Below, in pieces: positions 1 through 33,000 of a DNA stretch of 33,000 nucleotides. The stretch comes from Dicyema japonicum (Eukaryota > Animalia > Dicyemida): contig RDEW01000052.1 of the NCBI GenBank assembly GCA_011109175.1, forward strand, positions 93,001 through 126,000. Reading direction: 5' to 3'. Each line of letters begins with the position of its first letter. The first letter of the stretch is position 1. The position numbers and the translations under genes were made by a program. The notes under the pieces were generated by a model. That model had not been told where the DNA came from, made no database searches, and worked only from the letters and a program-made list of their open reading frames with translations.

Positions 1-249
1 CAACACAGTACTAACTCCGCGAACTGAGAGAACATTGAGTCAGGACCCCGAAATTGTGAATACAGGATCCAGACACAATCCTGTTTAAAAACATTAGATT
101 GATTCGACCAAGGCGTAGCAACTTGCAAGGTACAAAAAATAGTAGGAAATGGCCTTCGAAGTAAAAGAGCCAAGAGTGTGATCTTATAAGACAAGGAACT
201 CTTAATCCTTACATAAGATAGACAAATTAGGCAATTTCATTACCCGTCA

Positions 250-620
250 TAGAAACGCAGAACTCCATCATTCAGTCACGCCTGAGGGAATTGAACGAAT
301 TGGAGATATCAAGTTTCACAAGTTTACGCTTTTAAAATTATAGAAAAAGGTAAATAAACGTGTCGAATGAACGGCGGCCTCACAGCAGTGGGGTACACTA
401 ACACTCAGCTGTGTTGGAGATAACTCCTCGCCCAGACAGTTACGTATAAATTTCATTGAAAGCTTTGACTCTACATGACCCGACCGTAGACCATCAATCC
501 AACGCTGTTAGAGCTGTGAAGGGATCAAATTGTATTACCTCCCCTCAAACAACGGACACGGGGAGATTGCATAGGAGGTTACACACTTTATTTTAGAGTA
601 AGGAACTGTCCCCTCAGCTT
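250..620 (+). mobile_element. Highly degraded non-LTR reverse transcriptase remnant
   Basis: Broken motifs resemble RT subdomains: NWRYQVSQVYAFKIIEK (cf. NWRPISL..KI.EK), QQWG, and ataaatttcattgaaagctttgactct (cf. IDF.KAFDS, frameshifted). Confidence 0.35.
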
Positions 621-1488
621 TCATAATCAAAATCATAATCCACCAATGTAATAGATGATTATATAAGTTTATAGAAGGAATATGTACATTGATGAATATT
701 TCATTAATATTTATCATCATCAGGGACAATAGACATAGTTAATATTAATCATGCACTTTAACTGATAGGAACAACAAGAAAGTAACCACCAAAACGTGTG
801 AGAATAATATTTATTTTTTATTTAATTAATTAATTTATTTATTAATTATTATTTGAAGGAAAGAAGAGAGCTCAATATACTGGAAGGTCCTCATGAAAAT
901 ATCTAGTTCTTATAAATTTTTAGAAACAGGGAATTTACATTAATGATTGACGTTAATCTTCTAAATCTATTAGGCAAGCTTATTCGATCAACGGAATACT
1001 CGAGCAAGTAAATCCATATGCACAATCATGTTCACAGAGTCTGCAGTCAAAAGGAAACAGGACTAGCCTGTAATATTCATGATATTTATCGAGGTCTTTT
1101 ACTATTGTCTCTTGAAAATAGCAGATTGAACCTCGGTATTTGACAATGTCGTAGTAAATGCCTCATCGACCAGTCATTTAGCCCTCTGGAATCACTTTCT
1201 GATGTTTCAGGGGAACTTGTTCGAAAAGAAAGCGTGGAGCTGAGGACGTCGTACCTTTTGGTAGGAGGATATGCAAGTTGCATGAGAAGGAACGATAGGG
1301 GAATGTCTAGTGATGTTGGGGAATCATCACAACAAGATGGAGGAGGTGTAGATGTTCGTAATTGTCATCCGAAGTGACGGGAGACACATTGTTGATTCAA
1401 GAATTAGTGGAAACCCAGTCAAAGATCATTTTCAGTGCGACTGAGTGAGCTTTGTAATAATTCGAAAATAGACACTTTGAGGGTACGT

Positions 1489-2390
1489 AATATTATTATA
1501 TTATAAGCACTTATCGCTATGTCATAGGACTTGACAATGCATGTGCAACACGAGTTAGCAAATCACTGGTTAGTTTCATCCACTTCCTCCTATTCGAAGC
1601 CGCAGTGCGCAACCAGTCAAGATCCTCTCCACTTTTAAGATGCCGTCCCATTTCTTTGAGGTCCTCGTCGAGAACGACTGCCAGTGTCGTCCTTGGGCGA
1701 CCACGGAAACGGGGGGCCTCCAACATGAAGTAATCCTCCATGGCTACGTTCGCGGGGGCATCTAGGTCCAGTCGCAGAATATGGCCGAAAAGCCTCCATC
1801 GTGTATCCAGAATCTCATTAAATTTCTGAGGTCTTCGTCCTCTTATAAAAAAGATTAGATGAAATCCTCGTATCACTTCTTTCGAACATCATATGCCGTA
1901 GTTGGTCTCTATGAAACGCATTAAGCCTCTTCAGTTTATTTCTTGAGCAGGCCCAGGTACCAGCGTTATACAGTAGTATGGGTTTCACTAGCGAGTTGTA
2001 TAATCGAGTTTTTGTTATAATGTCAAGGCCCTTTTTGTGGAGCCAGGTTTAATCTGAAGAGGGCAGTTGTGCTAGGGTTTTCCTTCTCGTTATTTCTTCA
2101 TGGTCTCCTAGGAGGGAGCCAAGCTTTTTGCATTTGCGCCAGTATTCCTCCGTCCTTGTTTCTTCCCTCTTGAGTTCAGTTACGTCAGTCTTGTCCGGAT
2201 TTACTGTTAGGAACCATTCGGCTAGTCTTCTAGACACTTCTTCCATCAAGCAAGTGAGCGGTATTTTGTCGTTTGAAATAAAGTCTACGTCGTCAGCATA
2301 CGCAATAATGTTTGTCTTTTCACCCATTATCGGTTTTGACTCCCGTAAAGCAGCTTCAAGGTATATGACAAAAAGTATAGGTGATAATGG
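1489..2390 (-). mobile_element. 5'-truncated RTE-clade LINE (RT C-terminal half to 3' end), frameshifted
   Basis: LSPILFVIYLEAALR...AYADDVDF...LTVNPDKT...LGSLL; then KTRLYNSLVKPILLYNAGTW; then RWRLFGHILRL...RGRPRTTLAVVLDEDLK. Ends in aagtgctt plus a (TAA)n-like tail at about 1490-1510. Confidence 0.9.
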
Positions 2391-4198
2391 ATACTCAGCC
2401 TCTTGATAAGAACGATAACGTATATCTGGGGACAAATGGAAGTCAGAGTACGACAAAGGAGTCCAGGTTCCAAACGATCCTAACCCGACACCCTCAAATT
2501 TCGTTCATAAACCCCTTAACCTACCTCCATCCACCCTTCAAGCTCCGCCAAACTTACAACTAATGGAGTATTTCCTCACCCCTACCTATGACATTGACAG
2601 CCTTGACCAACTTTTCCTCTCCAAGTACAACCGCAGCAAAAGTATTTATATAAATTTAAACAGAAAGTGGGAAAATTGAGCCGAATTTATTTGAAGAGGT
2701 GATGGAACCGAACCCACGTGCTTTTTATGTGGCGGCAAAACAGGGGCCTTCAAGTCCGACGGGAAGGAGAATTGGTTCCATCTGAGCTGTGTTCTGTGGA
2801 TTCCCGAAGTCTCAGTCGCTGACCACGTGCTCATGGAACCGGTGGTTGGGATTGCGGATATCCCATCCAAGCGGTATGGCTTCAGCTCCCTCTGTCGACA
2901 ACTGTCGGGGGTTTGTCTACAATGTGCTGTGGAGAGTGTGAGACTGCTTTCCACCTGTCCTGTGCTTTCAGCCACAGCCTGGAGATGTTGACTATGGCGG
3001 AGGGGAGTGATGTGAGCCTAAGAGTATGCTCTTTTCTTATTGTAGGCGTACTGTAAAGTCCATACGGGGGATTTAGATCCCTCACTGGAAATAGGGGGTA
3101 TGTAAGATTTTCCAGCAGCTCTATCGCCAATAGAACTGTGAGGAGGTCGATAACAGTCAGTCTATGATAGAGTTCCACAAATTTGTGCACGTGGAGGACA
3201 TAGCTGAAAAATTATTTGTTCCATTGAAGGTGGTGGGAGACATTTGTGACTATTGAAGCTGAAGCGAACTGTTTGGGTTGGATTAATTTTAGGCGAACTT
3301 TTTTGTCCTTTACTCTCAGGAACGTGACCCGATGAGGGAGTACTACAGAAGGCAGTTCAGAGTGATTAAGCAGTCAATAAAGTTCAGACAGCAGTTGGAG
3401 TCGGTGAGGGTCTCCATTATTATAGGTCCGCAATGGCTTACTTGGTGGAGAAAAGGGAAAGGAAGAAGGCGGGGCTTGTGGAGACTGACTGGAACCTGTT
3501 CATGTACAGGGTCACCAATCCAGTCAGTTACAACCACTATGAGAGAATGAGTGCTCGTTATGTGACTCCTTATGATGGTCTGGAAGTAGACTGGAGAGAG
3601 AACCTATACGAGTTGTCCTCAGATCTTTCTGACTCGGAACCTACCAAACTTGCTTCCGTCAGCCAACTTCCTCCACCATTGCCAAACAGTTTAAAAGGCG
3701 ACAAAAACGGGTCAGTAATCGAACGGAAATGCCACCATTTCTTCTGTATTGTCTCCCGATGCTACTGAGTTTTCTGTTCAGCCTGGTGACCCACGTGATA
3801 GGGAAGATGTGAAGACATGTCACATGCCCACCATTTCTTCTGTAAACTCACTCAGTATTACTGAGCCGACTGTCCTGCCTAGTGAGCCACATAACTGGAA
3901 GGATACGTACGAATACCGTGTTGGAGTCCGAAGTTGATGAATCGACGGTTTTTTTCCGCCAAAAGAGTATCCTGTGGGATGAGGAATGTGTTGGAAAGAC
4001 GATACGTGGCTGATTTTCACAAAGGAATTGATGGAGGATGACAGTCATACGACATTGTTTGGGTATTCGTCTCCTAGTTATGCAACAATACCGATTGACA
4101 GTAGTTTGGTGGTTATCAACCGGAATATGGGTTACATAAGGAAGACAAAGTCATATGAGAAGAGGATGCTTGTTGAACAGGGACTGAATAGATTTTGA
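2390..4198 (+). pseudogene. JADE: JADE/PHF17-family (EPL1 + PZP zinc-knuckle/ePHD) chromatin factor, 5'-truncated, frameshifted, PHD1 deleted
   Basis: DTQPLDKNDNVYLG-DKWKSEYDKGVQVP (JADE hallmark W..E..KGVQVP), YDIDSLDQLFL, IEPNLFEEVME, CFLCGGKTGAFK...WFHLSCVLWIPEV, AFHLSCAFSHSLEM...AYCKVH, EFHKF...YWKLKR, QQLESVRN.AYLVEKRE. There are 22-nt GT-AG introns at 2642-2663, 3024-3045, 3271-3292 and 3404-3425, and at least 6 frameshifts. The 3' end is uncertain. Confidence 0.85.
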
Positions 4199-4579
4199 TT
4201 GTAAATATTTCACTCTTTACCTCTGTTAGGCATGATTTTTTGTACAGATAACTCGTAGTGGTTATGGTATTTACTCCTGGGATACTTCCATTGGGGTGAT
4301 TGATCTAATACTTCCTTTGATGGTCCCTATGTGGTGGTTTCCTATCCTTCCTCGCAGAATGGATGATTCGTCGTGAATAATTTTAGGAGAAAGAGTTCGC
4401 TAAAGGATGCGACAATATAAGAAACTGGGATCACTCCAATATTTTCTTTCATTGTGGTCCGAATAGTCTATTGGAACCTAACTTGGTTCACTATAAATCA
4501 CAATTTCTTGGTTTTAATGATTTATATAAATTAAACACTTTAAGCTATAAATCTTGATTTTTACTAACAAAGTTTTATG

Positions 4580-5660
4580 GCCAACTACTGATCTAGTTGG
4601 CTAATAAAATCTCATTCACTTCATGATCCGCTTTTTCGATTTTATGTGAAGAAAATAATTTTACAACATTAGTTCTGCACACGACTGCAAGGTGGCTCTC
4701 AAAGGGAAATTGTCTGAATCGTATTGTCTCTTTTTTGGACTCAAAAGTTTGTTTATGAAAGATAAAGGTTTCACTGAAAAACTTATTACTGCTAAAGCCG
4801 ATATTGGCTTATATTTTCGAGAAACTAAACAAAATTGACAAGAAATTACAAGGAAAAAATATAATTTCAAACCAGGAGGCTAAGTAATTTCAAACAAAGC
4901 AACTTTATTATATTAATATTGAACGTAATGAAATATCACAATTTCAAAATTTATCAAAAAATAAAGAGAGTTACAAGTTTACATATATCATCTTACAACG
5001 ATTATCCAAACACGATGTATTGATCTGTGACGGTTGCCGGGCCAGAGGCCTAAAGGTCGCTAGTTAGAATCCCGATACTGCACATTTGGTTGAATGATCC
5101 ACGCATCAATATGTTTTGGCTTGACTAGTGACGCCATCATCAGTTAACTTCACTTCTATAAAAGACACACCCAAGAAAAAGAAAACAAAGAAGTATAGAG
5201 CATTCCTTGATCTTCCCTCGATTAGCTATTATAACTGTTCTTTGCTTAAATAAAATCTGTGTTCTGCCTGAGGAGAGCTATAACTGATATGGCTCCTCGG
5301 AAAGTGCGGATATTATTATTATACATTGATCTCTTCAACAAAGTTATTCCGTCATGGATTGTTGATCTTTTCGATGTAAATCCTTCCACAGTTGAGATCG
5401 AGATACAAGAAGACATAATATTGCAATCTGGCAATTCAAGCCTTCGATAACCATCAAAGAAATTTTTGGATATACACTACCCAAACGAATATCCTAATCT
5501 GTGGATGAGAGCTCAATTTTTATTGTTCTTCCGTCAACCTATTTGGTGAAATATGGCTTCAGTAAAGTAGGATTAAAAAACGACGAATACACTTGATGTT
5601 GTCCATAGAGGTGATCTACGCTTATGGAATTGTCTCAATAAAAAATATTAATAATAACAC
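4580..5660 (+). mobile_element. hAT (Buster/Charlie-like) transposase remnant with an internal insertion at about 5000-5325
   Basis: LVLHTTARWLSKGNCLNR, FEKLNKIDKKLQGKN, ERNEISQFQNL, IPSWIVDLF...IQEDIILQ, and the hAT dimerisation region YPNLW...FPSTYLV..GFS...RGDLRL. Confidence 0.8.
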
Positions 5661-7645
5661 CATTTGGTAAATCCACCAGTGTTACAATAAAAAGAGAAAA
5701 AAACCAACCACAACACGAGGCCACTACACTCTGATAATCCGCTAGTGTGATAAAGGAACTGTGCTGTTAGTTGATGATAATTCTTCAATTTAATCTTTGA
5801 TGTTAATTGCATGTCGTGCAGTGGAAGGGTGAAGTGTGAGAGAGGTTCAATGCTCTTCCACAGTCAATGGGGTCATTTTTTGAATGGGTACCTGGAACTA
5901 CATTGACTGGACGTTTTCTTCCCCTCCTCTGGTTCTGATGGACATGTCCACTTAAAAGTGTTTGTCTCCCATTTTCTACAAACATGTGAACTGAATATTC
6001 TTAATACAACCGAATATGCTCAAGTTCATCGTATTTCATCCATGAGGACAAAGGATGAATTTACATAGACTACAAGCTAAGTATAGAAAATGGGGATAAT
6101 ATGTTCTATTTCGCAAATTCATAACTTCTGATGTCTCCCAATATCAGCTGTACGATTATCACAACAACTGCAGTTATATTTGTAAATAGAAAAGACTGAT
6201 CAGTTCTGTAACGCCGTTTTGAATGCCGCGGCCATGACGTCATCGGTTTCTTCCATTCTCCCTGTCGTTTCCAATGAGCTAGTTCATCCCATTGAGACCC
6301 TTCCGAACTTTTCATAAATTAGGACGACTGGGAGAGAAAGTCATGGTCGTTTCCGGAAGCAAAAGGCTTCGGACGTTAAGTGTCATCCAAGCTCTTGTAA
6401 TCACGTGTATGTTGCTTCTATACATTCCAGAATGTCCTCATGAGGATATTCCTCTATCATTTGACATCTGCGAAATGAGTTTAACCTCCAAGTCCAAGAC
6501 CGACTTAGCTAACGTACTTGAACTGTACTGCATCACTGATTTCTCTAATGAATCATAAGGGAGGACTTATTCTAATCATCAAAACCGCAGAACTAATAAA
6601 GTTTATTCGAATTCCTTTACTGACCTCTCTAAATCTCTCATCCATAGAGCCGCATATACACAGTAACCACGTGGTTAGGCATTTATTACTTAACCCAGTA
6701 ATAACCAAAATTTATTAAGAAAAGGACACAGCCATTAATCCCTGTTTCTCCCAACTGCCTACTCATCAAGAACTAAAGAAGACCGTGACCCAGACAAAAA
6801 AAGTTAAAAAAAGTAAGCAATGTAATGAAACAAATCAAGGAGTCCAAACAGCATCATTATTAATAGTAGGAGGAATATCAATCGCCACGCGGGAATATCA
6901 TGCTTTGGGTTTGTCTCATCATCAAAGTAGTCCTTTCTTAAATCATCTATATTGTAACTCTACTGTCATTACATACATCACCTTCAAACTATCATCTCCC
7001 TTTTCAATCACTGACGATTCTGGGTTCTCAATGATAACGGATTCCATAAGTTTAGAATCTTCGGTATTTTCAGAAATTACGGAATCCGTTAACATAGAAT
7101 TTACTCCTTTTCTCATGACTAGAGATCCGTGGGCTTAAGATCTTCTCTAGTATCCTCACAGCAGAGGATTGGTCCACCTTGGAGTCCCATCGTTTTTCCG
7201 TTATTGCGAATTTTGTGAGTTTGCGGTATTCTCGGATTGATATGTTTTTACAAAATTTGTTGAGTCGATTTTGAGACATGGCTAATCTAACCAGTTCAGC
7301 CCTCTTTTGTCGTCTTTCACGACTTCTAAGAATAAAAGCAATCAAGACAGTCTCATTCTCTCCATAATTAGTTCCTCCCGTCTTCTCTCACTCTTCTTAG
7401 CCTTCTCTAATAAATTCTTTGCCAGAGTGTTCGTTCTCTAATTCTCCCCCATTTTATCCCCCTTAGCCGCCTTCAATAACCTTGATCTCCTCAGTATCGT
7501 CTTTACAGTACTTCTAACAGTCGAACCAACAACACGTTGTTGCTCTATAATATAAACGACACAAACATTAACAAACAAATCAGGAGAGTTTAGTGACTAT
7601 ATATTAATAGAATAATTATTTCTCTGAGTATCCCCCAATAGTTGG

Positions 7646-8010
7646 TCATCCTTTGGCAATATTAAGAGAATCCACGTAAGTTACGCTGATATTTAGTCCT
7701 TTTGTGGAGATATCAGGCACCCCCACATGGTCTGTGCATTCAGAGTTGGTATTAGGAAGTATCACTTGGGTTGTGTTGACATTCTGGCCTTCTTGGAGGA
7801 TATTGGGAAGATCCACGTGGTCTGTAATGATTGTTGGTCTCTCTTTAATAATATTGGAGGAATCCAAGTGGGTCGTATCACTGGGTGACTTAGGATAATA
7901 TAATCTACTGTTTACTGTGGGGATATTGGTTTTCTCGTCTAACAAATCATTAATACACCTCAAACCTACAGTTTGGGAGGGCAGTTGATTATTGGGGAAT
8001 TCGGAAAATG
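7646..8010 (-). CDS. Unidentified ORF/exon with about 5 degenerate 13-18 aa repeats (T[DT]HVDLPNI..EG)
   Basis: Open frame AIEQPF...TTHLDSSNIIKERPTII/TDHVDLPNILQEGQNVN/TTQVILPNTNSEC/TDHVGVPDISTKGLNISV/TYVDSLNIAKG*. It is preceded by a possible short intron (gtatgggatattctagaag). No upstream exon could be resolved. Confidence 0.35.
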
Positions 8011-8164
8011 GTTGTTCTATAGCCTTCTAGAATATCCCATACCTTCCAATTCCATAGGTTAAATTTCCACATTGGAAAACTAAGAAACTACTTCTTTGGT
8101 AATGTTTGTATGAGATGATGGGTAAGGTTTGATTTTTAGAGGAATTCTGCTATTTTTATTCAAC

Positions 8165-8300
8165 AGACCTGTTGGTTATTATTTACTCCCGGTCCTTTCG
8201 AGTGAAAGAACCCGTGGCTAACAAAACCGTCACACCCAAGAGCGGACGCTCCCAGAGATCCGACACGTGCGTTTGATTTACGAATTAAGTAAATGACACA
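8165..8300 (-). mobile_element. 3' end of an I/R1/Jockey-like LINE (diverged copy of 30000-30100)
   Basis: Clear nucleotide similarity to 30003-30076 (gagtgaaagaa..gtgg.taacaaaacc...caagagcgga..ctcccagagatccg). The coding end GSLGASALG matches GSLGESALD. Confidence 0.6.
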
Positions 8301-8338
8301 ACCAACAACGAATACAAGAGAAAGTATTTGTGACAGCA

Positions 8339-8845
8339 TTAAACTCCAGAGTGATTGGGATAATTAACTGACTCTGTGTTCACCGTCCGAAAGTAAAAAA
8401 CGGCCAAGGATAAAGTCAAAACAGTGTTGACCAGCTGAAGAATCTAAAAAAGAAAAAATCGACTTACCCAGTAGAAAAACAGTATGGTGTGTAGCGAGTA
8501 CACCAGAATCACAAGGGTAATGATCAGTACGGCCGTATCAAACCCGAAGAATACGAAAAATATAGCTGTTTTCTAGATTTATACTATGAGAACTGTGATT
8601 GCTATTATCCGCTCCTTCCTTCTATCAAATTCAAACTCCTGGGTGATCACAAGGACGGTCATTGTCACAAACCGGAGTGATGTGAAGGCAAAAATAAATA
8701 GATTGGTAGCTGATATTTTGTAAAAAATAATGATGATTAATGACTCGAGAATTATGTTGATAATCTTAAATTAGTAATGCAATACGAGAGATATGAACTG
8801 GAAATTGTTCGAAAATGATTTCTGATTATTTTCGTTTGTTCTCAT
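8339..8845 (-). CDS. Orphan 146-aa protein with about 4 hydrophobic segments (4 exons)
   Basis: Exons 8845-8786, 8764-8594, 8572-8468 and 8443-8339. The phase-0 GT-AG introns of 21, 21 and 24 nt each carry an in-frame stop. Splicing gives an uninterrupted ATG-to-TAA frame. An AT-rich tract lies immediately upstream (8860-8945). Confidence 0.7.
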
Positions 8846-8984
8846 TTAAATATCTGGAACAATATTTATTCGAAATATTTTATTGTATGTTTTATAAAAA
8901 TAATTTAATTTAAATATTAATTATAATTTATTTAAAAATTTAAAAGACCGACTGTTGACATTGCATCATCTTCGGGATGGCTTG

Positions 8985-9680
8985 CAAGAGGGAATAATAG
9001 TCCAAGAGCCGAAGCTTTTTATTGCTTTTTACAAGTCCGAAATTTGTTTTTGTAGAAAAAGGATCGAATTGCAATCATTGTAAATCTTCCAAAAAACAGT
9101 CGATCATTTGGCAACGAGATGCAATAGGATGTTAAATATTGATTACATGAGGTGGTGAGGTGTTTTCGTTTAAACCTGTCTCGTAAATATGGAATTACAT
9201 ATTCAAAGAAACTGAAGACTCGCTCAGTCCAATCAATAGTCTCAACTGAGAATGTCGAGATCCGAGTTCATACGACGCTAATGACGGATGTCAAAGTACA
9301 GCATAACAAGCCGGACATATTTGTTTTTGATAAAAGGACAAGTGAGATTACTTTAGTAGAGGCTGGAGTCACTTCTCAGGGATGCTGAAAGTTGTTGAGG
9401 TAGAAAAACTTCACGAATATGACCTCCATGCTGAGAGTTGTCTCAACTATACAATGCGAAAGTTAAAATTATTCCTATCGTTTTGATTTGGGAGGGAATT
9501 GTAAGTTCTACAAGTCATAAATGGATGTTTTGGATGTGGATATAATTCCGAGGACATATACTCAATCTATCGTGTTAAGGAAAACTCTTGAAAGCATGTT
9601 AGTGGAGTACCGACATGTGATGAACTTTCATGAGAGTAATGTTAGTGAAGTCATTCATTTCCCACAACGAGGATGACGGA
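8985..9680 (+). mobile_element. RLE-type (NeSL/R2-like) non-LTR retrotransposon C-terminus, copy 1, frameshifted
   Basis: GWLARGNNSPRAEA..., C..C...KTVDHLATRC (CCHC knuckle), VVRC, HNKPDIFVFDK...LVEAGVTSQ (PD..E RLE motif), RTYTQSIVLRKTLES. Confidence 0.85.
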
Positions 9681-9721
9681 ATCGTGTCTATAGAACAACA
9701 ATGCTGGAGTGAAGATGAGTA

Positions 9722-10060
9722 ATCGAAGTGGGTATTACCTCTCAAGACCGACTAAAGCAAGTTGAGAATCTTCACAAATATGACTTTCTTGCAAATGAAC
9801 TTTCGCTGCTCTATGAATGCCAAGTGAAGATTATTCCAGTGGTTCTGACATGGGATGGAGTTGTCTCAATATGCTTCAAGAATCATATGGATAAATTATC
9901 TATTGAAGAATCAACGAGGACTTACATCCAATCGGTTGTGCTGAAGAGAACGTTCGAAAGTATGCTCATTGAACATAAGCATGGGATGAAGGTATACGAT
10001 GAAGAGTACGCCTCTGCTACCTCCCAACTTGTGGAACTGGAACTTCTAAGAGAAGAATAG
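9722..10060 (+). mobile_element. RLE-type non-LTR retrotransposon C-terminus, diverged copy 2, in tandem with copy 1
   Basis: GITSQDRLKQVENLHKYDFLANEL...VKIIPVVLTWDGVV...RTYIQSVVLKRTFES parallels the distal half of copy 1. Confidence 0.85.
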
Positions 10061-10519
10061 GATAGGGTTTTGAAAGATATTTTATTGAATAAGGGACAAT
10101 ATCGATACCATTGATATCTATCGTGGAGTTTAGGCTATAAGTTATGGATTTTCATCAATTTTTCAGAAAAACGTCAAGAGATATGTGCGTGAGCTTTGAC
10201 ATCACCACAGCGTAAGGAGGACCCAATAGGAAAAGGGGAGAAAGTCTTTTGTGGTTATGTAAGGCAGAAAATCTACACTTACCGAAAGAGGTGACAACAT
10301 TGAAAGGACGATTTAAAAATTCAAACTCTATATTTAAGAATCATCATCATGCTCTCCTGCAAGGAATCCCGCTACATCAAAAATCGACACTTGGTGATGA
10401 GATCTCAGGTCGACTAAAATTGTCAATTGTAACTGAATATTTATCCACTTTTTTCATTGATGATTCTCAAATTCTTATTATTTGCAATTTTTAATAAATT
10501 ATTTAATTTAGGATAGAGA

Positions 10520-10966
10520 AGCATTTTGTTGAAAGTTCGATCTGCGTGTATCAAGGACACTCTTTTATCAAAGTTGCTTCACTATAATGAGAATATTCGT
10601 TTCCACGACCAACTATCTCAATACCCTTTGTGAAATTTAGTCACGATGTCTCCTCCAAACTCATCTTATAAAGAATAACGAGGAGTTTGATATGTTATCT
10701 CCAATTCTCATATTTCGTACCCATCTCCACAGTCTTCAAATGCTCATGGAAGTAATATCCAGCATAGATACGTCCACTGATAACTTGTAAAGTCTAATAG
10801 GCAATTATATTGAGAACTGTAGATCGGAGACAGTATTCGTAAGAGACATCACCTGAATCACAATAAAAGACGAACCATAAATCACAAAGAATTCAAACCT
10901 TGAATGTTCGACATTTAACGATGCACACAAGAAAATAGACATGTAGACATATGAAAATAGACACAT
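10520..10966 (-). CDS. Candidate small secreted-protein gene with tiny introns (3' part not resolved)
   Basis: ATG at 10966 follows an AT-rich tract. The N-terminus MCLFSYVYMSIFLCASLN is hydrophobic. Introns gttcgtcttttattgtgattcag (23 nt) and gttctcaatataattgcctattag (24 nt) keep the frame. The downstream exons need a one-base frame correction. Confidence 0.4.
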
Positions 10967-11069
10967 AGTAAAAAGAATTCAAATTGAAAAAAAGTTATAA
11001 AAATCAAAAATAATAACAACAAATTATCAAAAATTAATTATTCTGCCTTTTAAAAATTCTGTTTATAAG

Positions 11070-11520
11070 GTCCCACGCTGGCGAAAAGATCCCTTTCATT
11101 ATTCAGAGTATTTCAAATACTCATAATGTTTGCTTTCAATTTATCCCTCTTTGAAGCACGTGGTCGTATCTTATCCAGCCTTGCTTTAATTATAGAAAAA
11201 AAACATTTTCTATAGCATTGAGTTCACAATCCGAAAGGGATCCAATTTTTTTTGTTCGGATTAATGCGGGTTCACTGTATTCTATTTTTGTGTCCGAAAT
11301 GATCCCACAAAGACATTTTGTCCCTTTGATGCAGGATGATGTAATGTTGGTTCAATGTTAATGGGAGAATACTCATCAATTGTCGATGTATGTAAATTAA
11401 ATCCGCTTTCATTTAGAAATAGCATGTTTCTATCTCCGAAGTGAATTATGTTTTGCGAAAAAAATTGTCTCGCATGTTAATTTTTCTCAGATGTCGTTGT
11501 CACCGACACAATTTTTCGAG
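11070..11520 (-). mobile_element. Tc1/IS630-like transposase remnant, internally deleted
   Basis: MLFLNESGFNLHTST..YSP...PASKGQNV...IIS is joined directly to ELNAIENVFSIIKARL; the second Asp region is missing. Confidence 0.7.
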
Positions 11521-11589
11521 GACCTTGATCAATTTTCCTCATTCATACCCAGGACGTGAATGCACGTTAACAATTCTGGCACAAAGCCA

Positions 11590-11830
11590 CTAACCATGTG
11601 CCCCCAACCGAGTTTGTAGTAGACCTTCCAATGAGGAATCCACTCTGATGGGGGGTAGATATTGATTCTATTGGGGACAACGATTAACATGGTTTTTCAA
11701 AAGGTAATAAGAAGAGTTATTGGACATCTGTACTTCAATGTTGGCATTCCGTCGGGGCCAGGAGTTTTCCAAGTATTAAACTTGAAGTTATGGGATTTTC
11801 TGGGTTGACTGGACTAGCTTATCTGAATAT
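11590..11830 (-). mobile_element. Non-LTR RT N-terminal remnant (I/Jockey-like)
   Basis: KTPGPDGMP, YR.PITLL, PHQSGFLIGRSTT. Confidence 0.55.
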
Positions 11831-12039
11831 GGGAGTCGGTTGCGACATTTAGTGATCCCTTGAAATGTATCGGATTGTTTCGTCACCCACCAGGTATTAC
11901 AATACGAATCTATTGTGTTGTAATCTCCTTAAAGAAACCCACAGCCCGCTCCATACAAAGGAGATAACAACTATTCAGTGATCCGTGGGGCCACGTGACC
12001 GCTTTAGATCTTGAATCATCTAGTAATCTCTTTTGGTAT

Positions 12040-12340
12040 TATATGAAGACTACGTAGTCCACCTGGTTGTATTTATTGGTTGTTGCAAAATTCGACCAAT
12101 ATTCACCATGAAGGTTTTTTCTGCTTCTCCCATGTGACCCAATACAAGTTCTCATCATGTGCTTTCCCAGCACTTGTGTTTCAGTCCCCAGCAATGAGTA
12201 AGAAACGAAACAAGAATAGTTCTGCACGTGAGAGGTCCTCGTAAAACACCTCTAGCTCATCCGTATTTCTTGCAACTCTCCCAACGGTGGAAGCATAAAT
12301 GTTTGATGATATTTGTAGGTATTCTTGCTCTATCATGGAA
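12040..12340 (-). mobile_element. RTE-type AP endonuclease remnant
   Basis: IYASTVG....DELEVFYEDLS, CIGSHGRSRKNLHGEYWSNF, NQVDYV. Confidence 0.55.
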
Positions 12341-13039
12341 CTCCAGTCACCACTATCCATCACACATTGTTGTTTGATCTTTGTTCCTAGCAGCAGATAG
12401 ATGCATTCATTTTCTTTGGTCCCGGGATAGTTGAAGTAGTAGCTTAACATTCACAGAAGGAGCTAAGAGTAAATGGAATGGACCAGTTGTGAGACGGTTA
12501 AATCAATTAAAATGGCTATTATTTTTTCGGAGTACCTTAGGGGAACGATTCCTATGATTTGAACCCACTTGCAAAAACTTTTATGGGGTACCCACTTGCA
12601 CAAATGTTGGCACATTGTATTTGGCACAATCGCCAGGACTTTAGGTCCTCCAAAGGCCAGATAATAAGACTTCTGTTTTGGAAATTCTTTGATGAGTAAA
12701 ATGTCTTTCAACATTATCATAAGAAGTGACTTTTAATGATAATTGTATACAAGATCACAGTCATGAGAACAATGAGGGACAGGACACGTGGTTAAAAATT
12801 AAAAACTATTTTTTTTAATCTTTAAAAAATAATATTTCTTTTAGTGAGAAAGTATATATTTTAACTATTTCTTGATAAATAAATTTAATTATTAAAAAAT
12901 TAAAAATAATTACCGTAATTAAAATTTAAATATTTCTCCCTACTTTTCTCATTAATAAGGAAGAAATTACATTATTTTACCTGACATTTGCTGCGTCCTA
13001 CTTAATGGCCGTTGGTCTCCTACAAGCGACTAAGGCTGG

Positions 13040-13260
13040 GGTTACTTAACTAACCTGCCCAAAATCAAACAGAAACGATCATATTCTTACAATAATGCAG
13101 CATCTTACCAAAAGAAAAGTTATGCAACCATGGATATGCAATGCCTCAAGATTAGAGGCATACTGTCAATCATGGTATTGTCACAGGAGAGAATGCCGAT
13201 ATAGTTTATCATTGAGAGTCGGTATTAGAGGGACTAAACAAAGTTTCTTTAAAGCAACCC
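13040..13260 (+). mobile_element. Probable Merlin/IS1595-like transposase remnant
   Basis: SNRNDHILTIMQHL (cf. PNR...TL..II..HILP) and RHTVNHG..TGEN...ES, spread over different frames. Confidence 0.4.
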
Positions 13261-13664
13261 CCAATCGAAATATGGAGACTCTCACAACTACCATTTTAAA
13301 AATGTGGATGCAGTATCCTCATCGGACTGTTGGAGAGGATAATCTGCAAATTTCTTTAAAAAGTGGGATATTATCATCTCCGAGTCAATCACACTTGGGT
13401 TTCGGACAACGGGTCACATACAGCATATTGAGCCGTCTAAAACTAGTAATTAATACATTAGAACAGTGTTTCTCAACGAAAGGCGAATTTTGAATTAAAG
13501 ATTTTTTTAATTATGATATATTTATAATTAAATTTATTTAAAATAATATATATGTGTGGTACACTAATAATCTCGAGATCATTAGCTCTTGTTGGACACG
13601 TCCTGAGGTTGGACCCGACATGAGAGGAACAACACAAAAACATGTAAAAAAGTTATTTAGGGGA

Positions 13665-14147
13665 ATGTTTGAAAAAAATAAAATTAAGGTTTTCGAATAT
13701 CGATAGCTATTGTCGGAGGAAACAGAATGGCCATTCAGGCTCCCCTTTTATTTATTATCCCCAGGTTTACTCTTTGGTAAGTCCAGTGCCGACTATTTCA
13801 GAGTTCCGCTTCCGAGGAGAAGTAGGTTCGCCCTCGGGAGAATCACTGGAGGTCAGGACACTTGTATCTTGCTTCATTTGTAATAATCTAAGATCACTTT
13901 AAAAACACGGAACTAGCTAAGTGATCACAACACATTCCAACCGTGCTCTCAGCTTGACACGGTGATCCTCTCTCAAGCCCACACAAGCAACACGGGAGAT
14001 TCTATTCTTAAACAAAGGAATCTTTCCACGCACACTAAAGAGGTTAATATAACGTTTCTGTACCCTTACCTCCAAGATAGTGCGGTTGATGTAGGCAACC
14101 AGTCTGTCAAGGGAGGAGAAGTCACCCAGATGAATCCTTCTAAATAG
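13665..14147 (+). CDS. Candidate small gene with short introns, function unknown
   Basis: ATG 13665. Introns 13689-13706 (18 nt), 13777-13801 (25 nt, GTAAGT...TTTCAG) and 13864-13892 (29 nt) join into one frame. The frame has a single TAG at about 13916 unless a 53-nt intron is used. Confidence 0.35.
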
Positions 14148-14799
14148 GTTTTCAGTAATTAAACGGTAGTTGGCACGTTTATAGTTGAAGTGGCAAAAAA
14201 TGGGGGATAAATAGTTCTGCTTTCCGATGGGTCATTCATGATCTTCATATAACCCGTTTCAGATAGCAGCAGTCCCCTTTTTGTGGCGAAGAGTTAACTC
14301 AATGGGCAAAGTTGGTGCTTCGCAATCATATCCCTACAGATGAGTAGGTTGTTCAAGGTAGACAGAGCAGATAGGCCGGGAATAAAATGGCTATTCCTCC
14401 ACACGAGCTGAGTGGAGGACGTACATGTTAATAAGGAAATTTTTTCCTTTGTAGTTGCAAATGAAATCGCAATAATCTGTAGCATTGTGATCCCCCAAAA
14501 GGTATTTCACTTCCGATGAGATTTCCATGCTTTTATGCTACTTCCGTCATTAGTTAGTCCCCCACCGCTCAGTTTCTTCGTTCAGTCGGGTTATTTGTGG
14601 TCGGCATATTTTATTTGTTTAACCACACAACGTTAAGATAATATCTATCTCCAAGGATCCATGTGGCACACGTGGTTATTTTCTATTATTTAAAATTTTT
14701 AAATATTAATAAAAAGATTTATATAAAATTTGGCGAATTTAAATTTATTCGTGACAAGGTTATCGTTTGATTACTTGTTGTTAAATTAATTATTCTAAA

Positions 14800-14990
14800 G
14801 ACCAATGGTAAAACCAAACTAACTAATCCCACGATCCTGATGGGTTCCAGTAAAACCCTCACCCAAGCACAGTGATCCAGAGGACACTGTCCGGGAAGCG
14901 AGGTCGATGCCAGAACTCATCGACAGCAGCGAAATAGTCTCCCGGAAATGTTAAAGCATCCACCCAAGAATGATACGGACAAACCAGATG
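14800..14990 (-). repeat. Dispersed repeat copy C (probable 3' end of a non-LTR element)
   Basis: Aligns by eye with 21355-21490 (aaactaactaat...gatcctga...cagtgatcc.gaggac...gaggtcgat.ccagaactc.tcg). Confidence 0.6.
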
Positions 14991-15854
14991 GCCGTTCTAT
15001 TTGGAATCTCTATTATTCCCGCACTCAGACATCCTGACAATCCACAGAGACAGCACGTTTAATATTTTAGTTACTAAATATATTTTATTAATACATTTAA
15101 TTAAAAAATCTGCTTATCACCGTTTAATATCAGCAATCTACCTATCATCGCCGCCTGTTTTTAATTCACAGGAAAATGACTCCAGAAAATTTTCACTTGG
15201 TTCGTCCAAGGGATTTGTTTTTTGCTAGGAAATTTAACTTTCATAAAACGTGAGATAAATAAGCAAGCATTTTTCCAGCGAGGAACCTTAAATTCCTCAC
15301 GTGGTAAAGAAAAGATGCACGAATCGCTCTGAAGACAGTTCTTTTTCAGGCCCATCGCGGTTTAAATCTCGGGGGATGGTCGCTCTCTTGCATGATATTT
15401 GATTGTCAGGAAAAAGACAGCGATGACTGATAGAACAGACCCCCATACAAATTGTTAGAGGAATGAGAGCATCCACCATTAATTTTGCTACTAACTTTTA
15501 AGTAAACAAGCAAATCTGTAAAAGCAATTATTATAAATTTGATTCATCGATCTCCGATGGTTTACTGACGTATATTGACGTCTTCCTGAATAATTGAAGG
15601 CTAATATATTCATAATCGATTAAAATCCATAGTAAACCTCTTCCACGCGGCAGCTGTTGTCCCTTAATTAATAATTACAATCGAATATAACAGTTTTTTC
15701 TCAACAAGTCTATTTTCAAGCGACTGTTACTAAGTCGGGGACATAATCTTATAAATAAACAACGACTGCCCAATCCATTGTTAGCAAACGATTTTCATGC
15801 GAGTCGATCGCGATTGTCCAAATAAATAGGATTATCGCCGTTTTCTTCATTTTT

Positions 15855-18800
15855 ATGTTAATTACCGTAGTTTTGATTTTGGCTGGCATTTTTGTCAACT
15901 CTGAAAATACAAATGGTGAGTGTCTTATATGCTATTTTAAATTTCAAATCTCATGTTTTGGGCCACGTGGCAGTTACATCTTAATTGGAGAGAAATAAAT
16001 TTGCCTTTGACAGCATCCTTTGTCTAGCAAACATTATTTGTAAGAATGGGCCATTCCAGATGGGCGGCGAGATCTATTAGTGCAGGCTTGTAATTACAAG
16101 CAATAATTGCTTTCCAATTTATTTTCATATTTCAATTATTTACTGTATTGTAGTCACTCTGTTGGATTCCCTTAGTTCTTTCCGGACTCTGAGCACTTCT
16201 CAACAAGGCCAAGTTTGTTTGAAATTGCCGACTTTAGTGGTACTCAATGAAGATTGGAGGCCAAACGATATTCTTTACTTGTTCTATTGGGGATGAGGAG
16301 GATAGGAGTTCATGGTTCATTAGCCCATTGATCAGATCCCCCAGTTACAAGATTTTCGTGGACATTGAAATCACTTTGAAGGGGTTCTTTTATCGCTCAG
16401 ATATCTCCGTTGAAAAAATATTGCTTTTTTTGGTGGACGAAACCAAGAGAAATGTCAACGGAGTTTATTTTTTGTTTATTTTTCAGTACAAATTATTCCG
16501 GGGGAACAAAATAGCCGGAAGGAACGTGATCTTTTCTTACGTCTTTGACTCCTTCTCCCCAACCGTGAGTCTTGTCGTGGTTAACAAACTCGGCTGTGTG
16601 GGGGTGAACAGAATAAAGATCTACTACAAACGCTGTAAAAAATTTATCAACTCCTTCACTCATTTTCCTTCAGCTTTATCGGCGAATTCTGAAGTTCCCT
16701 ACCATTTTACTCGTAGATCAAAGGACATTGCTCCCCCGGGTTCGTCCCCCTGAAGGATCAACCCTCTTATACTTGTGATTTGGATGCTATGCCCCGGCAA
16801 ATTAAGGGATCATGTGTATGCCCAGCTGGCTCCACATTAGAAAATGCCCTAGGAATTTGTAAAAGTAAATATTTCCCGCTTTGTCAATATTTCCGTGATT
16901 TTACATTCCAGAATGTCCCCCACATTCGTACAAAGACTGGAAGGGTAACGAAAACTGCAGAGGATGCCCGAAAAATTCCGAGAGTGTGAACTTTACGAAA
17001 TGTCTCTGCAGAAAGGGATTTGTCAAGAAATTTCTGGGGGATGGAACGTTTTACTGTTTAAGTGATTATAATTTTTACTCCCAAGATAACACCCTGGGTC
17101 TCCAGATGTTCAATACTACCGTATTTCACGGCAACTCCGGCCTTGTCTACATTACAGTCGACGGGGAGCAATCAGAGTCATTGACCTTGAAGGATTACAA
17201 ACTCTTCTGTTCGATAACTTCTCCGAAAACTCAAATGCCGTGTTCCTTAGCTCACAAATTGTGCGAAACTCGGAAAATCATAAAGTTTACATTTTTCCGA
17301 TTTTAGGGTTTTGCTTACAAACGTGGACCCCGGAGTTACCTACAACTTGGTTCTGGTGGCTGTACTTGAGGATTCCGTGAAACAGGTGATTACCGCCAAC
17401 AAATTAACCCTCAATCTTCAGATTGGAAACTGTTCCGTGTTTTATTTATTTTAGGGATTCTTGTGGTCATTAAGCACGTGTCTGTCAATTCGATCGGAGA
17501 CTTGCACATTGAAGTCCCAGAAATGCCAAAATCCTACAAAATGTTGCGAGTTCTACTTTGCCCCGAGGGACTGGTCTGTCAGGAAAGGGATGACCTGAAA
17601 GTCTCTAAGAGATCTATCAGGGTCCCCGTTCTGGAAGTCGGCGTGTATACCTTAAAGATTTACGCCTTTTCTGGAACTGCCCAAACTCGGGGAGAAACTA
17701 GTTTGTGGTTTTACTAACACAAGCCTTTTTCACCGAGAAAGCCTCAAAGACAGTCGTCGTCGGCTTTGTCGTCTTCACAGTCCTATTTTTCATTTTTTTA
17801 TTTTTGGCTCGCAGGTGCTTTCGGTGAGTGACTTTAGGAAAATATTCAAGAGTCGTAATGTTAAAAACTCAGAGACTTGGTACCACTGTCCTGACATCTT
17901 CTTCACCCGTGAAAGTCTTAGATGACCTTCATTTTAGATTTTTTGAAGAAACGGGGGAGTTCGAGCAGTTGTATGACTTGGTCGTGCGATTCCGGGACCA
18001 TGGGAGACTCAGCAAAAGTGCTGGACCTTTCAATACTGAATCAACATTTTTTGAATTATAAAAATCTCGTTTTGGACAAATGTCTGTTTGAAGGTCGGAT
18101 CTTTGATTATTATAGGGGAGCTGAACAAAGTCTATAACGGGAGATACAAGCACAGTAAATGGACACAGAATGTGGCTGTGAAGGCGGTAAAATCAGAAGT
18201 CGACTTTGTAAACGAGGCTTATATTCTGAGTCTTTTGAATCACAAAAATGTGACTAAATTCGTCGGGGTGATTCCTTCGGGGACGTAAATTTGATCTTAT
18301 CCGACTTCATGTGCAACGAATCCTTGGATAACTACCTCAGGGTTAAACGTTGCCATATTTCTAGGTATTTTCAGCCAACTTGACGCGGGAGCAAATGTTA
18401 GGATTCCTGGGGGATGTGGCTGATGGGATGAGTCACCTCTTCCAGTTGAGGATCATTCACAGAGTTCTCTTAATGGTTGTGACCTTGCAGGATTTAGCAG
18501 CACGGAACGTTCTTTTGGACGGCAATGGAACCTGTAAGATCACTGATTTCGGATTGGCACGGAAAATCAACAATTCCGCTGATTTTGTAGTAATCAAGGT
18601 TCTATTTGGGGGGTCATCTAAGGACGACAAGATACCCGTAAAATGGACTGCGCCGGAATGTTTCGTTGACTTTCGATTCAGTTTTTACTCCGATGTTTGG
18701 TCATTTGGAGTGTTCGCTTGGGAAGTCATGTCTTTGGGGGACAAACCATATTTTGACTGGTCAAATACTCGAGTGATCCGACTAGTGAACCAGGGGTACC

Positions 18801-19255
18801 GACTGCCTCCCCTGTGGTTGGTTTTGTCTTTAAACTTAAAGAACTGTCCCAAACGAGTTTATAAATTAATCGAACAGTGTTGGAGTCATTTCCCTGAAGC
18901 AAGACCCCCCGTTTCTACAATCTTGTCGGATATTAACGGCATGGACTCTGAAGAGATTGAGAAGGAAGTCTATAACCAGTAAACGCTGCTGTTGATCGCT
19001 AGATTTGTGGTACCCAGTGTTTCGGATAAGGATTGTTTGACTGAGAAGATTGAGTACTTTCTGGAGACCCTGGGCTTGGAAGAGCTAAAAGAAATTTTCT
19101 ATGGACAGAACATTTACACAATGGACAAGGTTAAGGATTCATCTAATGATTAGTTGACTTATTTAACCGAGGATGATCTGATTTTGTTAGGGATTGATAG
19201 GATAAATTGTACAAAGTTGATGGAAGCAGTTTCCACTTGGAAAAGTTTATTCTGA
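15855..19255 (+). CDS. Eph: Ephrin receptor tyrosine kinase (signal peptide, ligand-binding domain, Cys-rich region, 2x FN3, TM, kinase, SAM), about 913 aa
   Basis: VTLLDS, SWFISPLIR, VDIEITLK, GCVGVNRIKIYYKRC, C-rich CVCPAG..CPPHSYK..C..CP, FN3 VLLTNVDPGVTYNL and YTLKIYA, TM VVVGFVVFTVLFFIFLFL, VAVK, HR|DLAARN, DFG, KIPVKWTAPE, SDVWSFGV, SAM LTEDDLILLGI. Introns: 15916-16153, 16213-37, 16463-86, 16694-716, 16865-911, 17062-85, 17285-306, 17432-54, 17701-23, 17815-37, 17915-37, 18094-115, 18342-64, 18464-90, 18599-622, 18821-41, 18979-19002, 19130-53. One G is missing in the run at 18279-82; restoring it closes the frame exactly (2742 nt). Confidence 0.93.
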
Positions 19256-19359
19256 TTTTAAAATTTTAATATATAAATTTTATTTTAATTTTTTATAACT
19301 TAATTTCCATAAATTAGTAAGTTTGAATATGTATGTTTATGTTATAATATTTTTTTGGT

Positions 19360-20478
19360 GTGGTGGTTACGTGCCTCGTTTCTTGATTGGATCGCAATTG
19401 AGAAAAATGTCTAAAAGGCAATGGATACAAAGGGATGCATCTCGTTAAAGGTCCTTACGTTCAATGCTAGAGGCTTATCTACGACCTGGTCGAGGAAGAT
19501 TCTCTGTGACGACCTGGAGAGATACGACGTATCTATTGGGTGTCTACAAGAGACGAAAGTAACTTATGTCAGCCGAGCGACTCAAAACATTATAGATTTG
19601 GATTTGCCATCCACTCAAAGTTGACAAGTGCAGTCCACCGTATATGGAGTGTGAATGACAGGATCTTTGTTATACAAATCCGGCTAAACGACTTACCTCC
19701 TTCGAAGAGCTTTCTGACAATTGTAAATGTTTATGCGCCACACTGGCGGGAGAGTAGCGAAAATGGCCTACGATAATATCGAGGAGTGCTTATACATAAG
19801 AAATTGCAGCGAAAGATGAGTCGTCATCACTAATACTCATTGCTGGGGATTTGAATGCAAAAATCGGGTTGAAGAATAACCCGGATGACGTTTTCTTGGG
19901 AGAACATGGACGGGGAATAAGAAACCTACCCGGGACAATACTTGGTCACTTTTGTATGGCAAACAACCTTTTCCTATGCAACACTGCATTTGCGCATCCT
20001 GCCACAAAACTACGTGGATGGGGAAGCGAAGGAACTCAGAGGGAAAACTGGTCCCAATATACAACCAAATAGATTATGTCATATGCCGGGCTATAGACAA
20101 ACACCTTCTAGTAAACGCACGTTCATATGAAGGCTCGACGACTGTCAGCGACCACAAGATGGTTATTGCGACCTTCGGACACGTGCTGAGGATAGAATTA
20201 ACATACCCACCTAACATATCTATGGAAACATACTATGTTAGCCAAGAAGGCCGCTATCGTGGAAGACCAAGAACAACACTGCCAATAGTCTTACAAAAAT
20301 ACCTGGTCAATATCAAAAAAATCTAATAAATGCCGATGACCTGGACAACATCAGAGCCTTGGCTAGGAATAGGGGAGCATGGAAAAGGATGACATCTGAC
20401 CTTGTTTCTTTTGCTGCACATGCGGGGCTATAATTAGTATGGCTCCCGTGAAGTGCTTAAATAAATAATGTTATAATA
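19360..20478 (+). mobile_element. RTE-clade LINE with the RT domain deleted (APE joined to C-terminus and 3' tail)
   Basis: LTFNARGL, IGCLQETK, IVNVYAP, AGDLNAKIG, NQIDYVI, SDHKMV is followed directly by FGHVLR...RGRPRTTLPIVL. The 3' end is ggctcccgtgaagtgcttaaataaataat. Confidence 0.88.
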
Positions 20479-20489
20479 TCTTGACTGCG

Positions 20490-20745
20490 TGGTGTCATGT
20501 GGCTCCATGTTGCTACCTAATTGAAGATTTTCTTCCCTCTGGCGGAGTCATTGGATTCACCTTACTATGGAGACGTCTAATCCCTGGCCGGCATTCAAAA
20601 GGATCCACCTATTCATTCAACCGTGAGAAAATATCCCTCCCTGGCGACGAGTCCTGGAAATAACTACAGCTCCCAGGACAACGCTCTCTGTTGCAGTGTT
20701 CATAGGTTAGGGTCCTCCTGGAACGCGTCCACTGCTTTTATATTA
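20490..20745 (+). repeat. Dispersed repeat copy A
   Basis: Matches the reverse complement of 21355-21610 (ttccctctgg.gg.gtcattggattcaccttact...ctccctggcgacgagt.ctggaa). Confidence 0.75.
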
Positions 20746-20799
20746 TATACAAGAACACTTATGGTCCACTGAAGTGCGTCATTTTGTCTAGACTTTTAG

Positions 20800-21260
20800 C
20801 GTTTTTTGCTGATTCAAGGTAATATTTTTGGCACTTCAAATGATTAGGAAATTGATCGCACCACTGACAACATGGTTATCCCCCTCGACTGGAAGGAAAT
20901 ACACTCGAATAGTTAACAACCTTTTGTGGAGATCCCTTGAGTGGGTTGAGATAAAACTCATTTTGACAGTAGTGTCCTTGCTAAAAGTAATCCATGGATT
21001 CCTAGACTTCGCATTCATCGGTCGAAGGTTTCTTTTTATTACTCTCCCCCTTATCTTCTTTCACTATTATAGAGGTCTCCAGTCATTTGTAGACCCAATT
21101 TGTCGAGTATGCAACTCCTCTGATATGACAACGCAAAGGCCTTCTTGCTATCTAGAAGCTAGAAAGGTTCATCGTCCAGGTACCGAATGGTGGTTTGTCG
21201 CATCTTCCTTCACGATTGATAAACTAAACTCAATCAGACGATCTATACCCTCAGCGTCTA
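20800..21260 (-). mobile_element. Degraded RTE-like AP endonuclease remnant
   Basis: FGTW near the start and ...LLTIRVYFLP (cf. IISVYAP), with many stops. Confidence 0.35.
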
Positions 21261-21349
21261 GGAGAATCAAATATAGTTGAGAACTTTCTTAGGACTATCG
21301 AGTTTCCCCCAGGTTAAATAATAGTGGCATCATATGATTCACCTTATTA

Positions 21350-21612
21350 TTCCAAAGTAAAACAAAACTAACTAATTGTTTGATCCTGACGTGTACCAGC
21401 AGAACAGTGATCCTGAGGACGTTGTCAAGGAAGGTGAGGTCGATTCCAGAACTCGTCGCCAGGGAGCGAAATTGTCTCCAAGTGGAATGAATAGATTGAT
21501 CCCATTGAATGACGGCCAGGCGTTGAGCGTCTCTTGAGTAAGGTGAATCCAATGACGCCACCAGAGGGAAGGAAGAGAAATCTTCAATCATGTAGCCACA
21601 TTGCACCACTAG
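21350..21612 (-). repeat. Dispersed repeat copy B (inverted relative to copy A)
   Basis: Reverse-complement match to 20490-20745 and direct match to 14800-14990. The conserved frame SSGIDL.F.D.VL.ITVL shows synonymous differences between B and C. Confidence 0.75.
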
Positions 21613-21689
21613 TCTTGCCTTTTTAAATTAATTAAATTTTAAATGGTATAATTCGTTTTATTTATTATTTATTTAAAACCAAGAATCAC

Positions 21690-22790
21690 CTACGAAATAA
21701 AAAAGAGTGAGGGCCGTCAGGTGATCCCGGCCTCCTTTAACATCCACCTCATTCTTCCTTTGTGCTCCTCTCGAGAGCCGACACACTTCCTGTATGGACG
21801 ATTCACTTTTCGGAGGTTTTGACTGAGCGCCCATTCTTCTCACGAGTTCCTCGAAAGGGTCGGCTTGAGTGGCGAGGAGGACCTTTGTAGGGCCCTCGTT
21901 ACTGTCTCTTGGAAGGAGTTTATTTTCTTTAGATTTGTATAGCATAGGTTAGTACCCCATGCAGCGCACGAGTAGTCGATTGAAGGTAGTATATATTGGG
22001 AGTAGAGATGATTTACTGTTAATTGGAAACATCTTTTGTAGTATCCAAGTAGCGTTTTTACAAAGTTTAGTTTTCGGTGGGAAGAGGAGATGATGTTGCT
22101 CACATGTTTGCTTAAGGTCATTAGTGAGGCATATGTGATCCCCAGTATTTTGGTTGTATTGTGGAGGGAATTGTTATCTCATTTAGGGTCAATGAAGGTG
22201 CCGAGTTTGTTAATCTTCTACTGAAAGTAAAAATCATGGAGTACAACTTTTCAGGACTTGGTGTGAATTGGTTCCTCCTAAGCTAAAAGTTCAGGTTGTC
22301 CAGTAACTCTTGTAAACGGGTACCCGCTGTGTGGATACACTGGTCTCTTGTTGCCAGGATTAAATCGTCAGCATAAGCAAGGAGCAGAGTATCGTCGCTG
22401 CTGAGGGAAAGCATGTCGCTCATAAAGAGGTTGAAGAGAATGGGTGAGAGAGGGGATCCTTGCGGACCCCATTCGGCGGAAATTGGTGACAAATATTGAA
22501 TGTGAAATTACTTTTCGTCTGTTGAGGAAGTTTGCAGGCAAAATTTTCAAGTTGTTTGCAATGTTGGAGCCATAAATCTTCCTGGTGAGCTGTTTCCTCG
22601 GTATCGAGTCTAGAGGAAACAAGGAAGGAGCTGTCATGTTGACCTTGGGAAGAAGGTTAATGGATGAATTATCTGAGGAGGAAGATAAACGCCTAGCATG
22701 AATTAAGTGTGTGAATAAGATAGAGGTTTTCATGAAGAGAACCAAGTCCAAAGCTCTTACATTCAGACGAGGTTAAACTAAGGAGGAGAG
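21690..22790 (-). mobile_element. I/Jockey-like LINE ORF2 remnant (RT and thumb)
   Basis: PQGSPLSPILFNLFMSD, LAYADDL, LGITY, ILPSIDYSCAAWG. Confidence 0.8.
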
Positions 22791-22859
22791 GGAAAACAGG
22801 CTAAAAATACACACCCTTTAAAAAAATCTTGAATTATTACAAATAACAGAAGCACTCTG

Positions 22860-23665
22860 GAGTAGGTTTGCAAGAGGGAACGTGTCGGTGTAGGTGACTG
22901 CCCAGACAAGAGGTTTCCCGTCACGCTTTCATGACAATTATTCGAGCATGGATGGGTCTAAGGCGGCGTCCAAAGCTTGCCTAACTACTTTGTTAAAGCC
23001 CATGTGTCTGGGAGATCAGTCTGCACTCTTCATGCTGGAGAGAGGGTGTAGGCCAAAATAGTTGATCTGGTCTCCGCATCGGCAGGAATGCGGCACACAG
23101 ATTTTTAATCCCAGTTGTAAAGAGATCCCAATACGGACGTATTCATCATACAGAAAGGTACCCTAAACTCCATTAAGAAAGGCGTTGAGCTAGGCAACGG
23201 TCTCGGAAGACGCTCCCGACAACAAAGAAACACGGCGATGTTGGTTAGATGACACTAGCAGATCTTCAAAAGAATTCTGACATACAGCATCGTTTAAACA
23301 CGTTGAAAAACATGAAAGGTTGGGAGAACTGATAAGTCAATAGAGAATTCAGAGAGGGAGTGTAGAATCCTCTTGACAAGGGTGTTACAGACCATTAGCA
23401 ATGAGAGATATGCAGGGAGAGAAATGTGTAGTGTTGAATTCCAAGCCCTCCGAGTCTCTCCAGCAGTATGGCTTGCTTCCACGAGTAATCCTCGAATCGG
23501 ACGTTGAAGATACACGCCACTGTCGAACGGAAGATCCCGTCAATCTGTGCGAGTTTGTCACACTGGGTGAAATAAGGAGCAGTCCTTAGGACATATGCAA
23601 GCCTCTCTACGTTGAGGCTGTTCTTTAGGAGAATAATACGTATGCACGTCAAGTAGACACAAACT
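22860..23665 (-). mobile_element. CRE-clade non-LTR retrotransposon remnant
   Basis: LLKNSL...LAYVLRTAP, WKQAIL.ERLGGLGI, LRIG.PL...C.PHSCRCG, RDGKPLVW. Confidence 0.85.
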
Positions 23666-24234
23666 GTCTAGACTCTAGAGTCTCTCAAGAACTTATTTTT
23701 CACGTATAGCTCTCCCCATTGCATGCGTGGTATTTGGAGATTTATGGAATATAAGGTCTTCGTCGAACGTGGAAATACTTCTAGATAGTAAGTTCGCGAA
23801 AGATGACAGTTTTTAATACTTCTCTTCTGAAAGTCCACAATTTTAATATGAAACTTTGGGATAGAAAATTGTTTAAATTTTTTTCATCTTGAGGGTAAAA
23901 CTGCTAAAGAATCCAGGCCTCACGACATGATTTTAAAAAAGAAACATCCTCACCAGAAGGGTTTGAACAAAAAGGTACAGGGGTCGTCTGCCATAGGAGG
24001 GTGTTTTTACTCATAAAAAACTGTCTCATGGGAGCAATTCATTGGGGTAGAATTAGAACTGCGGCAGTCAGATATCTTTATGCATTTTCTTTCTACCCGT
24101 GAATTACGCCTTTCAGGCCCAACTATAGTTGGTTGATGAGATTACCAAGATTCCTTAAAGGTACTCAAGCTTGCTTCCAACCTTAAAGGTACTTAAGTTT
24201 TTTTTGTTTAATGAATTTTTCATTAATGAATATT

Positions 24235-24567
24235 TTACTTAATGAATCAGAGAAAGGCAATAGTGAATTAAATAAAGAAAAAATTTATAACTTCATTATT
24301 GGAATATCAATCGGAGGAAATTCCAATATTATTTATGGATGAAACAAATATAAACATGCACATATCCCGTAAAAAGGGTCGATCAAAAAAAGGAACAAGG
24401 GCTAATGTCGTTGCAACAAGTTCGTGAGGTGCCAATGTACATTTCATTTATGAATTCAAACGTGGATCCTTTAATAAAGAATCCGCCCATGAATGGGTGA
24501 GAATTTGTCTGCGAAAAGGCAGGCAAGTTTACAATTTTCCTGTAGTGCTAGTAGTAGACAATGCTCC
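24235..24567 (+). mobile_element. Tc1/IS630-like transposase, left part (first two catalytic Asp), interrupted at DNAP
   Basis: ILFMDETNINMHISR..GRSKKG, GANVH, EFKRGSF, VVLVVDNAP. It continues seamlessly at 26981 (CHSGVEE). Confidence 0.85.
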
Positions 24568-24572
24568 GGTAA

Positions 24573-24787
24573 CCGGTAAATTCATCGCCGGTAATTCATC
24601 GCTGGTTCATCGCCGGTAAATTCATCGCTGGTAATTCATCGCCGGTAAATTCATCGCGGTAATTCATCGCGGTAAATTCATCGCTGGTAAATTCATCGCG
24701 GTAATTTCATCGCCGTAAATTCATCGCGAGGTAAATTCATCGCCGGTAAATTCATCGCTGGTAAATTCATCGCGGTTAATTCAAGCG
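24573..24787 (+). repeat. Tandem array of about 15 units of CCGGTAAATTCATCG (11-16 nt variants) at the left end of the MULE insertion
   Basis: Directly readable head-to-tail units with no spacers. The array starts at the Tc1 breakpoint and ends at ACCACGTGG. Confidence 0.95.
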
Positions 24788-25224
24788 ACCACGTGGGTTC
24801 TTAAAAAAAGAGGTCGAAATTTTGATTTTTTATATTATAGTTAAATTGCGATTTTGGAGATTATTCGGCGATAGGAATCATGTATCCGTGACGGTAGGAC
24901 CTATGAAAACTGAAGAGAGGGGACCTATTTTTTCACCTCTCTTCAGAAGTTGACGTATGCCTGCCATGTATTATTGGCGGGATCAATTTAGTTATCACAA
25001 GCAGACGTTCTCTTTTGCGTTCCCTCCTTGGATTAATTACCAATGACTGTTTTTGCTAGGCTTACCAAAGATTGTACGCCTGTGGCTTACAAATAATAAA
25101 ATAAATAACTCTGTCAGTATTCATCTATATACGACGATTGAAACATAAAATTGCCAGTTTTCTTTAGTGCTGAGGACAGTATTCATCTCTATCTTAAACA
25201 CAAGAGTAATGGTAATAAATTTAT

Positions 25225-25740
25225 TTATAACAATAACTTCTTCTTGTCGAAAAAGCGCAGGTCGATTCGCTAGACACAAGGCTATAAATGAAGTGGTGAA
25301 GCGCGCCCTCGAGTTGGCGGGATACCCATCCATTCTAGAGCCAACGGGCTTGAAGTAGGGATGATGGGAAGCGACCCGATGGAATTACTGTCTTCCCCTT
25401 CTCTCGGGGCAAATGCTTAATTTGGGATGCTGCCTGTACTGACAGCTTTTCCCAGTCGAAACTTTTGAGGTCGGCAATGAAAGCGGGAGAGGCCGCCCGT
25501 TTATATGAAAACTCAAAAATAAAGAAATACAGCAGCCTCCTAAACCGTTTCCATGTACAGCCAGTGGTCGTCGAGACGAGCGGAGTCTTTGGCCCCAAGA
25601 CGGTCTCTTTCCTTAGAGCACTTGGGTGTCTATTGACCAAAGCCTCGAGGGAGCGTCGGGAAACCGAGTGGCTTTTCCAAGGATATCCTTGGCAGTAGTC
25701 AGAGGTAACAGCCACTCGATCAGAGTAATGGTTGCATTTA
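25225..25740 (+). mobile_element. CRE-clade retrotransposon 3' fragment (zinc knuckle end and RLE), inserted in the MULE 5' region
   Basis: [65 protein letters not shown]. Confidence 0.88.
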
Positions 25741-25909
25741 ATTGTGTTTCTTTTAACTGATAAAGTAGCTTATAATCTGTTGATAATGTCCTTGAATTCT
25801 TTTGTAATGTGGTGATAATGCCCTTGAATTCTTTTGTACTTTATCGTCATTATCATAATTGATTACTATAAAGTGATATTTTTTCGCTAATTTCTTATAT
25901 CTTGACAGC

Positions 25910-26980
25910 ATGGCTTTGCAATTTGTAATGAGTGATAGAAATATGAGAAAACTTTTTTTAGATGGATACATTTACTGTTTTTGAAAAATTTAATGGCGAA
26001 GTCACATTATGGAAATGTGAATCCTACTACAAAATTAAATGTAAAGCGAGAGTACACACCAAGGGAGACATCATTATTAAAAGAGTCAACGAACACAATC
26101 ATGCTGGTGATGCTGCATATGTCGAATCAAAGAGAATTACTCAAGAAATAAAAAGAAGAGCTCTTGCATCACAAGATAATCCACATATTATTACGACTGA
26201 AGTGTGTGTGGGTTTGCCACTAGAGGTGTCTGCCCGACTACCCATAGCTTCTTTAATTAAAAGAAACATTAGAAATTCAAGAAATGCAAAAGATCAAGCT
26301 CCTCCTAATCCACTTAACATAGACCAGTTAAGAATACCTCCAGAATACAGATACTCTTATGCCAATGAACCTTTTCTATTGTTTGATAGTGAAGACAGTG
26401 TTAACAGAACAATAATTTTTACAACGAGAAAAAATCTGAATTTGCTTTCCACTACAAACTTTTGGTATGCGGATGGTACTTTTAAGACAGTCCCATATTT
26501 GTTTAATCAATTATATACGATTCATGGACTAGTAAATAATGATGTTTTACCACTTATATACATTTTAATGTGTAAAAGAACGGAAGAAAGCTATAAAAAA
26601 GTTTTTTCGGAATTAAAATCATTGGAGCCATCGTTATCACCGAGGACAATTATGACTGATTTCGAAAAAGCAGCTATAAATGGATTTAATATTATATTTC
26701 CTGATGCTATTACGAAGGGCTGTTTCTTTCATTTGTCCCAATCCATATTTAGATGCATCCAATCACAGGGATTGCAATTATTATATCAGAGAGATTCAGA
26801 ATTCGCTTTGAAAATGCGCATGATTGCGGCGCTGGCATTTGTCCCAACATTACACGTTGTTCATTATTTTGAACATTTGTGCGATTACAACAGTTTCCCA
26901 GAAGAAGCTCAACCTGTACTGGATTATGTAAAAGATATTTGGATAGGACGTCCCGACCGCCGTCAAGTACGTCGTTGTCC
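25910..26980 (+). mobile_element. MULE (FLYWCH + DDE) transposase, C-terminally truncated
   Basis: The natural start is MALQFVMSDRNMRKLFLDGYIY (ATG 25910), with a +1 shift at about 25975. Motifs: WKC...KCKARV...HNH (FLYWCH), WYADGTFK, QLYTIHG, IMTDFE, GCFFHLSQS. Confidence 0.93.
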
Positions 26981-27185
26981 ATGCCATTCAGGAGTTGAAG
27001 AAATTGTCAGAGATAATGAATTCATCGGAAATAAAATTTTAAGATTGGGTCCCTATAGCCCTATGCTCAACCCAATTGAAAATATTTGCTCAGTTTTCAA
27101 AGCTGATGTAAAAATACACATTGCTACAGATATGAAAAATATTTTGGATGGTGTGAGACAAGTAGAGATTTTGCTACAGATATAA
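25962..27185 (+). CDS. 407-aa chimeric ORF: MULE transposase fused in frame to a Tc1/IS630 C-terminus
   Basis: Stop-free frame with junction RRCP|CHSGVEE at 26980/26981. The distal part ILRLGPYSPMLNPIENICSVFKADVK is the DDE_3 third-Glu motif. Confidence 0.8.
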   Translation: MDTFTVFEKFNGEVTLWKCESYYKIKCKARVHTKGDIIIKRVNEHNHAGDAAYVESKRITQEIKRRALASQDNPHIITTEVCVGLPLEVSARLPIASLIKRNIRNSRNAKDQAPPNPLNIDQLRIPPEYRYSYANEPFLLFDSEDSVNRTIIFTTRKNLNLLSTTNFWYADGTFKTVPYLFNQLYTIHGLVNNDVLPLIYILMCKRTEESYKKVFSELKSLEPSLSPRTIMTDFEKAAINGFNIIFPDAITKGCFFHLSQSIFRCIQSQGLQLLYQRDSEFALKMRMIAALAFVPTLHVVHYFEHLCDYNSFPEEAQPVLDYVKDIWIGRPDRRQVRRCPCHSGVEEIVRDNEFIGNKILRLGPYSPMLNPIENICSVFKADVKIHIATDMKNILDGVRQVEILLQI

Positions 27186-27200
27186 CAGAAGTGTTTGTAT
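26981..27200 (+). mobile_element. Tc1/IS630-like transposase, right part
   Basis: CHS..., LGPYSPMLNPIE. It completes the element broken at 24567. Confidence 0.85.
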
Positions 27201-27564
27201 TCCTAATCAATCCTCTCCATAAATTAAGGAATCCAGCAATTATCAATTTTTTAAAGGTATTAGACTTCCGCTGTCCTCAGACTTTACTTGCCACAATATT
27301 GTAAAAAAATTGGCTAGACAGAAAATTGCCAATATACAGTAGGACCCCGCCCCAATCAAACCCCGGCCCTGGGGCACCCTCTGTATTTGGGGCTATTTTT
27401 TAAATAAATATAATTATAAATGATCTTTTACATTTTTTCACATTTTTCGTTCAATAAATTCAAAATAAAAACCCCGCTTTTTGGGGCACTTTCTCTATAG
27501 AAAATTTAAAAATCTATTATTTAATTTTTATCTTTAATTTATTAATTTTCAAATAATTGTAAGC

Positions 27565-28030
27565 ATGCCTTCGAAGTTTAGTCGTCATTTGAAACAACAG
27601 ATTTTCGATTCTTTAATAAATCAAAAAATAATTCACCGGGCAGACCTTCTTCTCAAGCAGAGGAAATGAAAAATGCTAAGTATTCGGATATCAGCGACAG
27701 GTACATTTTCACACCTGTCGCGAGCGAAACTTCGGGGAACTTTGGCCCTAAAACGCTGAAGTTCCTGAATCATCTTGGAAAACTACTATCCGACAAAACT
27801 GGTGATCTTCGTGAGACGAGATGGCTCAAGGAGAGGCTCTCGTTGGCTGTTGTCCGTGGGAATAGCTTGTGCATCTCCAAACAGCTGAATAATTAAAATT
27901 AACTATTCTTTTTCTTTATAATAAACCAAATATGTCAGAAATAAAAATTTGTCGATTATACAAGATTGGAAAAGGAACTGTTTCTCGAATTAAAAAAGAA
28001 ATTGGAAAGGAAAACACAAAAAAACAGTTT
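27565..28030 (+). mobile_element. N-terminal HTH of a DNA transposase, split by the CRE insertion at 27631-27896
   Basis: MPSKFSRHLKQQIFDSLINQK joins NMSEIKICRLYKIGKGTVSRIKKE (HTH-like). The GC-rich motifs at 27342-27385 may be a terminus. Confidence 0.45.
27631..27896 (+). mobile_element. CRE-clade retrotransposon 3' fragment
   Basis: KNAKYSD...FTPVASETSG.FGP...RETRWLKERLSLAVVRGNS. Confidence 0.85.
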
Positions 28031-28379
28031 ATTTTTATAATCTGTATACAAACAAATAACTTTTTTGAGGCAATACTTCATTTTACAAATATCGAGGAAT
28101 ATATGAATTCAACAGCATCTTGTGTGAAAACACAGTAGTCAAATAGATTAATCCAGATATAGGCTGTTTCAGTGAGATTAATATATTTTTCAGATTGTGA
28201 AGGATCACTAAATGATGAAAACTGCGATGACAGTCATGCTTCCAATAAGAACGGTAAAAAGGTTTTCTTTAAGATAATATTAATTTAGAAGAAACGCCGT
28301 ATCATTTGATTTTAATCCACCAAAATTCGATTCAGAATATTTTAAGAAAATGAATAAAAAATGGGTGTACACAATGAAA

Positions 28380-28480
28380 ATTCATTCAAAACTGGTGATA
28401 AGGTAATAATTTATTAATATTTGTAAAAAAAATTCAGAGTTACGAAAGATTTTGGGACTAATCCATATTTAGCCCTTTTG
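28380..28480 (+). mobile_element. Possible Ginger/GIN-like integrase C-terminal remnant
   Basis: FKTGDKV...VTKDFGTNP resembles the GDKV..DFD.N tail of such integrases. The match is short. Confidence 0.3.
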
Positions 28481-29999
28481 AGTCTCCATATGGTGAAAGT
28501 GTAACAAATACTAATACCGTTTTACACAATATTGTCGAAATAACAGATGTCCGATGCAATAAAAAACACGGTAGCCTTTCAATACATGCTTCACGAAATA
28601 AGCTCTAAATGAATTAATGAAATTTTTTTTCGAATATAATATCCAAAATTAAAAAAATAGACAATGCCGAATTTGTAAATATTATCATAAATTTTTGTGA
28701 ATAAAATTTTGAAGTTTTACCGGCTTGTGTGGATGAGTGATAGAGATGTTATGGAAAATATTCAAAACTAAAGGACTTCGAACTACCACATTCTGAAATG
28801 GAGTCAGTTGCCTTCCTTCATGAGGTTAGACCCGAAAGAAAAGGAATGCCTTAAAAGACATTTGATGACACTTCTCCATCAGCGGGAGAATGCAACATGG
28901 GTGTGCGATAAAAGCGGGTGTCGAACTTATAGTTCTGTCAGAAGCGGAGTACTTTATTTTTAGGTACTTGAATTTACAGGAGTTAAACCCAAGATAATAT
29001 CAATTCATACAACAGTTATGATTTCAATGACTTTTCTACTAATGATGAAAATTTTTTTAATGACGAAGAATTCTTGGAAAAAATCCGAGCACAAGTTGTT
29101 AAAACTCTGAATAAGATAATAATGAACTCGAAAAAAATAAAGAAAGTTGGACGCGATAAATCATATTGAAATTTGAAAAATTCTTTTTAAAATACGAAAA
29201 TAGTGGATTATCAATTCTTGGAATGCTGTGTAATAAATCAGTAGAAATTAAAGAGAAAATCGTTGATAACGGGTTTTGTGATAAAATTAAATATAGAATC
29301 TTGATTTTTCTTAAAATTTTATTATATTGATTTTAACAGTTTTTATCCATTACTTTTTTATTGAAGCATTAAAAATGAAGAAAAGTTGCGTTGATTAATC
29401 AGACAATGTAGACCAGAAAATCTTGTAAAAAATGTGATCAATGCAGATCCAAAAATCAAATTTTACGGAAAAATCAATATTCAGTATTGTTAAAAAAACG
29501 AGAGGTGTGGGTTTCCATAAGTGAGCAACGTGGGAATCAAAAGCAAACTTTAAGAAAAAAATCAATATTGATTGAAACGGACATAAAAAGAAAATCTCCA
29601 ATATAAAATCAATATTCAATAAAAAAGTAGAAAACTACATTGATTGAAACCAATATATAATATTTCAATATCCTTGATTAGTCCAAGAAAAAACAATTTT
29701 TGAAATTGGCAAAATTCTCCTATCGAACATTTTGCCAATACTCCTCCAGAACTAATGAAAGATCTGATGTATAATATTGAGCTATACCTTTGAGAAAACT
29801 ATGATATATGATATTGAAGTATATCTCAAATAGATATCTTTATGAAAGGTAACTTAAAAGTTCGACACAACTACAACAAAGCCAAACTACAGACACGTTG
29901 CACGCCACATGTATTTATAATAGGTTTACCATATTATAATATATTCCAAATTTAGTAAATTATTAAATTTTTTAATGTTATTTATTTATTTTTATTTGT

Positions 30000-30290
30000 T
30001 TACCCCCCGGTACCTTCAAGTGAAAGAAACCGGTGGATAACAAAACCTTAGTCAAGAGCGGATTCTCCCAGAGATCCGGCAGTTATATTGGTTTTGAAAA
30101 GAACTAGTAGGTCGATCCGAACAAGTGAAAGATGTTTTGTCTTCCGGTAGTCAAGAAAGCATGATGGGAATAGTGGAGAGGAGGATTGTCCAATCCTATA
30201 CAGATATGAATGTAACTTCAAGTGATGACCACAACGTAGGCGCGCCAAGCGGAGACAAACCTCCTGTGATAGGAAGCTCCACTTCTGTCA
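30000..30290 (-). mobile_element. 3' end of an I/R1-like LINE (C-terminal zinc-finger region and structured 3' UTR)
   Basis: QEVCLRLARLRCGHH..HSYLYRIG..SP..PSC, ending GSLGESALD*, then hairpins and an A-rich tail. Confidence 0.75.
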
Positions 30291-30594
30291 ACGATAGGTG
30301 TAATACGCTCCAGAAGCTTGTTGATACTAAGGCTTCTGATTTTTAATCTGCTCAGATATGTTTAATTAAGTCCTCACTGGGTTCGACTTGAGTCCCTCGA
30401 GCGATCAATAATTATTCCGTGGCATTCAGTCAACCAATTGTCAAAGTCCTGGAGGCGCTCGGTGTGCTTTTGATACATCGAAAAAAGGGACCATTAGCTT
30501 TTTTCACCAGGGGGACATGTCGCCTCGGTCAATTTTGGCCTTGTCTCGGCTTCTCGGACCCCTGTTTCTGACGACACCCATTTATGACCGAGGC

Positions 30595-30780
30595 AACCTG
30601 AAGGATCGGATTTCTGTTATTCAACTTAACGTGAACTGGATTAAAGGGCACTCATTCCAAAATTCAAGATTGACATATACTAATTCAAGGATCGAAGACA
30701 TCGTCTAATGGCACTACACCTTTATTGATCTGTAGGGATTTTAACGTCACGCATCCTTTCTAACACGCTGATTCAAAGAG
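30595..30780 (+). mobile_element. AP endonuclease remnant of an I/Jockey-like LINE
   Basis: ISVIQLNVN and LLICRDFNVTHP (cf. GDFNA.HP). Confidence 0.5.
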
Positions 30781-30829
30781 AAATTTACTTGCGTCACAAG
30801 AAACGAAGAAGAACATGCAGCGTAACCAC

Positions 30830-31176
30830 CAGCTGCTAGCTACTCTCATAATTGAGAACGTTTTCCTCTACGATTTGCAAGGAAATGCGCTCAATGAGCC
30901 AACTCCTTTCTCTTCGATTCTGTTTAGCAGGATCAGTGACCTGCTTCTAATAATTCCTGACGTTTCCACTGCCACTAGTTCGAAAATTAACTGTCCACTA
31001 AAACATGTGTATTTCTTTAACTTTATGGTCTCAGCCTTCTCCGAAGCAGAGCCTGGCTTAGTTGTAGTCGTTGTAAGGTTGGAGGGAGAGAGGCTATTGA
31101 CACAGGTGCCGTCCCAGGCAAGGTATTTACCACTTTCCCATGAGAAGAGAGTGGTTCCGTCAGGTCATCGGTTGGC
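30830..31176 (-). mobile_element. CRE-clade RLE fragment inserted in an I-like LINE
   Basis: PDGTTLFSWESGKYLAWDGTC...AE..KLKKY...VAVETSG. Confidence 0.8.
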
Positions 31177-31760
31177 TTGAGCAAGTCCAAGCGGCTTCAA
31201 TTTTTCTATGCCGATGACATAGTTGCCGCATCTAGGGACGTAAATGTCGAACATGCTAAAGAAAGACTACAAGGAATACTAAATAACATATTTGGTTGGT
31301 TGTGTGAAAATCGATTGCATGTTCCGGTAAGTCAGCAGTCACTCTATTCACTAAAAATAGAAAGATAGAACGCAAACAATTGATGTCACCTTAAATGGAG
31401 TACCTATACCACAAAAGAATTCGGAGAAGATACTGAGAGTAACTTTTGATACTTTTCCCTGCTTCTCAGCCTATGTGGAATCTATCATATCAACCTGTGC
31501 AAAAAAGATCAATTTTGTCAAAGCTTTCCTTTGGAACTGTGGAAAAATTTATCCCCCAGGTGTCGGGACCAACTACAAGCAGCATATCCACCCAACAATA
31601 GATTATGCATGTGCTGCTGAGGATCTAACTTGGCGGCAACGAAACTAATAAAAATTCAAGAGATCCAGTCAAAAGGAATCAATTTACTGAAAAAAATACG
31701 GATAGAAAAATTGTCCCCAGAACACTTGAGTCTATCATAGAGACAATTTCAGAAGAGGAG
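31177..31760 (+). mobile_element. I/Jockey-like RT/thumb remnant, related to 21690-22790
   Basis: FFYADDI...RLQGILNN, LNGVPIP, ILRVTFD, IHPTIDYACAA. Confidence 0.75.
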
Positions 31761-31914
31761 GGATAAAAGACCCCGTTAGAGTTTAATTTCGGAAATCTGT
31801 TTTATAAGCTAAATGATAACTTTTTAAATATTCTATTTAATTAATATATTGAAACACGTGTCTAGGTTTCGAAATTTAGACTAAAATTAGCCACGTGGTC
31901 TGGGTCCGGACGGG

Positions 31915-32327
31915 TTACGTTCTTGAGGTATTTTGGCAATCACATGGTATTCAGAATGGGAAACCTATTGTATAAATTAATTTTTTACTTTAAGTGGAAT
32001 AAAAAACTTGCAAATTGTGCACTCTTGGACAATTCTTTCAATAATTTTCCGTTTTATTGAAAAATAGGAGTGCAAACATTCTTGATGCAGTTTACGAATC
32101 CCCGAATGGCTATTTCTATGGCTAGACTCCGCGATGGTTCGCATTTCAGACTCGTTGTCCATGCAAATAACCAGCCTGTGCTTTTCAATTTTTTCGTCTT
32201 TTAGGTATAATCGACCATGGATGACAGTAAATTTCTCGGATTTTTTGATTAATTTGTATTTTGCTTGTCTCGAAGATGTCTGAACAGGGCCACCATTTAG
32301 AATGCTCACTATAAATTGATATTCCAT
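31915..32327 (-). mobile_element. Ginger/GIN-like integrase N-terminus (HHCC zinc domain) with a 24-nt intron, 3'-truncated
   Basis: SHRNSHSGI...YFSIKR..IERIVQECTIC (H-H-C-C). The intron 31988-31965 (gtaaaaaattaatttatacaatag) joins PLK to VSHSEYHVIAKIPQER, the usual lead-in to the core domain. Confidence 0.7.
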
Positions 32328-32559
32328 GCTATTTTTGACAAAGCCTATTTTCAGATACAGAAATAAACATTTTTTAGAGCACATGTTGAATATTCATGAG
32401 TTACGACAAAATATATTAAATATGTCCGACACGATTAAAAATGATCAAACCCACATTAAGCATGACATTTGACAAGTGGCCTTAACAGCGATTGACAGGT
32501 GGCATGTAACCATCAGCGTAACCACCAATTCGATTTAAAAATAGCTTAATTTCTATTTT

Positions 32560-32900
32560 TAAAACTATCGGCACGGATGTGAAACATAGACCTGTAATAC
32601 CAGTCGTATGAGATCCTGAAATTTATCATCCAGAATGGTACCCAAAACTCAATTGGGAATAGCGTTGAGCCAGGTTCTATTTTCGGAAGACATCTCCGAC
32701 AACACCAGGCACGGCTATGTTGGTTAGATGACACTAGCAGATCTAAAAAGTATTTCGGTATCGTCCAGGCTCGGCTGAGAAAATATGGAAGGTAAAAAAA
32801 ACTGATAGGTACAGCTCAGGTTTCACAAGCATGACCGGCGTCTTGTCAGTAGAGAATTCAGGGAGGGAGTGTAGAATCCTCTTGACAAGGGTGCTACCAA
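32560..32900 (-). mobile_element. CRE-clade remnant, close relative of 23200-23390
   Basis: Shares the near-identical blocks atgttggttagatgacactagcagatct and gagggagtgtagaatcctcttgacaagggtg, plus WLNAIP..LGT.LD. Confidence 0.8.
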
Positions 32901-33000
32901 AATTATTATAATTGTGGTTTTGGGCCTCGATCCCCGATCACTAGGAATGAGATGAAGCATGTCCTCTTGAGAAAAAACAACTTCTATGCGAATCGCTGGA

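Follow-up and report, generated by a model that had tools for sequence, protein, structure and literature searches.

A nested-transposon relic in Dicyema japonicum in which a truncated MULE transposase frame runs into a Tc1 tail

We analyzed a locus within a 33,000-nucleotide stretch of Dicyema japonicum DNA (hereafter the window; positions 93001-126000 of its contig), and the assembly searched comprised 67.5 Mb in 377 contigs. The locus is a nested-transposon relic, tidy but ordinary, of new members of known superfamilies. Its history probably consisted of two steps, an insertion of a MULE into a Tc1 copy and a later microhomology deletion, with an in-frame transposase fusion left behind as a non-functional by-product. 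The features on which this reading is based are as follows.

24242..24567, + strand: decayed left piece of a Tc1/IS630-type (DDE_3) element, matching the sibling L032 at 1501-1864.
24559..24567, no strand: inferred MULE target site, (C)AATGCTCC, the retained copy of an 8-9 bp duplication, abutting the MULE terminus.
24568..25213, + strand: MULE left arm with the terminus GGTAACCGGTAAATTC, the subterminal array, and the 5' non-coding region, from sibling comparison.
25214..25721, + strand: 5'-truncated retroelement fragment of 508 bp, the 3' end of a reverse-transcriptase element, from sibling comparison.
25722..26981, + strand: MULE body, cut after ...RRCP, with 98-99% identity to 6 or more siblings.
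25962..27185, + strand: chimeric ORF of 407 aa, from the ORF list, Pfam, and an AlphaFold model.
26978..26981, no strand: TCCA microhomology of 4 bp at the deletion junction, from the comparison of MULE and Tc1 copies.
26981..27162, + strand: right piece of the Tc1/DDE_3 element (CHSGVEE...LNPIEN...GVRQ), matching L032 at 1865-2046 with 97.3% identity and no gap.

The Tc1 copy in the window corresponded to positions 1501-2046 of L032 only, an internal 546-bp-equivalent fragment of an element of approximately 1.6 kb that is truncated on both sides and retains neither element end. The left piece differed from L032 by 1.8% substitutions and by deletions of 8 and 30 bp. Its one-frame translation (24242-24567; ...ILFMDETN...SS*GANVHFI...VVLVVDNA(P)) contains the first Asp in FMDETN, the second Asp in VVDNAP at the right edge, and an in-frame TGA stop at 24425-24427, which is a CGA-to-TGA change relative to L032. 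The DDE_3 scores of the left and right pieces (18.5 and 20.7 bits, respectively) were both under the cut-off, and homology to the Tc1 family ended at 27162; therefore, the natural C-terminus is absent. Because of the double truncation, the stop codon, the two deletions, and the substitutions, the Tc1 piece is, judged by its sequence, a decayed internal fragment rather than a gene. The first-pass annotation of this DNA had described a Tc1 gene, of which the assignment to Tc1/DDE_3 stands and the word gene does not.

Complete Tc1 siblings in the assembly were approximately 1.6 kb in length and possessed inverted terminal arrays of a 21-bp unit with the common termini CTATACCATTTCAGG. All 16 sibling ends examined begin CTATACC..., so the TA inside it may belong to the duplication or to the end. 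The L032 ORF (at least 306 aa) scored 75.9 bits against DDE_3 (PF13358, cut-off 28.6), and the siblings exhibited the motifs DE...DNAPCH...NPIE, with 35 residues separating the second Asp and the Glu. In the window, the left piece ends with ...GACAATGCTCC at 24567, and the Tc1 sequence resumes at A26981 TGCCATTC, whereas L032 reads ...GACAATGCTCC-A-TGCCATTC... without a break. Searches of the assembly with the two flanks revealed many copies in which the left and right pieces adjoin directly, and an 80-bp junction probe detected no fewer than 14 Tc1 copies that run across the insertion point without interruption. Because these empty-site copies read through, the split Tc1 sequence has neither lost nor gained a base. 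Both the placement of the break at 24567 (DNAP) and of the resumption at 26981 (CHS), and the exactness of the join, as first proposed from the letters of the window, agree with the uninterrupted siblings.

In regards to the MULE, the left terminus at 24568 was the same as in the siblings L003, L004, and L005 and is the true family terminus. It is followed by a subterminal array (24573-24783) in which a 14-15 bp unit is repeated approximately 15 times, and the left arm as a whole exhibited 92-94% identity to the siblings. The family is young. Its complete members are 2.6-2.8 kb in length, begin with GGTAACCGGTAAATTC, end with the complement of GGTTCTAGGTAAATTC, and carry inverted arrays of the 14-15 bp unit; of the two ends, only the left one survives in the window copy, as the annotation had stated. 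Target duplications of 8-9 bp were observed in 5 of the 5 complete siblings examined (L003-L006 and L011). All of the siblings compared (at least 6) carry on past 26981 with MULE sequence, reading ...TCCA and then CGTTTTGCC..., which encodes RFAHELWNC...KTNNSCEGWHH. The window MULE is without the right ~0.86 kb (864 bp by L004), including the right end and the catalytic Glu (KTNNSCEGWHH). The empty sites, the true terminus, and the 8-9 bp duplications fit the earlier claim that a MULE was nested in the Tc1 element and lost its right part. As to the proposed check of recovering intact copies, complete MULE siblings and uninterrupted Tc1 copies were found in the assembly.

The MULE domain (PF10551) was detected at residues 168-260 with 58.6 bits against a cut-off of 27.6, and the sibling L004 and the homolog P0001 were likewise above the cut-off. 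A search of the protein database returned 498 homologs with a best identity of 61%. These are typically proteins of 465 aa with FLYWCH and MULE domains, and those named by source are from arthropods and molluscs. In alignments of 89 relatives, D, D, C, H, and the W of LWN were invariant, and the E of TNNxxEGWH was nearly so. This Mutator-like catalytic set (D, D, C/DxxH, W, E) is complete in the family and incomplete in the truncated window copy, which keeps D171 (26472-26474), D233 (26658-26660), and C254 and H257 (CxxH), and is without the invariant W of LWN and the native E, both of which are present in L004. The residues assigned earlier to MULE catalysis, namely, the Asp of ADGTF, the Asp of MTDFE, and a deleted distal Glu, are confirmed: D171 and D233 do not vary within the family, and the native Glu is encoded past the break. 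The best Foldseek matches were to the IS256-family transposase ISCth4 (6xgx and 6xg8; E 2e-5 to 5e-4), followed by Hermes and the P element, which places the fold among the RNase H-like transposases of the IS256, hAT, and P-element groups.

The 5' part of the MULE copy is disturbed in two ways. The native start is an ATG at 25911 (MALQFVMSDRNMRKLFLDGYIY) that matches the family N-terminus. Compared with most of 10 other copies, this copy has one additional T at 25978, which shifts the start out of frame, in agreement with the frameshift noted at about 25975. Furthermore, the 508-bp retroelement fragment is flanked by an 11-bp duplication, AGAGTAATGGT (25203-25213 and 25722-25732), and L004 is continuous across this point; the fragment inserted in the MULE 5' region at some time. 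More than 25 copies of the fragment with 98-99% identity were found in the assembly, and longer copies of the retroelement encode an RVT_1 reverse transcriptase plus a C-terminal domain.

We compared the two junctions of the MULE with the corresponding sites in the siblings. The nine bases to the left of the MULE terminus are CAATGCTCC, and uninterrupted Tc1 copies hold (C)AATGCTCC once. The true terminus thus abuts an intact target, which demonstrates that the MULE inserted into a Tc1 copy. At the right junction, TCCA is common to the MULE interior (...GTTGTCCA) and to the Tc1 target (...GCTCCA). Along the 80-bp junction probe, MULE copies matched positions 1-40 and Tc1 copies matched positions 37-80, giving an overlap of 4 bases. 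The shared bases reported previously at this junction are therefore real, and their length is corrected from TCC to TCCA (4 bp). The left junction and the right junction were each found once in the 67.5-Mb assembly; the junction does not recur elsewhere, which was one of the checks suggested at the outset.

In the first step of the two-step history, a FLYWCH-MULE integrated by normal transposase action between the DNAP and CHS codons. A canonical insertion of this kind would repeat the target site (C)AATGCTCC to the right of the MULE, followed by ATGCC.... In the second step, a double-strand break or a replication slip would have been resolved by the annealing of two TCCA sites, of which the outer one would comprise the last three bases of the right duplication and the next Tc1 base, and the inner one would lie in MULE coding sequence. 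The resulting deletion of ~0.86-0.87 kb would have removed the MULE right end together with one copy of the duplication. The Tc1 sequence appears to resume exactly because the deletion would have taken exactly one duplication copy. We infer this second step, the loss of the right end and of one duplication copy, because the lost copy is no longer visible, a point that counts against the two-step history. A second such point is the coincidence that the deletion ends exactly at the duplication boundary, which is removed only if the break occurred at the element end. The transposase itself may have cut the MULE right end in an abortive excision, with a short resection on the flank side afterwards, and such a cut would explain the position of the outer breakpoint at the duplication boundary. 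Muta1 generates target duplications of 8-9 bp (PMC5225508), as does the MULE family of the window. MULE transposases make double-strand breaks with hairpins on the flank (PMC5499845), and donor-site repair after Muta1 excision usually takes out the element plus one duplication copy (PMC5499845; PMC5225508).

Two further routes to the right junction were considered and rejected. Repair from an ectopic Tc1 copy is disfavored because no additional sequence from the left part of Tc1 is present on the right side of the MULE remnant, and the use of a cryptic right end by the transposase is disfavored because past the MULE break there is no second copy of the duplication.

The same junctions might also have arisen by a single aberrant integration, in which case the right-hand duplication never existed. 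The left end alone might have undergone strand transfer, or an excised MULE degraded from the right might have been captured at a break, and the broken MULE interior would then have been joined to the other target end via TCCA. Such an event would account for the exact resumption of Tc1 without any coincidence, given that, on the standard staggered-cut geometry, the left-end nick would fall precisely at the C|A boundary; the exact left terminus, the absence of any missing target base, and the microhomology at the right junction are likewise in keeping with it. However, it requires a non-canonical reaction plus a second break, and the family exhibits canonical insertions, with 8-9 bp duplications in all five complete copies. 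Sequence alone gives nothing to tell it from insertion followed by deletion, and we consider it unlikely.

The quality of the assembly bears on both junctions and on single-base details. Each of the MULE copies examined contained 2-7 private indels of 1-2 bp, although the closest copies differed by only 0.1-0.8% substitutions, and none of 10 MULE siblings held a full open frame. This pattern suggests uncorrected long-read indel errors, and for this reason, features that depend on one base, among them the frameshift at 25978, may be erroneous. The private indels, whose frequency in each MULE copy is similar to that of substitutions, the frame-shifted pieces in which HSP70 loci come in this assembly, and the uniqueness of both junctions might be taken to mean that the junction is an artefact of a collapsed or chimeric long-read consensus and is not real in the organism. 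We regard this as very improbable: small indel noise does not make a deletion of ~0.87 kb, a mis-join is unlikely to re-enter Tc1 in the very copy and at the very base where it had left, via a 4-bp microhomology, and on the left the terminus meets the target in canonical fashion. Insertion followed by deletion is the reading that we retain as probable.

The fusion itself is the ORF of 407 aa at 25962..27185 (+), which is stop-free as described in the first-pass annotation. Residues 1-340 are MULE, P340 is common to both parents, residues 341-400 are the Tc1 tail, and the final 7 residues are unrelated sequence, giving a post-junction tail of 67 residues overall. Since TCCA falls in an identical codon phase (xxT CCA, Pro) in the two genes, the MULE frame continues directly as that of Tc1, and the tail is stop-free because it is simply the Tc1 reading frame. 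The in-frame fusion is an accident with a prior of about one third. Pfam placed FLYWCH at residues 7-47, MULE at 168-260, and a weak DDE_3 match at 356-385. The MULE part is cut 28 residues before the native catalytic Glu, whereas the Glu of the Tc1 N-x-x-E motif (E373 in LNPIEN, codon 27078-27080) lies 33 residues past the junction.

The first-pass annotation inferred that the fusion assembles a D-D-E set from two superfamilies, which would comprise D171, D233, and E373, and MAFFT aligned the Tc1 NPIEN (E373) onto the family N-x-x-EGWH. The alignment supplied to AlphaFold for the chimera was prepared by MAFFT with the Tc1 tail over the MULE C-terminal columns, which biases the model toward a native-like tail. 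The predicted structure exhibited pLDDT values above 90 for residues 11-340 and of 27-44 for residues 343-390, which include E373, whereas the intact relative P0001, modeled with essentially the same alignment, gave a mean pLDDT of 94.4 with no segment below 50. Since the pLDDT of the tail was low despite a favorable alignment and the intact control was confident, the models provide no structural support for a composite D-D-E active site. As to the suggested AlphaFold check of whether the three acidic residues converge, the MULE part of the model is confident and the tail is unstructured. Together with the absence of the Trp and native Glu, the pLDDT below 50 around E373, the single remaining end, and the unique junctions, this result leaves the D-D-E claim unsupported; the annotation had itself called activity doubtful. 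The D214/D283/E419 triad of Muta1 is required outright for transposition, and full activity and accurate excision depend on W401, the W401F substitution having cut transposition by 79% and halved precise excision (PMC5225508). The chimera is without equivalents of Muta1 W401 and E419.

A functional chimera would be either the composite D-D-E enzyme or an interfering truncated transposase, the more plausible variant being a DNA-binding truncated protein that hinders the active MULE family. The reading frame stays open from the FLYWCH domain across the junction, AlphaFold models the FLYWCH and RNase H-like core with high confidence, the N-x-x-E spacing is 33 against 28 residues with the MAFFT alignment noted above, and the left MULE arm, presumably with a promoter, is still present. 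However, the tail is unstructured in a model biased towards it while the intact control is confident, and the invariant Trp and native Glu, whose Muta1 equivalents are needed for transposition, are absent. Moreover, the native start is frameshifted, the 5' region is broken by the 508-bp insertion, the fusion is a single copy, and a DDE_3 domain beside MULE was found in none of the best 120 of the 498 homologs. Of the element ends, only the MULE left end remains, with neither end left in the Tc1 fragment, and each junction, occurring once in 67.5 Mb, gives no sign of propagation. We regard a functional product of any kind as extremely unlikely. By analogy with KP-type P elements, a truncated protein expressed from the MULE left arm could conceivably act as a trans-dominant inhibitor of the MULE family, but this idea is hardly credible, and a replacement of the lost Glu helix by the Tc1 N-x-x-E helix would be far less likely still. 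On the sequence and the models, the fusion is best read as almost certainly dead and non-functional.

The locus shows in good resolution how two unrelated transposase frames can be fused when a nested insertion is followed by a microhomology deletion, and among the papers listed in our literature search there was no direct precedent for chimeric transposases formed by nested insertion. The exact loss of one duplication copy echoes the unusual donor-site repair of Muta1, and the locus could serve as a natural footprint of a Muta1-like repair pathway in an animal genome. It gives no evidence for a new enzyme or for domain shuffling kept by selection, and the finding adds little.

The elements at this locus can be compared with three known systems. 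The Tc1 siblings resemble Tc1/mariner-IS630 elements in the DDE_3 triad, the inverted terminal arrays, and the size of ~1.6 kb, whereas the window copy differs in being an internal fragment with a stop and two deletions. The MULE family shares with Muta1 and other animal FLYWCH-MULEs the FLYWCH finger, the MULE DDE domain with D, D, CxxH, W, and TNNxxE, the 8-9 bp duplications, the subterminal repeats at the ends, and relatives of ~465 aa (PMC5225508, PMC5499845). The best database relative of the window family is 61% identical. In contrast to Muta1-type elements, the window copy has lost ~0.86 kb on the right, with W, E, the C-terminal helices, and the right end, is frameshifted at its start, and holds a nested retroelement. 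The Mu-end-adjacent deletions in maize are comparable to the deletion at this locus. The miniaturisation of a Tc1/mariner element is a case of microhomology-mediated transposon deletion (PMC3814204). Deletions of this type share with the present one a homology of a few bases and the loss of part of the element, probably after a break. At this locus, however, the outer breakpoint is the far edge of the target duplication, which makes the host transposon look fully repaired and joins two transposase frames into one.

A nested retroelement and further repeats lie in and around the decayed Tc1 fragment and the Mutator-like element (MULE) that splits it. The features in the window are as follows.

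23700–23967, unclassified repeat beside the Tc1 fragment (one copy at 91% identity, many at about 80%)
25214–25721, 5'-truncated reverse-transcriptase retroelement fragment inside the MULE, flanked by an 11-bp duplication, AGAGTAATGGT (25203–25213 and 25722–25732)
27332–27600, unclassified repeat beside the Tc1 fragment (about 15 copies, 95–99% identity)
27666–27896, 76-aa ORF, matching at 56% identity (BLASTP, E 1e-22) the C-terminal domain found in retroelements of the type nested in the MULE

The assembly holds over 25 copies of the retroelement family nested in the MULE, at 98–99% identity, which suggests recent activity. In longer members (L020), RVT_1 is encoded together with a C-terminal region with Cys/His and RPDG...D...K motifs; this region gave no Pfam match and may resemble the restriction-like endonuclease of R2-type elements. 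The 76-aa ORF is a second such fragment in the window, more diverged than the nested one and a short way to the right of the Tc1 piece.

Three MULE copies with right ends (L003, L008, and L009) recur about 6.9 kb apart on one contig (G000:C35:871800–888400), which suggests a tandem segmental duplication carrying the MULE. Among the near-identical sibling MULE copies (L002–L013), private 1–2 bp indels were about as common as substitutions. Conserved HSP70 genes were broken into overlapping frame-shifted pieces (G000:C57:749396–751033 and C46:605131–606976). These results indicate that the assembly probably contains uncorrected long-read indel errors, which bear on every ORF-based reading in the Dicyema japonicum genome.

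Tc1/DDE_3 copies of about 1.6 kb occur elsewhere in the assembly (L032, G000:C279:462026–465389, element at about 785–2410 within; siblings L033–L040). They share 98–99% identity, carry an uninterrupted reading frame of 306 aa, and have a 21-bp repeat arrayed in inverted orientation at their termini; this family may thus still be capable of transposition. CTATACC starts all of the ends; if the element proper begins at TACC, each copy would therefore lie within C-TA...TA-G, a setting reminiscent of the CTAG target of IS630.
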